NCBI GenBank assembly: GCA_024226255.1
Contig: JAAELU010000187.1
Location: 1 to 59,769 of the forward strand
Direction of reading: 5' to 3'
From: a bacterium
Lineage (GTDB): Bacteria > Actinomycetota > Acidimicrobiia > Spongiisociales > UBA5794
DNA: 59,769 bases
Part shown: piece after piece, positions 1-59,769 of the stretch
Layout of the letters: every line of letters begins with the position of its first letter
Position numbering within the stretch: the first letter of the stretch is position 1
Notes under the pieces: generated by a model
The model's input: only the letters and a program-made list of their open reading frames with translations
Databases searched by the model: none
What the model was told of the DNA's origin: nothing
Position numbers and translations under genes: made by a program

Positions 1-95
1 GGGACGAAAGGATCGGGTTCCTGGAGGACGCCGAGGACTCCAATGCTCTGGCAGTCCAGGTACAACGCGTCCTCAAGGCGGTCGACGCCCGGTAG
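1..95 (+). CDS. C-terminal end of a gene entering from the left edge (..DERIGFLEDAEDSNALAVQVQRVLKAVDAR*), product unknown
   Basis: Open frame from nt 3 to TAG at 93-95 with GC3-rich codons; converges on the sulfotransferase stop. Confidence 0.45.
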   Translation, partial: DERIGFLEDAEDSNALAVQVQRVLKAVDAR

Positions 96-144
96 GTCGG
101 CGAAGCAGCCGAGAACGGGCCTGAGCCGGACCAGGTCTACCGGG

Positions 145-1089
145 CTACTCGTATCCGAAAGCGCCCCGATACGGCGCGGTGATGCGGTCCACCATGCGAC
201 GAGTCTTTTTGGGCATTTCGCTGCGCCACGCATCGTCAAGCACCAGGTCCACAGGACCGGTAACGAACCTCGACGGATTGCCCGACACGGTGTGGTTCTC
301 CTGCAATACAACTCGGTTGCCTTCGATCGCGGCGTTGGCGACCTCCGGCACGTCGGCCATGGCGAGGATGTCTCGCACGCTGCTCGCGGGTTGGGCGACT
401 AGATCCTCGTAGCGCAGCAGGAGGTAGCGGTCGGAGTTGCTACCGAACAGTGAGCGAGTCAATCCATTGAACGCAACCCAGTCGACTGCGGCGCGGCCCG
501 GGCTGGTTGGCCGCATCGGACGTGCGATCGTCGTGTCCAGTTGGGCCTTGGTGCGTCCTGCCGAGTAGACCGCGGCTCGAGGATCACGCACGAGATGAAC
601 GACACGAAGGTCGATGGATGGATTCTTGGAGAGGATATAGAGGTACGTCGACAGCTTGGAGGAGTCGACGATGAAGTTCGCATCTGTTTCTCGGGAAATC
701 GTTTGATACAGAGGTCCAACGACATCTGCAAGTGGTGTCAGCATCCGATCGTAGATGCCGTGGAGTGCTCGGATGCGAGCGAGCGGTGCATAGCGGAGCC
801 GAAGCCGGCCGCTAGCGGCTGCCACCTCGGCAACGTCCACGCCGGCCGGAAAGGCACGAGCGAGGATCCGCGTCCACAGCTCACAATCCGGGAGTGGAGA
901 CGAACACCCACACAGCCGTCGCTCGATGAGGCCGCGCTGCCAAAGCCAGCGAACCTCGCCGGCCGAGAACCCGCCGTCGAAGCTGCCGAGAATGCCGTCG
1001 AGAATGGTGCTGCCGCTGCGCGCCGAGCCCGCAATTGCGATTACTTTCACAGCCGATGGGGCCGGTTGCTCGTGATCAGTTGTCCCCAA
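145..1089 (-). CDS. PAPS-dependent sulfotransferase family protein
   Basis: 5'-PSB motif IAGSARSGSTIL, VDSSK, 3'-PB motif LVRDPRAAVYS, LRYEDLV. Confidence 0.85.
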   Translation of the reverse strand: MGTTDHEQPAPSAVKVIAIAGSARSGSTILDGILGSFDGGFSAGEVRWLWQRGLIERRLCGCSSPLPDCELWTRILARAFPAGVDVAEVAAASGRLRLRYAPLARIRALHGIYDRMLTPLADVVGPLYQTISRETDANFIVDSSKLSTYLYILSKNPSIDLRVVHLVRDPRAAVYSAGRTKAQLDTTIARPMRPTSPGRAAVDWVAFNGLTRSLFGSNSDRYLLLRYEDLVAQPASSVRDILAMADVPEVANAAIEGNRVVLQENHTVSGNPSRFVTGPVDLVLDDAWRSEMPKKTRRMVDRITAPYRGAFGYE

Positions 1090-1120
1090 TTGTCATCCAA
1101 ATCCGCGAGCTCGTTGTGCC

Positions 1121-1145
1121 CGCAACGGCAGAAGTTGCCGTTGCG
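1121..1145. repeat. Perfect 10-bp inverted repeat in intergenic DNA
   Basis: CGCAACGGCA-gaagt-TGCCGTTGCG. Confidence 0.6.
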
Positions 1146-1218
1146 AGAGAAGCCAAGGGTACTGACTATTCATGGCGACAACCCAGAACCGGTCTGCCGT
1201 TACCTCGCCGGAATCGTG

Positions 1219-1244
1219 GTGTCGGCCCCGCAGGGGGCCGACAC
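1219..1244 (-). terminator. GC hairpin just downstream of the tail-collar gene
   Basis: GTGTCGGCCCC-gcag-GGGGCCGACAC, 12 nt past the stop; no U tract. Confidence 0.5.
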
Positions 1245-1256
1245 AGACACTGCGGG

Positions 1257-2030
1257 TCAGAGTGGCGAGATTGTGTGCGTGTGCGCCGGCAGGTTGGCGA
1301 CCGAGATTGTGGTTGTCTCCGAACCGCCTCTTTCACCAAGACGACGATTCGAGAGCCCTGGGCCAGTTCCCATGTGGATCGGCGAACGGCCGCGCATATC
1401 GGGGAGCGCAAACGTCGTGCGCCCGTCACCGCCGTACGTCGTGCCGAGTACGGAGAACAAGGCCGGGTTCTGGCTGATCTGGAGCAATTGGCCGTTGCAC
1501 AATGCCCAGCCACGAGGGGCGAAGTTACCGGCGAACCACGAGATCTCGCCGAGATATGGATCGGTTCCGAGGAGCTCGCTTTCTGCCTCTGGACTGTCAT
1601 TCCGAGGGGGGAAGGTGCCCTGAACAGCAATGATGCAGTTGATCCCCAGATACGGGTCCATGTTGTTGACGGCCTGGCCCGAGCCGGTCGCATCGGTCGC
1701 GGCTGGAACCACTCCGGGGGGACCTTGCGGGCCTTCAGGCCCCTCGCGGCCTCGGCGACCCCTAGCGCCCTGTGGTCCGATTGGCCCGTCCGCATTCCAG
1801 GTCATTTCGACCTGCACGTCGTTGCAGGGTCGGGCCGGTTCGGTACCAAGCGCCACGCGCCGAATCTTGCCTAGGGGTGTTAGACAACCTGTGTACTGGT
1901 CGGCCGCCACCTCTTCGACGGTCGATCCATCGGAGGCAGCACCGAGAGCGGCACCTGCCAGAACTGACGCAAAGAGAGCACCGACAGCAATTAGCACGAT
2001 GAGCGACGACGACTTCCATGAGCGACGCAT
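1257..2030 (-). CDS. Secreted protein with collagen-like repeat and circularly permuted phage tail-collar (MdpB/COG4675-type) domain
   Basis: GAGGAGG RBS before ATG 2030; signal peptide MRRSWK..AALGA; (Gxy)8 GPIGPQGARGRRGREGPEGPQGPPG; YLGEISWFAGNFAPRGWALCNGQLL..LGTTYGGDGRTTFALPDMRGR. Confidence 0.85.
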   Translation of the reverse strand: MRRSWKSSSLIVLIAVGALFASVLAGAALGAASDGSTVEEVAADQYTGCLTPLGKIRRVALGTEPARPCNDVQVEMTWNADGPIGPQGARGRRGREGPEGPQGPPGVVPAATDATGSGQAVNNMDPYLGINCIIAVQGTFPPRNDSPEAESELLGTDPYLGEISWFAGNFAPRGWALCNGQLLQISQNPALFSVLGTTYGGDGRTTFALPDMRGRSPIHMGTGPGLSNRRLGERGGSETTTISVANLPAHTHTISPL

Positions 2031-2209
2031 TGCGCTCACCTCCTCTATGGCGTGACGGCACCCCTCACAGAGTTGACTGGAGACCATCGCACCGCCCTTG
2101 TCATCGAACATACCAGTCTGCGCAGGCTGAGTCTGGATGCTCTCGGCTCGATTCCTTCACGAGTCGAGTAGCTCCGATTTCGCGACCACGCGATCGCGCT
2201 TTCATGCGC

Positions 2210-2225
2210 TACAGTCATCTTCCGA
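2210..2225 (+). promoter_or_regulatory. Putative -10 element TACAGT and TCCG start region of the pyrB leader transcript
   Basis: TACAGT at 2210-2215 followed by CATCTTCCG then ATG at 2225. Confidence 0.5.
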
Positions 2226-2308
2226 TGTATGAGGTGTCGTTACCCCGAGCGTTGCCGTCCTGGCGGACGGCTTTTTTTCTGCCCGGATTCGATTCCTCAA
2301 CGGGATGA
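2225..2308 (+). CDS. Putative pyrB leader peptide MYEVSLPRALPSWRTAFFLPGFDSSTG (27 aa)
   Basis: ATG 2225 to TGA 2308 reads through the terminator hairpin, as pyrL does in enteric pyrBI. Confidence 0.4.
   Translation: MYEVSLPRALPSWRTAFFLPGFDSSTG
2254..2278 (+). terminator. Intrinsic terminator/attenuator upstream of pyrB
   Basis: GCCGTCC-tggc-GGACGGC followed by T7; the upstream gene is divergent so nothing else needs terminating here. Confidence 0.75.
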
Positions 2309-2354
2309 GTTGCTGGACTCGTCTCGATGAAATGAACAACAAGGAGTACATCGG

Positions 2355-3332
2355 ATGACAACGCGGCGGCTGACGGAACACCTCCCCTTCGGAGAAAAGC
2401 GGGACCCTCGATTTTTCGGACAGGACATCTTGTCGGTGTCCCAGTTCAATCGTGAGGACCTCGAGACCATCTTCGAGGTAGCCCACGAGATGTACGGCAT
2501 GGTGGAACGGATCGGAACCTTCGATCTGCTCAAGGGCAAGGTACTGACCAACCTCTTCTACGAGCCATCGACTCGAACGTCGTCATCGTTTGTGGCTGCA
2601 ATTGAACGACTCGGCGGCAGTGTCGTGCAGATCAATAACGTCAAATACTCCTCGGTTTCCAAGGGTGAGACTCTCGAGGACACCATCAAGACGATGGAGT
2701 CCTACACCGACGCCATCGTGCTGCGTCATCCGGAAAAGGGCTCCGCAGCCCTGGCCGCGGCAGCGGCAAGCAAGCCGGTCATCAACGCTGGTGACGGGCC
2801 GGGCGAGCATCCGACGCAAGCACTACTGGACACCTACACCATCAGTGAAGAGATGGGAACCATCGACGGCCTGACCGTCACGATGCTGGGTGACCTCAAG
2901 TACGGCAGGACTGTGCACTCATTAGCCAAGTTGCTCACGCTCTTCGATGTGAAGATCAACTACGTCTCTCCCGAGGCTCTGAAGATGCCAGAGCTCCTGA
3001 TCAAGGAAGTCGATGCCGCCGGTATCGACCAGTACGAAACCACGGACCTAGACGAAGTGCTTGCCGCCACCGACGTGCTCTACGTCACCCGGATTCAGAA
3101 GGAGCGTTTCGAAGATCCGAGCGAGTACGACGAGGTCAAGGATTCGTACATCATCACCAACGAGACGTTGCGGGCCGCCAAGGAGGACATGATCGTGATG
3201 CACCCGCTCCCCCGAGTTGGCGAAATCGCAACCGAGGTCGACAGCGATCCGCGAGCTGCTTACTTCCGCCAGATGGAATATGGCATGTACGTGAGGATGG
3301 CGTTGCTGTCCCTCGTTTTGGGTCGCGCGTAA
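2355..3332 (+). CDS. pyrB: Aspartate carbamoyltransferase catalytic subunit
   Basis: [59 protein letters not shown]; AAGGAG RBS. Confidence 0.97.
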
Positions 3333-3450
3333 CGTTCAAGCTGCAAGGGCCGGGAAGTGACGCCAGTGGCCACCCCCGCGCCGATCGAATGGCAGCGGGC
3401 TAATACATGTCCGGTACGTGACGGCAGGGACGGCTAGGTGGTCCGTCTTG

Positions 3451-3813
3451 CTACTTCTTGGTCGGCTTGGGGTCCAGGGTGCCGATCCAGTTGAAGCTCC
3501 TGTCGAACCACTCCCCCAGCTCTGCCGCGTTGGCGAGTAGCTCCTCGGGCACCGATAGGTATCCGCGCATGACGCTTCCGTACTGCAGAACGGGCCCGCT
3601 GTCATAGAGCTCGAGGAACTCCTCTTGGAGTTCATCTGAGAGTCGCAACGCCATTGAGCCATCGGCATCGAGAAAACTGAACATGTGTCCGTTGCGCGAC
3701 GTGTACGGGTTCTTGGCACCCTTCAGCTCAGCATCGCTCGGACTGCCGTCAACGACAGCGGCGTACAGCTCGAGCGCGGCAGGCGGCCCCTGGTAGTCGG
3801 ATCCTCTCGGCAT
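3451..3813 (-). CDS. TfoX/Sxy N-terminal-like protein
   Basis: PYTSRNGHMFSFL..MALRL, MRGYLSVPEELL..LGEWFDRS..LDPK pattern. Confidence 0.65.
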   Translation of the reverse strand: MPRGSDYQGPPAALELYAAVVDGSPSDAELKGAKNPYTSRNGHMFSFLDADGSMALRLSDELQEEFLELYDSGPVLQYGSVMRGYLSVPEELLANAAELGEWFDRSFNWIGTLDPKPTKK

Positions 3814-3835
3814 ATCTACCTCCTCGCCTTCCAGC

Positions 3836-4435
3836 CTATTCGCCCGAGAGTCCGTCCACCGGCCTGGGGGTCAAACCAGCGAGAAACGCGCGAGTACGGG
3901 CGAGAATCTGCTCGGCGTATACGGGTTGATAGTCCGCGGATGTCACATCGGCAATCAAGTGCCCCGGTCCCGGATAGAGGAACAACTCCCCGGGAGCATC
4001 GGCTGCGAGTTGGCGAGCCGCCTCGAGATCTTCCACGACCAGCTCATCATCTTCCCCAAGGTGGATCTGCAGACCTACCCCGGACGGCCATCCGTGTGCG
4101 AAGACATCGATCGGGATCGCTGAATGGCACAGCACGGCTGCCAACACATTGGCGTTGGTCTGGGCGAGCTTCTGTGCCGGCAGCACACCAAGGGAAAACC
4201 CGACCACCGCGAAGTGACCTGGGATATCGGCGGCGTAAGCGACGCCACGTTCGATCAGCGTATCGAAACCAATTGCCTCCGCGTGGCGGACACCATCGGC
4301 AACCGAGTGGAACCGGGCGCCTCCGTAGAGATCCGGTGTCGTGACGTGATGGCCTGAGGCGCTCAGCTCATCGGCAAACGCAACCACACCATCGGTGAGT
4401 CCGAGAGCATGGTGGAACAGCAGGACATCAATCAT
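3836..4435 (-). CDS. Dienelactone hydrolase family alpha/beta hydrolase
   Basis: LLFHHALGLT, TPDLY, nucleophile motif GFSLG, FLYPGPGHL. Confidence 0.85.
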   Translation of the reverse strand: MIDVLLFHHALGLTDGVVAFADELSASGHHVTTPDLYGGARFHSVADGVRHAEAIGFDTLIERGVAYAADIPGHFAVVGFSLGVLPAQKLAQTNANVLAAVLCHSAIPIDVFAHGWPSGVGLQIHLGEDDELVVEDLEAARQLAADAPGELFLYPGPGHLIADVTSADYQPVYAEQILARTRAFLAGLTPRPVDGLSGE

Positions 4436-4473
4436 GAATGTGCTTTCCACCGCTTCGGCTCCGAGCCGCTGCG

Positions 4474-4632
4474 TTAGTCATCATCCAGGCTCGCCTTGAA
4501 GGCGATTGATGACCCGGCGATGATCGAGATGACCAGCGCAATCGTGCCGCCGAGCACTATCCAGCCGAGGACCGAGACGGTCCCAACCGCAATCGTGAAT
4601 GGCGCCATTGGTGTCTGTTTTAGCCAATTCAT
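4474..4632 (-). CDS. Small single-pass membrane protein (44-52 aa), absent from the ORF track
   Basis: MNWLKQTPMAPFTIAVGTVSVLGWIVLGGTIALVISIIAGSSIAFKASLDDD*; fills the gap in a minus-strand gene run. Confidence 0.55.
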   Translation of the reverse strand: MNWLKQTPMAPFTIAVGTVSVLGWIVLGGTIALVISIIAGSSIAFKASLDDD

Positions 4633-4707
4633 CGCAGGGACCGTACCAGCCGACGCGAACGAATGCGGCGGGGAGCCTACTCACGCGCCCGTCCTATCCG
4701 AGCCGAG

Positions 4708-5082
4708 CTACATCTGTGCGGTCAACTGAATCTCGACACTTGCGCCGAGCGGCAAGGCCGCCACTCCAATAGTCGTTCGTGCCGGGTAGGGCTCGGTGAA
4801 GTGCTCGGCGTAGGCGACATTCATCTCCGAGAAGTCGCTCATGTCGGTCAAGAAGACCCCCACCGAAACCACCGCCGACCCGTCGAGCCCGGCTGCCGCG
4901 AGAACGGCGAAGAGGTTGGCGAAACACTGCCTGGTCTGGTCACCGACGCCGCTGTCGACCAGCGAGCCTGTGGCCGGATCGATCGGCGTCTGGCCGGAGC
5001 AATAGAGGACTCCCTGGCTGGCTATGGCCGGGCTGTAGGGGCCGACCGACGCCGCTCCCGGCGGCGAGATGGCTTCGCGCAC
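4708..5082 (-). CDS. Rid (RidA/YjgF) family imine deaminase
   Basis: GPYSPA, YCSGQTPIDP, F.EMN..Y..HF..PYPART.IGVAALPLGASVEI. Confidence 0.92.
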   Translation of the reverse strand: MREAISPPGAASVGPYSPAIASQGVLYCSGQTPIDPATGSLVDSGVGDQTRQCFANLFAVLAAAGLDGSAVVSVGVFLTDMSDFSEMNVAYAEHFTEPYPARTTIGVAALPLGASVEIQLTAQM

Positions 5083-5143
5083 GACTCTTCTCCTTTGTGG
5101 TTATGTCGCCCGAAGCTAGCCGGTCGGCAGGTTGCCATCAGGG

Positions 5144-5443
5144 TCAGTCGATCTCGAGGTGGAGGGCAACCTTCACTGTGTCGCCCGGCCCGATCTTCTC
5201 CTTAGTGCGTACTGCCTTCTTGACCGGAAGGAGGTAGGCGCCCAGTTCCTTGCTCGGGAAGAGGGAGGTCGGCCACTCGGTCGTTCCAATCTTGGCCATT
5301 ACCCGCACCGATCCGAAGCCAGGACGCCGCGGAACCAGCTCGAGGATCTCGTCGGATTCAGCGGAGGGAACAGCTACGAAGACCCAAGGATCTTGGGCCG
5401 CGGCGAGGAACAGCTCACCGCTGAAGCGATAGCTCTCACTCAC
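5144..5443 (-). CDS. DUF1905 domain protein
   Basis: WVFVAVP, GFGSVRV.A.IG.TEW.TSLFP, YLLPVKKAVR. Confidence 0.85.
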   Translation of the reverse strand: MSESYRFSGELFLAAAQDPWVFVAVPSAESDEILELVPRRPGFGSVRVMAKIGTTEWPTSLFPSKELGAYLLPVKKAVRTKEKIGPGDTVKVALHLEID

Positions 5444-5450
5444 CTGAATC

Positions 5451-6071
5451 TCAGTCCCACAGAGTGGGGTGGAGCGTCACGGACTGGGCAACAGGCTGCT
5501 CCCCGGGCTCAGGAGGTCCGACGAGGCGTTCGAGTAGTGCCGCCCAATCAAATGCCTCGTTCACTTCCGACGCCTGCACGGTGACGATTCGGTCAGCACG
5601 CACGTAGTTCGGAAGCATGTCGTCGAGAATCGCTTCGATTTCGTCCCGGAATTCGTCATTGACGCTGCGAACTCCGTCAACCTTGAGCGGGACATCGGGA
5701 AGGAGTCGCACGTACAGGTCGTATGTATTCGCCCAATTCTGGATGAGCGGGGTCACGTTGAAGGGGTCCACTCCCCCGGTCGACCGCAGGAAGTACGCGA
5801 AGTTGTCGACGACGGCGCGATCGGTGACGAGTACGTCGGCACGGTTCCGCAACTCCAGTTCCTGCTGAATCTGGGCCATGATCACCCAGAGCTGAGCTTC
5901 CGGGGTGGAGCCTTCGTTGAGCCCGAGCGGGTTGAACCTAATAACCTCTCGTCCAACCTCCACGCTGCGGCCGCTACGCCCAACGGCGCCGGCGAAAGAG
6001 TGGACCGCATTGGTCTTGCGGACTGAGTGCGACCCGATGAAGGCGATTTTGAGAGATGTCGGCGAACTCAT
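5451..6071 (-). CDS. AAA_28/NadR-like P-loop nucleotide kinase with degenerate Walker A
   Basis: KIAFIGSHSVRKT, EV.R..P, VTDRAVVDNFAY, DGVRS; start moved to ATG 6071 to avoid overlap with the PfkB gene. Confidence 0.7.
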   Translation of the reverse strand: MSSPTSLKIAFIGSHSVRKTNAVHSFAGAVGRSGRSVEVGREVIRFNPLGLNEGSTPEAQLWVIMAQIQQELELRNRADVLVTDRAVVDNFAYFLRSTGGVDPFNVTPLIQNWANTYDLYVRLLPDVPLKVDGVRSVNDEFRDEIEAILDDMLPNYVRADRIVTVQASEVNEAFDWAALLERLVGPPEPGEQPVAQSVTLHPTLWD

Positions 6072-6132
6072 CGCTGCTTTCGTTTCTGCGTCGGGTCGCA
6101 CGCTACTGGCCCAGCTGCCCGGTTCGATCTCA

Positions 6133-7065
6133 TCAGCGGTCCAGAAGAGAATCGACTTGGGCGCTCGTGGGCGTCGCCCGGGCCCCAGGCTGGGCCACCG
6201 ACAGTGCCGCCACCGCATTGCCCCGAGCCAGAGCGCCGGCCAGATCGTTTCCGGCCAAGCGCGCTGCAATGAAGCCGGCGTTAAACGCATCTCCGGCGCC
6301 GACAGTGTCCACCACATCGACGGGGTAGCTCGGCGCAGAGGCCACTCCGTCCGTCGAGCACGCCATGGAGCCGTCGGCTCCAAGTCGCGCTATGACGATT
6401 CGATCGTTGCCGGCAATCGACAGGGCAGCTTCTACCGGGTCGGTCTGTTCGGTCAGCGGGACGATTTCATCGGCGGCAGCTCCAAAGACAATGTCGGACC
6501 GTTCGACCGCGGCGTCAACGACCTGACGGAATTCGTCCTCCCAGCCCCAATTCTCCAAGCGCAGATTGAGATCGAAAGAGACGGTGGTTCCGGCTGCATT
6601 GGCCTGCTCCATCGCTTCCAAGATCGCCTGGCGCGCCGGATCTACCCGCAGACACAGCCCCGAGACATGGAGCCAGTCGGCATCTGTCGAGCCAGCGAGG
6701 GCTTGCTCGGCCGATAGAAGCGCATGGGCGCCCCCCGAGGGTGGCCAGACGTAGATAAGCCGGTCGCCGTCGGCAGGGACCACCACGATCACCATCACCG
6801 TCGGGCTGCCCTGGACCGTCGCCAGGCAACTCGTGTCGACCCCAGCGCTTGCCAAGCTGGCAACCGCGAATCGTCCGTAGTCATCATCCCCGACTGTGCC
6901 CACGAACCGGCACCGCTCACCCAGGCGCGCCAAGGCCGCCGCGGTGTTGGCGGCCGATCCGCCGCCGAACAGACGAGGCTCCGGATTGGCATGCGTCGGC
7001 TTGGAGTCATGCGGGAGACGGATCTCCATGTCGACGTTCACGTCGCCGATCACGACGACGCTCAA
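6133..7065 (-). CDS. PfkB/ribokinase family carbohydrate kinase
   Basis: GGSAANTAAALARLG, VGTVGDDDYG, SFDLNLR, DTVGAGDAFNAG. Confidence 0.92.
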   Translation of the reverse strand: MSVVVIGDVNVDMEIRLPHDSKPTHANPEPRLFGGGSAANTAAALARLGERCRFVGTVGDDDYGRFAVASLASAGVDTSCLATVQGSPTVMVIVVVPADGDRLIYVWPPSGGAHALLSAEQALAGSTDADWLHVSGLCLRVDPARQAILEAMEQANAAGTTVSFDLNLRLENWGWEDEFRQVVDAAVERSDIVFGAAADEIVPLTEQTDPVEAALSIAGNDRIVIARLGADGSMACSTDGVASAPSYPVDVVDTVGAGDAFNAGFIAARLAGNDLAGALARGNAVAALSVAQPGARATPTSAQVDSLLDR

Positions 7066-7745
7066 GCCGAGACCTCGTTCCGGGCCGCACCCGCGAAGGC
7101 TGCCACCTTCTCGAGGTCCTTACGGAATCCGCCGTCCGCCGTGGAACGGTTGGTATGGGTCAAGGAATCGACCGCCCAGGGCTTGACTGCGGCGATCGCG
7201 TCGGCAACGTTTTCTGGCGATAGGCCGCCAGCCAGAACGACCGGGATGTCCACAGCGTTGACGATGGCGGCGCTGATCTCCCAGTCGTGGGTGGTTCCTG
7301 CCGCTCCGATGCCGTCGATGGCGGGATCCACGGAGTCGAGGATCAGGTACTCGGCGACTGCAGCGTATGTCACTGCTGCTTCGATTGCCTCTGGACCGGT
7401 CACTGCCACTGCCTGCATGATTGGGAGGCCGGGAAGTTGGCGACGCAACTTGGCGACGGCTTCTGCGTCCATGGCCCCGGGAGGCCCGCACAGATGAAGA
7501 ATGTCGGGCCTGACGGTTGCCACCATTTGCTCGATGAGCATCAGTTCGACTTCAACACTCAACGCGACACTCACGGCCTTGCCCTTGACCGCGTCACAGA
7601 TTGCGCTTGCCGTGGCCAGGTCGATCTCGCCGGGTAGGCCACGGTCGGATGGGGTCACACCCACATGGTGAACACCTCGAGCGGCAACGGCCAGGGCCTC
7701 ATCGGGCGACTGCATGGTGTAGATCTGCACGCGGGGTTGGTTCAC
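7062..7745 (-). CDS. Phosphoribosylanthranilate isomerase (TrpF)-like TIM-barrel protein
   Basis: LILDS, GAAGTTHDW, LAGGLSPENVADAI..VKPWAVDS, KDLEKV..F; N-terminal VQIYT replaces VKICG. Confidence 0.8.
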   Translation of the reverse strand: MNQPRVQIYTMQSPDEALAVAARGVHHVGVTPSDRGLPGEIDLATASAICDAVKGKAVSVALSVEVELMLIEQMVATVRPDILHLCGPPGAMDAEAVAKLRRQLPGLPIMQAVAVTGPEAIEAAVTYAAVAEYLILDSVDPAIDGIGAAGTTHDWEISAAIVNAVDIPVVLAGGLSPENVADAIAAVKPWAVDSLTHTNRSTADGGFRKDLEKVAAFAGAARNEVSA

Positions 7746-7914
7746 GAGCGCATCGTACCGCCGGGAGGATGCTGTCTAGTCCTAGGCCGAAAGGGTGCCG
7801 GCTCGACAAGCGCACCGGGGCACACGACTGCATGTTGGGGGTATTTCGTCTCTGGCCGAGGCGCAGCGTCAGGAACACACTGCGAGTTGACGACCGACTA
7901 CTGCAAAGGAACGC

Positions 7915-8760
7915 ATGTTCACGATTCTGGAGTCCCGGGACCTTGCCCCGTCGATTCGATACCTACGCGTTGCGGCTCCAAAGATCGCCCGTCGTCGTAA
8001 GGCGGGCCAGTTTGTCATTGTTCGAGTAGACGGTGACGGAGAGCGGATTCCGCTGACGATTGCGGATTCCGACTCCACCGAGGGGTGGATCGCATTGGTC
8101 GTGCAGGGCGTTGGCAAGACAACCAAGGCCATCAATCTTCTCGAAGCCGGGGATTCACTTTCGGACGTAGCGGGACCGTTGGGCATGCCCTCGCGTATCG
8201 ATGAAGTCGGTACAGCTGTCGTCATCGGTGGTGGCGTGGGTACGGCGATCGCCTACCCGACTGCGGTCGCCTTGAAGGAAGCCGGCAACCACGTCATTTC
8301 GATTATCGGTGCTCAGACCGGCGCCCAGATCGTTCTCGAGTCCGAGATGGAAGTGGCATGCGACGAGGTGTACGTCACGACTGACGACGGATCCGTCGGG
8401 TATCACGGCTTCGTCACCGGCAAGCTTTCAGAACTGATTGACGAAGGACGCCAGCTCGACCTCGTGATCGCGATTGGGCCAATACCGATGATGAAGGCAG
8501 TCGCCGAGGTGACCCGTCCCTGCGCTATCGACACGATCGTCAGCCTGAATCCGATCATGGTCGACGGAACTGGGATGTGCGGCGGCTGTCGGGTCGTCGT
8601 CGGCGATGAAACCAAGTTCGCCTGCGTCGACGGGCCGGAATTTGATGCCCATCAGGTCGACTTCGACCTTCTCGAGCGTCGCAATCGAGCCTACGCAACC
8701 TTCGAGCATCAGCGGGATTCCGATATGCAGGCGGCCATCGATCTACAGAGTGCTTCATGA
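7915..8760 (+). CDS. nfnA: NfnA/SudB-type FAD/NAD-binding [2Fe-2S] subunit
   Basis: GQFVIVRV..GERIPLTIAD, GPLG, GGGVG, SLNPIMVDGTGMCGGCRV..FACVDGPEF (Asp-Cys3 cluster ligation). Confidence 0.85.
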   Translation: MFTILESRDLAPSIRYLRVAAPKIARRRKAGQFVIVRVDGDGERIPLTIADSDSTEGWIALVVQGVGKTTKAINLLEAGDSLSDVAGPLGMPSRIDEVGTAVVIGGGVGTAIAYPTAVALKEAGNHVISIIGAQTGAQIVLESEMEVACDEVYVTTDDGSVGYHGFVTGKLSELIDEGRQLDLVIAIGPIPMMKAVAEVTRPCAIDTIVSLNPIMVDGTGMCGGCRVVVGDETKFACVDGPEFDAHQVDFDLLERRNRAYATFEHQRDSDMQAAIDLQSAS

Positions 8761-10196
8761 ACGAACTCACCAAACGAGAACGTATGGCAATGAGCCGGTC
8801 CGAGATGCCGGCCCGCCCCGCCGACGAACGCAATTCCGATTTTGGCGAAGTGAACCTGGGCTTCACAGCGGGGCTGGCCGTGCTCGAAGCGCAACGTTGT
8901 CTCATGTGTCGGCGACCGGTGTGCATCGAAGGATGCCCCGTGGGCGTACAGATCACTGAATTCATCGACCTGGTGGCTGCCGGCGACTTCGGCGAGGCCG
9001 CCAAGGTAATCAAGCGAGACAATTCGCTGCCGGCTATCTGCGGAAGGGTGTGCCCCCAGGAGGACCAGTGCGAAGGCGCTTGCGTCCTCGCCAAAAAGGG
9101 CAAACCGATCGCGATCGGGGCTCTGGAGCGATTCGTCGCCGACTTCGAGCGCGAACACGATCTGATGCACGCGGAGCCCACAGCGATCCGGACTGGCAAG
9201 TCGGTTGCCATTGTGGGCAGTGGGCCCGCCGGTCTGGCCTGTGCAACCGACCTGGCCAAGCTGGGTCACGACGTGACGGTGTTTGAGGCGCTCCACGAAT
9301 TGGGAGGTGTTCTCTCCTACGGGATACCGGAGTTCCGGCTCCCCAAGGAAATCGTCGCTGCCGAGGTCGAGCAACTCGAGCTCCTCGGAGTGCGCTTTGT
9401 CACCAATGCAGTCATCGGCATGATGGACACCATTGACGACCTGCTCGATGAGGAGGGGTTCGATGCGGTGTTCATCGGCGTTGGAGCCGGGCTACCCCGC
9501 TTTCCCAACGTCCCCGGTGAGAACCTGATCGGCGTCTATTCGGCCAACGAATTCCTGACCCGGATCAATCTCATGAAGGCCTATCAGGTGGGCTCTGACA
9601 CCCCTATCTTCGACGTGACGGGCAAGGCGGTGGCCGTGTTCGGGGGTGGCAACACCGCAATGGACGCGATCCGCACCTCGCTCCGTTTGGGAGCATCGAC
9701 GGCAACGCTCGTGTATCGCCGGTCGCGAGAGGAGATGCCTGCGCGGCACGAGGAGGTTGAACACGCCGAAGAGGAGGGCGTCGGTTTCCAAATGTTGACC
9801 GCTCCACTCGCATTCCTTGGAGATAACGATGGTTTCCTCACGGGTATGCGCCTTCAGGCTATGCAACTCGGGGAACCCGACGAAAGCGGCCGAAGACGCC
9901 CGGTTCCCGTTCCGGGAGCCGTGACGACAAAGGACGTCGACATGGTCGTAATCGCAATCGGCAATGCTCCCAACCCGCTATTGGCGAAAACGGCTCCGGA
10001 TTTGGAACACACCCGATGGGGGACTCTCCTGGCGGACGCGACGACGGGCCGCACCTCGAAACGAGGGGTCTTTGCCGGCGGCGACATCGTTACCGGTGGA
10101 GCAACAGTGATTCTGGCAATGGGTGCTGGTCGGACAGCTGCTGCGTCCATCGACGAGTTCCTGCGAACCGACGACTGGGAGCGGAGCGTCCAGTGA
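8757..10196 (+). CDS. nfnB: NfnB/SudA-type flavin [4Fe-4S] subunit (often annotated as glutamate synthase small chain, gltA/gltD-like)
   Basis: RCLMC..P.C..GCPV, ICGRVCPQEDQCE, GSGPAG, YGIPEFRLPK, GGGNTAMD, YRRS, GGDIVTGGATVILAMGAG; ATGA overlap with nfnA. Confidence 0.85.
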   Translation: MNELTKRERMAMSRSEMPARPADERNSDFGEVNLGFTAGLAVLEAQRCLMCRRPVCIEGCPVGVQITEFIDLVAAGDFGEAAKVIKRDNSLPAICGRVCPQEDQCEGACVLAKKGKPIAIGALERFVADFEREHDLMHAEPTAIRTGKSVAIVGSGPAGLACATDLAKLGHDVTVFEALHELGGVLSYGIPEFRLPKEIVAAEVEQLELLGVRFVTNAVIGMMDTIDDLLDEEGFDAVFIGVGAGLPRFPNVPGENLIGVYSANEFLTRINLMKAYQVGSDTPIFDVTGKAVAVFGGGNTAMDAIRTSLRLGASTATLVYRRSREEMPARHEEVEHAEEEGVGFQMLTAPLAFLGDNDGFLTGMRLQAMQLGEPDESGRRRPVPVPGAVTTKDVDMVVIAIGNAPNPLLAKTAPDLEHTRWGTLLADATTGRTSKRGVFAGGDIVTGGATVILAMGAGRTAAASIDEFLRTDDWERSVQ

Positions 10197-10320
10197 CGAT
10201 CTGCTGCTTGGGTGCGGCGACGACGTGATAGCCGGCGGACACGGCACGGACGACCTCCGGGACAACTTCGGCAACGATCAATGTGAAACCGGGACGAAGC
10301 ACGCGTCTTGCGAGACAATC
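10195..10320 (+). pseudogene. Orphan C-terminal remnant of an RTX (hemolysin-type Ca-binding) protein
   Basis: DDLLLGCGDDVIAGGHGTDDLRDNFGNDQCETGTKHASCET, no start/RBS; resembles the C-terminus of the 29989-32421 protein. Confidence 0.5.
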
Positions 10321-10460
10321 ACAACGCAGGTCGTGCTGTGGGCCGTCGGTATCGGGCGTCTCGGACTCCCAGATGCAAGCGACGTTGAGGCCCGACGGCG
10401 TTGCTATTCGACGGGGAGGCGTTAGCTATGTCGCCGACATCTCCCCGCTAGCCTGCGCTC

Positions 10461-11789
10461 ATGTCAGCTACAGACCCAGTTCCAGTAATCATCCTGGGTG
10501 CTGCGGGCCGTGACTTCCACGACTTCAACACGATGTATCGGGATGATGCATCTCACCGAGTCGTCGCGTTCACCGCCACCCAGATACCCGACATCGCCGA
10601 CCGCCGCTACCCGCCCGAATTGGCGGGACCACTCTATCCGGACGGCATCCCGATTCACGCCGAAGACGATCTCGAAAAGCTGATCGCTGAGGACGGTGTG
10701 ACTCAGGTGCTCTTTGCATATAGCGACGTCAGCCATGAGCACGTGATGCATCTGGCTGCCAGGGCCAATGCCGCCGGTGCCGATTTTCTCCTGCCGGGCG
10801 ATCGGGCCACGCTCCGTTCGACGAAGCCCGTGGTTTCGGTGACAGCCGTGCGCACCGGATCTGGAAAGAGCCAGACCGCTAGAAAGATTCGCGCCGTGAC
10901 AAACGCTGCGGGAGCTCGGGTCGCTGCCATCCGTCACCCGATGCCGTACGGCAATCTGGTGCTCCAACGATTACAGCGCTTCGAGACTTTCGCCGACCTC
11001 GAAGCGGCCGACGTCACTATCGAGGAGCGCGAGGAATACGAGCCGTACATCCGGGACGGGGCTGTCATCTTCGCCGGCGCCGACTACGAGGCGATTCTCC
11101 GAGCTGCCGAGCAGGAAGCCGACATCATCATCTGGGATGGTGGCAACAACGACACGCCCTTCATCATGCCCGACGTTGACCTCTGTGTGGTCGATCCACA
11201 TCGAGCCGGTCACGAAACGCGCTACTGGCCCGGCGAGGCCAACCTGCGGCGCGCCACGGGGATCATCATCAACAAGGTCGCCACAGCCGAAACCGAAGCT
11301 CTCGAACGGCTGCGAGCCACCATTGCGGAAGTCAATCCGATGGCAACGGTGACGGAAGCGGCATCGACGGTCCGAGTGGACGATCCCTCGATGATTGACG
11401 GCAAGCGTGTCTTGGTTGTGGAGGATGGTCCGACGACCACCCACGGCGAGATGGCCTACGGAGCCGGCTGGGTGGCTGCGAAGCAGTACGGCGCGGCCGA
11501 GATAGTCGATCCCCGGCCCTACGCAGTTGGCACGATCGTTGATGTATTCGAGCGTTTTGGACACCTCGAGCGAGTCTTGCCCGCCATGGGCTACGGAGAC
11601 GCCCAACGCGACGATCTCCGAGAGACCATCCATCGAGCGGCCGCGGACGTTGACGTAGTGGTCATCGGGACGCCCATCGACCTGGCACGAGTGCTCGCCT
11701 TGGAGGCGCCGAGTGTGCAGGTCTACTACGACCTGGAGGAGCTCCGCGGTCCGACGCTCGACGATCTGCTCCGGCCTGTGCTGCCCTGA
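10461..11789 (+). CDS. COG2403 P-loop protein of the cyclic 2,3-diphosphoglycerate synthetase family; ArcE (arginine synthetase)-type N-terminus
   Basis: ILGAAGRDFHDFN, VAFTATQIPDI..R.YPPELAG.LYP, AVRTGSGKSQT, RHPMPYG, TIEEREEYEP, WDGGNND, EDGPTTTHG, LPAMGY. Confidence 0.8.
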   Translation: MSATDPVPVIILGAAGRDFHDFNTMYRDDASHRVVAFTATQIPDIADRRYPPELAGPLYPDGIPIHAEDDLEKLIAEDGVTQVLFAYSDVSHEHVMHLAARANAAGADFLLPGDRATLRSTKPVVSVTAVRTGSGKSQTARKIRAVTNAAGARVAAIRHPMPYGNLVLQRLQRFETFADLEAADVTIEEREEYEPYIRDGAVIFAGADYEAILRAAEQEADIIIWDGGNNDTPFIMPDVDLCVVDPHRAGHETRYWPGEANLRRATGIIINKVATAETEALERLRATIAEVNPMATVTEAASTVRVDDPSMIDGKRVLVVEDGPTTTHGEMAYGAGWVAAKQYGAAEIVDPRPYAVGTIVDVFERFGHLERVLPAMGYGDAQRDDLRETIHRAAADVDVVVIGTPIDLARVLALEAPSVQVYYDLEELRGPTLDDLLRPVLP

Positions 11790-11851
11790 GCTCGAACGAA
11801 CCCGGGTCTTTGGTCTCTTCTCGGTAGCCCGGTATCGCCGTACGCTGGCTC

Positions 11852-12382
11852 ATGATGGAGACCCAATCCGCCGAGCGTGTCATTACGGGGCATATCGAGA
11901 TTCGTCGAGTCGGCCGCCGCGGTTTCCCGGTCGCGGAGCTATTGAGCGACGGCGTAACGATTGCCAGCCTTGGGCGGGACAGCTCGTTCAACATCTTCTT
12001 TGGGCCGGGACGACTTGTGGTCTTGGCCGACGGCACCGAGTGGCGGATCAAGGCGGCCAATTCCAATCGCCACATCGTGCCGATCATCAAGTCCGAAGTG
12101 GGCACGGTGGCCTTCTCCGGTCCGCTCTACGGGAAACGAAGCTACGGCATAACGGGTCGTGATTACGGGTACAGCTTGATGCCGCTCGGCCGGATCGGGC
12201 TGAGGAGCCCCGGTATCTGGACTCTGCGGCAACATGAGACCGACATTGCCAGCGTTGATGACCGACAGATGCAGATCGAGGCGCTGCAACCGGTACCAAC
12301 AGCGGCGGTTCTGTTGGTGTTCACGCTCGTGAATCACGGTGTGCCGGGCGAAGCCGATCTCATGCCCCGGGTCGGCTGGTAG
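11852..12382 (+). CDS. Hypothetical protein (beta-rich)
   Basis: 176-aa ORF filling the gap; TACGCT -10 like element just upstream; no motif recognised. Confidence 0.65.
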   Translation: MMETQSAERVITGHIEIRRVGRRGFPVAELLSDGVTIASLGRDSSFNIFFGPGRLVVLADGTEWRIKAANSNRHIVPIIKSEVGTVAFSGPLYGKRSYGITGRDYGYSLMPLGRIGLRSPGIWTLRQHETDIASVDDRQMQIEALQPVPTAAVLLVFTLVNHGVPGEADLMPRVGW

Positions 12383-12431
12383 CCCAACGGTCGGCACGGC
12401 AACGGCAGGGACACGTCGGTAGCCTCTTGGA

Positions 12432-13055
12432 ATGGACGACAGCCACGTACTCCTGATCGGCGGGCCCCCCGGCGCCGGCAAGACCACTTTGGGCCGGGCC
12501 GTTGCGGCGGCCACGGGCGCCACTTCCGTCACCGGCGATGTTCTGGCGACGGCAATACGCGCCGTCACTTCCCGAGACTCCCACCCGGCGTTCTTCCGGA
12601 TGGTTGGTGGCGGCCACACGAGCTACTTCACGGATAGTTCGCCAGAAACTCTGATCAAGGACGCCGAAGTCCTAGCGGACGCCATGTGGCCGGCCGTAGA
12701 ACGTGTCGTGAGATCTCACCTCGCCCAGGGCGAATCCATGGTCCTCGACTGGTGGCTCTTGTCCCCCCGCCGGGCCGCGGAGCTCGACGACGTTGCCGTC
12801 TCGTCGGTATGGATGTGGATTGATCCGGCGATGCTCGAAGCCCGCGAGCGGCTCAACGCGGGTTTTCTGGAGGGTTCCGCCGACCCTGATCGTATGTTCG
12901 GCAACTTCATGCACCGCAGTCTCTGGCGCAACGAATACATCCAAGGTGAAGCGGCTCGGCTTGGGCTTCCGATTCTCCGACAATCCGGCGGAAGTTCTGT
13001 GGCTGACTTAGTAACCGAAGCTCTCATCGCGGTTGGGCGTCCTCTCATCTCCTAG
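12432..13055 (+). CDS. P-loop kinase, 2-phosphoglycerate-kinase-like
   Basis: LLIGGPPGAGKTT, GDVL..AIR, WPAVERVV, SMVLDW, YIQGEA..LG.P. Confidence 0.65.
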   Translation: MDDSHVLLIGGPPGAGKTTLGRAVAAATGATSVTGDVLATAIRAVTSRDSHPAFFRMVGGGHTSYFTDSSPETLIKDAEVLADAMWPAVERVVRSHLAQGESMVLDWWLLSPRRAAELDDVAVSSVWMWIDPAMLEARERLNAGFLEGSADPDRMFGNFMHRSLWRNEYIQGEAARLGLPILRQSGGSSVADLVTEALIAVGRPLIS

Positions 13056-13065
13056 CATCGCTCTG

Positions 13066-13953
13066 ATGCCGGATCTGCCCACGCCCTATCGCTCGAGCGA
13101 CGATGACAATGCCCGGTGGCACGGATTCCCGTTTCGCGATGGAGACATCGTGATCAGCACCCGCTCCAAGAGCGGTACGACATGGATGCAGATGATCTGC
13201 GCCCTCCTCGTATTCCGCTCGGCAGAGCTTCCGGCTCCGCTGGCCGAGGTCTCACCGTGGTTGGATTGGCTCGTCGAGCCGCTCGATGACGTCTTGGTCC
13301 GGCTCGACGCGCAGCAGCATCGTCGTTTCATCAAGACGCACACTCCGCTTGATGGCCTCCCTCTCGACGCTCGAGCGACTTTTGTCGTCGTGGTGAGGCA
13401 TCCACTGGATATGGCGGTGTCCTTGTACCACCAAGGCGACAACCTCGATTCGGCGAGAATTCGTGAGCTGACTGGTCAGGTGGCAGAAGTTGGGGATCCC
13501 TGCCCTCGCCTGTCGCTGCAGGACTGGCTGCACAACTGGATCACGTGGGATGGGTCGCCCCAAGAGAGCCTCGATTCCCTGCCGGGTGTGATGTGGCACC
13601 TATCGGACGCGTGGCGCCGGCGCCGTCAAGGCAATGTGATTCTTGTCCACTACGCCGATCTCAGCGCGCATCTTGTCGGGGAGATGGGGCGCATCGCTGA
13701 TCTCCTGGGGTTCGATATCGACGAGACTCTTATTGAGGTCCTGGCACCGGCAGCGGCCTTCGATGCGATGAAGGCAAGGAGCTCCGCTTTGGTTCCCGAT
13801 CGGGGCGGCGTCCTCAAGGATCAGAGCACGTTCTTTCGGCGCGGTTCGTCGGGCGCCGGCTCTGAGGCACTCGGCGAGGTCGACCTCGCTGCATACGAGA
13901 GGCGCGCCGCAGCACTGGCACCGGCCGACTTCCTCGAATGGCTGCATCGGTGA
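13066..13953 (+). CDS. Sulfotransferase domain protein (aryl/glycolipid sulfotransferase-like)
   Basis: DIVISTRSKSGTTWMQ, SPWLD, RRFIKTHTP, RHPLDMAVS, HYADL, FFRRG. Confidence 0.9.
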   Translation: MPDLPTPYRSSDDDNARWHGFPFRDGDIVISTRSKSGTTWMQMICALLVFRSAELPAPLAEVSPWLDWLVEPLDDVLVRLDAQQHRRFIKTHTPLDGLPLDARATFVVVVRHPLDMAVSLYHQGDNLDSARIRELTGQVAEVGDPCPRLSLQDWLHNWITWDGSPQESLDSLPGVMWHLSDAWRRRRQGNVILVHYADLSAHLVGEMGRIADLLGFDIDETLIEVLAPAAAFDAMKARSSALVPDRGGVLKDQSTFFRRGSSGAGSEALGEVDLAAYERRAAALAPADFLEWLHR

Positions 13954-13965
13954 TCCGATCCGGGC

Positions 13966-15705
13966 CTAGGTCGCCAGTCGCTCAGCCTTCTCAGTGAGTT
14001 CCAGCCAGCGGGTTTCCGCGTGGTCGAGCGCCTCGAGGGTACCGGCAAGCTTCGTCGACAATTCAACGGAGCTCGAGTAGCTGCTGCCCGAGGCGTGCAA
14101 TTGCGCCTCCAGCTCGGCTCGCCGACTCTCGAGGACAGGAAGGCGCGCCACCAGTTCCTCGAGCTCGCGTTGCTCTTGGTAGCCGAGCTTGCGCGCAATC
14201 GGCTTGAGCCTGGTGTCGGCACTCTTGGATCTCTCTGGTGCGGTGGGGCGGTCAACCACAGATTCGCGGTACGCAGTCCAACCACCGGGGTGGTGACGCA
14301 CCGACCCATCGGCCTCAATGGAATAGATGTCCGAACAGGTGCGATCGAGGAAGTATCGGTCGTGGGTGGCCGTCACCACAGCCCCACTCCATGCGTCGAG
14401 GTACTCCTCGAGGATGTTGAGAGTGTCGATGTCGAGATCGTTGGTCGGTTCGTCCAGAAACAGAAGGTTGGGGGCCTCCAGAAGGCAGAAGACCAACTCG
14501 AGACGGCGTCGCTCGCCTCCGGAGAGGTCCCCGACTTCGGATTGCTGTTGGTCTCGGGTGAACTGAAACCGCTCCAGCAACTGACCGGCCGACACGCGGA
14601 TCCCACTCTCTAGCAAGACGTCGTCCACGTGGGCACGGACCGCCGCTTGTACTCGAGTCTGTAGCGGTATCGGACGAGGTTCCTGGCCATACCAGCCCGA
14701 GTGGATTGTCGCCCCCACTGCAATTGACCCCTCGTCGGAAGCGATTCGCCGGGCCATGAGGCTCAGGAGTGTGGTCTTGCCGGCGCCGTTGGGTCCGACG
14801 ATGCCGATTCGGGCATCGGACTGCAGCTTGATACCGACATGGCGCAGAACCCACAAATCACCATATCGTTTACCAGCGTTGTGGAGCTCGACGACCTTGG
14901 AGCCGATTCGGCGTGATGGGAGATCGATTGTCAGCGCGCTTCGAGCAGATCGCCGCTGCTGTGCCAACAGGTCCTGTGTTCGATTGACTCGCGCTCGTGA
15001 CTTCGTTGTTCGCGCCTTGGGCGACCGTCGCAACCACGTCAGCTCCGTCTTGATACGTTGCTGCAGACGATGCTCGGCCGCAGTCTGCTGTTCGAGGCGC
15101 GTGGCGGCGGCCTCGAGGTAGTCCTCGTACGTCCCCTGGTGCGAATAGAGGTTCTGATCGTGCACCTCAATCACCCGATTGACGACACGATCGAGAAGGA
15201 AACGGTCGTGCGTGACGAGCAGCAATGCCTCCCTCCGGCTACGCAAGTGCTCCTCTAGCCAATCGATCGAATCGACATCAAGATGATTCGTGGGCTCATC
15301 AAGGATTAGAAGATCACATTCAGCCCCCAGCGCGACGGCCAAGGCAAGCCGCTTACGCTGGCCTCCCGATAGCGCCGAGCAGCGTGCTTCGGGGTCCTTG
15401 AGGCCCAGGCGGTCCGCCAGTGAGATTGCTTGGCGATCGTGACCGACAACGTCGCCGACGGTGGCCTCATTCTCGAAGACCGGGTCCTGTTCCAACTGGG
15501 TGACTCGCAGACCCCTGGCGCGGACAATGGAACCGCCATCGGGTTCCTCACTCCCCGCGATGATGCTGAGCAGGGTCGTCTTGCCTGACCCGTTGCGCCC
15601 AATCACGCCGATCCGCTCAGCTGCCGAGATTCCGAGAGACGCCTCCGTGAGTACATCATTCTCCGGGTACGACTTCGATATGTTCTCGAGGCTCACCAAG
15701 TGCAT
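13966..15705 (-). CDS. ABC-F family ATPase (Uup-like)
   Basis: Two ABC domains (GRNGSGKT/LSGGQ/LDEPTNHLD; GPNGAGKT/LSGGE/LDEPTNDLD), no TM segments, C-terminal coiled coil ending RWLEL. Confidence 0.92.
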   Translation of the reverse strand: MHLVSLENISKSYPENDVLTEASLGISAAERIGVIGRNGSGKTTLLSIIAGSEEPDGGSIVRARGLRVTQLEQDPVFENEATVGDVVGHDRQAISLADRLGLKDPEARCSALSGGQRKRLALAVALGAECDLLILDEPTNHLDVDSIDWLEEHLRSRREALLLVTHDRFLLDRVVNRVIEVHDQNLYSHQGTYEDYLEAAATRLEQQTAAEHRLQQRIKTELTWLRRSPKARTTKSRARVNRTQDLLAQQRRSARSALTIDLPSRRIGSKVVELHNAGKRYGDLWVLRHVGIKLQSDARIGIVGPNGAGKTTLLSLMARRIASDEGSIAVGATIHSGWYGQEPRPIPLQTRVQAAVRAHVDDVLLESGIRVSAGQLLERFQFTRDQQQSEVGDLSGGERRRLELVFCLLEAPNLLFLDEPTNDLDIDTLNILEEYLDAWSGAVVTATHDRYFLDRTCSDIYSIEADGSVRHHPGGWTAYRESVVDRPTAPERSKSADTRLKPIARKLGYQEQRELEELVARLPVLESRRAELEAQLHASGSSYSSSVELSTKLAGTLEALDHAETRWLELTEKAERLAT

Positions 15706-15772
15706 TACATGAGGCTAAGCGTTCCGACGAGGACGTCCCGCCAGGCCGAGCCTCCCGAACGGGATAGAGTCC

Positions 15773-16675
15773 ATGACCAACCACCAGGGAGATTCCACAT
15801 TGGACCTCGGAGTACATGTCGCCAGCTTCACATTTGCCGACAGCCCCCTTTCGACCGCATCCGTCCTCGGCGACATTGCCGCCGCGACGGACTCCGGCGG
15901 CTTCGTTTCGCTATCGGTGATGGATCACTTCTTTCAGCTCGATCAGTACTTCCCGGCCGAAGAGCCAATGCTCGAGGGCTACACCACGCTCGGCTATCTG
16001 GCGGCTCTGACCAAGAAGGTCCAACTGCGCCTCCTGGTGACCGGGGTCACGTATCGCCACCCGGGCCTCCTCGCCAAGATCGTCAGCACGGTTGACGTGT
16101 TGTCGCAGGGGCGCGGTGAGCTGGGGATCGGCGCCGCGTGGTACGAGCGCGAGCATGTTGGTTTGGGCGTTCCGTATCCGTCAACCTCGGAACGGTTCGA
16201 GCAGCTGGAGGAGGCTCTCCAGATCTGTCTGCAGATGTGGAGTGACAACGATGGTGCCTATTCCGGCAACCACTTCCAGCTTGCGGAGACCCTGAGCCAG
16301 CCTGTCTCGCTCAGCCAACCCCATCCCCCGATCATGATCGGAGGCAGTGGCGAGAAGAAGACCTTGCGACTCGTCGCCAAGTACGCCGACGCATGCAATC
16401 TGTTCGTCAACACCCCCGCAGAAGCGACCCACAAGCTCAATGTGCTGCGCGGCCATTGTGAGACGGAGGGGACCGACTACGACGCTATCCGCAAAACCGT
16501 GCTCTATACCGGGATGACCCTCATTACGGGGGATGACTCGGCGTTCGTCACCGACATGAGTGACCTGGCATCCGTTGGCATCGAGGAGGTACAGATCATG
16601 CCTTACGGACCCGATCCAGTCGGACTCATCGAGCGTGTCGCCGAATCCGTTCTGCCAGCGCTTGAAGAGCTCTGA
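15773..16675 (+). CDS. LLM class, probably F420-dependent, oxidoreductase (Rv1855c-like)
   Basis: VMDHFFQ, EPMLEGYTTLGYLAA, LVTGVTYRHPG, GIGAAWYEREH, GGSGEKKTLRLVA; true start may be TTG 15800. Confidence 0.88.
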   Translation: MTNHQGDSTLDLGVHVASFTFADSPLSTASVLGDIAAATDSGGFVSLSVMDHFFQLDQYFPAEEPMLEGYTTLGYLAALTKKVQLRLLVTGVTYRHPGLLAKIVSTVDVLSQGRGELGIGAAWYEREHVGLGVPYPSTSERFEQLEEALQICLQMWSDNDGAYSGNHFQLAETLSQPVSLSQPHPPIMIGGSGEKKTLRLVAKYADACNLFVNTPAEATHKLNVLRGHCETEGTDYDAIRKTVLYTGMTLITGDDSAFVTDMSDLASVGIEEVQIMPYGPDPVGLIERVAESVLPALEEL

Positions 16676-16700
16676 GCGGTCGCCAGGTCGCATACCTGCA

Positions 16701-17390
16701 ATGACCTACTCGACCCTTCTCTTCGATCTGGACCATACGCTCCTCGACTCAGTGGAGTCGGAGCGGCTGGCCTTCGAGGCGGCGCTGGCTGCCGCCGGCA
16801 TCGCTAGGCCTTTCGACTACTTCTCGGTCTACAGTCGGATCAATCGTGCGTTGTGGGCGGCAGTCGAACGGCAGGAAATCGTACCCGACGATGTTCGGGT
16901 CACGAGGTTCGAGCAGCTTGTCGACCAGACAGATCTGGATGCCGATCCGGTCGCGCTGGCCGACGAATTGGTCGCCGGTTTAGGAGCCTACGGGCAGCTC
17001 TACCCCGGCAGTCGGGACGTTCTTGACTCCTTGAAGGGCACAGTCGCGTTGGCCATGGTTACCAACGGAATCGGCGAAGTGCAGCGGGCTCGGATCGAGC
17101 GACTCGATCTCGAGGGCTATTTCGGGGCGATCGCCATTTCAGGCGAACTGGGCACCTCGAAACCGGGGACCGACATCTTTGACTTTGTTTTTGAGGCTTT
17201 GGGATTCCCCAGCAAGGGCGGGACCCTCATGATCGGTGACAGCCTCGCGTCCGACATTCAGGGCGGCAACAACTTCGGAATAGCCACGTGCTGGTACAAC
17301 CCCGACGGGCAGCCGGCCGGCTCAGGCGTGAGATTCACTCACGAGATCGGAAGCCTCCGAGAAGTACTCGATCTCACCGTTGTCCGATGA
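16701..17390 (+). CDS. HAD hydrolase, YjjG-like noncanonical pyrimidine nucleotidase
   Basis: FDLDHTLLD, TNG, KP, MIGDSLASDIQGG. Confidence 0.88.
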   Translation: MTYSTLLFDLDHTLLDSVESERLAFEAALAAAGIARPFDYFSVYSRINRALWAAVERQEIVPDDVRVTRFEQLVDQTDLDADPVALADELVAGLGAYGQLYPGSRDVLDSLKGTVALAMVTNGIGEVQRARIERLDLEGYFGAIAISGELGTSKPGTDIFDFVFEALGFPSKGGTLMIGDSLASDIQGGNNFGIATCWYNPDGQPAGSGVRFTHEIGSLREVLDLTVVR

Positions 17391-17803
17391 GCGATGGCCT
17401 CCATCCCTGGTTGGCGCGACTGATCGCTCTCAACCTCCCGCCACACGACTATGCGCTCTTTGGGAGCGGCCCGCTCCTGGTTCGTGGCTGGATATCGGAG
17501 GTAGGCGATCTCGACGTGCTCGCCCGCGGCGCCGCCTGGGAACAGGTGCTCCAATCAGGCCGACTGGTGCATCTCGATGCCTTTGACGTGGACGTCGTGC
17601 TGATCGGTGAACACATCTCGGTGGGCACACGTTGGGGTATCGGCCATTTCGACGTCAACCAGTTGATCGATGACGCCGAGCTGATCAAAGGAATCCCTTG
17701 TGTTCGCCTCGACCATGTCGCCGCCTACAAACGCATCGCGGGCCGGCCCAAGGACGATGCGCACCTCCAGATCATCTCGCGACGCGCTGCCGACGGGGGC
17801 TAG
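17387..17803 (+). CDS. Small nucleotidyltransferase-fold hypothetical protein
   Basis: FGSGPL..GDLDVL and K...GRPKD; ATGA overlap with the HAD gene. Confidence 0.6.
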   Translation: MSDGLHPWLARLIALNLPPHDYALFGSGPLLVRGWISEVGDLDVLARGAAWEQVLQSGRLVHLDAFDVDVVLIGEHISVGTRWGIGHFDVNQLIDDAELIKGIPCVRLDHVAAYKRIAGRPKDDAHLQIISRRAADGG

Positions 17804-17899
17804 AGCGCCTGCGGCCTCGATCCGGTGCGTGGTCGGAATACAGTTAGGTTTGGTGCACGTGGGAATAGCGGGCAATCGTTCGGGAAGAGGAGACCTGCA

Positions 17900-18655
17900 G
17901 TGAAGATTCGGCGGGGACAAATAGTGAAGGCCGCACTGGCCGGCTCGGTGGTGCTGGCGGTAGCGATGGCAACGCTACCGGTTGTCGCCGACGTTGGGGA
18001 CAGCGTTCTACAGGGTCGCATCAACCGGGTCGACCGAAAGACAGTTCTGAGGGGCTCGGCGCCAAATGCCCCCATGCTCAAGATCGTCAATACCGCGCCT
18101 GATGGCATCGGCATCAGGGTGCTTGTGGCCGATGGGCAAGCTCCGCTGTCGGTGAATTCCGATGCACTGGTCAGGAATCTCAATGCTGATCTGATCGACG
18201 GCATGTCCGGCGGAGACTTGCTCCCGGGCGGCACACTTCCTGCCGGGGGTTCGATACGCGGCACCTATGCAATGGGCGGCAGTGCAGGAACGGTAGGCGA
18301 CCTCGCTCTGTCAGAGATCAGCTTCGGCTTCACCCTCTCTTCTCCCCCGACCGTCCACTTCGTCGAGTCCGGCGAGACACCACCCAGCGCTTGCCCAGGC
18401 TCATCGACGTCGCCCCAGGCGGCCCCTGGCCATCTGTGTGTGTATGAGGCGGAGGTGATCGCTGCCGGGCTGCGCGACACCAACGCCGGCGGCGGGGACG
18501 GAACCTCCTACGCTTTTGGCGCCCGGTTGTTCGTCCGGTCCGCGGCCGCAGGCGATTTCTATTCGATGGGAACGTGGGCGGTTGCGGCAGCTGCCATCGG
18601 AGCTGATCCGGCACCAACCCCGAAATCGAGTTTCGTATTCGGTGTTGCCGACTGA
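17900..18655 (+). CDS. Secreted hypothetical protein with V.NLNAD.LDG fibre-like motif
   Basis: GAGGAG RBS before GTG 17900; signal peptide; APLSVNSDALVRNLNADLIDG; C-terminal Cys pair CPG..GHLCVY. Confidence 0.7.
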   Translation: MKIRRGQIVKAALAGSVVLAVAMATLPVVADVGDSVLQGRINRVDRKTVLRGSAPNAPMLKIVNTAPDGIGIRVLVADGQAPLSVNSDALVRNLNADLIDGMSGGDLLPGGTLPAGGSIRGTYAMGGSAGTVGDLALSEISFGFTLSSPPTVHFVESGETPPSACPGSSTSPQAAPGHLCVYEAEVIAAGLRDTNAGGGDGTSYAFGARLFVRSAAAGDFYSMGTWAVAAAAIGADPAPTPKSSFVFGVAD

Positions 18656-18739
18656 CGCAACACTTGGTGACGGAGCGTGGTTTTGTGGGCCCACAGAGGA
18701 GTAGCCTGAGGGCAATACGATCCCGAGCTGGAGGTTCTG

Positions 18740-19921
18740 ATGTTTCGACGTTATCGACGGCGACTTGGCTTGATTGCGATCATCGCGATGGCCGCGACGC
18801 TCCTGCCGGCGGCGGCTGCGCTATCGACCCATAGGCACCGGTTTGGGCGGACTGTGACCGATGTCGAGTTCCTCGGCGAAGTCATCGTTCCGACGGGCAC
18901 CATGTTCGAGGATACGGAGATCGGTGGACTCTCGAGCATCACGTATGGCGGCCACGGCACCTACTACGCACTATCGGATGACCAGGGCAATCGCACCGAT
19001 GCCGACGGCACCTGGAACGGCGATCCGGTTCGCTACTACACACTGCGAATCAACCTGCATGACGGCTCGCTAGATGACGGCGATGTGGACTTTGTCGACG
19101 TCACTCAGCTATTCGACTCAAAGAAGACTCCCTTTGCGCCGGGTGGCCTCGACCCTGAAGGTTTCGCCCTGGCCCGTCGCGGTCAGTTCTATATGTCCTC
19201 GGAGGGAAACATATTCGCGGATCCGATCATCGATCCGTTCATCCGGCGCTATAACCGCCGGGGTCGCACAACCGCCACCCTGCCGATTCCCGACCACTTC
19301 ATCTCGAACGGCGTGGATCACGGTGTCAGGTTCAACTTGGCGTTCGAGAGCCTCAACCTGACGCCAAATCAGCGCACCTTGGTTACAGCCGGTGAGGGTG
19401 CATTGTTCCAAGACGGACCAGCGTCGACCTTCACCAATGGAAGCTTCGCCCGAATCCTCACCTACGACGCCCGCAAACGGGTACCGACAGCCGAGTACGT
19501 GTACGACGTTGCTCCGTGGGCTGAGCCATCGAGCATTTTTGGTGTCAACGGGATCGTTGAGGTGCTTCCAATCGACAATCATGGGACGATGCTTGTGATG
19601 GAGCGCTCCTTCTCCGTCGGAGGTGTGCTTGGCGGAGGCACGGGCAACGTCGTTGTCATCAATGAAGTGTCCACCAAGGGCGCTACGGATGTCCTCGAGC
19701 TCGACTCTCTAGCCGGGGCAACCTTCACGCCGGTCACCAAGCGCGAGGTGTTTGCGTTCGATGATCTCGGTATCCCGATCGACAACATCGAGGGAATGAC
19801 CTTCGGCCCACGGCTACGCGACGGCCGTCGGACTGTTGTCATCGTCAGTGACAACAACTTCAGCCCGGGTCAATTCACCCAGTTCATAGTTCTGGCGATC
19901 GACGCCAAGCGCACCCGGTGA
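18740..19921 (+). CDS. Secreted esterase-like activity of phytase family protein
   Basis: GGAGG RBS; signal peptide; GGLSSI, YYALSDD, DPEG, SSEG, RFNLAFESL, LVMERS, DNIEGMTFGP, VSDNNF. Confidence 0.88.
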   Translation: MFRRYRRRLGLIAIIAMAATLLPAAAALSTHRHRFGRTVTDVEFLGEVIVPTGTMFEDTEIGGLSSITYGGHGTYYALSDDQGNRTDADGTWNGDPVRYYTLRINLHDGSLDDGDVDFVDVTQLFDSKKTPFAPGGLDPEGFALARRGQFYMSSEGNIFADPIIDPFIRRYNRRGRTTATLPIPDHFISNGVDHGVRFNLAFESLNLTPNQRTLVTAGEGALFQDGPASTFTNGSFARILTYDARKRVPTAEYVYDVAPWAEPSSIFGVNGIVEVLPIDNHGTMLVMERSFSVGGVLGGGTGNVVVINEVSTKGATDVLELDSLAGATFTPVTKREVFAFDDLGIPIDNIEGMTFGPRLRDGRRTVVIVSDNNFSPGQFTQFIVLAIDAKRTR

Positions 19922-19959
19922 ACTAGCGGCCGCGACGTATGCGGCTGGGGGCCAGGCAA

Positions 19960-19996
19960 GGCCTCCGTGGCGTGAGCAGATCACTTCACGGAGGCC
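19960..19996. terminator. Hairpin between convergent genes
   Basis: GGCCTCCGTG ... CACGGAGGCC 10-bp outer stem. Confidence 0.5.
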
Positions 19997-20021
19997 ATGC
20001 CGCCGTTGGCGTGCTGCTGGG

Positions 20022-21869
20022 TCAGCTCGGCGGCGAAGCGTCGTCCTCCGTTCCCGGTCCGAATTGTCGCTCTGACAGATCGGCATAGAGACCACCAAGC
20101 GCAGTGAGCGACTCATGGGTGCCCTCCTCGACGATCCGCCCCTCATCCAAGACCAGGATTCGGTCGGCTTCTCGCACGGTGCTGAGTCGATGGGCTATCA
20201 CAAAGGTCGTGCGGCCCCTCATCAAGACGGCCAAGGCATCTTGCACTACCGCCTCCGACTCAGAGTCAAGGGCACTTGTCGCCTCATCGAGAATGAGGAT
20301 TCGGGGATCCTTGAGCAAAGCTCGGGCGATTGCAACGCGCTGGCGCTGTCCGCCCGACAGCTTCACGCCACGCTCCCCGACCATCGTGTCGTACGCCTCG
20401 GGAAATGCAGAGATGAACTCATCAGCGTTGGCGGCGATCGCAGCATTCTGCACCGCTTCCAACGAGGCCGCAGCGTCTCCCATGAGGATGTTTTCGGCAA
20501 TTGAACCAGAGAACAGGTGGGTGTCCTGGGGAACTGCGGCCATGTGTGAGCGGAGCTCTGCCACCTTCACCCGTCGGATATCGACGCCGTCCACCTGTAT
20601 CGAACCGGCGTTGGGATCAAAGAAACGCGCAATGAGCTGAACCAGAGTTGATTTCCCGGCACCACTCGGCCCTACCAGGGCGATCACTTCGCCAGGCGCC
20701 GCTTCGAGCGATACGCCTCGCAGGACGTCACCAGTTCGATCGGAGTACGCGAAGGAAACGCCGTCGAACGTGACGGTCCCATCGACGTCGGCGAGCGGAC
20801 GAGCCTGCTGAGGATCCTCGATATCACTGACTTCATCGAGCATCTCAAAGATGCGGCGGGTGGATCCGAGTGCCTCTTTGAGCTGCCCATAGAGACCGCT
20901 GAAAGTACCGATGGCGCCGGCGACGGTGAACGTATAGAGCAGGAAGGTGACGAGGTCGCCCCCGGATATCTCCCCGGCCAAAACGAGGCGGCCACCGAAC
21001 CACAGAACAAGCGAGATGGTGGCAAACACTGAGAACTGCACTGCCGGAACGAACAACGCTCGGAGGCGGGCGCGGCGTAGTGCCAAGCGATACGACTCGG
21101 CAATGGATCCTGAGTAGCGATCGACCAGGGTTCGTTCAGCGCCGAACCATTGCACGACCCTGATCCCGGCGATCGCCTCCTCGGCGACGGCGTTGGCCTC
21201 GGCAACACGATCCTGAAAGGCGATCGAGAGCTTCTCGAGCCGCTTGCCGAAGTAGCGGGCTGCGCCGATGAGGAGCGGCAGGACGATCAAGACAGCACCC
21301 GACAATTTGGCGCTGATGACGAAGAGCATCACCACTCCCCCCACAAGAGTTAGCGCCTGGCTGGCAACTTGGGCAATGGATTGGCTAACGGTCGTTTGCA
21401 CCACGGCGACATCGGAGGTCAAGCGGGACGTGATCTCGCCGGTCTTGCGCGACTCAAAGAACTTCACCGAGAGAAGCATCAGATGGCTGTAGAGGCCGGT
21501 ACGCAGATCTGCGACGACTCCCTCTCCGACGGCGGCCAACTGATACTGCTTCACATAATTGAAGAGTGCTTGTACCGCAAAGACAGCGAGTAACGCCAAC
21601 GCGATCCGGTTCAGCGTTGAAGTGTCGCCGGCGGCACTCTCGAGAAGCGCCGAGTCGACAAGGCGCCCGATCACCAGCGGGAAGACCAGACCCATGGCCG
21701 ACGCAACAACAACGGCTCCGATCGCCATTGCGAGACGGCGGCGGTAGGGCTTGAGAAACCAGGCCAGACGCCTGAGCTGGCGAAGCTCTCCAAGCTTCAG
21801 CGGTTCGTCGGACTCATCTTCTTCGGCACCGCTCTCGGGAGAGCGGTGCCGTCGCTGGCGGCCGCTCAT
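20022..21869 (-). CDS. ABC exporter, fused permease/ATPase (MsbA/MDR-like)
   Basis: About 6 TM helices; [40 protein letters not shown]; start uncertain (21869 or 21905). Confidence 0.92.
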   Translation of the reverse strand: MSGRQRRHRSPESGAEEDESDEPLKLGELRQLRRLAWFLKPYRRRLAMAIGAVVVASAMGLVFPLVIGRLVDSALLESAAGDTSTLNRIALALLAVFAVQALFNYVKQYQLAAVGEGVVADLRTGLYSHLMLLSVKFFESRKTGEITSRLTSDVAVVQTTVSQSIAQVASQALTLVGGVVMLFVISAKLSGAVLIVLPLLIGAARYFGKRLEKLSIAFQDRVAEANAVAEEAIAGIRVVQWFGAERTLVDRYSGSIAESYRLALRRARLRALFVPAVQFSVFATISLVLWFGGRLVLAGEISGGDLVTFLLYTFTVAGAIGTFSGLYGQLKEALGSTRRIFEMLDEVSDIEDPQQARPLADVDGTVTFDGVSFAYSDRTGDVLRGVSLEAAPGEVIALVGPSGAGKSTLVQLIARFFDPNAGSIQVDGVDIRRVKVAELRSHMAAVPQDTHLFSGSIAENILMGDAAASLEAVQNAAIAANADEFISAFPEAYDTMVGERGVKLSGGQRQRVAIARALLKDPRILILDEATSALDSESEAVVQDALAVLMRGRTTFVIAHRLSTVREADRILVLDEGRIVEEGTHESLTALGGLYADLSERQFGPGTEDDASPPS

Positions 21870-21888
21870 TGGCGTGCTCTCGTCTGAC

Positions 21889-22557
21889 TCATCTCTCTCT
21901 TCCAACAGACGGCATCTCCGACCGGCGATCAGACGGCGCGATTGGCTGGATCTCTGCAGGAAGGATGCCGAGCTCCGCCAGAGCCTTGGTCATGGCTTCC
22001 ATTGGCAGCCCCATTACGTTTGTGAAGGAGCCCACGGTTGACGCAACAAAATGACGGGCACCACCTTGGATGGCGTAGGCGCCGGCTCGATCCATGGGTT
22101 CGCCGGTGGCGATGTATCTCTCGATCTCTGAGTCAGATAGATCGCGAAACGTCACCTGCGTTGTGCCGATGCCAGAAGCCACCATCTCTCCGCGGCGACT
22201 GATGCACCACCCCGTCAGCACACGATGACACCCGCCGCTCAGAGAGCGCAACATCAGAGACGCTTCGCCACGCGTGCGTGGCTTGCCGAGCACCAATCCG
22301 GCGTTTACAACGATCGTGTCAGCTCCGATTGTGAAGCCGTCGCCCCCGACGGCACTGAGGGACTTTGCGCTCGAAACCCGCGCGACATAGGTCTCGGCGG
22401 CCTCACCCTCGAGCTGGGTCTCGTCCACTTCTGGCGCCACAACGTCGTGGAGGTAACCGGCTTCGGTGAGCAGCAGGTGGCGACGCGGCGAGCCGCTGGC
22501 GAGGGTCAGCGGTGGACCCAATTGCCCGGTCGTGTTCTCGGGCGGCTCTTCGTGCAT
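21889..22557 (-). CDS. maf: Maf family nucleotide pyrophosphatase
   Basis: LASGSPRR, VDE, IGADTIV, LGKP, LSG..H.V.TG, GEPMDRAGAYAIQG, GSFTNVMGLP. Confidence 0.92.
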   Translation of the reverse strand: MHEEPPENTTGQLGPPLTLASGSPRRHLLLTEAGYLHDVVAPEVDETQLEGEAAETYVARVSSAKSLSAVGGDGFTIGADTIVVNAGLVLGKPRTRGEASLMLRSLSGGCHRVLTGWCISRRGEMVASGIGTTQVTFRDLSDSEIERYIATGEPMDRAGAYAIQGGARHFVASTVGSFTNVMGLPMEAMTKALAELGILPAEIQPIAPSDRRSEMPSVGRER

Positions 22558-22651
22558 GCTCCCATTGTGGCATCGAGTCGGCACTGGAAAGTTGGATCTG
22601 CCGATGAGCGCCACCTGCTCCGGCCGGCTCCGAGGTGTAATACTCCCGGAC

Positions 22652-23821
22652 ATGATTGACGTTGCGCAGGCCAGAGCCGACACGCTCGGATGCGAATCCG
22701 TAGCCCATCTCAACAACGCCGGCTCGTCGCTGCCGCCTCGGCAAGTCGTAGATGCGGTAGTCGACTACCTGCGCGTAGAAGAGATGATGGGCGGCTATGA
22801 AGCCGCAGCGCACGCCGGCGCAGAGCTCGACGCGGTCTACTCGTCTGCGGCGCACATGCTCAATTGTCGGCCGGATGAGATCGCGTTCACAGCAAACGCG
22901 TCGGATTCCTGGTGGAGAGCGTTCAGCTCGATCGCGCTGCAGCGAGGTGACCGAGTCCTCCTTGGGCACAGCGAATTCCAGTCCAACGCGTTCGGACTGT
23001 TGCAGGCGGCCGAGCGCGGCGTCCTTCTCGACGTTGTCCCCAATACGCCGACGGGAGAGATCGATCTCGAGGCCCTCGACCGACGGTTGAACGACGACGT
23101 GAAGCTCGTATGTCTGACCCAGATTTCGATGGCCAATGGATCCATCCATCCGGCCGCGGCCGTCGGCGAACGGGCTCGGTCGGTCGGCGCCACCTACCTT
23201 CTGGACGCTTGCCAGGCGGCAGGGCAGCTTCCGCTCGACGTCGAGGAGTTGGGATGCGACTTCCTCGCATTCACCGGACGCAAGTTCATGAGAGGTCCTC
23301 GCGGCACGGGAATTCTCTATGCCCGCGAATCGATTCATGACAGATTGCACCCGTCACCTTTTGTTGACGGCAGGTCGGCGGAGTGGACCAGCCCAATGAC
23401 GTACGAGCTCCAACCCGATGCCCGCCGTTTCGAATTCGGTGAGCAGAACTTTGCCGGCAAGATCGGCCTCGCTGTTGCCATCGACTACGCCTTGTCAATC
23501 GGGCTTGAACCGATCGCTGCCCGCGTCGGAGAGCTGGCCGCTGAGCTGCGTCGTCGGCTCCGATATCTGCCGGGTGTCGAAGTGCGCGACGAGGGACAGC
23601 ACCAATCAGGAATCGTTACCTTCACGTTGGACGGCCATGCCCCGCTGGAGGTGCAGGGCGAGCTGGGGCGCCATGGCGTCAATGTCTCGGCTCCCGGCAG
23701 ACGAAATGCCCAACTCGATCTGGGTGTTCGCGGCCTCGACGCCGTCGTACGGGCCGGCATCCACTACTACAACACCGAGGACGAGATTCAACGCCTGGTC
23801 GCCGTGGTCGCAACCATGTAG
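22652..23821 (+). CDS. Aminotransferase class V PLP enzyme (EgtE/C-S lyase-like)
   Basis: HLNNAGSSL, LDACQAAGQ, TGRKFMRGPRGTG, VRAGIHYYNT; no catalytic Cys loop. Confidence 0.88.
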   Translation: MIDVAQARADTLGCESVAHLNNAGSSLPPRQVVDAVVDYLRVEEMMGGYEAAAHAGAELDAVYSSAAHMLNCRPDEIAFTANASDSWWRAFSSIALQRGDRVLLGHSEFQSNAFGLLQAAERGVLLDVVPNTPTGEIDLEALDRRLNDDVKLVCLTQISMANGSIHPAAAVGERARSVGATYLLDACQAAGQLPLDVEELGCDFLAFTGRKFMRGPRGTGILYARESIHDRLHPSPFVDGRSAEWTSPMTYELQPDARRFEFGEQNFAGKIGLAVAIDYALSIGLEPIAARVGELAAELRRRLRYLPGVEVRDEGQHQSGIVTFTLDGHAPLEVQGELGRHGVNVSAPGRRNAQLDLGVRGLDAVVRAGIHYYNTEDEIQRLVAVVATM

Positions 23822-24005
23822 CCGACTGCCGACGGGTCCAGGTCGGCAGCCGTACACTGGCCCGAACATCTCCTCGCGACGATGGGCAGCGAATGGACAA
23901 ATCGCCAACCAGCTATGCCGAGCCAACCAATGAGGATCGCACGGCCGCCCTCTCCGATTCCCGACTCCTGCCTATCGCCGCGATCGCGCATGGCGAGAGA
24001 GGGAC

Positions 24006-24701
24006 ATGACACGTGTCAGCAGCTCTGGGCAGCCCATCGGGCCCGATCTTTCCGCGTGGCGGGCTCCCCCGACGCCCTCGGTCCGGGTCCTTCGAGGCGA
24101 ATACGTAACCCTGGCGCCGCTCGATACAGCAGTTCACGGACCAGGGCTTGCCGAGGCGTTCGCGAACGCTCCGGATTCGTTGTGGACGTACATGCCTTTT
24201 GGCCCATTCGCAGGGGCCGGCGAGGTAGCAGCAACCCTCGAGCACTTGCTGAGGTACCCGGACTGGCTGGTCTATGCCGCAACTGTGGATGGTCGGGCGG
24301 TTGGCTTCTTGGCTTATCTACGGATCGACGCCAGGGCTGGTGTGATCGAGATCGGGTCCATCGCCTTTTCCCCGGCACTGCAGCGCACCACCGCCGCCAC
24401 TGAGGCGATATACCTGCTGCTCGACAACGTCTTTGGCCTCGGCTACCGACGTTGTGAATGGAAGTGCGATGCGCTCAACGCTCCGTCGCGATCAGCCGCC
24501 GAACGTCTTGGCTTCCAATACGAAGGTACCTTCCGCAACGCTACGCATTACAAGGGCAGAAGCCGCGACACGGCCTGGTTCGCCATCACCAACGATGATT
24601 GGCCGCAGTTGATGCCTGCCTACCAAAACTGGCTGGCTCCGGATAACCATGACCAGGAGGGGCGGCAGCGGCAATCGCTGCGCGACATTGGGCGAACATA
24701 A
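24006..24701 (+). CDS. GNAT N-acetyltransferase (RimJ/RimL type)
   Basis: LWTYMPFGPF, IEIGSI, LGYRRCEWKCDALNAPS..AA.RLGF.YEG.FR, KGRSRDTAWF. Confidence 0.9.
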   Translation: MTRVSSSGQPIGPDLSAWRAPPTPSVRVLRGEYVTLAPLDTAVHGPGLAEAFANAPDSLWTYMPFGPFAGAGEVAATLEHLLRYPDWLVYAATVDGRAVGFLAYLRIDARAGVIEIGSIAFSPALQRTTAATEAIYLLLDNVFGLGYRRCEWKCDALNAPSRSAAERLGFQYEGTFRNATHYKGRSRDTAWFAITNDDWPQLMPAYQNWLAPDNHDQEGRQRQSLRDIGRT

Positions 24702-24844
24702 TCGACACGTAGGCAGAATGTGGGGCCATGGAGCTTCTGCTCGACGCCTCGACAGACGCAGGGGTCACGCATACGGGTCTACCCATACTTGGCTCTATGT
24801 GACGACCAGTTGACGCCGCACCGTTTCGTCGGGAGTATGCCCAT

Positions 24845-25351
24845 ATGATTGAGTCCCGCCCGAGGCCGTTTCCAGAGCGGGGCACGTCGTTGGAGCATTC
24901 AATCGGAGAGTTCCTCGAATTCGTCCAGACGACCTCGGTGAACAAGCTGGCGGGCCTCACCGAAGCGCAGGCGGGCGCCACACCCCTGCCGACCTCACCG
25001 GTGATGAGTCCGCTGGGCTTGGTCAAACATCTGACGGCCGTGCTCAGGCAACACATTCAGATCCACATTGGAGGGCACGAGCTGCCGAGTCTGTGGCGGG
25101 CTGACGACCACGACCATGAGTTCCGCCTCACTAGCAGTGACTCGATAGAGTCAGTGGTCGCAGCGTTTGATCGGGAGTGCGAGCTGTCGAGAGCGACCTT
25201 GTCGGGTGTCACCATGGACGCCGAAATCACCACATACGGCGAGCCCAATCGTGTCGGTCGCGTCTTGGTCGATGTCCTCCAGGAGTCGGCCCGCCATCTC
25301 GGACACATGGATATCCTGCGCGAGATGATCGATGGCTCAACGGGCGAGTAA
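24845..25351 (+). CDS. DinB family (DUF664) protein
   Basis: KLAGLT..Q, SPLGLVKHL, QESARHLGHMDILREMIDG. Confidence 0.88.
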   Translation: MIESRPRPFPERGTSLEHSIGEFLEFVQTTSVNKLAGLTEAQAGATPLPTSPVMSPLGLVKHLTAVLRQHIQIHIGGHELPSLWRADDHDHEFRLTSSDSIESVVAAFDRECELSRATLSGVTMDAEITTYGEPNRVGRVLVDVLQESARHLGHMDILREMIDGSTGE

Positions 25352-25356
25352 CCCGA

Positions 25357-26172
25357 TCAATCGCCAATCGTCACAAAGTCGATCAGTTGCTCCACTGCAT
25401 TGACCAATGGGGTCGCTACATCCCGATAGCTGGAGACCGCTTCTAGGACCCTTCCCCAGAAGACACCCGTTTCCATCTCCAACCCGAGGGCCGCGAGAAC
25501 CCCATCCTTCCAAGGCGTGCCGCGGGGAACTTCCGGCCATGCCGCTATCCCGATGGCGCTCGGCAGAATTGCCTGCCAAATGTCCAGGTAGGGATGGCCG
25601 CATACGAGCACGTCGGTGTGCCGGACCGAGTCGGCAATCCGCGACTCCTTGGATCCCTCTACCAGGTGATCGAGCAATACCCCGACCCGACGTTGCGGTC
25701 CCGGCCCAAACTCCTCCACGGCCGCAGCCAAGTCGTCCGCCCCGTGCAAAGGCTCGACCACGACTCCCGCTTCGCGTAAGTCATCCCCCCAGATCTTTTC
25801 GAGAAGTTCGGCATCATGGATTCCCTCGACCCAGATGCGACTCGCCCGGGCCACTCGGGCCCGGCCCCCGGTGACATCGATAGAACCCGATGGCGTGAAA
25901 CGTCTGGTGGCCTGGCTCGCCGCCGGCGCCCGCAGCGCGACCCGAGCCGTTTTGTGGACAAAGGCCCCGTCGTGTGCCTTGAACAACTGACGGCTCCCCA
26001 AGTCGTTTTCCAGGATTACCTTGTCCGCCTCGGCGAATCCGACCACCTTCCCTGTGAATCGTGACCCGGTGTGGGTGAGCGTCATTCCATGAGTTACTTC
26101 GATCTCAGGGTATTGCGGCTCCTTGAAGCCCTCGAGAATGTCGTCCTGCGCCCAGCGGTCGGTTGGTTTCAT
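25357..26172 (-). CDS. DUF3097 family protein
   Basis: ARASRIWVEGIHDAELLEKIWGDDLR, GVLLDHLV.GSKE, GHPYLDIWQA, WP.VPRG.PWK. Confidence 0.9.
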   Translation of the reverse strand: MKPTDRWAQDDILEGFKEPQYPEIEVTHGMTLTHTGSRFTGKVVGFAEADKVILENDLGSRQLFKAHDGAFVHKTARVALRAPAASQATRRFTPSGSIDVTGGRARVARASRIWVEGIHDAELLEKIWGDDLREAGVVVEPLHGADDLAAAVEEFGPGPQRRVGVLLDHLVEGSKESRIADSVRHTDVLVCGHPYLDIWQAILPSAIGIAAWPEVPRGTPWKDGVLAALGLEMETGVFWGRVLEAVSSYRDVATPLVNAVEQLIDFVTIGD

Positions 26173-26316
26173 GGCGGCGAGCGTAGCTGTGAAGCACGCT
26201 TGGACCGACAACCTCGTTTGGCAGCTCCCGAGATTTCCGGAGGTTCCGAAGGCCTCGTAGGCTTAGGGTGCGCCTTCAGGCAAACGCGTCCGATATGAAA
26301 GGACACAGCGTCCATT

Positions 26317-28020
26317 ATGAGTGCCACGCTTGACCTCGCGATCGAGCAGCTGACGTCGAAGAAGGACGAATGGGCGACTCTGAGCATCAGCCGCAAGCTC
26401 GACTACCTCACAACCCTCCGCGACGCCGTCGCTGCCAAGGCAGACGAATGGGTGCGCGTCTCCAAAGAGGGCAAACATATTGAGCCAGACTCGCCGCTCG
26501 CCGGTGAGGAGTGGATCTCGGGACCGTACGCCGTGCTCATCGCCATCAATGCCCTCGTCGATACTCTCGGGGCGCTCGCGACGGGCAAGGATGTCCTCGA
26601 GGGGGCCACGGTGCGATCACGCCCTGATGGCCAGGTCGTGGTCGATGTGTTCCCGAGAGATGTCTTCGATCGGCTGCTCCTCAACGGTTATCGAGCGGAA
26701 GTCTGGATGCAGAAGGAGGTCACGCCGGCCAATCTCCGCGATCACATCGGCTCGTTCTACAAGCAAGTCGAACCGGACGGCGTTCTCGGCCTGATCCTGG
26801 GAGCGGGCAATATCTCGTCGATTCCGCTTCTGGACATATTGACCAAGATGTTCTCCGACGGTCAGGTCGTCATCGTCAAGATGAATCCGGTCAATGACTA
26901 TCTCGGTCCCGTGTTCGAGGAGGTATGTGCCGAACTCATCGATGACGGCTTCATTCGTTTCGTGTATGGCGGTAGCGACGTCGGGGCATACCTGACAAGC
27001 CATCCCGGGATTGATGCCATGCACATCACCGGCAGCGCCCACACCTACAACACGATTGTTTTTGGCCCCGGTGAGGAAGGCGACGCCCGGCGCGAGAGCA
27101 ACGAGCCCATCATTACCAAACCCTTTACGAGCGAGCTCGGCGGGGTTGGCCCAACCTTCGTGGTTCCCGGACCGTGGACTGAGGCTGACTTCGCCTACCA
27201 GGCGGAACACCTAGCTACCCAGAAATTTCACAACGCGGGCTTCAACTGCATCGCATCGCAAGTTCTGGTTCTTCCGGAGCGCTGGTACGGCGGTGACCGG
27301 TTGGTGGACGAACTCCGCAGGACCATCACCAGGATCCCGAAACGAGAGGCCTACTACCCCGGCGCCGGCGAACGTCACGAGGAGGCTGTGGCAAACCATC
27401 CGCACGCCGAGGCCCTCGACCCGGGGCCGATCCCGCGCACCCTCATTACCGACGTCGATCCTCTTGGAATTGACGAATACGCCTTCACCACCGAGTTCTT
27501 CGGGGGTGTGTACGCAACGACCCGGCTCCCCGCCAAGGACCCAATCGAGTTCGTAGAGGCGGCCGTGCGCTTCGCGAACGAGAAACTCGCGGGAACGTTG
27601 GGGGCGCAGTTCCTCATCCATCCCAAGACCATCGAGTACCTCGGTCCTGTTCTCGACCAGGCGATCGCTGACCTGAACTACGGCAGCGTCGGCATCAATA
27701 GTTGGACCGGTGCCGGATACTTGCTGCCGACGGCCACCTGGGGTGCCTATCCGGGCCACACCCGTGCCGAGATCGGTAGTGGTATCGGTGTCGTCCACAA
27801 CGCTCTGATGTTCGACTATCCGGAGAAGTCGGTCGTGTTTGCCCCGTTCCATCCAATGCCGCGCGCTCTGTGGAATGGCCAATTCCACCTGTCTCCCAAA
27901 CCTCCCTGGTTCGTGACTCATCGCCGTGCCGACAAGGCGGGAGAGAGGCTCACCCGCTTCGCCGCCAAGCCGGGCTGGAGTCACCTTCCCGGCATCTTCG
28001 CGGCTGCGGTGCGTCACTAG
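26317..28020 (+). CDS. Aldehyde dehydrogenase family protein
   Basis: LGAGN, KMNPVN, HITGS, SELGG, NAGFNC (catalytic Cys), EFFG, L.YGSVGIN. Confidence 0.88.
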   Translation: MSATLDLAIEQLTSKKDEWATLSISRKLDYLTTLRDAVAAKADEWVRVSKEGKHIEPDSPLAGEEWISGPYAVLIAINALVDTLGALATGKDVLEGATVRSRPDGQVVVDVFPRDVFDRLLLNGYRAEVWMQKEVTPANLRDHIGSFYKQVEPDGVLGLILGAGNISSIPLLDILTKMFSDGQVVIVKMNPVNDYLGPVFEEVCAELIDDGFIRFVYGGSDVGAYLTSHPGIDAMHITGSAHTYNTIVFGPGEEGDARRESNEPIITKPFTSELGGVGPTFVVPGPWTEADFAYQAEHLATQKFHNAGFNCIASQVLVLPERWYGGDRLVDELRRTITRIPKREAYYPGAGERHEEAVANHPHAEALDPGPIPRTLITDVDPLGIDEYAFTTEFFGGVYATTRLPAKDPIEFVEAAVRFANEKLAGTLGAQFLIHPKTIEYLGPVLDQAIADLNYGSVGINSWTGAGYLLPTATWGAYPGHTRAEIGSGIGVVHNALMFDYPEKSVVFAPFHPMPRALWNGQFHLSPKPPWFVTHRRADKAGERLTRFAAKPGWSHLPGIFAAAVRH

Positions 28021-28094
28021 ACAGGCAGAAAGCCTCCCCGCATAACCTCCATTGGACTCTCGATGATGCGCCGCCCCCGGCCGATGATGGCTCT

Positions 28095-28658
28095 GTGCAC
28101 ATTCTCTTCAAGCCTCTGAACGCGTCCCGCCGCTCGTTGATGGCGGGCTCGATTCGCGAGCTCGTCTTCGGTGTCGAAGACGGCGTCACCCAGAACATGA
28201 TCCTGGTGGCCGGCATGGTCGGGGCCCAATTGTCGGTTCGGGTGATCGCCATCGTTGCCGGTATCAATGGAATCGCCGGAGTTCTTTCGATGTCCATGGG
28301 GACTTACCTATCGTCAAAGGCGGAGCAGGACGTAGGTCGAGTCAATGACAAGACGGTTGAATCCAGCGCCAGATCCCCACAACATGATGCGTTTGTCATG
28401 GCCGGCGCCTATGCCGCGGGGGCAATCATTCCGGTTCTGCCCTTCGCAATTGGTGTTGATTCGGCGGACGTCGCGTTGGGGGCTGCGGTAGTTCTGACGG
28501 CGTTGGCCCTGTTCGGCCTCGGGATGCTCAAGGCCTCATTGAGCAATGAGCCGCGACTGCGATCCGGACTGGAAATGATGCTCCTGGCATCGGGCGCCGG
28601 ACTTGCCGGCTATCTCATCGGAGTCGGTGCCCAGGCACTCTTTGATCTGAGTGTGTGA
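28095..28658 (+). CDS. VIT1/CCC1 family Fe/Mn transporter
   Basis: RELVFGVEDG, AGVLSMSMGTYLSSKAE, GAIIPVLPF, LFGLG; start uncertain (28095 or 28140). Confidence 0.85.
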   Translation: MHILFKPLNASRRSLMAGSIRELVFGVEDGVTQNMILVAGMVGAQLSVRVIAIVAGINGIAGVLSMSMGTYLSSKAEQDVGRVNDKTVESSARSPQHDAFVMAGAYAAGAIIPVLPFAIGVDSADVALGAAVVLTALALFGLGMLKASLSNEPRLRSGLEMMLLASGAGLAGYLIGVGAQALFDLSV

Positions 28659-28742
28659 ATCTAGGGCAATTCCAACGGAGCCGTCTGGCCCCGCACAAGC
28701 CTGCCCCGTAGTCTGACGTGACCGCGTCACAAGGAGACCCCA

Positions 28743-29960
28743 TTGAGCTTTGTCACCCACCTCGAGGCCGCCATCGACGGTACTCGACTCGATCACAATC
28801 AGCTACAGACGCTGCACGATGGCCGGCCGCTATGGGTGCGATATGACCTAGAGGCGGTCGGCTCGGCAATGTCCAAGGAGGCAGTAGCCGGCCGCGAACC
28901 AACCATGTGGCGCTACAAGGAGCTACTGCCGGTCGCGGACGAGTCGAAGGTCGCTTCCCTGGGTGAGGGTATGTCTCCGCTTCTCAAGTGCGACCGCCTC
29001 GGAGCGGCTTTGGGACTCAACGATCTGTGGGTCAAGGACGAGTCCCAATTGCCGACTGGTTCCTTCAAGAGTCGGGGCCTCGCGATGGCCGTCAGCCGTG
29101 CCAACGAACTCGGCGTCTCCCGCGTGGCGATTCCAACGGCGGGCAACGCCGGGGGTGCAATGGCCGCCTATGCGGCCCGCGTCGGCATGGAGGCGTTCGT
29201 CTTCATGCCCGCAGACACGCCCATAGTCAACCAATATGAGGCCTCCTACTACGGTGCCAACGCGTTTCTTGTCGATGGTCTGATAACCGATTGCGGAGCA
29301 GTTGTACGCGACGGAACCCCCCATATGGGCTGGTTCGACGTCTCGACGCTCAAAGAGCCCTATCGCATCGAAGGCAAGAAGACCATGGGCCTGGAACTGG
29401 CGGAGCAACTCGGCTGGGCCCTCCCCGACGTGGTTATGTACCCGACGGGAGGAGGGACCGGCCTCATCGGCATGTGGAAGGCCTTCGCCGAACTCGGCGA
29501 GCTCGGCTGGCTCGAGGATTCGCGGCGCCCTCGTATGGTCTCCTGCCAGGCGGATGGCTGCGCCCCCATCAGCAATGCTTGGGAAAAGGGCGAACGCTTC
29601 GCGGAACCGTTCCCGAACCCGACGACGGCCGCCAGTGGCCTGCGAGTGCCTGCCGCCGTCGGGGACTTCATGATTCTCGATGCCGTCAACGAGTCCGGGG
29701 GCCAAGCAAGAGCCTGTCCCGAGAACTCACTTCTCGAATGGGCCCGCCGCGGAGCGGCACTCGAGGGAATCGCGTTCGCACCCGAGGCCGGCGCGTGCCT
29801 CGGCGTCCTCGAAATGCTCGTCGCCGAGAAGGCAATAGATCCGAATGAGCGGGTCGTTGTCTTCAACACCGGAGCGGCCCAGAAGTACGTCGAGGTAATG
29901 GGAACCTCGCCCCTGTCTCAATTGCCCGATCCCGTTGACTGGAGAGCACTGGCGACATAG
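28743..29960 (+). CDS. thrC: Threonine synthase
   Basis: MWRYKELLP, SLGEG, KDES.LPTGSFKSRG, PTAGNAG, EGKKTMG, YPTGGGTG, FNTG; AAGGAG RBS. Confidence 0.88.
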   Translation: MSFVTHLEAAIDGTRLDHNQLQTLHDGRPLWVRYDLEAVGSAMSKEAVAGREPTMWRYKELLPVADESKVASLGEGMSPLLKCDRLGAALGLNDLWVKDESQLPTGSFKSRGLAMAVSRANELGVSRVAIPTAGNAGGAMAAYAARVGMEAFVFMPADTPIVNQYEASYYGANAFLVDGLITDCGAVVRDGTPHMGWFDVSTLKEPYRIEGKKTMGLELAEQLGWALPDVVMYPTGGGTGLIGMWKAFAELGELGWLEDSRRPRMVSCQADGCAPISNAWEKGERFAEPFPNPTTAASGLRVPAAVGDFMILDAVNESGGQARACPENSLLEWARRGAALEGIAFAPEAGACLGVLEMLVAEKAIDPNERVVVFNTGAAQKYVEVMGTSPLSQLPDPVDWRALAT

Positions 29961-29988
29961 GACCCGAATCGGGCCGACTCGGCTGCGA

Positions 29989-32421
29989 TCAGCTCTCGCA
30001 GCTGCTGGCCGTACCCGACCTGCAGAGGTCGAAGCCGGCGCCGCCCTCGAGCGTATCCGGGTCAGAACCGCCATAGAGTTTGTCGCGACCGGCCTGTCCG
30101 TGCAGGATGTCCTTGCCCGACTTGCCTCTGATGACGTCGTCATCCGGTCCGCCTCGAAGGAAGTCATTGCCACTGCCGCCTTCGATTGTGTCGAGGCCAC
30201 CATCGCCCCGTATCGTGTCAGCGCCTCCCCCACCATTGATGGTGTCGTCGCCGCTTTGGCCCCAGATCTTGTCGGCGCCACTTCCGCCTCTGATGGTGTC
30301 GTTGCCACCTTGGCCCTCGAGCGTGTCCTTGCCGCCGCGCCCCTCAATGACGTCCGCGCCGGCGCCCGCCTTGATTTCATTGCTGTTGCCATCGCCCCGC
30401 AGAACATCGGCATAGTCAGAGCCGACGAGGTGCTCGATGCTGGTGAGGACATCGCTGCCCTGTCCCGTGGCGGTGCCGCTTACGAGATCGACTGTGACAC
30501 CTGCATCGGATGTGTCGAAGCGAGCACGGTCCTCGCCGCCGTCGCCCCGCAACGTGTCGTTGCCTGCATTCCCGGCAATGGTGTCATCGCCGCCACCGCC
30601 CAACAGAGTGTCGTGACCACCTCCGCCGTGGATTGTGTCGGCGCCATCATTGCCGCAGATGGTGTCATTACCGCCGTTTCCATAGATGGTGTCGTTCCCC
30701 CCGGCGCCGACAATGACGTCGTTTCCGCTCGTGCCATGGATGACCTCGTTCGACTCAGATCCGACGATTGTCGCATTGAGGCCGTTGCAGGAAGTTGGCG
30801 CCGTCGTTGTCCCACAGCTTCTGTTTCCCCATGCCGTGCAGTCAACGAGGTCACGATGCGGGCTGAAGACCTGGATCTTGTCGTTGGAGAAGAGGATTTC
30901 CTGGGGTTGATTCCAATAGAGAGTGTTTCCCGAGTCGGAACCGCTGCCCACGTATATCCGGATCTTGGCACCGGCCGCGAGAACATGAGAGCTATCGAAG
31001 TTGTATCGATTCGCATTGTCCATGACCAGCCAATCGCGGAGGTCGACGGCCGTGCTGCCCTCGTTCTTGATCTCGAGCCACTCGTCGCGTGGATCATCCG
31101 GGCCGGGGCCGGCGTCCCATTTGTAGTCGTGGATCGTGATATCTGGGACCGGCCCGCACGGGTCGCAGGGCCAGGAGAAATCGCTGAGGATGATGCTGTT
31201 GTACGTAAGGATCGCGATGGACTCCGGCCCGTCGTTGGACAGGATCCCGCCCGATCGGCCCCAATGTTTCTTGAGTCGAGTGTCACTACCGCTGCCGATG
31301 TGGAGGCGCAGCCGCTCACCAGGATGAATGGTTGAGTTCGACGGAAAGGTGTACTGCTTGGCGCCCGAGCGCAGCAAATACCCGTAGAGGTTGAACGAAT
31401 TGTCTGAGATGTTGGTGATGTTGATCCACTCACCGTTGGGGTTGTCATTGTCGATGCCTTCGGCGTCGGCGTTGGCAGAGATGTCCATCGCGCCCTGCAG
31501 CTCATCTGAACACTCAGCGACGCAGGGATACGAGAAATGCACCCGGATGTCGCCGTCTGGATCAACCAGAAAGCCTGCATCGCCTATCTCGTTGTTGAAC
31601 AACGCGCGGTCGAGGCCGAGATAGACCTTGCTCGCCGAGTTGGTACCGCTTCCGACGTACACGGTCAGATATCCCTCGGCAGGAATCTGTGTTCCGGCCG
31701 GCAATTCGAATCTGCCGCGAGTGGCAGCTTCGCGGATGGTCCAACCGCCAACGTTCAGCTTCCTGGAATCGTCGTTGAAGACCCGGAACCATTCGCCATT
31801 CAGCGTTTCGGGTCCACCATCCACACCATCGGCATCCCAATTGATGATCATCCGCAGCGGTACGTTCTGGCGTGGTCCGTTGCCACAGAAATCGGTATCC
31901 CAGATTCGCTGCCCGGCTACCGAAGCCCAGTACGACGCAAGAGCATATTGCTCATCTCGCGACGTTTCCTGTGGGATACGGAAATGGAATCCGTGGCTTT
32001 CCTCGATCATGAGCAAGGACATGTCAACGCCGTTGCGCTCAACAAAACGGAGGTAGCGCCCGTCGAGGGCTCTCGAGTTCTCATCTTCGGCCTTGAGAGT
32101 GACCCACTTGCCTTCGACAAGATTCTGCAGGCGGTCGGTCGCCGTCTCGGCGTGGCATGTACCGGTCTCATTCGTGTTGACGCCAATGAGACGGACGGTC
32201 TGTTTGGTGCCCGAGGTCTGACCGGGTCCATACACCTCGACGGTGTCACCATCGAGCACGCGGGCCACCAGATGCTGCTCTTCGTAGCCAGCGGATGCAG
32301 ATGCCGAACCGGTGGCGGCCAGGTTCACTATGACGGTCGCCAACAAGGCCAGAGTTGTCAGAAAGACGAGGCGGCGATGAACGCGCAGCGTCGCCGCTGC
32401 CGAGATGTCGTGGCTCCGCAT
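29989..32421 (-). CDS. Secreted thermonuclease (SNase) with three lamin-tail domains and RTX Ca-binding repeats
   Basis: Signal peptide; VLDGDT..VRLIGVNTNE..GRYL; three EW..I.N...L.GW/GY/DW LTD-like units; many GG.G.D.L nonapeptides; start uncertain. Confidence 0.85.
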   Translation of the reverse strand: MRSHDISAAATLRVHRRLVFLTTLALLATVIVNLAATGSASASAGYEEQHLVARVLDGDTVEVYGPGQTSGTKQTVRLIGVNTNETGTCHAETATDRLQNLVEGKWVTLKAEDENSRALDGRYLRFVERNGVDMSLLMIEESHGFHFRIPQETSRDEQYALASYWASVAGQRIWDTDFCGNGPRQNVPLRMIINWDADGVDGGPETLNGEWFRVFNDDSRKLNVGGWTIREAATRGRFELPAGTQIPAEGYLTVYVGSGTNSASKVYLGLDRALFNNEIGDAGFLVDPDGDIRVHFSYPCVAECSDELQGAMDISANADAEGIDNDNPNGEWINITNISDNSFNLYGYLLRSGAKQYTFPSNSTIHPGERLRLHIGSGSDTRLKKHWGRSGGILSNDGPESIAILTYNSIILSDFSWPCDPCGPVPDITIHDYKWDAGPGPDDPRDEWLEIKNEGSTAVDLRDWLVMDNANRYNFDSSHVLAAGAKIRIYVGSGSDSGNTLYWNQPQEILFSNDKIQVFSPHRDLVDCTAWGNRSCGTTTAPTSCNGLNATIVGSESNEVIHGTSGNDVIVGAGGNDTIYGNGGNDTICGNDGADTIHGGGGHDTLLGGGGDDTIAGNAGNDTLRGDGGEDRARFDTSDAGVTVDLVSGTATGQGSDVLTSIEHLVGSDYADVLRGDGNSNEIKAGAGADVIEGRGGKDTLEGQGGNDTIRGGSGADKIWGQSGDDTINGGGGADTIRGDGGLDTIEGGSGNDFLRGGPDDDVIRGKSGKDILHGQAGRDKLYGGSDPDTLEGGAGFDLCRSGTASSCES
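30000..30760 (-). repeat. RTX nonapeptide repeat region (two blocks separated by a spacer)
   Basis: GTSGNDVIV/GAGGNDTIY/GNGGNDTIC... and GGSGADKIW/GQSGDDTIN/GGGGADTIR... Confidence 0.85.
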
Positions 32422-32762
32422 ATCTGTGCTATCGGCAGGCGTAGGCATAATCCTGAAGGTGCAATTGCTACTCTGGGTGGTCGTATTGTGGCACACTCGG
32501 CTTGCCCAAGGTGAGGACCCAACCGCCGCGACAGCGTATGTCGCAAGGCTGGCGAGAACGGACCATGTCTATCAGTGGTGTCCCGGAGGGAAGTGAAGAC
32601 ATGGAGATGCCGGCGGGCCTTGATCAAATCCGCACTACTGCCGTGTTCGACGCCGCCGGTGTTTCCCGCCGGATTGCTCCGAGCCCAGCGGTTGTCACAA
32701 CTAGGCGTCGCCATCACACCTTCAGAGGCGTGCCGATGCGCCCAGTCAGTGTGGGCAGTCCC

Positions 32763-32966
32763 TCACGTCCAGCTCTTCTTCTCCCATCGATACCCAGCCA
32801 ACGCACCAACGACCGCACCCACAACGGTCAGCCAAATACTCGAGAAGCTCAATAGCGAGGTCGCAACGATTCCAAGAATGCCTCCGGTGAGCGCACCAAT
32901 CCTGAGTCCATTGAATCCGTCGTACGGTTGCCGGCCGGCCGGGAGTCGGTCTGGTGATTTGCTCAT
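32763..32966 (-). CDS. Small two-TM glycine-zipper membrane protein
   Basis: GLRIGALTGGILGIVA..WLTVVGAVVGALAGY. Confidence 0.7.
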   Translation of the reverse strand: MSKSPDRLPAGRQPYDGFNGLRIGALTGGILGIVATSLLSFSSIWLTVVGAVVGALAGYRWEKKSWT

Positions 32967-33049
32967 AGACCCATGATGGCTCAGATTCGGGAACTTGCCA
33001 GGGCTGAACGTCCCATCGGGCTCGGGTCCCAACACCAACGCGGAACTGC

Positions 33050-34240
33050 TCAGGCCTTCAACCGATCCATGACGAAACCCGAGTAGAGAGCAACACCTGA
33101 TGCCATTGCGGCCTCGTCGAGGAGGACCAGGTTGGAGTGGTTCACCGGGGCGGTGGCGGGGTCAAGGTCCGGTGGGCACGCTCCGAGAAACGCCATAGCC
33201 GCGGGGATCTGCTGCATAACGTAGGACCAATCCTCAGCGCCCATGATGGGCGCGGGCATCTCGTGGATCATCTCCGACCCGAGCACCCGACCGGCCATAT
33301 CTCGAATGCTGGCGACAGTATCGGCGTGGTTCACACTCACCGGATAACCAGGATCGATCCGCACCTCAGCGCGCGCACCATGTGCGGCCGCGATGTTCGT
33401 TGCCACGCGGCGAGCAATCTCCTCTGCCAGGGACCGGGACTCTTCGGACACGGCCCTGATCGTCCCGCTCAACTCGGCCACCGGCGGGATGATGTTATGA
33501 GCAGTTCCGGCGGCGAATCGGCCAAAGGTGATCACTGCCGGCTCAAAAACGTTGATCCGTCGAGTCACGGCAACCTGGATAGCCAAGACGATCTCGGATG
33601 CGACCGCTATCGGATCAACCGCCTTGTAGGGCGACGACGCGTGGCCGCCGCTGCCATGGACCGTAACGTAGAGCTCGTCGGCTGAAGCCATCTGCGCGCC
33701 CGGACGGATGTGTACCTCGCCCGAGGTGTACGCCGGGGACACATGAATCGCGAATCCGGCTGATGCGGGAGTGCCCGCAGTGTCGAGCAGGCCTTCCTCC
33801 AGCATGAACTTGGCTCCGGCGTAGCCTTCTTCTCCGGGTTGGAACATGAAGATGACACTGCCCGCCAGATGATCACGTTTCGAGCTCAACAGCTTCGCGG
33901 CGCCGAACAGCATGGCGGTGTGAAGATCGTGACCACAGGCATGCATGGTGTCGCCAGTTTCGCTGGCAAAGTCGAGCCCAGTGTCTTCAGTCAAGGGCAG
34001 ACCGTCCATGTCGCCACGCAGAAGAACGGTGGGCCCTTCGGAGGCACCACTGAGCACAGCGGCAATACCGGACGTCGACTCGTGCAAAGTGAGTGTCAGG
34101 GGTAAGTCGTTGAGTGCCTCGAGCACCATCTCCCGAGTGCGCGGAAGGTGGTTGCCCACTTCCGGGAATCTGTGCAGGCGACGTCGCAAGCCGACCACGT
34201 CGTCCATCTGGTCTTGGGCTTCGGTGAGTAGTTCAGTCAT
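33050..34240 (-). CDS. M20 family amidohydrolase (hippurate hydrolase-like)
   Basis: RRRLHRFPE, LRGDMDGLP, MHACGHD, FQPGEEG, GGHAS, MGAEDW, NHS. Confidence 0.92.
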   Translation of the reverse strand: MTELLTEAQDQMDDVVGLRRRLHRFPEVGNHLPRTREMVLEALNDLPLTLTLHESTSGIAAVLSGASEGPTVLLRGDMDGLPLTEDTGLDFASETGDTMHACGHDLHTAMLFGAAKLLSSKRDHLAGSVIFMFQPGEEGYAGAKFMLEEGLLDTAGTPASAGFAIHVSPAYTSGEVHIRPGAQMASADELYVTVHGSGGHASSPYKAVDPIAVASEIVLAIQVAVTRRINVFEPAVITFGRFAAGTAHNIIPPVAELSGTIRAVSEESRSLAEEIARRVATNIAAAHGARAEVRIDPGYPVSVNHADTVASIRDMAGRVLGSEMIHEMPAPIMGAEDWSYVMQQIPAAMAFLGACPPDLDPATAPVNHSNLVLLDEAAMASGVALYSGFVMDRLKA

Positions 34241-34316
34241 GGCCACGAGACTAGGCGGCTGCCTAGACAGCTCTCTCCGGGGCGGACCCGTCACCTGTTC
34301 GGCGGGGCAAAACAAG

Positions 34317-34345
34317 AGGGGTCCTGGAGCAGCTCCAGGACCCCT
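34317..34345 (-). terminator. Intrinsic terminator of the BON-LysM gene
   Basis: 13-bp stem AGGGGTCCTGGAG/CTCCAGGACCCCT followed on minus strand by CTTGTTTT. Confidence 0.8.
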
Positions 34346-34366
34346 ACGAGTTTGCTTGGCTCGAAA

Positions 34367-35008
34367 CTAGAGAGCCGGAATCCGCAGTACCTGGCCTGGG
34401 TAAATCAGGTCGGCGCTCTTGAGCATGGGCTTGTTAGCCTCGAAGATCTCGGGGTACTTCATTGCGTCCCCATAGAACTCCTTGGCGATCTTGGACAAGG
34501 TGTCACCCTTGACCACGGTGTACATCTGAGCCTCAGGCTCCGGCTCGACGACATCGAGTTCCTCGTCAACCTTCTCAACCCCGGCCACGTTGCCGACGGC
34601 GAGAATGATCTTCTCACGGTCTTCCTGGCTGGCGACAGTTCCCTCGACGTAGGCAACCCCGTCGTCGAATCGGATATCGAGGCCATCAGCGTGCAGGCCG
34701 AGGCCTTTCACAAACTTCTCGAGCTCGCGCGACTTGGCAGCCTCGGAGCGGCGTTCGGCGATCCTGGCGGCGCGCTCCCCGCGTGCTTCTTCCGCTTTGG
34801 CCGCAGCAGCGGCGTCGGCTTGCGATTCGCGGCGTTGGCGGGCGGCTTCGAGGCGCGCCTTACCGGCAGCCTCGAGCTTGGCGGTCTCAGCTGCTTCGGC
34901 AGCCTTCTCAGCGGCTTCCTTGGCTGCCTCGGCGGCGGCCTTCTCGGCCGTGCTGTCACCGATCCCGACTTTGGCGCCGGCATCGCGAATAAAATCAAAT
35001 ACGCCCAT
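34367..35008 (-). CDS. BON-LysM protein (Kbp/YgaU-like) with Ala/Glu-rich insertion
   Basis: MGVFDFIRDAGAK, EKIILAVGNVAGV, YTVVKGDTLSKIAKEFYGDAMKYPEIFEANKPML..IYPGQVLRIP. Confidence 0.92.
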   Translation of the reverse strand: MGVFDFIRDAGAKVGIGDSTAEKAAAEAAKEAAEKAAEAAETAKLEAAGKARLEAARQRRESQADAAAAAKAEEARGERAARIAERRSEAAKSRELEKFVKGLGLHADGLDIRFDDGVAYVEGTVASQEDREKIILAVGNVAGVEKVDEELDVVEPEPEAQMYTVVKGDTLSKIAKEFYGDAMKYPEIFEANKPMLKSADLIYPGQVLRIPAL

Positions 35009-35146
35009 GTGAACAGTATCCCTTCGTGGTCAAACATTGGTTCGACCCGGCTCAACGGCGAAAGTTCTGGGAATCTCCGCTGGATCTCAACGGCCGCCGG
35101 CTGATCCGTCGCCGCCGAGCCGACACGACAGCCGGACCGCTAGTTC

Positions 35147-35355
35147 TAGAGGGTGCGACTGGACGGCCTCCCCATCGACCTCGAAGGTGACGATCCCGGC
35201 GCGGTGATAGCTTCGCGCCTGGCCGTCCGATGTCTGCACTGCAATTCGGCGTCATCACCCGGTGCAACCGGGAGTCGGCCAATAGGTCGTCATCGAGCGG
35301 AGAACTAGGCGTTGCGAGGAATTCGTCTTTGGCGCGCCGCTGCTCGAGAAGGTTG
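35147..35355 (-). pseudogene. Degraded DUF1684-like gene remnant
   Basis: LLEQRRAKDEFLATPSSPL in one frame, VQTSDGQARSYHRAGIVTFEVDG..TL* in another; no intact start or C-terminus. Confidence 0.55.
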
Positions 35356-35457
35356 TGATGTCCAGGGCAACTGCAACCACTGCATGCCCTTCGTCCAAGG
35401 CAGACGTGAGTGGTCACCGAACGCCGACCAACGCGACATGTCGTCGGTTCGTCCCCC

Positions 35458-36018
35458 CTACTCGGGACAGTTGAAGCTCACCCGCACGACTTCCTGCAAC
35501 TGCGACGGAATCCACGGCACATGCCGGAAACCCTCACGGTCCTCGGTCGCATCAATCTGGCCCTGAGCTGCGTAGCACAACTCTATCGCCTGCAGCTCGG
35601 CCGCCCGTACGGCCTGCGCCTCCGGACCCTCCCACACTTGGTCGAGTTCCTCTACCGACGACACTGTTTTTGCGAACGCGGCGCGAGCCTCCTCGGCAGT
35701 CAGCAAAGAGGCCAGAATCTCCTGCAGCGCAGCGTGCAACTCGACGACCTCGTCAGGGGGCTCCAGAGCGTCGATACCGTCTACAAGTTCGTGGTACCCA
35801 ATCACCCTGTCATCAAAGAACGCCTGGGTTTCCTCCACGTTTGGTGCGGCCGCCGCCAACCGCTCGGCGTGTGCATCAAGCCGGGTGTCGACGCTGATAA
35901 TGACCGTGGCCACACTGTCGGAGTATTCGGAGAGTGACAGGGTGTCACCGCCACACGCCGAGAGAAGAAGAGCGCCGAGCGCTAAGACCGCAAACATCCG
36001 TTTCACCCGCAAGAGCAT
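35458..36018 (-). CDS. Hypothetical helical lipoprotein
   Basis: KR + hydrophobic stretch + lipobox LSAC; helical body; start uncertain. Confidence 0.75.
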   Translation of the reverse strand: MLLRVKRMFAVLALGALLLSACGGDTLSLSEYSDSVATVIISVDTRLDAHAERLAAAAPNVEETQAFFDDRVIGYHELVDGIDALEPPDEVVELHAALQEILASLLTAEEARAAFAKTVSSVEELDQVWEGPEAQAVRAAELQAIELCYAAQGQIDATEDREGFRHVPWIPSQLQEVVRVSFNCPE

Positions 36019-36141
36019 AGGGAACACCACAACCTCACCCAAGAGCACCCCCAGTCCCCTGCTACGTGGATCGTGCGAATTGTCTTCCCGATTGACCACT
36101 GGTGGCGCGTAGCCTCATCCGATGCGCGCCTGCTGGACGTT

Positions 36142-36486
36142 CTACGGTCGCGCTCGCAGTGCTCTACTGAGGATATCCAGCCGCTCGGGGATCGGCACGT
36201 AGTAGATCCACCGGCCTCGTTTTTCGCTTTCGACGAGACCAGCTTCGCGGAGCACCTTCAGGTGATGGCTCACCGTAGGCTGCGATACGCCGAGCGGTTC
36301 GACGAGATCACATGCTGCACATGCCTCACCGGTTGCGGCGATGAGGCTGAGTAGCCTCAACCGCGTCGGGTCGGCGAGCACGCTATACCACTCGGCCAGC
36401 ATCCGGGCTTCCCCTTCGGAGAGGGCCTCTTCGAGGAGCGGCGCACAACAATCAACCACGGTTTGCATGCCTTGATCCTGCCACAT
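36142..36486 (-). CDS. ArsR/SmtB family metalloregulator
   Basis: N-terminal CC, LADPTRLRLL, EACAACDL, SQPTVSHHLKVL, EKRGRWIYY. Confidence 0.92.
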   Translation of the reverse strand: MWQDQGMQTVVDCCAPLLEEALSEGEARMLAEWYSVLADPTRLRLLSLIAATGEACAACDLVEPLGVSQPTVSHHLKVLREAGLVESEKRGRWIYYVPIPERLDILSRALRARP

Positions 36487-36495
36487 AGCGACGCC

Positions 36496-37470
36496 TCAGA
36501 GTACGAACTGGCTGAACCATCCCATGGCCAGCGCTCCAGCGAACAGAAGGGCGACCACGAGACCAACGACCCGCTTGCGCGCGATCACGAAGAGTCCGCT
36601 GATCGCTCCAATGCTGGTACCGGCCCCGGTCACTAGGAAGGCCATCGCTGGACCAGGGCCCATACCCCCGTCCATCAGCGCAGAGATGAGGGGAAGCGAG
36701 GCCTCGGTGTTGATGTACGCGGGGACCCCAAGGATCGCGGCGAGCGGGACGGCGAGCAGTGAGCCCTCCCCGAGGTAGTCCACCAGCCACGCGGTGGGAA
36801 TCGCTTCGATCGCTAGATATCCGACCGATGTGAAGGCAAAAAAGAAGAGGAGCAGCTTGCGTCCGACCGTCCATATCTCGTTCGTCAGCTCGTCGAGCTT
36901 CAAACGCTGTCGCCGCGTCGGGAACTCGGCGATGGAAGCAGTGCCGGGCCCGATGCTGACAGCCACTGGCTGCGCAACTTGGCAGCCACTAGCCGAGCAG
37001 CCTTCCTCATCGGGCTGGATACGGGCCTGGCCTTTGAGCCATCCGGCCTTGTCGAGGGCGCCCGCTACGGCGCCCGCGGTCAGTCCGAGGATGATGGTGC
37101 CGGAAAAGAAGATGGTGGCGAAGGGCCAGCCAAACAGACCGGCCGAAAACACCAGCTCCGAAGGGCTTGTCAACGGCGAGGCCACCATGAACGCCACGAG
37201 CGGTGCCCAAGGAGCAGAGGTTGCCAGCATCCCCAGCAGGACAGCCATGGTCCCGCAGGAACAGAAGGGCGTAAGAGCAGCTAACAAGACCACCGCAGTC
37301 ACCGCCACGGCACTACGCCGAGAAAGCATCTTGGAGACGCGCTCAGTTCCTAGGTACACCGAGACTGCCGCCGCGGCGATCACCGAGATCGCCAAGAAGG
37401 GCCACACTCGGGTGAACGTGGCTGCAACATCCGCATACACCCGCCCGAGAAGATCGAATAGCTGTTCCAT
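36496..37470 (-). CDS. ArsP/DUF318 family permease
   Basis: LTPFCSCG, FMVASPL, GVPAY, GPAMAFLVTGAGTS; about 8 TM; GAGGA RBS. Confidence 0.88.
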   Translation of the reverse strand: MEQLFDLLGRVYADVAATFTRVWPFLAISVIAAAAVSVYLGTERVSKMLSRRSAVAVTAVVLLAALTPFCSCGTMAVLLGMLATSAPWAPLVAFMVASPLTSPSELVFSAGLFGWPFATIFFSGTIILGLTAGAVAGALDKAGWLKGQARIQPDEEGCSASGCQVAQPVAVSIGPGTASIAEFPTRRQRLKLDELTNEIWTVGRKLLLFFFAFTSVGYLAIEAIPTAWLVDYLGEGSLLAVPLAAILGVPAYINTEASLPLISALMDGGMGPGPAMAFLVTGAGTSIGAISGLFVIARKRVVGLVVALLFAGALAMGWFSQFVL

Positions 37471-37483
37471 GGGCAGTCCTCTA

Positions 37484-37536
37484 CATATCGACGGTGGTCT
37501 ATATATAGAGTACACATATATAGACCACTGTCAATA
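37484..37536 (-). promoter_or_regulatory. Promoter (TTGACA-N16-TACTCT) overlapped by paired ArsR-type operator boxes
   Basis: -35 at 37529-37534, -10 at 37507-37512; 17-bp inverted repeat 37490-37506/37516-37532 with one mismatch; AT-rich island. Confidence 0.75.
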
Positions 37537-37768
37537 CCTAACGGAACGTGGACGTTTCTGAAGGGTCCGCAACCGTTGCCGGATTCGGCTCGCTGTCACG
37601 ATGGCCTGGGCACTGCGCGACCCTGCCCAGTCCGGCCTGAGAGTCGGGCCGATTCACCGGCGCTACCTCGCTTCGTCGTTGCTAACGTCATGCGAAGAGG
37701 GAAGGCTGACACGAAGCCGGTCGCGTGGCGCGTTGTCCGATTTCGGGCATCCTGTCCGTTTCCGAGTT

Positions 37769-37787
37769 CCCCACGATCATCGTGGGG
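37769..37787. promoter_or_regulatory. 9-1-9 perfect palindrome, candidate operator for the MMPL gene
   Basis: CCCCACGAT-C-ATCGTGGGG, 87 nt upstream of ATG 37875. Confidence 0.4.
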
Positions 37788-37874
37788 CAAGTGTCACCAA
37801 TCTCTGGAGCGTGTGGCGAGGATGTGCCACCAGTAGTGGAGAGCGGCTCCGTTGCGGGTTGGGAAAGTGAGAGC

Positions 37875-40800
37875 ATGAGGATCCTGCGGATCGTATCGGG
37901 GGTGCTAGCTCTTCTGGTGGGTGCAGTGTTCGTCGCCGGGGCGATCGCCGGCTTCAGCGAGGACCGCGATGCTGACGACTTCTTTGTATCGGACGGGCAT
38001 CGATTCGTACGATCATCATTTGCAGTTACCTCGGAGGGCGTGGATGTCCTCGGGGACGCCCCGGGCTGGGTCGCGGATCGGTTGACCGATCCGGTTGATA
38101 TCCGGGTTAGGGGAGCTTCAAATAGCGGCTCAGACCTCTTCCTCGGGATTGCAGCCTCCGATGATGTTGAGGCCTACTTGGCTGGGGTCTCGTACGACGA
38201 GGTCGACAGGATCGAATTCGAGGGATCCGATATCGACTACGCGCATCACGACGGCACATCTGCTCCAAATCCCCCTGGTGCGGAGACGCTCTGGGCGGCC
38301 TCGGTCGAGGGTCCCGGCTTGCAGACGTTGGACTGGTCCATCGAACAAGGCGAATGGACCGTTGTCGTGATGAACGCGGATGGCGCGGCGGGGGTCGACG
38401 CCAGCCTGGTGCTCGGGGCGGGGATCTCCAACATCGTTGTAGTGATGTGGAGCGTCCTGGCGTTTGGCGGGATTCTGATTTTGGCCGGCGCCCTTCTAGC
38501 GTTGCGAGGGGCCGCGGGTTCGCGGCCGGAGCGCGTTGGGGGCTCGGAGCAGGCTCGTGAAGGAACACGGGATTGGCGGTTTTCTCAACAGAAGGGCGAG
38601 AGCGAAATGGGACAGAGGTTCTTTGAATGGGTAAACCGACGCTACGCCCGAATCACGGTGGGTGTCCTCATACTGGCGGTACTGATGGCCGGTGCGTTTT
38701 CCGCCTTAGGTTCTGATGAGGAGCCGCAGTTCGATCCGTCTGGCGAAATCTATGACACCGCCGAGCGAGTCGAAGACAATTTCGCATTCCGTGGGGGCGT
38801 TTCGCAGGCTGTCTTTCTGGTTGAGGGATCCGATGAGAGCGATGTACTGACCCGCAACGCCTTGCTGGAGTGGAAGACGAACTCGGAATCGCTGCGAACC
38901 GACACACGGGATGTTCGCGGTGACCCGCTGAACTCACATCTGGCAAAGGACTTCAACCGGGACCTCAATGTCGAGATCGACAGTGTGTATTCGATTGCAG
39001 ATGCTGTTGATGCGGAACTTGCAGGAGGTCTCGAGGGCGCTACGGACGCCGACGTCAAGGTGGCGCTGGATACGGTGCTGGGACCGAACTCACCCAACGT
39101 GGCTCTGCGGGGAACGTTGTCCCGCCTGGCAACGGCAACGCCGGGCACTGTTGCGGGCCGGGAAATTGAGGTCTGGGAGAGCCCCGCTTTCCAGGCGCTG
39201 GTTCTGTACGAATTCGACTCGTTTGAGGTAACAACGACGTCCACCGACGAGGATGTCATCGACTTCGAGCGTTTCGTCGAAGTGCAGCATTGGGCGCGGG
39301 CAGTGCAAACCGAGCTACGCGGAGATCAGGAGTACTACTCGGCGCTTGGGTTGGGTATCGACATTGACCTAGCGTTCGAGGAGCAGGCAGCAGAGGCCAT
39401 GCCGTTCATCCTCGGGGCAGTCGTCATCATCCTCATCGTCGTCGGTGCCCTGCTGCGCTCTTATTGGGCTGCGGTATACGTGGGCGCCGGTCTCACGGTG
39501 ACGACCATTATCTACAAGGGGATCTGGGCGTTGGTGGGGCTCAAGGGTGGCATGCTGCTCGGGTTCATCGTCCCGATTTCAATCATCAGCTTTGGTGTTG
39601 ACTTCTTCATTCATGCCATCGGTCGGGCTCGTGAAGCCCAGGTGCACGGCGAGAGTCGTGAACGGGCCTATCCCATTGGTATGTCCGCGGTGATCCTGGC
39701 TCTGTTGTTGGCAGCGCTCTCGTCGGCGGCGGCATTCCTGTCCAATGCCGTGTCTGGTATCGAGACAATCACCCAGTTCGGGCTGGGCGCCGCTATCGCA
39801 ATCCTGGTCGCCTTCGTGGTTCTGGGGCTGTTGGCGCCAAAGCTGGTCCTTGCGACCGAAGATGCAATGGGGCCGGTTCCCGTGCACCATGGTCCCCGGA
39901 TCCCGACCAAATTCGGGTTCCTGCTTGCCGCGCTTGTGGCAGGCGTCACAGTCGCCGGCTCAACACAATCGCCGATCATCGGGGTGGTAGCTCTGGTCGT
40001 GTATGCGACGCTGTTCATCTGGCTGCCCTTCCGTCACACCAGAAAGCGCAACACGCAGGCCGCAGAGAAGGGCATCGCCGCCGACGACACAATCAAGGGG
40101 GTCGGCCACGGGCTGCACGCCGCCGGTTATGTGGTTCACTTCCTGGCCCGGTGGCGTGTCGTTACCATCCCGGTGGTGGTTGCGCTGGCCGCAGCGGGAG
40201 TGTGGGGGGCGCTCCAGGTCAGGTCGGACTTCTCCTTCACAGACTTCCTATCGAGTGATTCTGATGCGGTGAAGAGCTTCGATCGCCAGGAGTTCCATTT
40301 TGGCGCTCTGGGGGTCGGAACCGGTTATATCTATGTCGAGGGTGATCTCACCGATCCGGCCACCTTGCAGGCGATGCAAGCTGCGGTCGATGAGGTGACG
40401 AACTCGGGCGTTGAGTTGTCCCGCGATTTCAACGGTGATGTAGAAGTGGTCCCCAACGCAGTGACCCTGGCACGGTTCGCCACGGTTTCAGCAGCCGCCG
40501 CGAGCGACGTAACGACCGCAACCGGGGTCGAGATCACAGACACTGACGGGGACGGATACCCCGACACCGCGGAGCAAGTGGCCGCTGTATATGCCACAGC
40601 GGCCGGAGACGGATTGCGGGATGACACCGGGCAGTTGGTCTACTCGCCCGAGACCGTCCAGCAGATCCTTTACCTAGATGGCGACACCCAAGGCACCCGG
40701 CTCGAGGTGGTGATCGGCTCGCTTACCGATGGCCCCCTCATCGACGCCAGCCAGGTGGCCCTCAACGATGCCGCCGCCAACCTGACCACAGCAACAGCTG

Positions 40801-41444
40801 GTACCGACATCGACCTGATCAGTGTTTCCGGCGAGCCGATCACGTTCCGGAACACGCTCGACGCCTTTACCAAGTCGATGTTGGTATCGCTGCCGCTTGC
40901 TCTGGTACTGACGTTCCTGATCGTTGCGTGGATGCTGAAGTCGATCAAGTACTCGCTGGTTTCGGTGACTCCGATCTTGCTGGTGGTGGCGTGGGTGTAC
41001 GGGTACATGTACCTCGCCGACTACACCATCAACCCGGTGACGGCGACCATCGCCGCCATCTCGATCGGAGTTGGTATCGACTTTGCGACTCACTTCACCG
41101 TGCGTTTCAAGGAGGAACTCGCCGGCGAACCCAGCCGTTTCCCGGCGCTGCGTCGAGCAGGTGAAGGCACTGGAGGGGCCCTGACACTCTCGGCGCTCAC
41201 ATCGATCGCCGGGTTCACAGTGCTCGGAATGGCACCAATGCCGATCTTCGCCGTGTACGGCGTCTTGACCGCAGTCATGATCGCGCTGGCAGTGTTGGTG
41301 ACCCTTCTGGTGTTGCCCAGCATGCTGCTGCTCGCCACTCCCTCACTCAAGGGCGAGGAGCGCGAGCAGCTCGAATGGGAGCGCACTCGCGGCGAGTGGG
41401 TCTACGAGCCCCACAAGCGCGAAACGGCAGCACAAGAGAGGTAG
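37875..41444 (+). CDS. MMPL/RND family transporter with an in-frame N-terminal 2-TM extracytoplasmic-domain extension
   Basis: Two TM modules with SFGVDFFIH and GVGIDFATH; internal ATG 38607 preceded by GAAGGG. Confidence 0.85.
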   Translation: MRILRIVSGVLALLVGAVFVAGAIAGFSEDRDADDFFVSDGHRFVRSSFAVTSEGVDVLGDAPGWVADRLTDPVDIRVRGASNSGSDLFLGIAASDDVEAYLAGVSYDEVDRIEFEGSDIDYAHHDGTSAPNPPGAETLWAASVEGPGLQTLDWSIEQGEWTVVVMNADGAAGVDASLVLGAGISNIVVVMWSVLAFGGILILAGALLALRGAAGSRPERVGGSEQAREGTRDWRFSQQKGESEMGQRFFEWVNRRYARITVGVLILAVLMAGAFSALGSDEEPQFDPSGEIYDTAERVEDNFAFRGGVSQAVFLVEGSDESDVLTRNALLEWKTNSESLRTDTRDVRGDPLNSHLAKDFNRDLNVEIDSVYSIADAVDAELAGGLEGATDADVKVALDTVLGPNSPNVALRGTLSRLATATPGTVAGREIEVWESPAFQALVLYEFDSFEVTTTSTDEDVIDFERFVEVQHWARAVQTELRGDQEYYSALGLGIDIDLAFEEQAAEAMPFILGAVVIILIVVGALLRSYWAAVYVGAGLTVTTIIYKGIWALVGLKGGMLLGFIVPISIISFGVDFFIHAIGRAREAQVHGESRERAYPIGMSAVILALLLAALSSAAAFLSNAVSGIETITQFGLGAAIAILVAFVVLGLLAPKLVLATEDAMGPVPVHHGPRIPTKFGFLLAALVAGVTVAGSTQSPIIGVVALVVYATLFIWLPFRHTRKRNTQAAEKGIAADDTIKGVGHGLHAAGYVVHFLARWRVVTIPVVVALAAAGVWGALQVRSDFSFTDFLSSDSDAVKSFDRQEFHFGALGVGTGYIYVEGDLTDPATLQAMQAAVDEVTNSGVELSRDFNGDVEVVPNAVTLARFATVSAAAASDVTTATGVEITDTDGDGYPDTAEQVAAVYATAAGDGLRDDTGQLVYSPETVQQILYLDGDTQGTRLEVVIGSLTDGPLIDASQVALNDAAANLTTATAGTDIDLISVSGEPITFRNTLDAFTKSMLVSLPLALVLTFLIVAWMLKSIKYSLVSVTPILLVVAWVYGYMYLADYTINPVTATIAAISIGVGIDFATHFTVRFKEELAGEPSRFPALRRAGEGTGGALTLSALTSIAGFTVLGMAPMPIFAVYGVLTAVMIALAVLVTLLVLPSMLLLATPSLKGEEREQLEWERTRGEWVYEPHKRETAAQER

Positions 41445-41453
41445 AGACAACGC

Positions 41454-41488
41454 TCCGAGAGGGCGGGCCGGTTCGCCGCCCTCTCGGA
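41454..41488. terminator. Hairpin terminator between convergent genes
   Basis: 13-bp stem TCCGAGAGGGCGG/CCGCCCTCTCGGA then ATTGATTT. Confidence 0.75.
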
Positions 41489-41505
41489 ATTGATTTCCAA
41501 TCGAC

Positions 41506-44247
41506 CTAGAGCATCCGCCCGGGAACGTCCTTGCGACTCGGAAGGATCGAAGCCGTAACCGGGCGCAACATGATCCGAGCGTCAACCACCCGGACGCCGT
41601 CTCCCGGCGGGAGTACCTTCACCGGATTCAGGTCCATCTCGACGATCTCGGGCACGTCCTCGACGAGCGCCGAAACTCGAAGGAGTAGGTCCTCAAGCGC
41701 CGACACGTCTCCGGCCGGCTCGCCGCGATAGCCCGACAACAGCTTGGCCGCCTTAACGTCGTTGATCATCTCGTGCGCGTCCAGCTCGGAGAGGGGGTTC
41801 AGCCGGAAAGCCACATCCTGCATGAGCTCAACAAAGATTCCACCGAGGCCGAATACAACCAAGGGCCCGAATAACGGATCCTCGGTCATCCCGACGATGA
41901 CCTCATGGCCCCCTGGGATGAACTCCTGGATGACCGCTCCCTTTGCGTCATCGGCAACTGCGGTGACCGCCTCGAACGCAGCGCGGACCGCTTCGTCGCC
42001 GCTCACGTCGAGCGCCACGCCCCCGACGTCGGACTTGTGCACTGTTGTCGGGGACACGACCTTGAGCGCCACCGGACCATCGATGGCCGCTGCGGCGGCA
42101 ACGGCCTCGTCGGCTGTCGTCGCGACACTCGAGGTGACCGGGCCGATTCCGTACGCGCTCAAGATTCCATGAAGCTCGGAGTCGGACAGCCAACCTCCTT
42201 CAGAGCCAACCCGGGCCAGAGTGTGTCGAACGACAGATTCGGCTGCTACTCGATCGATGTCATCGGCTCGGGTAAAGCCACCTTCTGGTCGCCGGCGCCA
42301 TTCGGAGTAGCGGACCGCGGCGGCCAGGGCGGTGGCGGCCGCCTCCGGAAACTCATAGACCGGTATCGAATAGCGCGGCCCGTGGGGCGTGTCGTCAATT
42401 GCAGGAGCGCCGCCCATGTAGACCGCCATCAGTGTCTTGTGGGCGTCCGGATCGTTGCGGACCGCCTCCTCTACCGCGGCGGCAACTGTTCCCGATCCCC
42501 CCGGGGCAGTTGGAATGTGGATCACTATGACGGCGTCGACCTCGTCGGTCGCCAGTAGCTCCCCGAGACACTGTTCGTATTCCGTGGGACTCGCCGATGC
42601 CACCATGTCGATTGGATTGAGCGTGCTGGCAGTATCGAGTAGGTACTGGCCGAGCCGGCCTTGCAGCTCAGGCGAGAGTTCGGGCAGGACCAGTCCACGC
42701 GCTTCAAGCGCATCGGCCGTGAGAATTGCCGGCCCCCCGGCGTTGCTCAAAACGGCAACCCGGTTTCCCTCGGGCAGCGGTTGCTGTGAAAACAGCGACG
42801 TCACGGCAAACAGATCATCGAGAGATTCGGTCCGGATCACGCCGCTCTGTCGAAACAACGCGTCGACGGCCACATCGAGGCTGGCGAGAGATCCGGTGTG
42901 GCTACTGGCAGCACGGGCTCCTGACGACGATCGCCCTGACTTGACGACAACTATCGGCTTGCTTCGGCTGATGCGCCGGGCCAACCGGCCGAAACGGCGC
43001 GCATTTCCAAACGATTCCATGTAGAGCAGGACTACATCCGTACCTGGATCCTCCTCCCAGTACAGAAGCAAATCGTTCGCGCTGATGTCGGCTCGATTGC
43101 CCAGAGAGACGAAGGTGGATATCCCGATGTTCAGTTCGCCGGCCTGTTTCAGGATCGCCAAGCCGAGCGCTCCGCTCTGACTTGCCATTGCCACGTTGCC
43201 ACGTGGTGGAAAGATTGGTCCGAATTGGCCGTCTAGCTTCACCTTCGTGTCGGTGTTGAGGATGCCCATGCAATTGGGACCCACCATCCGCATTCCATAG
43301 CGGCGCGCGGTCGCCACGAGATTCTTCTCCGTACTCCCGCCATCGTCGCCGACCTCGCCAAATCCGGCTGAGATGACGACGACGCCCTTGACGCCTTTCT
43401 GGCCGCATTCCTCGATTACCGCTGGAACGAAAGGTGCCGGCACGACAATGAAGGCGAGGTCGACGGCGTCGGGTATGTCCAGGACCGACTGATAGGCCTT
43501 GACCGCGTGAACGAACGGAGCGCTCGGGTTGACCGGATAGACCGGTCCAGTGAATCCCCTCATCAGCAAGTTACGGAGTAGGCGACCACCGATCGAATCA
43601 TCGTCACGGCTCGCTCCGATCACGGCGATCGATGCCGGATACAGAATTGGCATGATCGAGGCCGTGACCGCACGCTTTTCGTGTTCCCACTCGGCCTCGC
43701 GAGCCTGCAACGAGTACTCAATCGGGAATTCGACCTCGTAAACGCCTTCCTCGAGCAGTCGCGTCAGTTTGTATCCGGATGCACGAAAGAGCCGCAGCAT
43801 GGCGTGGTTCTCGGATAGGACGTAGGCCTCGAACTCCGAGACGTTGTGAAGTCGGGCGTAGACAGTCAGGTGCTGGAGGAGATGGCTCCCTATCCCCCGT
43901 CCCTGGTAGTCGTCTTGTACGAGGAATGAGACTTCGGCAACCTTGCCACCGTCATTAGCATTTTTGCCCGGCAAGACGTCATATCGACCGACCGCGACCA
44001 TTGCGTTCCCGTCGATGGCGACAAATGCCATCCGGTCGTCGTAGTCGACATTCGTGAAGTAGCGGAGTTCCTCGGGACTGAGCTCTCTCTTGGAGTACAT
44101 GAATCGGAAGTAGGCGCTCTCAGGGCCTACCCGCTCGAAGAAGGCCTTCTCCCGCTCCATATCATCAGGTCGGATCGGGCGCAGGTGAAGCACGTCGCCG
44201 TCCCGGAGTAGGACGTCGAACTCGAACTCGGTTGGATAGGCGGCCAT
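41506..44247 (-). CDS. GNAT plus NDP-forming acyl-CoA synthetase fusion (Pat-type lysine acetyltransferase, GNAT N-terminal)
   Basis: GNAT: RPIRPDD, RYFTNVDY, QGRGIGS; CoA-binding IAVIGAS, GPNCMG, SQSG, SHTG; ATP-grasp HKSDVGGV, DLNPV. Confidence 0.9.
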   Translation of the reverse strand: MAAYPTEFEFDVLLRDGDVLHLRPIRPDDMEREKAFFERVGPESAYFRFMYSKRELSPEELRYFTNVDYDDRMAFVAIDGNAMVAVGRYDVLPGKNANDGGKVAEVSFLVQDDYQGRGIGSHLLQHLTVYARLHNVSEFEAYVLSENHAMLRLFRASGYKLTRLLEEGVYEVEFPIEYSLQAREAEWEHEKRAVTASIMPILYPASIAVIGASRDDDSIGGRLLRNLLMRGFTGPVYPVNPSAPFVHAVKAYQSVLDIPDAVDLAFIVVPAPFVPAVIEECGQKGVKGVVVISAGFGEVGDDGGSTEKNLVATARRYGMRMVGPNCMGILNTDTKVKLDGQFGPIFPPRGNVAMASQSGALGLAILKQAGELNIGISTFVSLGNRADISANDLLLYWEEDPGTDVVLLYMESFGNARRFGRLARRISRSKPIVVVKSGRSSSGARAASSHTGSLASLDVAVDALFRQSGVIRTESLDDLFAVTSLFSQQPLPEGNRVAVLSNAGGPAILTADALEARGLVLPELSPELQGRLGQYLLDTASTLNPIDMVASASPTEYEQCLGELLATDEVDAVIVIHIPTAPGGSGTVAAAVEEAVRNDPDAHKTLMAVYMGGAPAIDDTPHGPRYSIPVYEFPEAAATALAAAVRYSEWRRRPEGGFTRADDIDRVAAESVVRHTLARVGSEGGWLSDSELHGILSAYGIGPVTSSVATTADEAVAAAAAIDGPVALKVVSPTTVHKSDVGGVALDVSGDEAVRAAFEAVTAVADDAKGAVIQEFIPGGHEVIVGMTEDPLFGPLVVFGLGGIFVELMQDVAFRLNPLSELDAHEMINDVKAAKLLSGYRGEPAGDVSALEDLLLRVSALVEDVPEIVEMDLNPVKVLPPGDGVRVVDARIMLRPVTASILPSRKDVPGRML

Positions 44248-44445
44248 TGTGCTCCTACTGGTACGGGTTCTGCTCCACCGGCATTCTCGGAAGAAGCTAG
44301 CCGGTGGTCACACCACCGCTGGCGAGACCGAATCACCTCATCAGGGCGCGCTCAGCTGCATTCCGTCGCCTGCATCTTGCGCCCAAACGCGACAGACAAC
44401 CAGTGACAGAGGCCCCCAAGGGATCGGTCCGAAGCCCCTACGAGG

Positions 44446-45684
44446 TCATTGTTGTTTTCGCAGTATGACCTCGCGCACCCGCTTCCGGCTGACCGCCGTC
44501 ACCATTGCCTCGAACTCGCCCACGCGGACGCGGTCACCGGGATGCGGAATGTCTCCAGCAAGCCCAACGACAAGACCACCGATTGTTCGCCACTCTCCTG
44601 CCGGCAGTTCGGCGTCGAGCGCTTCTTCGATTTCAGAGACGGGGACGGTCGCATCGATGCGCCACTCCCGCTCACCAACCTGCTCGAACGGCGCCGGCCG
44701 GTCTTCTCCCTCATCGGCGATCCGTCCGACGAGCTCCTCCACGACATCTTCGATGGTGACGATCCCGGCGGTCCCACCATGTTCATCGACCACGACGGCG
44801 AAGTGGCAGGCGTCGCGCTGCATCTCGCGTAGCAACTCGACCACTTTCTTGCTCTCGGGAGTAACCAGAATCGGAAGCGCTAGCTCGCCGACATCAGCCG
44901 AACGATTGTCTGCCACTGCACGTGCCAGGTCCCGGAGATGGACCACTGCAATGATGTCGTCGCTGTCTCGCCCGAAGACGGGCAAACGCCGGTGGCCGGA
45001 GTCGATGGCCCTATCGAGGGCGATCCGAGCCGAGGTGACGGAGGCCACGGCAACGATGTCGATGCGAGGGACCAGTATCTCGTCGACCCGTTTGTCGCCA
45101 AGTCGGAACGCCCGCTCCATCAGTTCTGCGTCACTTGGCTCTATCTGACCTGTCTCAGCTGCCTCAGCGGCCAACCGCCGTAACTCGTCTTCGGTGACGC
45201 CGGCGGTTCCTGCGATCCCTTGGCCTGGCGCCTGGAGGTCAGCGAACCAGATAAGGACTGACACCACTGGATGCAGCGCGGCCTTGAGAGCACCGACGAC
45301 CGGAGCCGTGATCTGAGCGACTCGTAGCGGGTGACGCAATGCATAGGTCTTCGGGATGGCTTCGGCATAGACAAACAAGGTGAGCGTCAGACCGATTGAC
45401 GCGATGGTGATCCCCAGGTTTCCGAAGTGGCGCTCGGCAAGGAGGCCGGTCACAGTGGCGGCCCCGATCTGGACGAGAAGAACGACCAAAAGGATCGTGT
45501 TCATGACGCGGGGCAGATCGTCAACGAGACCAAGAAGATGTTGGGCCCGGCGGTCGCCCCGGTCGGCCAGGACCTGGACGGCACTGGCGCGAACGCGCAA
45601 CATTGCCGCCTCTGCGGCACCGAGACACATTGCGGTCACCATCAGAGCGACGAGCAGCAGGACCATCGGGAGGCTATCGGCCAA
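44446..45684 (-). CDS. Hemolysin/CNNM family protein (DUF21-CBS-CorC)
   Basis: AEAA, AEAIPKT, VPRIDI, HRRLPV, VVDEHGGTAGIVTIEDVVEELVG. Confidence 0.9.
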   Translation of the reverse strand: MADSLPMVLLLVALMVTAMCLGAAEAAMLRVRASAVQVLADRGDRRAQHLLGLVDDLPRVMNTILLVVLLVQIGAATVTGLLAERHFGNLGITIASIGLTLTLFVYAEAIPKTYALRHPLRVAQITAPVVGALKAALHPVVSVLIWFADLQAPGQGIAGTAGVTEDELRRLAAEAAETGQIEPSDAELMERAFRLGDKRVDEILVPRIDIVAVASVTSARIALDRAIDSGHRRLPVFGRDSDDIIAVVHLRDLARAVADNRSADVGELALPILVTPESKKVVELLREMQRDACHFAVVVDEHGGTAGIVTIEDVVEELVGRIADEGEDRPAPFEQVGEREWRIDATVPVSEIEEALDAELPAGEWRTIGGLVVGLAGDIPHPGDRVRVGEFEAMVTAVSRKRVREVILRKQQ

Positions 45685-45722
45685 TTATGCCCACCGCTGT
45701 GCCCAACTCATGTGTCCTCTTC

Positions 45723-46013
45723 CTAGTGGGCCGGATTCATGCCGGGACCGTCGACATCGCGGACATACTCCTCAACCTTGCCCTCTTCCCAGCGTTGGAG
45801 CCGAAGGCTTTGATCGAAGTAGAGCGCCACCGCATGAGCGGCAAGTCCCATACCCCACATGATGGTGGCCCAGTAGAACCACCATCCAGAGCCTGTAGCG
45901 AGGTCAACGATGAAGAGGCCGAGGTTTACGGCGACATAGATGGCCAAGTGGATGAACAGCCCTTTGACACCTTCAACCCGCTTCTTGGCCTCTTGGTAAC
46001 GGGAGTCAGTCAT
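45723..46013 (-). CDS. 2TM domain protein
   Basis: AKKRV..KGLFIHLAIY..VN, WWFYW..WG.GL..H, WEE.K; GAGGAGG RBS. Confidence 0.88.
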   Translation of the reverse strand: MTDSRYQEAKKRVEGVKGLFIHLAIYVAVNLGLFIVDLATGSGWWFYWATIMWGMGLAAHAVALYFDQSLRLQRWEEGKVEEYVRDVDGPGMNPAH

Positions 46014-46236
46014 CAGAACCTCCTCGACTCCAACTGTATAGGGTCCCTCCCGAATCGGTAGAGGCATAAGTCTCCGACGCGTATGTATCGATACCAGCCC
46101 CGAGCTCCGGCGCCGTATGCCGCTTCAGAGATCGCAAAGCACCGACACTCGTTCCCTCCAGCCTGCAAAGAGGCCGTTTGCCCCTGGCCAAGCCGTGCGG
46201 CGACGAGATACTGAAGAGGATTGTGGAAGGAGACCA

Positions 46237-46734
46237 ATGCGAGTTCTCGTTACTTATGGCAGCAAAATGGGCAGCACCGTTGACATTGCCGAAACCATTG
46301 CCGGCCGACTGAACGAACTTGGTTTCGCTACCGAGGTTGCTCCGGCAAGGGACTATGTCGATCCGTGCACGTTTGATGCGGTGATCGTAGGCGGGGCTCT
46401 ATACGCCGGCCGGTGGGTCAAGGAGGCACGGCGCTACGTCAAACGATTCGGTCCGGATCTACGGCCCAAGCCGGTGTGGTTGTTCTCCAGTGGCCCCCTC
46501 GACGATTCTGCATCCGAGCAAGAGATACCGCCGACGTGGCACGTCAAAGCCGCAATGAAAGAGGCCAATGCTCGTGGACATGCGACGTTTGGCGGGCGGC
46601 TCGATTCTGATGCCAGGGGGTTCATGGCCAGCGGTATGGCGAGGACAAACGCCGGCGATTGGCGGGACACGGGACAGATAGTGGCGTGGGCAACCGGCAT
46701 CGGCACCACGCTTGCCGCCCACGACGCTGCGTGA
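46237..46734 (+). CDS. Flavodoxin-domain protein (HemG-like)
   Basis: VTYGSKMGST..IAE.I, DAVIVGGALYAGRW, WLFSSGP, FGGRL, GDWRD; AAGGAG RBS. Confidence 0.88.
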   Translation: MRVLVTYGSKMGSTVDIAETIAGRLNELGFATEVAPARDYVDPCTFDAVIVGGALYAGRWVKEARRYVKRFGPDLRPKPVWLFSSGPLDDSASEQEIPPTWHVKAAMKEANARGHATFGGRLDSDARGFMASGMARTNAGDWRDTGQIVAWATGIGTTLAAHDAA

Positions 46735-46762
46735 TTCGGGTCGAGCCCGCTCGACCGGCCCG

Positions 46763-47236
46763 CTAGCTGGCCGCGTCGTTTTTGGCCTGCAGGTAGCCGC
46801 GAGCCCTCTCAGCCATGGGATACCTGGCCACGAGATCCCAAAACGCCGTGCCGTGGTCCGATTCCACAAGATGCGCCAGCTCGTGGATGATGACGTAGTC
46901 GAGCACCCACTCGGGGTACGCGGCCACCCTGCTTGCGATCCGCACGCGGCCTGTCGACGGTGTACACGATCCCCACAGCGTCTTCTGTCTATCCGACCAC
47001 GAGATCTCACTCGGCTCCGGCAACTCGAATGCGGCGGACAGCTCTCGGCCACGGTCCTCGAGATTCACCTTGGCAGTATCTTGCCTCCTCTCGAACTTGG
47101 CTCGCATGACACCAACCCAGTGGTCTTCTTCGCTCGCGGACATGTGACCGGGAATCGCAACCTGCAGTACGCCGTCGACCATGCGGGCTTGAACGGTCTT
47201 GCGGCGCCGGGCACTCCTGGTGACTTCGATCTTCAT
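46763..47236 (-). CDS. YgjP/DUF45 (M48-like) zinc metallo-hydrolase
   Basis: RSARRRKT, WGSCT, LDYVIIHELAHL, H...FW. Confidence 0.88.
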   Translation of the reverse strand: MKIEVTRSARRRKTVQARMVDGVLQVAIPGHMSASEEDHWVGVMRAKFERRQDTAKVNLEDRGRELSAAFELPEPSEISWSDRQKTLWGSCTPSTGRVRIASRVAAYPEWVLDYVIIHELAHLVESDHGTAFWDLVARYPMAERARGYLQAKNDAAS

Positions 47237-47315
47237 GAGGTCAAGCTACCTGCCCGCGACGACAGAATCGGCGATTCGCGTAACGCCCGACAAGGCGGCC
47301 AGTCCGTCGCACCGG

Positions 47316-50300
47316 TTACCCTTCGAGTAGTTCGGCGAGGGCGCGCCGCACCCGCTTTTCACTGACGGACCCCTTGGCGCCGACCGGCTGAGCGAACAAG
47401 CTCACACGCAACTCCTGAAGCATCCATGTCACATCGAGCATCTGGTGGGTCCATGGGAGCGCCTCGATCAGGGCGTCCAGCTCATCTTCCAGGCTGCGCA
47501 CGAGCACCATGTGGGCGTAGTCCCGGTCCGGGTTCTCGGGTAGCTTGCTCAGTCGGTAGGCGGCCGCCCGCACATAGCGGTGAACATCGCCGAGCCGATC
47601 AGCCCCGACACCGGCAAGGAAACCCGGATATACGAACTGCCCGAGCTGGGCTCGCACGTCCTCCGCCGCATCCGTGAGCCGCGATCCAGTAGTCCGCGCC
47701 AGGAGTTGAGTCACTTCGTGGATGGCTGAGAGAATCGCAGCAGAACGGCCTCCAACCTGTTCGAGGGCCTCGGCCAGGTCATCGCGCACCGTCGTCAAGA
47801 GCCGATCAAAACCCGATGCGGTCCACACCAAGCCTCCAGCCCCCGCGATCACTTCGTCGAGGGCGCACGCCAGGCAGTCCGCCATCCACTCATCGCTCCC
47901 CGAGTACGGGCTGGACACCAGCGCGAGGCGAACGTCGTTGGTCAGTACCGCTCCGAGCAGCCTCGCCGGATTCGGCAGGCTCAGCAGTAGCAACCGGCGC
48001 AGCCCAATCCACGATGTCTCCGTCTGCTCCTGTCGATTGGCCAGCAGACGGATCGAAACCCGGTCGCCTCCGTCGACCAGCGCTGGATAGGCCACAACTG
48101 GGCGTCCATCGCCCTGCAGCGTCACCTGGTCCGGAAGATCCCCGAAGTCCCACTCGACGATGTTGTCCCGCTCGAGGGGATGAGACGCCGAAGAGACCAT
48201 CGCCCGCGCCTCGACGCGAAGCATTTCGCGCAGATCCTCGAGGTTATCGCCCTCGGCGACTACATCGCCTGCCTGGCCCACAATGCGAAATCGCGGCAAT
48301 AGATGCCGGGGCACGACCTGGCGGTTGAAGTCATCCGGTAGCACGACGACTCCGCTGCGCCTGGAGAGCTCGCGGCGCAAGGCCTCCGTCAGAGTCCCCT
48401 CCTCCGGACCGATCAAGCCGGCGATCGACTTCGCAGTATCGGGGACCGGAGCGAACAACTTGCGTTGGCGCTTGGGTAGCGACTTGATCAATGCAGCGAT
48501 CAGGTCATTGCGGAAGCCCGGAACGTTCCACTCCAAAACGCCCGGGTCGACTCGATCCAGAAGCTGGATCGGAATCTCAATCGTCACACCGTCGTTCTCA
48601 CTGGACGGATCAAATTCGTACGACAGATCTAGGTCGGCATCGCCCCAGTGCCACACGGGCGGGTACAGAGCGTCGTCTACGTCGACTGCGTCAACGGCAA
48701 CGAGGTCATCAACTGTGTAGTCGAGTAGGTGCGGCTGGTCTCCGACGATCTGATTCCACCATCTGTCGAAATGCCGAGTAGAAACGATATCGTCCGGGAT
48801 CCGCCCGTCGAAGAAGCGAACCAAAGCGTCTTCGTCGACCATCATGTCGGCCCGCCGCCCGCGAGCTTCGAGTGCTTCGACCTCCTCGATCATGGCTGCG
48901 TTTCTCTCCACGAAGCCGTGATGTGTCGACCACTCCCCTAGAACCAGCGCATGACGGATAAAGACGGCCCTGGCCCCTGAAACGTCGAAGCGATGGAACA
49001 TGACAATGCGGTTCGTCGCGAGGGGAACCCCGTAGATGCTCACCGTCTCATGAGCAACGACGGCCCCTTTGTCGGCATCCCACCACGGGTCGGACCGGGT
49101 GCGGTTCACGAGGTGCTCCCCCAGCTCCTCGACCATTGCCGGTTCGATCCCCGCAATCACGCGCCCCCACAGCCGGGTTGTCTCGACCAGCTCAGCTGCC
49201 ATGATCCACGGTGGCGCCTTCTTGAACAGGCTCGAGCCAGGATTGATGGCGAATCGTGCCGAGCGGGCACCCCGGTACTCGAAGCTGTCTGGATCTTTCA
49301 TGCCTATGTGGGACAGCAGTCCGGCCAGCAGAGCACGGTGTATCAGCTCAGGGGTGGCCGGCTGACGGTTCGACGTGAGACCGAGGTCATCGACGACACG
49401 TCGCAGCTGGGCGTGGATGTCTTGCCACTCACGGACTCGTCTCCAGTTCAAGAACTCATCACGGCACATCCTGCGGAATTGGTTCGAGGTGCGGGCTCGC
49501 CGCTCCTTCTCGATGTATTCCCACAGGCTGAGGATGCCAAGAAAATCTGACGAATCGTCCTTGAATCTTCGATGCATCTGGGCGGCCTGTTCCTCCTTGC
49601 CGGTTGGTCTCTCCCTGGGGTCAATAATCGATAGGGCTGCGGCAATGATGAGAACTTCGCGCAAACAAGCCTCGCCGTGAGCCGCCAGCAGCATCCTTCC
49701 CATGCGCGGATCAAGTGGAATCCTCGCCAACTTGGTGCCGGCATCGGTGAGCCACTCGCGACGGCCAACTGTCGAGCCTTCGACGGCCCCAAGCTCTTCG
49801 AGCAGGGCGATGCCGTCGCGGATGGTGCGCGTTTCCGGCGGTTCTAGGAACGGGAAGTCAGAGATGTCGCCCAATCCGATGGCGGCCATTTGGAGAATGA
49901 CCGAGGCGAGATTCGTGCGCAAGATCTCGGGATCGGTGAATTCAGGTCGTCCCAGGTAGTCGTCGAGGGCATACAGGCGAATGCAGACTCCCGGGCCGAG
50001 GCGGCCGCACCTGCCTGCTCGCTGGTCGGCAGACGCTTGCGACACGGCCTCAATGGGAAGCCGCTGCACCTTGGTCCGGCGACTGAACCGAGAGATTCTG
50101 GCGGTTCCAGCATCGACGACGTAGCGGACGCCGGGGACTGTCAGCGAGGTCTCGGCGACGTTGGTGGCGACCACGACCCGTCTCCCGGTATGTGCGGCAA
50201 ATACACGGTGCTGCTCTCCCGAGGAGAGCCGCCCGAACAACGGCAGGACCTCGGTATGCCTCAGTTCGAGGTTGCGCAAGGCTTCTGCGGCATCGCGGAT

Positions 50301-51200
50301 CTCGCGCTCTCCGGAGCAAAACACGAGGATGTCGCCGGAGCCCTCGGCACACAATTCGGTGACGGCCTCCACTATTCCATCGGTCTGATCCTTGGGTTCC
50401 CCGCCATCGGGATCAACCAGCGGCCGGTATCTGATCTCAACCGGATAGGTGCGACCTGACACTTCGATGATCGGTGCATTGTCGAAGTGCTCGGAGAATC
50501 GCTCCGTGTCGATTGTCGCCGACGTGATAATCACCTTTAGGTCCGGCCGTTTCGGCAGCAGCTGTTTGAGGTAGCCGAGCAGGAAATCGATATTGAGACT
50601 TCGCTCGTGCGCCTCGTCGATGATGATCGTGTCGTAACGGCTCAACATCCGGTCCCGCTGCAGCTCGTTGAGGAGAATGCCGTCCGTCATGACCTTTATG
50701 AGGGTTCGTTCCCCGACTTCATCGGTGAACCTCACGGTGTATCCGACGGTGGCGCCGACCGTGGTCCTCAGCTCTTCGGCGACCCTTTCGGCGATGGAGC
50801 GCGCTGCAATCCGGCGCGGTTGGGTATGACCGATGAGGCCATCGATGCCTCTGCCCAATTCCAGGCACAGCTTGGGCAGCTGGGTGCTCTTGCCGGAGCC
50901 GGTTTCGCCGGCCACGATGATCACTTGATTCGTTGTGATTGTGTCTTTCAGCTCGGAGCGCCAAGCAGTGATCGGCAGCTCGGGCGGGTAGGCAATCTTC
51001 TCGGGGGTGGCGGCCCGCCGGGCGGCAATACGAGCCTCAGCGGCTGCGAGGTCGGCTGTGATCCTGACTAGAGCCGACCGACGGCGTTCCGCGGTCAGCT
51101 TCTGAACTCCTCCAAGCCGACGCTGCAGAGAGCGTCGGTCAGCAGTCATGACCTTGGCGGCTCTGCTGCGTAGGTTCGAGAGAGATGGCGTTTTTGACAT
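47316..51200 (-). CDS. hrpA: ATP-dependent RNA helicase HrpA
   Basis: GETGSGKSTQLPK, TQPRRIAA, DEAH, SAT, QRAGRCGR; C-terminal ELRVSLFAQ. Confidence 0.96.
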   Translation of the reverse strand: MSKTPSLSNLRSRAAKVMTADRRSLQRRLGGVQKLTAERRRSALVRITADLAAAEARIAARRAATPEKIAYPPELPITAWRSELKDTITTNQVIIVAGETGSGKSTQLPKLCLELGRGIDGLIGHTQPRRIAARSIAERVAEELRTTVGATVGYTVRFTDEVGERTLIKVMTDGILLNELQRDRMLSRYDTIIIDEAHERSLNIDFLLGYLKQLLPKRPDLKVIITSATIDTERFSEHFDNAPIIEVSGRTYPVEIRYRPLVDPDGGEPKDQTDGIVEAVTELCAEGSGDILVFCSGEREIRDAAEALRNLELRHTEVLPLFGRLSSGEQHRVFAAHTGRRVVVATNVAETSLTVPGVRYVVDAGTARISRFSRRTKVQRLPIEAVSQASADQRAGRCGRLGPGVCIRLYALDDYLGRPEFTDPEILRTNLASVILQMAAIGLGDISDFPFLEPPETRTIRDGIALLEELGAVEGSTVGRREWLTDAGTKLARIPLDPRMGRMLLAAHGEACLREVLIIAAALSIIDPRERPTGKEEQAAQMHRRFKDDSSDFLGILSLWEYIEKERRARTSNQFRRMCRDEFLNWRRVREWQDIHAQLRRVVDDLGLTSNRQPATPELIHRALLAGLLSHIGMKDPDSFEYRGARSARFAINPGSSLFKKAPPWIMAAELVETTRLWGRVIAGIEPAMVEELGEHLVNRTRSDPWWDADKGAVVAHETVSIYGVPLATNRIVMFHRFDVSGARAVFIRHALVLGEWSTHHGFVERNAAMIEEVEALEARGRRADMMVDEDALVRFFDGRIPDDIVSTRHFDRWWNQIVGDQPHLLDYTVDDLVAVDAVDVDDALYPPVWHWGDADLDLSYEFDPSSENDGVTIEIPIQLLDRVDPGVLEWNVPGFRNDLIAALIKSLPKRQRKLFAPVPDTAKSIAGLIGPEEGTLTEALRRELSRRSGVVVLPDDFNRQVVPRHLLPRFRIVGQAGDVVAEGDNLEDLREMLRVEARAMVSSASHPLERDNIVEWDFGDLPDQVTLQGDGRPVVAYPALVDGGDRVSIRLLANRQEQTETSWIGLRRLLLLSLPNPARLLGAVLTNDVRLALVSSPYSGSDEWMADCLACALDEVIAGAGGLVWTASGFDRLLTTVRDDLAEALEQVGGRSAAILSAIHEVTQLLARTTGSRLTDAAEDVRAQLGQFVYPGFLAGVGADRLGDVHRYVRAAAYRLSKLPENPDRDYAHMVLVRSLEDELDALIEALPWTHQMLDVTWMLQELRVSLFAQPVGAKGSVSEKRVRRALAELLEG

Positions 51201-51518
51201 AACGCCTAGAGGTTAAGTCAGGATTCAGGAGCGGGTGGCAGGGCGGCAAGGGCCGGGGTCGGTGACGTCGAGTTCCGGGCCTCTCGCGTTCGTCACAGCC
51301 ACACGAGGAGATCCATGCAGGGCGCATCCCAGATGTTGACCGGCGGGCTCAGCAAGGACGGAACCGGGTCGGCCCTCTACCAAAGCACGCTGCCTCAGCT
51401 CTCGCTGAGCGCCGCGAATGCGTCCTCGAGAGTCGGGTACTGCCTGGGTTTCGCTGCTCTCCGGGGCGTTCCCGGAGCAGCCGCGGTAGCCTCGGCCTCC
51501 GCCACACACGAGGTCAGA

Positions 51519-52373
51519 TTGCTTTACGGACTCGCCTATTTCCCTACCGACCTTGCCATGCAACCGATCCAATTCGGTGAGGCCGCCGAAGAAGCCGGCT
51601 TCGAGTCGATCTGGTTCGCTGAGCACAGCCACATTCCCGTGAGCCGCCGCACGCCCTGGGGTGGTCGCGAAGGAGCTCCCCCACTGCCCGAACAATATTG
51701 GCGGACCCACGACTCTGTTGTGGCGCTGGCGGCCATAGCGGCCCGGACAAGCTCCATCCGCCTCGGCACCGGCATCTCACTCCTGGCCCAGCACGATCCG
51801 ATATGGATGGCGAAGCAGATTGCGTCGCTCGATGTCATATCCGGTGGCCGCGCCATCTTTGGCATTGGCTATGGCTGGAATGTGGAGGAGATTGAAAGCC
51901 ACGGGGTCGACCCATCACGGCGGAGAGCCATCGTGCGGGAGAAGGCCCTAGCCATACGCGAGATCTGGACAAATGCCGAGGCATCATTTGTCGGAGACCA
52001 CGTGAACTTCGAGCCGATGTGGTCGTGGCCCAAGCCACTCCAGAAGCCATACCCACCCATCGTCATCGGCGGCAAGGCAACCCCGGTCACATTTCGCCAC
52101 ATCGTTGAGTACGGCGATGGCTGGATGCCCCTCTACGGCCGCTACCCGATTATGGATCACGTGGAACACCTGCGCGCGCAGGCAGATGCGGCTGGGCGCG
52201 ATCCTGCTTCCTTGGAGGTAACCGTCTACATGGCGCCGGCAGACGAGGCCGTGATCGAGGACCTACGAGCCGGCGGCGTCGATCGGGTCCTATTTGGCGT
52301 GGAATCGGTGGGCTCGGTCGAGGCTGCAGCCCAGATCGAGGATCTGCGTTTGCTGGCATCGAAACTCGGGTAG
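51519..52373 (+). CDS. LLM class, probably F420-dependent, oxidoreductase (Rv2161c-like)
   Basis: GFESIWFAEHSHIP, RLGTGI, AKQIASLD, GYGWN.EE, WPKP.Q.P.PP, YGDGWMP; start likely TTG 51519 rather than 51315. Confidence 0.88.
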   Translation: MLYGLAYFPTDLAMQPIQFGEAAEEAGFESIWFAEHSHIPVSRRTPWGGREGAPPLPEQYWRTHDSVVALAAIAARTSSIRLGTGISLLAQHDPIWMAKQIASLDVISGGRAIFGIGYGWNVEEIESHGVDPSRRRAIVREKALAIREIWTNAEASFVGDHVNFEPMWSWPKPLQKPYPPIVIGGKATPVTFRHIVEYGDGWMPLYGRYPIMDHVEHLRAQADAAGRDPASLEVTVYMAPADEAVIEDLRAGGVDRVLFGVESVGSVEAAAQIEDLRLLASKLG

Positions 52374-52549
52374 CTCAGAGCCCGGCGTAGCGTGGCAACG
52401 TGCCGTGTGGCGAGTCGGCGACGAAGGTTTCCACTGGCTGTAGCCCCAATTCTCAACGTGCTCAACACTCATCGGGGAGCCAAGGCAGACATCGCCCACA
52501 TTGTGGGGAGGCGGCCACGCCGCACTTGTGGGTCCAAATGCCGAATCAC

Positions 52550-52565
52550 CGGGCCGAACGGCCCT
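52550..52565. promoter_or_regulatory. OsdR/DosR-like box upstream of the USP gene
   Basis: CGGGCCGAACGGCCCT, 14/16 to the recalled Streptomyces OsdR consensus AGGGCCGATCGGCCCT. Confidence 0.55.
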
Positions 52566-52630
52566 TACTGAGGCCGAGACGGCAGCTTACGTTGGCCCTA
52601 TGGACCGTGACCTCATGAATGGAGGCTGAC

Positions 52631-53080
52631 ATGGAAGAGACATACCGGCCCCAGATTCTGATTCCGCTCGATGGATCGAAACTGGCGCGCGCTGCCGTTG
52701 ACGAGGTACTACCCATTGCCAAGGCAACCAACGCTTTGGTCACCCTGGTTTCTGTCATGGAACCGATCATGGACCGCCACTTTGAGCCCTTCGCCCATGG
52801 CGAGGATGTCTCGATCAGCGAAGCCATTGAGATCTACCTGGAAGGCGAATCCAGACAACTCGCCGAAGATACCGGCCTCATCGTCACCTCGATGCTCCTC
52901 GGCGGATTCGGCGAAAAGCCGGGCGAAGTCATCGCACGGTTCGCGACAGATAGCGGCTTTGACATGATCGCGATGTCGACTCGCGGTTTGTCGGGCTTCA
53001 AGCGCCTGATAATGGGAAGTGTCGCCAGCCAGGTGCTCCACAGCGCTGAAGTAGCGGTGCTGCTAGTCCCTGCTGCATAG
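52631..53080 (+). CDS. Universal stress protein
   Basis: ILIPLDGS, DMIAMSTRGLSG..R..MGSVA..VL; GGAGG RBS before ATG 52631. Confidence 0.92.
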   Translation: MEETYRPQILIPLDGSKLARAAVDEVLPIAKATNALVTLVSVMEPIMDRHFEPFAHGEDVSISEAIEIYLEGESRQLAEDTGLIVTSMLLGGFGEKPGEVIARFATDSGFDMIAMSTRGLSGFKRLIMGSVASQVLHSAEVAVLLVPAA

Positions 53081-53199
53081 AGCCCGACAACATCGAGAGT
53101 GTTGTAGCGTCGGGCTGTGTCTGGAACATTCAACTCGAACACTCACAGAGAAGCCAAGCGATGTGGCAGCCGATTCTCGTTGGGGAATCGCGACTGCCG

Positions 53200-53652
53200 A
53201 TGACAACGTTTTCCCCTCTCGATCCGTCATATGAGGAGAAGGTGCGCGCCAGCTTCGCTCAGCAAGCCGCCATGGCGAGTCTTGGTATCGAGATGGTCGG
53301 CTTGGGCCCGGGTTGGATCGAATTGGCATTCGAGCCGCCACCCGGCTTCACCCAGCAGGATGGCTACGTCCATGCCGGCGTGGTGGCGACTGCCCTCGAC
53401 TCAGCGTGCGGGTATGCCGCCTACTCGCTGTCACCCCCGAACACAGCAGTCCTCACGTCCGAGTACAAGATCAACCTGCTGCGACCGGCTGCCGGCACCT
53501 CGTTTGTGGCCCGCGGTGTCGTTATCAAGGCTGGAAGAACCTTGACAGTCAGCCAAGGCGAACTGCGGACCAACTCGGATGGGCCGATACTCGCCATCAT
53601 GACTGGAACGATTCTTCTGGCCCCTCTGCCGACCGAAGGGCCTCCCACCTAG
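53200..53652 (+). CDS. PaaI family thioesterase
   Basis: TQQDGYVHAG..LDSACG, EYKINLLRPA, VIKAGRT. Confidence 0.9.
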   Translation: MTTFSPLDPSYEEKVRASFAQQAAMASLGIEMVGLGPGWIELAFEPPPGFTQQDGYVHAGVVATALDSACGYAAYSLSPPNTAVLTSEYKINLLRPAAGTSFVARGVVIKAGRTLTVSQGELRTNSDGPILAIMTGTILLAPLPTEGPPT

Positions 53653-54911
53653 GCGAGAATCTCTTCGAGAGCCGACCCAAGGGCCTCAACGTCCTCCATA
53701 GTCGTGTAGTGGACGAACGAGACTCGGACCACGCCCGCCTCTGCCTCCAGGCCGGCGGCTTCGACGAGTCGGCGTGCATAGAAGTGCCCGGATCCCGCCA
53801 TGATGCGACGCTTGGCGAGTTCATCCACTACCGCGGCCGGCTTCCTGCCCGCCGGTTCGAAAGCCACTGTGGGACATCTGTGCAATCGGGCAGATTCGTC
53901 GACCCGATCAGGTCCAATCAGCCTGACTCCGGGGATGGCTCGTAACCGTTCGAGGAGAGGACCGAGCAGTCGGTTTTCGTGGTCCCGCCACAATTTGGAG
54001 ACCGAGCCGACAGATTGGCGAAGCGGGACCGAGGACTCACCGTGTCGTTGCGCCAGGACCTCGACATAATCGAGCACTGCGCCTGCCGACGCGATCTGAG
54101 CGTGATCCGGTCCTGCGGGAGTCAACCGCTTGCCGGACAACGCCGCATTGAAGTAGTGCCCTTGATTCGGGAGCTCATCAATCAGCCCGTTGCGGACAAC
54201 CATCAATCCCTGGTGGACCGAGTATGTCTTGTAGAGGCTGAATAGATAGACGTCGGGATTGAGTTCGGCGATGTTGGCGAGGCTATGGGGGGCAAAGGAC
54301 ACACCATCGACGATGATCCGGGCGCCAGACTCATGGGCCATTGCGGTCAGCAACTGCACGTCATTCTCGATGCCGACGATGTTGGACGCATGAGGAATGC
54401 TGACCAGCCGGGTCCGCGAATTGAGCAGCGAACCAAACACTTCCGGGTCAAGCAGTCCTGTCGAGGCATCCACTCCCCACTCATGGGTCCTAGCTCCGAC
54501 ACTGTCGGCAGCACGACGGACGGCCCCGGTGTTGGCCTCATGGTCTTGGTTGGTGACGATCACTTCATCACCGGGTCCCAGTATCTCGGCAAAGGCTTTC
54601 GCCAGGACATAGGTATTCATTGACGTCGAAGGGCCGAAGTGGATCTCATCGGCGTTGACCCCAAGAGCTTCTGCCCATCGTTGGTGCGCACGATCCATCC
54701 CTTGGCCCGCTGCCGCCGACGCCGGATAGCGGCCATAGGGTTGCACCTTGGTCTCCGTGTAGTACTCGGCGAGTGCGTCGATGGTTTGGCGGCACGCGTA
54801 CGACCCTCCGGCGTTCTCGAAGAAACGCCAGTCCTGCAGCGCCGATGTCCCGAACGCGGGGAACTGAGACCGTACGAAGTCAACATCGAGCGTCACATCA
54901 GCGTCAGGCAT
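53649..54911 (-). CDS. Aminotransferase class V PLP enzyme (cysteine desulfurase-like)
   Basis: FFENAGGS, DHEAN, HASNIVG, VDGVSFAPH, SLYK, GHFYA, VRVSFVHY. Confidence 0.88.
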   Translation of the reverse strand: MPDADVTLDVDFVRSQFPAFGTSALQDWRFFENAGGSYACRQTIDALAEYYTETKVQPYGRYPASAAAGQGMDRAHQRWAEALGVNADEIHFGPSTSMNTYVLAKAFAEILGPGDEVIVTNQDHEANTGAVRRAADSVGARTHEWGVDASTGLLDPEVFGSLLNSRTRLVSIPHASNIVGIENDVQLLTAMAHESGARIIVDGVSFAPHSLANIAELNPDVYLFSLYKTYSVHQGLMVVRNGLIDELPNQGHYFNAALSGKRLTPAGPDHAQIASAGAVLDYVEVLAQRHGESSVPLRQSVGSVSKLWRDHENRLLGPLLERLRAIPGVRLIGPDRVDESARLHRCPTVAFEPAGRKPAAVVDELAKRRIMAGSGHFYARRLVEAAGLEAEAGVVRVSFVHYTTMEDVEALGSALEEILA

Positions 54912-55270
54912 CAGATCCACACCTCTGCCGTGGCGGTGGCGGCATCCCCTGTATTAGGGGTCTCGGCGGGTTCGATAAGGAGGATTTCACACTCGGCATC
55001 CGCCACGGGTCGATGCTCGAGGCCGGCCGGAACCACAAAAAGGTCACCCGCAGAAAGGTGGGCGGAAGGCCTGTTGCGCATCTGAATCTCGACGCTCCCG
55101 CGGTGCACCAGAAACACCTCATCCGTCTCCTCATGCGTGTGCCAGAGGAATTCGCCGTGGGCTTTCGCGAGCTTCACATGGAGTCCATTGAACTCCGCCA
55201 CGATGTGTGGCGACCATGGTTTGTCGATCATCTTGAATTTGGATCGCAGCTCAACGACATTGCCCGGCAT
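54911..55270 (-). CDS. Cupin domain protein
   Basis: WSPHIVAEFN, GEFLWHTHEETDEVF, VVPAGLEHRP, LLIEP..T.NTGD. Confidence 0.9.
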   Translation of the reverse strand: MPGNVVELRSKFKMIDKPWSPHIVAEFNGLHVKLAKAHGEFLWHTHEETDEVFLVHRGSVEIQMRNRPSAHLSAGDLFVVPAGLEHRPVADAECEILLIEPAETPNTGDAATATAEVWI

Positions 55271-55311
55271 TGCCACAAGAACCCCTTTTGATCTCACTAT
55301 GTCGCTGGCAA

Positions 55312-55325
55312 TGTAACCGCTTTCA
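55312..55325. promoter_or_regulatory. LacI-family operator upstream of the sugar ABC ATPase
   Basis: TGTAACCGCTTTCA fits TGWAANCGNTTWCA; -10 TAGAGT at 55345-55350. Confidence 0.65.
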
Positions 55326-55356
55326 ATATGGCGCATCGTTGGGCTAGAGTCGACCC

Positions 55357-56541
<1,185 letters not shown>

Positions 56542-56565
56542 GGGCCAAAAACTGCAGGCTGCTCG

Positions 56566-57645
56566 CTAGCTCGGTAGCAATTCAGCGATCTCTACAACGC
56601 GGGCTTCGTCGATCGACTTGTGCGCCGCCTCGCCGATGATGACCGACCACAGACCGTCCTCGTAAGTGACCTTGGGTGCGGATCCGTGCAGAATGGCGTC
56701 CCGGAAGTCGACATGCTCGAGGTACGAAGCCCCGTGATGCATCCCGACGTGAGGGATGTGCGAGTCCTCTACGTCCGACCTTTCAATCAGACCGTCGGCT
56801 CGAGTGTTGACCTGGACAATGCCGGGTCGGCCCGTCTCGCCCGGTGGCACGAACGCTTCCACCTTGCCCATAGAGCCAGTGACGCTGATCTCCTGCTCGA
56901 ACGGGGATCCCTCGGCGAACATGCACAGGTCGAGATGGGCCCGGACGCCGTTGTCGTACTCGACCACCACAAGGGCATTGTCGAGGATGTCGCTGCGGCG
57001 TCCGTCATAGGTCTCACCGAGGTGGTTGACGTCTTGCCCTCCGGAGGCCATCACTCGAACCGCCCTGGCTCCGACGACCAGATTCATCAGATCGAAGAAG
57101 TGACAGCACTTCTCGACCAATGTTCCCCCGGTGTTCTCACGAAACCGATTCCAGTTACCCACCTTGGGCAGGAACGGGAACCGATGCTCTCGGATGGATA
57201 CCATCTTGACGTCGCCGGCGGCCTCGAGGCGCTCGAGTAGTGCCGCCACCGGCGGCATGTAGCGGTACTCGAGACCGACCCAATGCACCCGGTCACTCTT
57301 GGCAGCGGCATCGCGGACATCGGCGCACTGTCTCGCAGTCGTACACATTGGTTTTTCGGTGAGCACATGGACGCCAGCCTCGATGGCATCGAGCAGTATC
57401 TCGTGATGGTGATAGTTGGGGGCAACGACCACAACAGCGTCGCAGAGGCCGGAGCGGAGCAGCTGCTGATGCGTCGAGAAACCGGGCACGCCACGCGAGG
57501 CGTCAACGCCAATCGCTCGCTGGGTTTCGTCGGGGTCCGAGATTGCGGTCACTTCGGTGCCATCGAGCACTGCAATGTTGGCAATATGTTCGATGCCCAT
57601 CATGCCGGTTCCGATGATGCCGTACCGGAGGTTCTCGGTGGCCAA
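56566..57645 (-). CDS. Gfo/Idh/MocA family oxidoreductase
   Basis: GIIGTGMMG, EKP, GLEYRY, EHRFPF, GGTLVEKCCHFFD. Confidence 0.9.
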   Translation of the reverse strand: MATENLRYGIIGTGMMGIEHIANIAVLDGTEVTAISDPDETQRAIGVDASRGVPGFSTHQQLLRSGLCDAVVVVAPNYHHHEILLDAIEAGVHVLTEKPMCTTARQCADVRDAAAKSDRVHWVGLEYRYMPPVAALLERLEAAGDVKMVSIREHRFPFLPKVGNWNRFRENTGGTLVEKCCHFFDLMNLVVGARAVRVMASGGQDVNHLGETYDGRRSDILDNALVVVEYDNGVRAHLDLCMFAEGSPFEQEISVTGSMGKVEAFVPPGETGRPGIVQVNTRADGLIERSDVEDSHIPHVGMHHGASYLEHVDFRDAILHGSAPKVTYEDGLWSVIIGEAAHKSIDEARVVEIAELLPS

Positions 57646-57772
57646 TTCTGCTCCAATTCTGGGGGTTCAACGACAGCTTAGGATGCTCTTCCTGGCCCTC
57701 GTTTCCACCCAAAGCAGCCTGTCCACGACGTAACAACCCAGACTTCGCCGATCTGGTTCTGCCCCACATAGA

Positions 57773-57801
57773 GCACGGCCCGCTTCATCAGCGGGCCGTG
57801 C
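57773..57801 (-). terminator. Hairpin after the ABC permease genes
   Basis: 12-bp stem GCACGGCCCGCT/AGCGGGCCGTGC. Confidence 0.6.
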
Positions 57802-57826
57802 CGGTTGCTTGACTTGGTTCTGTTCT

Positions 57827-58789
57827 CTATCCCTTGACCGAGCCGGCCAGGATTCCTCGCACGAAGAACCGTTGCAATGAGAAGAACACGATCAACGGAA
57901 TCACCGTCGAGATGAACGCCCCTGCCGCCAACAGGTGTTCTCTAGTGCCGAATTCGCCGGCCAGAGAGGCGATTCGAATCGTCACCGGCCAGGCTTCACC
58001 GTTGCCACCGATCATCGTCAGCGCGATCAGATAATCGTTATAGGTCCACAGGAACTGGAATATGGCGAATGCCGCCAGCACTGGAATGGACAGAGGCAGC
58101 ACCAGACGCCAGAACGTCGTGAAGTGATTGGCTCCATCGATCTGGGCCGACTCAAACAGGTCCTTCGGCAAGCCTGATATGTAGTTGTGCAGCAGGAATA
58201 TGGCGAACGGCAAGCCGAAGCCGGTGTGGGTCAACCACACCGCCGTGACCGAGCCTGCTAAGTCCAGATCAGGGAAGAACGTGATCGTCTTGTCGATGAA
58301 CGGAATGGTCCAATGGCCCCCTCCCGCAAAGATCTGCAACAAGGGAATCAACGACGTCTGCAGCGGAATCGCCAGCAGAGCCACGGTTGCGATGAACAGC
58401 CACTCGCGTCCTTTGAAGTCGATCCACGCAAACGCATAGGCCGCAAACGCCGCGATCGCGATCGGAATGATCGTCGCCGGAATCGCAATCGCGAGTGAGT
58501 TCAGCAACGCGTTTCCGACGCCACCGCCGACTTGTGCCGCCATTACGTCTGAATAGTTGTCTAACGAGAGCCCTTGGGGATCGTTGAACGCTGACCACCA
58601 TCCAGAGGCTCCCTGCGCCTCCTGCGTGCGGAATGAGTTCACGAACAAGCCGATGGTCGGAATGCTCCAAATGAACACCATGATCCACAAGACCCACGTC
58701 GGTATCGAGCGCAAGAATCCGTAGATGCGCTTTCCCATAGGGACGACTGCAGCGACTTTTGTGCTTTCTGGTGAAGTAGTTACTGCCAT
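57827..58789 (-). CDS. Carbohydrate ABC transporter permease (AglG/MalG-like)
   Basis: EAA loop ESAQIDGA, FQFLWTYND, LQRFFVRGILAGSVKG. Confidence 0.92.
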   Translation of the reverse strand: MAVTTSPESTKVAAVVPMGKRIYGFLRSIPTWVLWIMVFIWSIPTIGLFVNSFRTQEAQGASGWWSAFNDPQGLSLDNYSDVMAAQVGGGVGNALLNSLAIAIPATIIPIAIAAFAAYAFAWIDFKGREWLFIATVALLAIPLQTSLIPLLQIFAGGGHWTIPFIDKTITFFPDLDLAGSVTAVWLTHTGFGLPFAIFLLHNYISGLPKDLFESAQIDGANHFTTFWRLVLPLSIPVLAAFAIFQFLWTYNDYLIALTMIGGNGEAWPVTIRIASLAGEFGTREHLLAAGAFISTVIPLIVFFSLQRFFVRGILAGSVKG

Positions 58790-59769
58790 CAGACTGCCGC
58801 CTTCTGCATACGCCGAATGTTGTAGAACATGATTGGGAGGATCGCCAAGAACAGAACAACCGCTAGCGCTGAACCCACACCGAAGTTGAACTCGGCGAAG
58901 GCCTTGTCATACATCTCGTTGGCAATCACGTTGGTATCGAAGTTGCCGGCGGTCATTACGCGGACAATGTCGAAGACCTTCATCACCGTGACAATCAGTG
59001 TGGTGACGACAACTCCGATCGTCGGAGCGATCTGGGGAATCGTGACCCTCCAGAACGTCTGCGATTCGGTCGCCCCGTCGACTCGGGCAGCTTCGATGAG
59101 TTCCTCGGGCACCGCCTTGATGGCAGACGAGAAGATCACCATGGTGAATCCGGTCTGGATCCACACCAGCACCACCATCAGCCAAATGTTGTTGAAGGGC
59201 ACCTCAGACGTGAACAGGATCGGGTTCGACTGGATGGCGCCGGTCGCCTCGACGACTGTGAACCCCCCAAGGCCTGGGCCCAAGAACCGGTAGATCAACC
59301 AGAGGAGCGGCAGAGCCGTCACGATTGATCCGACTGCGACGCCATTGGCGCCAGCCTTCCATCCGCGCCAAGCCAGATAGCCGAGGCCCGCCGCCAGGGC
59401 ACCCAGGATGATCGTCATGATCGCCTGGCCCGTTCCCGAGTTGCTTATCTGCCCGAGCCAGACCCATAGCGAGTTCATAACTCCGGTCTGGTCGCGCTGG
59501 GGCGGTCGAGCGATGTACATGAACCGCCAGATGATGCCGGCACCGACGAATGAGATCGCCATGGGCATGAAGATGATCGACTTGGCGATGTTCTCGTACT
59601 TGCCGCGGTCGGCCAGCACCGCAATCGCCAGGCCCATCGATGTAGCGACCGCAGTGACAGTGAACACCCACCACAGGTTGTTGATGATGGTGCCTCGCAA
59701 CGTGGCGAAGATTGCCATGGCGATGACGAACGACCCGATGACTATTGGGCTCAGCGTGCCGGCGCCGAA
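58789..59769 (-). CDS. Carbohydrate ABC transporter permease (AglF/MalF-like), probably 5'-truncated by the window edge
   Basis: KSIIFMPMAISFVGA, EAARVDGA, KVFDIV, VIANEMY; frame stays open toward the right edge. Confidence 0.9.
   Translation of the reverse strand, partial: FGAGTLSPIVIGSFVIAMAIFATLRGTIINNLWWVFTVTAVATSMGLAIAVLADRGKYENIAKSIIFMPMAISFVGAGIIWRFMYIARPPQRDQTGVMNSLWVWLGQISNSGTGQAIMTIILGALAAGLGYLAWRGWKAGANGVAVGSIVTALPLLWLIYRFLGPGLGGFTVVEATGAIQSNPILFTSEVPFNNIWLMVVLVWIQTGFTMVIFSSAIKAVPEELIEAARVDGATESQTFWRVTIPQIAPTIGVVVTTLIVTVMKVFDIVRVMTAGNFDTNVIANEMYDKAFAEFNFGVGSALAVVLFLAILPIMFYNIRRMQKAAV

Follow-up and report, generated by a model that had tools for sequence, protein, structure and literature searches.

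Among the operons closest to the system considered here, STM4065–4067 and yegTUV combine a PfkB-family kinase with an ADP-ribosylglycohydrolase and a nucleoside-type transporter, and both are uncharacterised. According to the available portion of one account, STM4066 has aminoimidazole riboside kinase activity and shares its operon with the ADP-ribosylglycohydrolase-like STM4067 (PMC3161100); the available portion of another gives no known function for yegTUV (PMC10819704). The ribose utilisation systems (Rus) of Bacteroidetes, as presented in the accessible part of their description, place ribokinases beside a varying set of nucleoside hydrolases and ADP-ribosylglycohydrolases (bioRxiv 10.1101/574913). 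Here we describe a locus in which a PfkB kinase is paired with a TrpF-like protein having Q-x-Y in place of K-x-C, a family for which our literature search found no descriptive paper.

The locus lies in the window, that is, the whole 59,769-nt stretch of DNA that was analysed (contig JAAELU010000187.1, class Acidimicrobiia). On the minus strand, the gene for the TrpF-fold protein is followed by that for the PfkB kinase and then, all in the same direction, by genes for AAA_28, DUF1905 and Rid proteins (Table 1). The first two genes overlap by 4 nt (TTGA), the TGA stop of the TrpF-like gene (7064–7062) lying on the TTG start of the kinase gene (7065–7063). Upstream, the hexamer TACGAT (7757–7752, minus strand) is separated by a 6-nt spacer, gcgctc, from a GTG codon (7745–7743), an arrangement that would fit a leaderless start. 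This start, the overlap and the three co-directional neighbours had been proposed in the initial annotation, and both direct reading of the sequence and the Pfam matches bear them out. The public gene call for the TrpF-like protein (P0001, 217 aa) begins at Met11; we prefer the GTG, since a start at Met11 would remove Q7 and Y9, which are invariant in the family. Of 80 related loci, 15 have a TANNNT hexamer 5–8 nt ahead of a candidate start, most of them under an Acidimicrobiia label; in one of the 15 (L054) the start region is near-identical (cctgTACGATgcgctgGTG). Some of the loci without the hexamer carry AGGAG-type sites. A sigma-70 consensus scan of positions 4400–8000 found no promoter.

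Table 1. Features of the TrpF-like/PfkB locus in the window
Feature	Position	Strand	Basis
TACGAT, -10-like hexamer	7752..7757	-	direct reading of sequence
227-aa TrpF-fold paralogue (Q-x-Y type), first core gene of module	7062..7745	-	PF00697 40.2 bits, E 4e-10
310-aa PfkB-family kinase, second core gene of module	6133..7065	-	PF00294 193 bits
AAA_28 P-loop protein, 201 aa, neighbour outside conserved module	about 5451..6056	-	PF13521 41 bits
DUF1905 protein, 99 aa, neighbour outside conserved module	5144..5443	-	PF08922 88 bits
Rid-family (RidA-like, Ribonuc_L-PSP) protein, 124 aa, neighbour outside conserved module	4708..5082	-	PF01042 125 bits

The real unit is a two-gene core made of the TrpF-like protein and the PfkB kinase. 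Neighbours at a distance of up to 7 kb were counted in the 80 related loci, which come from many phyla. A PfkB ORF cluster was present in 70 of the 80. The kinase gene lies directly downstream and co-directional in 53 loci, divergent and adjacent in 6, and in a divergent ABC operon in 9. Among class-sample loci with a TrpF-like protein of 49% identity or more, an adjacent PfkB gene was found in every case (15/15), and it was found beside none of four more distant Q-x-Y members (35–45% identity). Furthermore, there are two fusion proteins (PF00697 + PF00294, 529 aa each). The linkage on which the initial annotation had staked its proposal is thus strongly conserved. The same annotation also regarded the AAA_28, DUF1905 and Rid proteins as pathway members, and this is not supported. 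With the window's own proteins as queries, AAA_28 homologues turned up in only 3 of the 80 loci, never adjacent to the TrpF-like gene, and DUF1905 homologues in 2; in L058 and L035 the DUF1905 gene comes after one for AAA_28, at a distance of about 4.8 kb from the TrpF-like gene. No homologue of the window's Rid protein, itself above the cut-off of NCBIfam TIGR00004 (126.5 versus 106.25 bits), lies within 7 kb in any of the 80. All three are incidental neighbours of the pair. As a separate observation, the Walker-A-like stretch of the AAA_28 protein reads GSHSVRKT.

The TrpF fold of the first core protein can be assigned with confidence from its predicted structure. The AlphaFold2 model has a pLDDT of 95.6, and its top Foldseek matches are all TrpF structures (TM 0.71–0.91); the PF00697 score also exceeds the Pfam cut-off of 22.7 bits. 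None of the 12 matching NCBIfam TrpF equivalogs (PRK01222 models), on the other hand, comes near its cut-off, the best reaching 102.5 bits against 216. The motifs RVQIYT, ILHLCG, LILD and VLAGGL are present, in agreement with the initial annotation, which read VQIYT for VKICG and HLCG for QLHG. In an alignment with the canonical TrpF of the same genome (30% identity), Tyr9 occupies the position of the Cys that closes beta-1 in the K-x-C-G motif and that we take to be the catalytic general base of canonical TrpF, His84-x-Cys86 falls at Q-x-(H/Y), and Asp137 coincides with the Asp at the end of beta-6, presumably the general acid. Across the family K-x-C has become Q-x-Y, with L136-D137 and the phosphate loop after beta-7 (G173-G174-L175) retained. 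Invariant in all 58 aligned members are Q7, Y9, D137, H153-D154-W155, G173-G174-L175, D193, S194, T198 and K209. In the alignment with the genome's own TrpF, the canonical S-P-R stretch is replaced by L-P-G-E, in which Glu40 is nearly invariant in the window protein's subclade. Cys86, Glu40 and Gln111 are conserved in that subclade only and not in the wider Q-x-Y clade. The earlier suggestion that the catalytic Cys was lost or moved therefore stands as to its loss, Tyr9 having taken its place in 58 of 58 members; as to its move, Cys86 seems unlikely to be the replacement base throughout the clade because of its restricted conservation.

Judged by sequence, the TrpF-like protein is a paralogue of the genome's canonical TrpF. 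The genome holds a single other PF00697 match, on another contig; there, on C294, trpC, trpF (VKVCG), trpB and trpA form a canonical operon. The TrpF-like protein is thus not the only candidate phosphoribosylanthranilate (PRA) isomerase of the genome, and with the conserved kinase linkage this means that neither of the two refuting conditions named in the initial annotation counts against its proposal. A relative that is 99% complete (G038) likewise has both the TrpF-like gene and a canonical trpF. IGPS was searched for in four small relatives carrying the pair (0.7–1.1 Mb; completeness 93, 88, 77 and 75%) and gave no match; in the two of these that were searched with PF00697, the TrpF-like gene was the sole match. 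No trp genes adjoin the TrpF-like gene in the annotated subsets of related loci. Both the absence of trp genes nearby and a role outside tryptophan synthesis, as stated in the initial annotation, agree with these results.

The second core protein has the PfkB motifs FGGGSAAN and DTVGAGDAF, and its superfamily is clear, but it reaches the cut-off of no NCBIfam equivalog. The model for haloarchaeal ATP-dependent ribose-1-phosphate kinase ranks second among its NCBIfam matches (153 bits against a cut-off of 330). Among solved structures its best relative is 1tyy (E 1.9e-35), which we take to be STM4066, the aminoimidazole riboside kinase. In a tree with four E. coli reference kinases, including RbsK, PsuK and YegV, the TrpF-linked kinases fall into a single clade (support 98/91) whatever the gene architecture; RbsK is the sister of this clade, and PsuK and YegV lie far from it. 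The ribose pocket of RbsK is presumably made of N14, D16, K43, N46, E143 and D255 (E. coli numbering). The window's kinase keeps N14, D16, G41, G42, N46 and D255, and has Ser for K43 and Asp for E143; in the clade as a whole N14, D16, N46 and D255 are kept, position 43 is S/T and position 143 is variable. With these changes, a score far below the ribokinase cut-off (TIGR02152, 126.7 versus 299.65 bits) and true RbsK orthologues retaining all six pocket residues in G017 (1.1 Mb), G038, G134 and inside locus L112, we rejected its identification as ribokinase (EC 2.7.1.15). Fructoselysine-6-kinase (FrlD), to which the initial annotation had drawn an analogy, was rejected too: the score against NF007321 is 103.3 bits (cut-off 247), lower than those for the iolC, ribose-1-phosphate-kinase, fructokinase and ribokinase models, and in the tree the kinase groups with ribokinase. 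Pseudouridine kinase (PsuK) fares no better, given 39.5 bits against a cut-off of 540 (PRK09850), the distance of PsuK in the tree and the lack of a PF04227 match in G000 (90.7% complete).

Around this constant core the neighbourhood varies. The recurring types are nucleoside hydrolases, uridine-phosphorylase-like and PsuG-like proteins, ADP-ribosylglycohydrolases, sugar ABC importers, RpiR regulators and methionine-gamma-lyase-like enzymes. A gene for a nucleoside hydrolase, uridine-phosphorylase-like protein, PsuG-like protein, ADP-ribosylglycohydrolase or nucleoside-type binding protein lies within 7 kb in 14 of the 80 loci, and 66 have no ribosyl-cleaving neighbour; these are raw counts with no formal background control, taken from related genomes that are not independent. 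In a spirochaete contig, genes for RihA-like, deaminase-like, ADP-ribosylglycohydrolase, TrpF-like and PfkB proteins form a five-gene operon, and a haloarchaeal plasmid repeats the association of ribosyl enzymes with the pair. In L112 and L098 the gene immediately after the TrpF-like one is uridine-phosphorylase-like, and ADP-ribosylglycohydrolase genes occur in L125 and L134. PsuG-like genes are found in 8 of 80 loci, although at the level of whole genomes no association with the TrpF-like gene was seen (4 of 22 genomes with it versus 31 of 179 without). RpiR-type (RpiR/AlsR-like) phosphosugar regulators precede or adjoin the TrpF-like gene in 14 of 80 loci. On Rhizobiaceae plasmids and in Micromonospora, the TrpF-like gene is accompanied by an ABC importer of the sugar type and by a PLP enzyme resembling methionine-gamma-lyase. 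Finally, a GlmS-isomerase-like SIS protein is encoded near the pair in 4 of 80 loci, all from Chloroflexota; none was found among the open reading frames at 3836–10196 of the window. Taken together, these neighbourhoods suggest ribosyl and nucleoside-derived compounds, the second of the two options in the initial annotation. Nucleoside hydrolases do not explain why the pair is needed, since the free ribose that they release could go to the coexisting ribokinase.

Based on these observations we propose, with a probability of about 0.5, that the pair first phosphorylates and then isomerises a compound derived from ribose, though not free D-ribose itself, and is unrelated to tryptophan synthesis. 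The kinase, whose lineage is sister to ribokinase and whose sugar pocket is altered, would act on the terminal hydroxyl (position 5) of a compound of the ribofuranose type, perhaps a C1-substituted riboside or glycosylamine, or a sugar-modified pentose. The TrpF-fold enzyme would then hold the 5-phosphate through its retained G-G-L and D-S-x-T loops, Asp137 would open the furanose ring as the retained acid, and the C2 proton would be shifted by a rebuilt base in which Tyr9/His84 stand in for the canonical Cys. The outcome might be an Amadori-type rearrangement from aldose to ketose, or the C1 substituent might be released, and we infer that a pentose phosphate would enter central metabolism. 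Depending on the lineage, the compound could be supplied by the variable upstream genes (nucleoside hydrolases, uridine-phosphorylase-like, PsuG-like and ADP-ribosylglycohydrolase), by sugar or nucleoside importers, or by the methionine-gamma-lyase-like enzyme. Tyr is an unusual general base, and the newly gained His84 and His153, together with Asp137 and Asp154, could equally well bind a metal in the manner of ribulose-phosphate epimerase, in which case the chemistry would differ from that proposed.

Alternatively, the kinase might act on a free pentose other than ribose (D-arabinose, or 2-O-methylribose from modified nucleosides), with the TrpF-like protein as a plain aldose-5-phosphate/ketose-5-phosphate isomerase leading into the pentose phosphate pathway. 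A constant kinase–isomerase core with a variable sugar-liberating periphery resembles Rus as far as the accessible part of that work describes them (bioRxiv 10.1101/574913). The adjoining RpiR/AlsR-like regulators and the changed pocket of a clade sister to ribokinase speak for the same route, and because true ribokinase and RpiB coexist with the pair, its sugar must be a distinct one. We nonetheless consider it unlikely: the neighbours indicate no known pentose, arabinan-type glycoside hydrolases were not seen in the annotated subsets (including 102 open reading frames from 9 loci and 59 from 11 loci), and to our knowledge TrpF-fold enzymes do not act as plain sugar-phosphate isomerases. An amine-linked (Amadori or glycated-amine) substrate, the first option of the initial annotation, is also possible. 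In a deglycase of this kind, analogous to FrlD/FrlB, the kinase would phosphorylate a ribulosamine or fructosamine, and the TrpF-like enzyme would reverse the Amadori rearrangement to a glycosylamine phosphate, yielding sugar phosphate and free amine. That rearrangement is the established chemistry of canonical TrpF, and two genes would be enough because the products are central metabolites. Glu40 of L-P-G-E would suit a cationic amine, the methionine-gamma-lyase-like enzyme could degrade a released amino acid, and the four Chloroflexota loci with the SIS protein fit as well. However, the canonical TrpF reaction is usually held to run strongly forward, the kinase is not FrlD-like, Rid is absent from the surroundings in all 80 loci, the pair has no conserved amine-handling companion, and the nucleoside-hydrolase, phosphorylase and PsuG-like neighbours would be left unexplained, all of which makes a deglycase rather improbable.

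Very little probability falls to the two remaining readings. In the style of archaeal pentose bisphosphate metabolism, a ribose-1-phosphate 5-kinase could precede a ribose-1,5-bisphosphate isomerase, the 1-phosphate being handled as TrpF handles anthranilate. This would be formally the same aldose-1-X to ketose-1-X shift, and both the kinase's second-best match and the uridine-phosphorylase-like genes of L112 and L098 agree with it. Yet a RuBisCO-large match is absent from 4 of the 5 carrier genomes searched, and hydrolase-type neighbours give ribose rather than ribose-1-phosphate. Neither protein appears suited to a bisphosphate: the kinase drops Lys43 without gaining a conserved basic residue, and the TrpF-like protein gains the acidic Glu40. 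This bisphosphate route is highly improbable. Barely credible is a second, divergent PRA isomerase next to a kinase by coincidence, even though the PF00697 score is over the gathering cut-off and source annotations call the protein phosphoribosylanthranilate isomerase. The equivalog scores, the universal Tyr for Cys, the presence of a canonical trpF and the retention of the gene in four genomes with no IGPS match all argue against it, and chance cannot account for fusion proteins on top of a linked kinase in 70 of 80 loci.

With TrpF itself (EC 5.3.1.24; 1nsj, 1lbm, 1dl3, 4aaj) the protein shares the (beta-alpha)8 fold, the beta-6 acid Asp, the G-G-L phosphate loop and a C-terminal K-D motif. 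It differs in having Q-x-Y for K-x-C, H-L-C-G for Q-L-H-G, L-P-G-E for S-P-R and D-S-L-T-H-T-N for D-x-S-S-G, and in being partnered with a kinase; none of the examined loci places it within a trp operon. FrlD and the SIS deglycase FrlB also join a PfkB kinase to an enzyme working at the C1–C2 Amadori centre of the phosphorylated sugar, but here the kinase stays well below the FrlD cut-off, the window has no FrlB-type SIS gene, and a GlmS-like SIS protein is near the pair in only the four loci mentioned. Archaeal nucleoside catabolism through pentose bisphosphate pathways likewise has a ribokinase-like PfkB kinase acting before an aldose-1-X to ketose-1-X isomerase; the known ribose-1,5-bisphosphate isomerase, however, has the eIF2B/MtnA and not the TrpF fold, and the kinase score and the RuBisCO-large searches set our pair apart. 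The periphery of the TrpF-like/PfkB core mirrors that of Rus, in which, as far as the accessible part of the account goes, a constant kinase core is combined with variable ribose-liberating enzymes and no TrpF-like enzyme is named (bioRxiv 10.1101/574913). The two systems also differ in that Rus belong to other phyla, SusC/D genes are absent from the TrpF-like/PfkB loci and the TrpF-linked kinase falls outside the true ribokinases. As in PsuK–PsuG (E. coli yeiC–yeiN), STM4065–4067 and yegTUV, a PfkB kinase is combined with an enzyme that then acts on a ribosyl 5'-phosphate, but in our locus this partner is a TrpF-fold barrel rather than a protein of the IndA/PsuG or ADP-ribosylglycohydrolase fold.

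The TrpF-like protein of the window, a Q-x-Y-type member of the TrpF fold, is a paralogue and not the tryptophan enzyme. In its genome (G000; 90.7% complete, 4.9% contamination) two genes match PF00697, and the stronger of them (102.7 bits), on contig C294, lies between the IGPS gene and trpB, followed by trpA, and has the canonical VKVCG and LLDS motifs. The two proteins are 30% identical, and against the NCBIfam TrpF equivalogs, with cut-offs of about 170-380 bits, the TrpF-like protein scores at most 102.5 bits. The G000 assembly amounts to 4.99 Mb in 778 contigs, same-family relatives having 1.9-3.1 Mb, and this large size together with the contamination suggests that the bin may contain more than one genome. 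Since the bin is perhaps mixed and lies in many contigs, genome-level statements were cross-checked in a cleaner related genome, G038 (99% complete, 9 contigs), where the TrpF-like gene and a canonical trpF are both present, the latter adjoining IGPS. Thus, G000 and G038 each have a canonical phosphoribosylanthranilate (PRA) isomerase besides the TrpF-like protein. The TrpF-like gene is also kept in four genomes of a single genus, 0.7-1.1 Mb in size (completeness 93, 88, 77 and 75%), in all of which the search for IGPS gave no match; it is the sole PF00697 match in the two of them searched for that family. Wherever a source names the protein, the name given is 'phosphoribosylanthranilate isomerase', very probably a mis-annotation, and a wrong TrpF name would mislead pathway reconstruction by suggesting a partial trp pathway in genomes without any.

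Features of the TrpF-like locus in the window
Feature	Positions	Strand	Details
TACGAT	7757-7752	minus	six bases 5' of the TrpF-like GTG
TrpF-like	7745..7062	minus	227 aa, GTG start, PF00697 40.2 bits
PfkB kinase	7065..6133	minus	310 aa, TTG start, PF00294 193 bits
AAA_28 protein	about 6056..5451	minus	201 aa, PF13521 41 bits
DUF1905	5443..5144	minus	99 aa, PF08922 88 bits
Rid	5082..4708	minus	124 aa, PF01042 125 bits

At the nucleotide level the initial annotation had read the locus accurately: the motifs VQIYT, HLCG, LILD and LAGGL of the TrpF-like protein, the TACGAT-N6-GTG start and the 4-nt overlap with the kinase gene were all recovered, the TTGA at 7065-7062 being common to the TrpF-like stop and the PfkB start. 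The public gene call (P0001, 217 aa) begins ten codons downstream of the GTG; we prefer the GTG because the P0001 start drops two family-invariant residues. A TANNNT hexamer stands 5-8 nt 5' of the start in 15 of 80 related loci, mostly on Acidimicrobiia-labelled contigs, and AGGAG-like sites take its place in Chloroflexota and other loci; the hexamer arrangement is compatible with a leaderless mRNA. Scans of 4400-8000 gave no consensus promoter and two terminator-like sites, a number that shuffled sequence also reaches; both lie on the plus strand. Divergent from the TrpF-like gene, at 7915-10196 on the plus strand, is an overlapping gene pair that looks like an NfnAB-type or sulfide-dehydrogenase-type enzyme (a PyrK-like FAD/NAD(P) [2Fe-2S] subunit with 392 bits for NF004862, and a GltD/GltA-like NADPH oxidoreductase with 575 bits for TIGR01316, which exceeds the cut-off); it is syntenic in L055/L033 only.

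The kinase is the conserved partner of the TrpF-like protein. In the window's class, 22 of 201 genomes have a TrpF-like match at E of 1e-20 or better, and 20 loci were compared. PfkB adjoins the TrpF-like gene in all 15 of these loci in which the protein is at least 49% identical to that of the window (12 co-directional downstream, 3 divergent); beside one split (frameshifted) copy the divergent PfkB match is weak, and no PfkB was found near the four most distant copies (35-45% identical). The wider sample came from a pattern scan over one genome per species, which yielded 531 relatives; the best 80 loci were retained, and at least 7 of the 20 class-sample loci are the same contigs. With the window kinase as tblastn query, PfkB is co-directional and directly downstream in 53 of the 80, divergent and adjacent in 6, and 5.3-6.4 kb off in 9, where it closes a divergent ABC-transporter operon. 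The remaining 12 gave no match, and in five of these PfkB is still present by Pfam or clustering; all-against-all ORF clustering placed a PfkB cluster in 70/80 loci. In addition, two 529-residue public proteins are TrpF-like/PfkB fusions, in that order. The linkage on which the initial annotation had built its sugar-amine pathway is thus conserved. Its further candidate members did not hold: with the window proteins as queries, AAA_28 homologues occur in 3/80 loci and DUF1905 in 2/80, neither adjacent to the pair, and Rid in none.

The AAA_28 protein of the window has an atypical Walker-A-like GSHSVRKT, with Arg at the expected second Gly. It is about 80% identical in L035, L037, L058, L064 and L069, exceeding the conservation of the TrpF-like protein, and in L035/L058 a DUF1905 gene again lies directly 3' of it. 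AAA_28 and DUF1905 may be a small unit of their own.

The linked kinase is a ribokinase relative that probably acts on a different substrate. The window PfkB reaches no NCBIfam equivalog, all scores being far under the cut-offs (iolC-N 172, ribose-1-phosphate kinase 153, fructokinase 148, ribokinase 127 and FrlD 103 bits). Compared with E. coli RbsK, linked kinases keep N14, D16, G41, G42, N46 and D255, have S/T at K43 and vary at E143, positions which we take to be substrate-pocket residues. True RbsK orthologues with all these residues coexist with the pair in G017 (1.1 Mb), G038 and G134, and inside locus L112. It is these changed positions and the coexisting RbsK that argue for a different substrate and rule out an ordinary ribokinase. 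Among solved structures 1tyy ranks best (E 1.9e-35), presumably the Salmonella aminoimidazole riboside kinase STM4066. An excerpt of PMC3161100 describes the aminoimidazole riboside kinase activity of STM4066 and its operon with the ADP-ribosylglycohydrolase-like STM4067. In a maximum-likelihood tree of 39 kinases (ORFs trimmed to the last 330 residues or fewer; kinases from 30 of the 80 loci, hand-picked for diversity, together with the window PfkB, the Halostella plasmid kinase, another G000 kinase and E. coli RbsK, PsuK, YegV and FruK), the TrpF-linked kinases group in a single clade whatever their architecture; it has support 98/91 and 32 rows, one of them a non-adjacent second PfkB of L101. 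Within it, one subclade is 'directly downstream' (100/99) and the other 'divergent/ABC-operon/PsuG-linked' (92/87). The sister group is E. coli RbsK with the second kinase of L112; PsuK, YegV and FruK are far away, and the Halostella plasmid kinase lies outside the clade on a long branch.

Of 6259 candidates from a word-index search, 2685 proteins reached an E of 1e-3 or lower; the best 120 listed, after the window's own entry, are 62-75% identical to the TrpF-like protein. A profile search of 1.84 billion representatives returned 304 clusters (50% identity) at E of 1e-30 or below, a search in which canonical TrpC-TrpF fusions score about 1e-40. The family is found in Actinomycetota, Chloroflexota, Pseudomonadota and Spirochaetota and on one haloarchaeal plasmid, and very small marine genomes keep it as well. 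The AlphaFold2 model (pLDDT 95.6) has only TrpF among its nearest solved folds (TM 0.71-0.91), and protein-language-model look-alikes are 'PRAI family' clusters only; no solved structure of a family member was found, the best PDB sequence match being Thermococcus TrpF (40.8 bits). Among 58 aligned members Q7, Y9, D137, H153-D154-W155, G173-G174-L175, D193, S194, T198 and K209 are invariant, and H84, C86, E40 and Q111 nearly so. Among the 150 best representatives the signature of the wider clade is Q-x-Y, H84, D137 and S-x-T-x-T, against K-x-C, Q84, D137 and (V/A)-(S/T)-(V/L) in canonical sequences; C86, E40 and Q111 are typical of the window-containing subclade only. In canonical TrpF the Cys acts as base and the Asp as acid. 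Going by the alignments, the TrpF-like protein keeps the acid Asp and the phosphate loop, with Tyr for the Cys base and new His residues. Of the initial proposal that the catalytic Cys is lost or moved, the loss stands, family-wide; a move to C86 (in HLCG) could apply within the window's subclade only.

Two longer relatives, possibly gene-call artefacts, are P0178 (390 aa), a fusion with Maf of the nucleotide pyrophosphatase family (PF02545 198 bits), and P0121 (569 aa), with a 340-residue N-terminal part matching no Pfam family. Damaged copies occur in two relatives, at G134:C1:123572-124240 (L020/L042) and G186:C5:72370-73033 (L026/L029/L047), one interrupted by an in-frame TAG and the other broken across two frames, which suggests decay of the gene in some lineages.

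Around the pair the neighbourhood is variable. Neighbours were annotated on subsets, with ORFs chosen by a crude length and GC3 filter (102 ORFs of 9 loci, 16 cluster representatives, 59 ORFs of 11 loci and 13 ORFs of the haloarchaeal plasmid), and counted over the 80 loci by tblastn with representatives. An RpiR/SIS regulator lies directly upstream of the TrpF-like gene in 14 loci; a methionine-gamma-lyase-like PLP enzyme occurs in 13, a CUT1 sugar-binding protein with two permeases in 11, Indigoidine_A/PsuG-like in 8, BtpA in 6, a GlmS-isomerase-like SIS protein in 4, uridine-phosphorylase-like PNP_UDP_1 in 3, IU-type nucleoside hydrolase in 2 (plus L039 and plasmid L134) and ADP-ribosylglycohydrolase in 1 (plus L134). 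A ribosyl-bond enzyme or nucleoside-type binding protein is present in 14/80 in total; that such neighbours are enriched is our judgement, related genomes not being independent. Spirochaetaceae L125 has five co-directional genes, for a RihA-like hydrolase, a TRZ/ATZ-type (nucleoside-deaminase-like) amidohydrolase, an ADP-ribosylglycohydrolase, TrpF-like and PfkB. Two nucleoside hydrolase genes flank and precede the pair in Actinomarina-labelled L039 and L115, with an MFS transporter after it in L039, and a uridine-phosphorylase-like gene follows TrpF-like in Nitriliruptoraceae L112 and L098. A Halostella pelagica plasmid has three genes in a row, for TrpF-like (43% identical), PfkB and nucleoside hydrolase; next to them are genes for an ADP-ribosylglycohydrolase, an ABC ATPase and a binding protein of the PnrA/Bmp type, and a ribose-type ABC system and sugar-oxidation genes lie upstream. 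In Rhizobiaceae plasmids, according to the depositors' annotation, one block holds a binding protein, two permeases, a PLP enzyme and a carbohydrate kinase, and a divergent one a MurR/RpiR regulator and 'phosphoribosylanthranilate isomerase'; Micromonospora adds a PsuG-like gene to this arrangement.

The CUT1 importer is co-transcribed with the gamma-lyase-like enzyme and kinase in L093-L095, L100, L110, L113, L114 and L117 (Rhizobiaceae, Microbacterium), and the same operon occurs in L102, L105 and L111 (Micromonospora). Its binding protein is closest to xylobiose/xylo-oligosaccharide binders (E 1e-45), and the enzyme scores 380 bits with TIGR01328, under the cut-off of 550; the combination suggests that a sugar-amino-acid conjugate bearing a gamma-leaving group may be imported. 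Chloroflexota L091, L092, L096 and L104 have, divergent from TrpF-like, a conserved set of four genes, at about 2.2-7.0 kb of the locus, for BtpA/SgcQ-like, GlmS-isomerase-like SIS (383 aa), PfkB and PsuG/Indigoidine_A-like proteins, which in L104 is divergent from RpiR and TrpF-like; to our knowledge this set, as a set, matches no known pathway. At the genome level PsuG-like and TrpF-like are not associated (4/22 genomes with TrpF-like vs 31/179 without), which speaks against an obligate partner of, or a replacement for, PsuG.

What emerges is a constant core of kinase and barrel, surrounded by a changing set of importers, phosphosugar regulators and enzymes that cleave ribosyl bonds. RpiB (PF02502) is present in all five carrier genomes searched, with RpiA also in G000, so that TrpF-like is not the sole ribose-5-phosphate isomerase; a ribose-1,5-bisphosphate route to RuBisCO was rejected, RuBisCO-large being found in only one of five genomes. 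A Schiff-base aldolase (KDPG- or DERA-like), prompted by KDPGal aldolase at Foldseek rank 20-21, was set aside since the sole invariant Lys (K209) is also found in canonical TrpF. As true ribokinase and RpiB coexist with the pair, we infer that the substrate of the core must be related to ribose without being ribose itself. Retention of the 5-phosphate site and the acid Asp points to a reaction at C1-C2, the anomeric centre, of a furanose 5-phosphate, and loss of the Cys together with L-P-G-E at the canonical S-P-R stretch argues for a substrate, and perhaps an outcome, unlike those of PRA isomerization. At C1 the substrate may carry an amine (glycosylamine or Amadori, in the forward or reverse sense), a group derived from a base, or a simple OH if it is a modified pentose, and the new His residues may form a metal site.

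It is tempting to speculate further that the Q-x-Y protein and its own kinase represent a new catalytic type of the TrpF fold and a third riboside kinase/anomeric-carbon-enzyme pair, acting on a substrate from RNA or cofactor turnover, a bold reading to which we assign a probability of about one in four. The kinase would yield a 5'-phosphoribosyl compound and the barrel would use the retained Asp for ring opening; without the Cys base it might then hydrolyse the C1 substituent via an open-chain imine/carbonyl, or rearrange it. The substrate would be a widespread, overlooked turnover product, such as a modified pyrimidine nucleoside or ring-opened ribosylamine (dihydrouridine-/acp3U-type), or a sugar-methylated ribose. 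If true, the third-pair reading would explain why the pair is kept beside a normal ribokinase even in 1-Mb marine actinobacteria. The kinase-then-isomerase salvage of glycated amines, put forward initially, shares the conserved kinase and has lost Rid and its neighbours as members; we keep it as a rival and consider it unlikely.

In the full-text literature accessible outside subscription we found no description of the pair or of Q-x-Y TrpF homologues. What appears to be new is the combination, on a TrpF fold, of a remodelled active site with a partner kinase of its own. The conserved, sometimes fused pair offers a defined starting point for a step in the metabolism of ribose, nucleosides or glycated compounds not described so far, and its barrel a natural example of TrpF re-tooling; the pair is widespread, kept in minimal genomes and open to experiment in harmless carriers that are in culture (Sinorhizobium medicae, Shinella, Ensifer, Micromonospora). 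Recruitment of a trpF near the showdomycin cluster is mentioned in part of PMC13055916. Among known systems, the proposed third pair would stand beside PsuK/PsuG and the YegV/YegU type. The overall pattern resembles PsuK/PsuG in its kinase-then-glycosidase logic, and a constant core with a variable periphery likewise characterizes the Bacteroidetes ribose utilisation systems, as outlined in a portion of bioRxiv 10.1101/574913.
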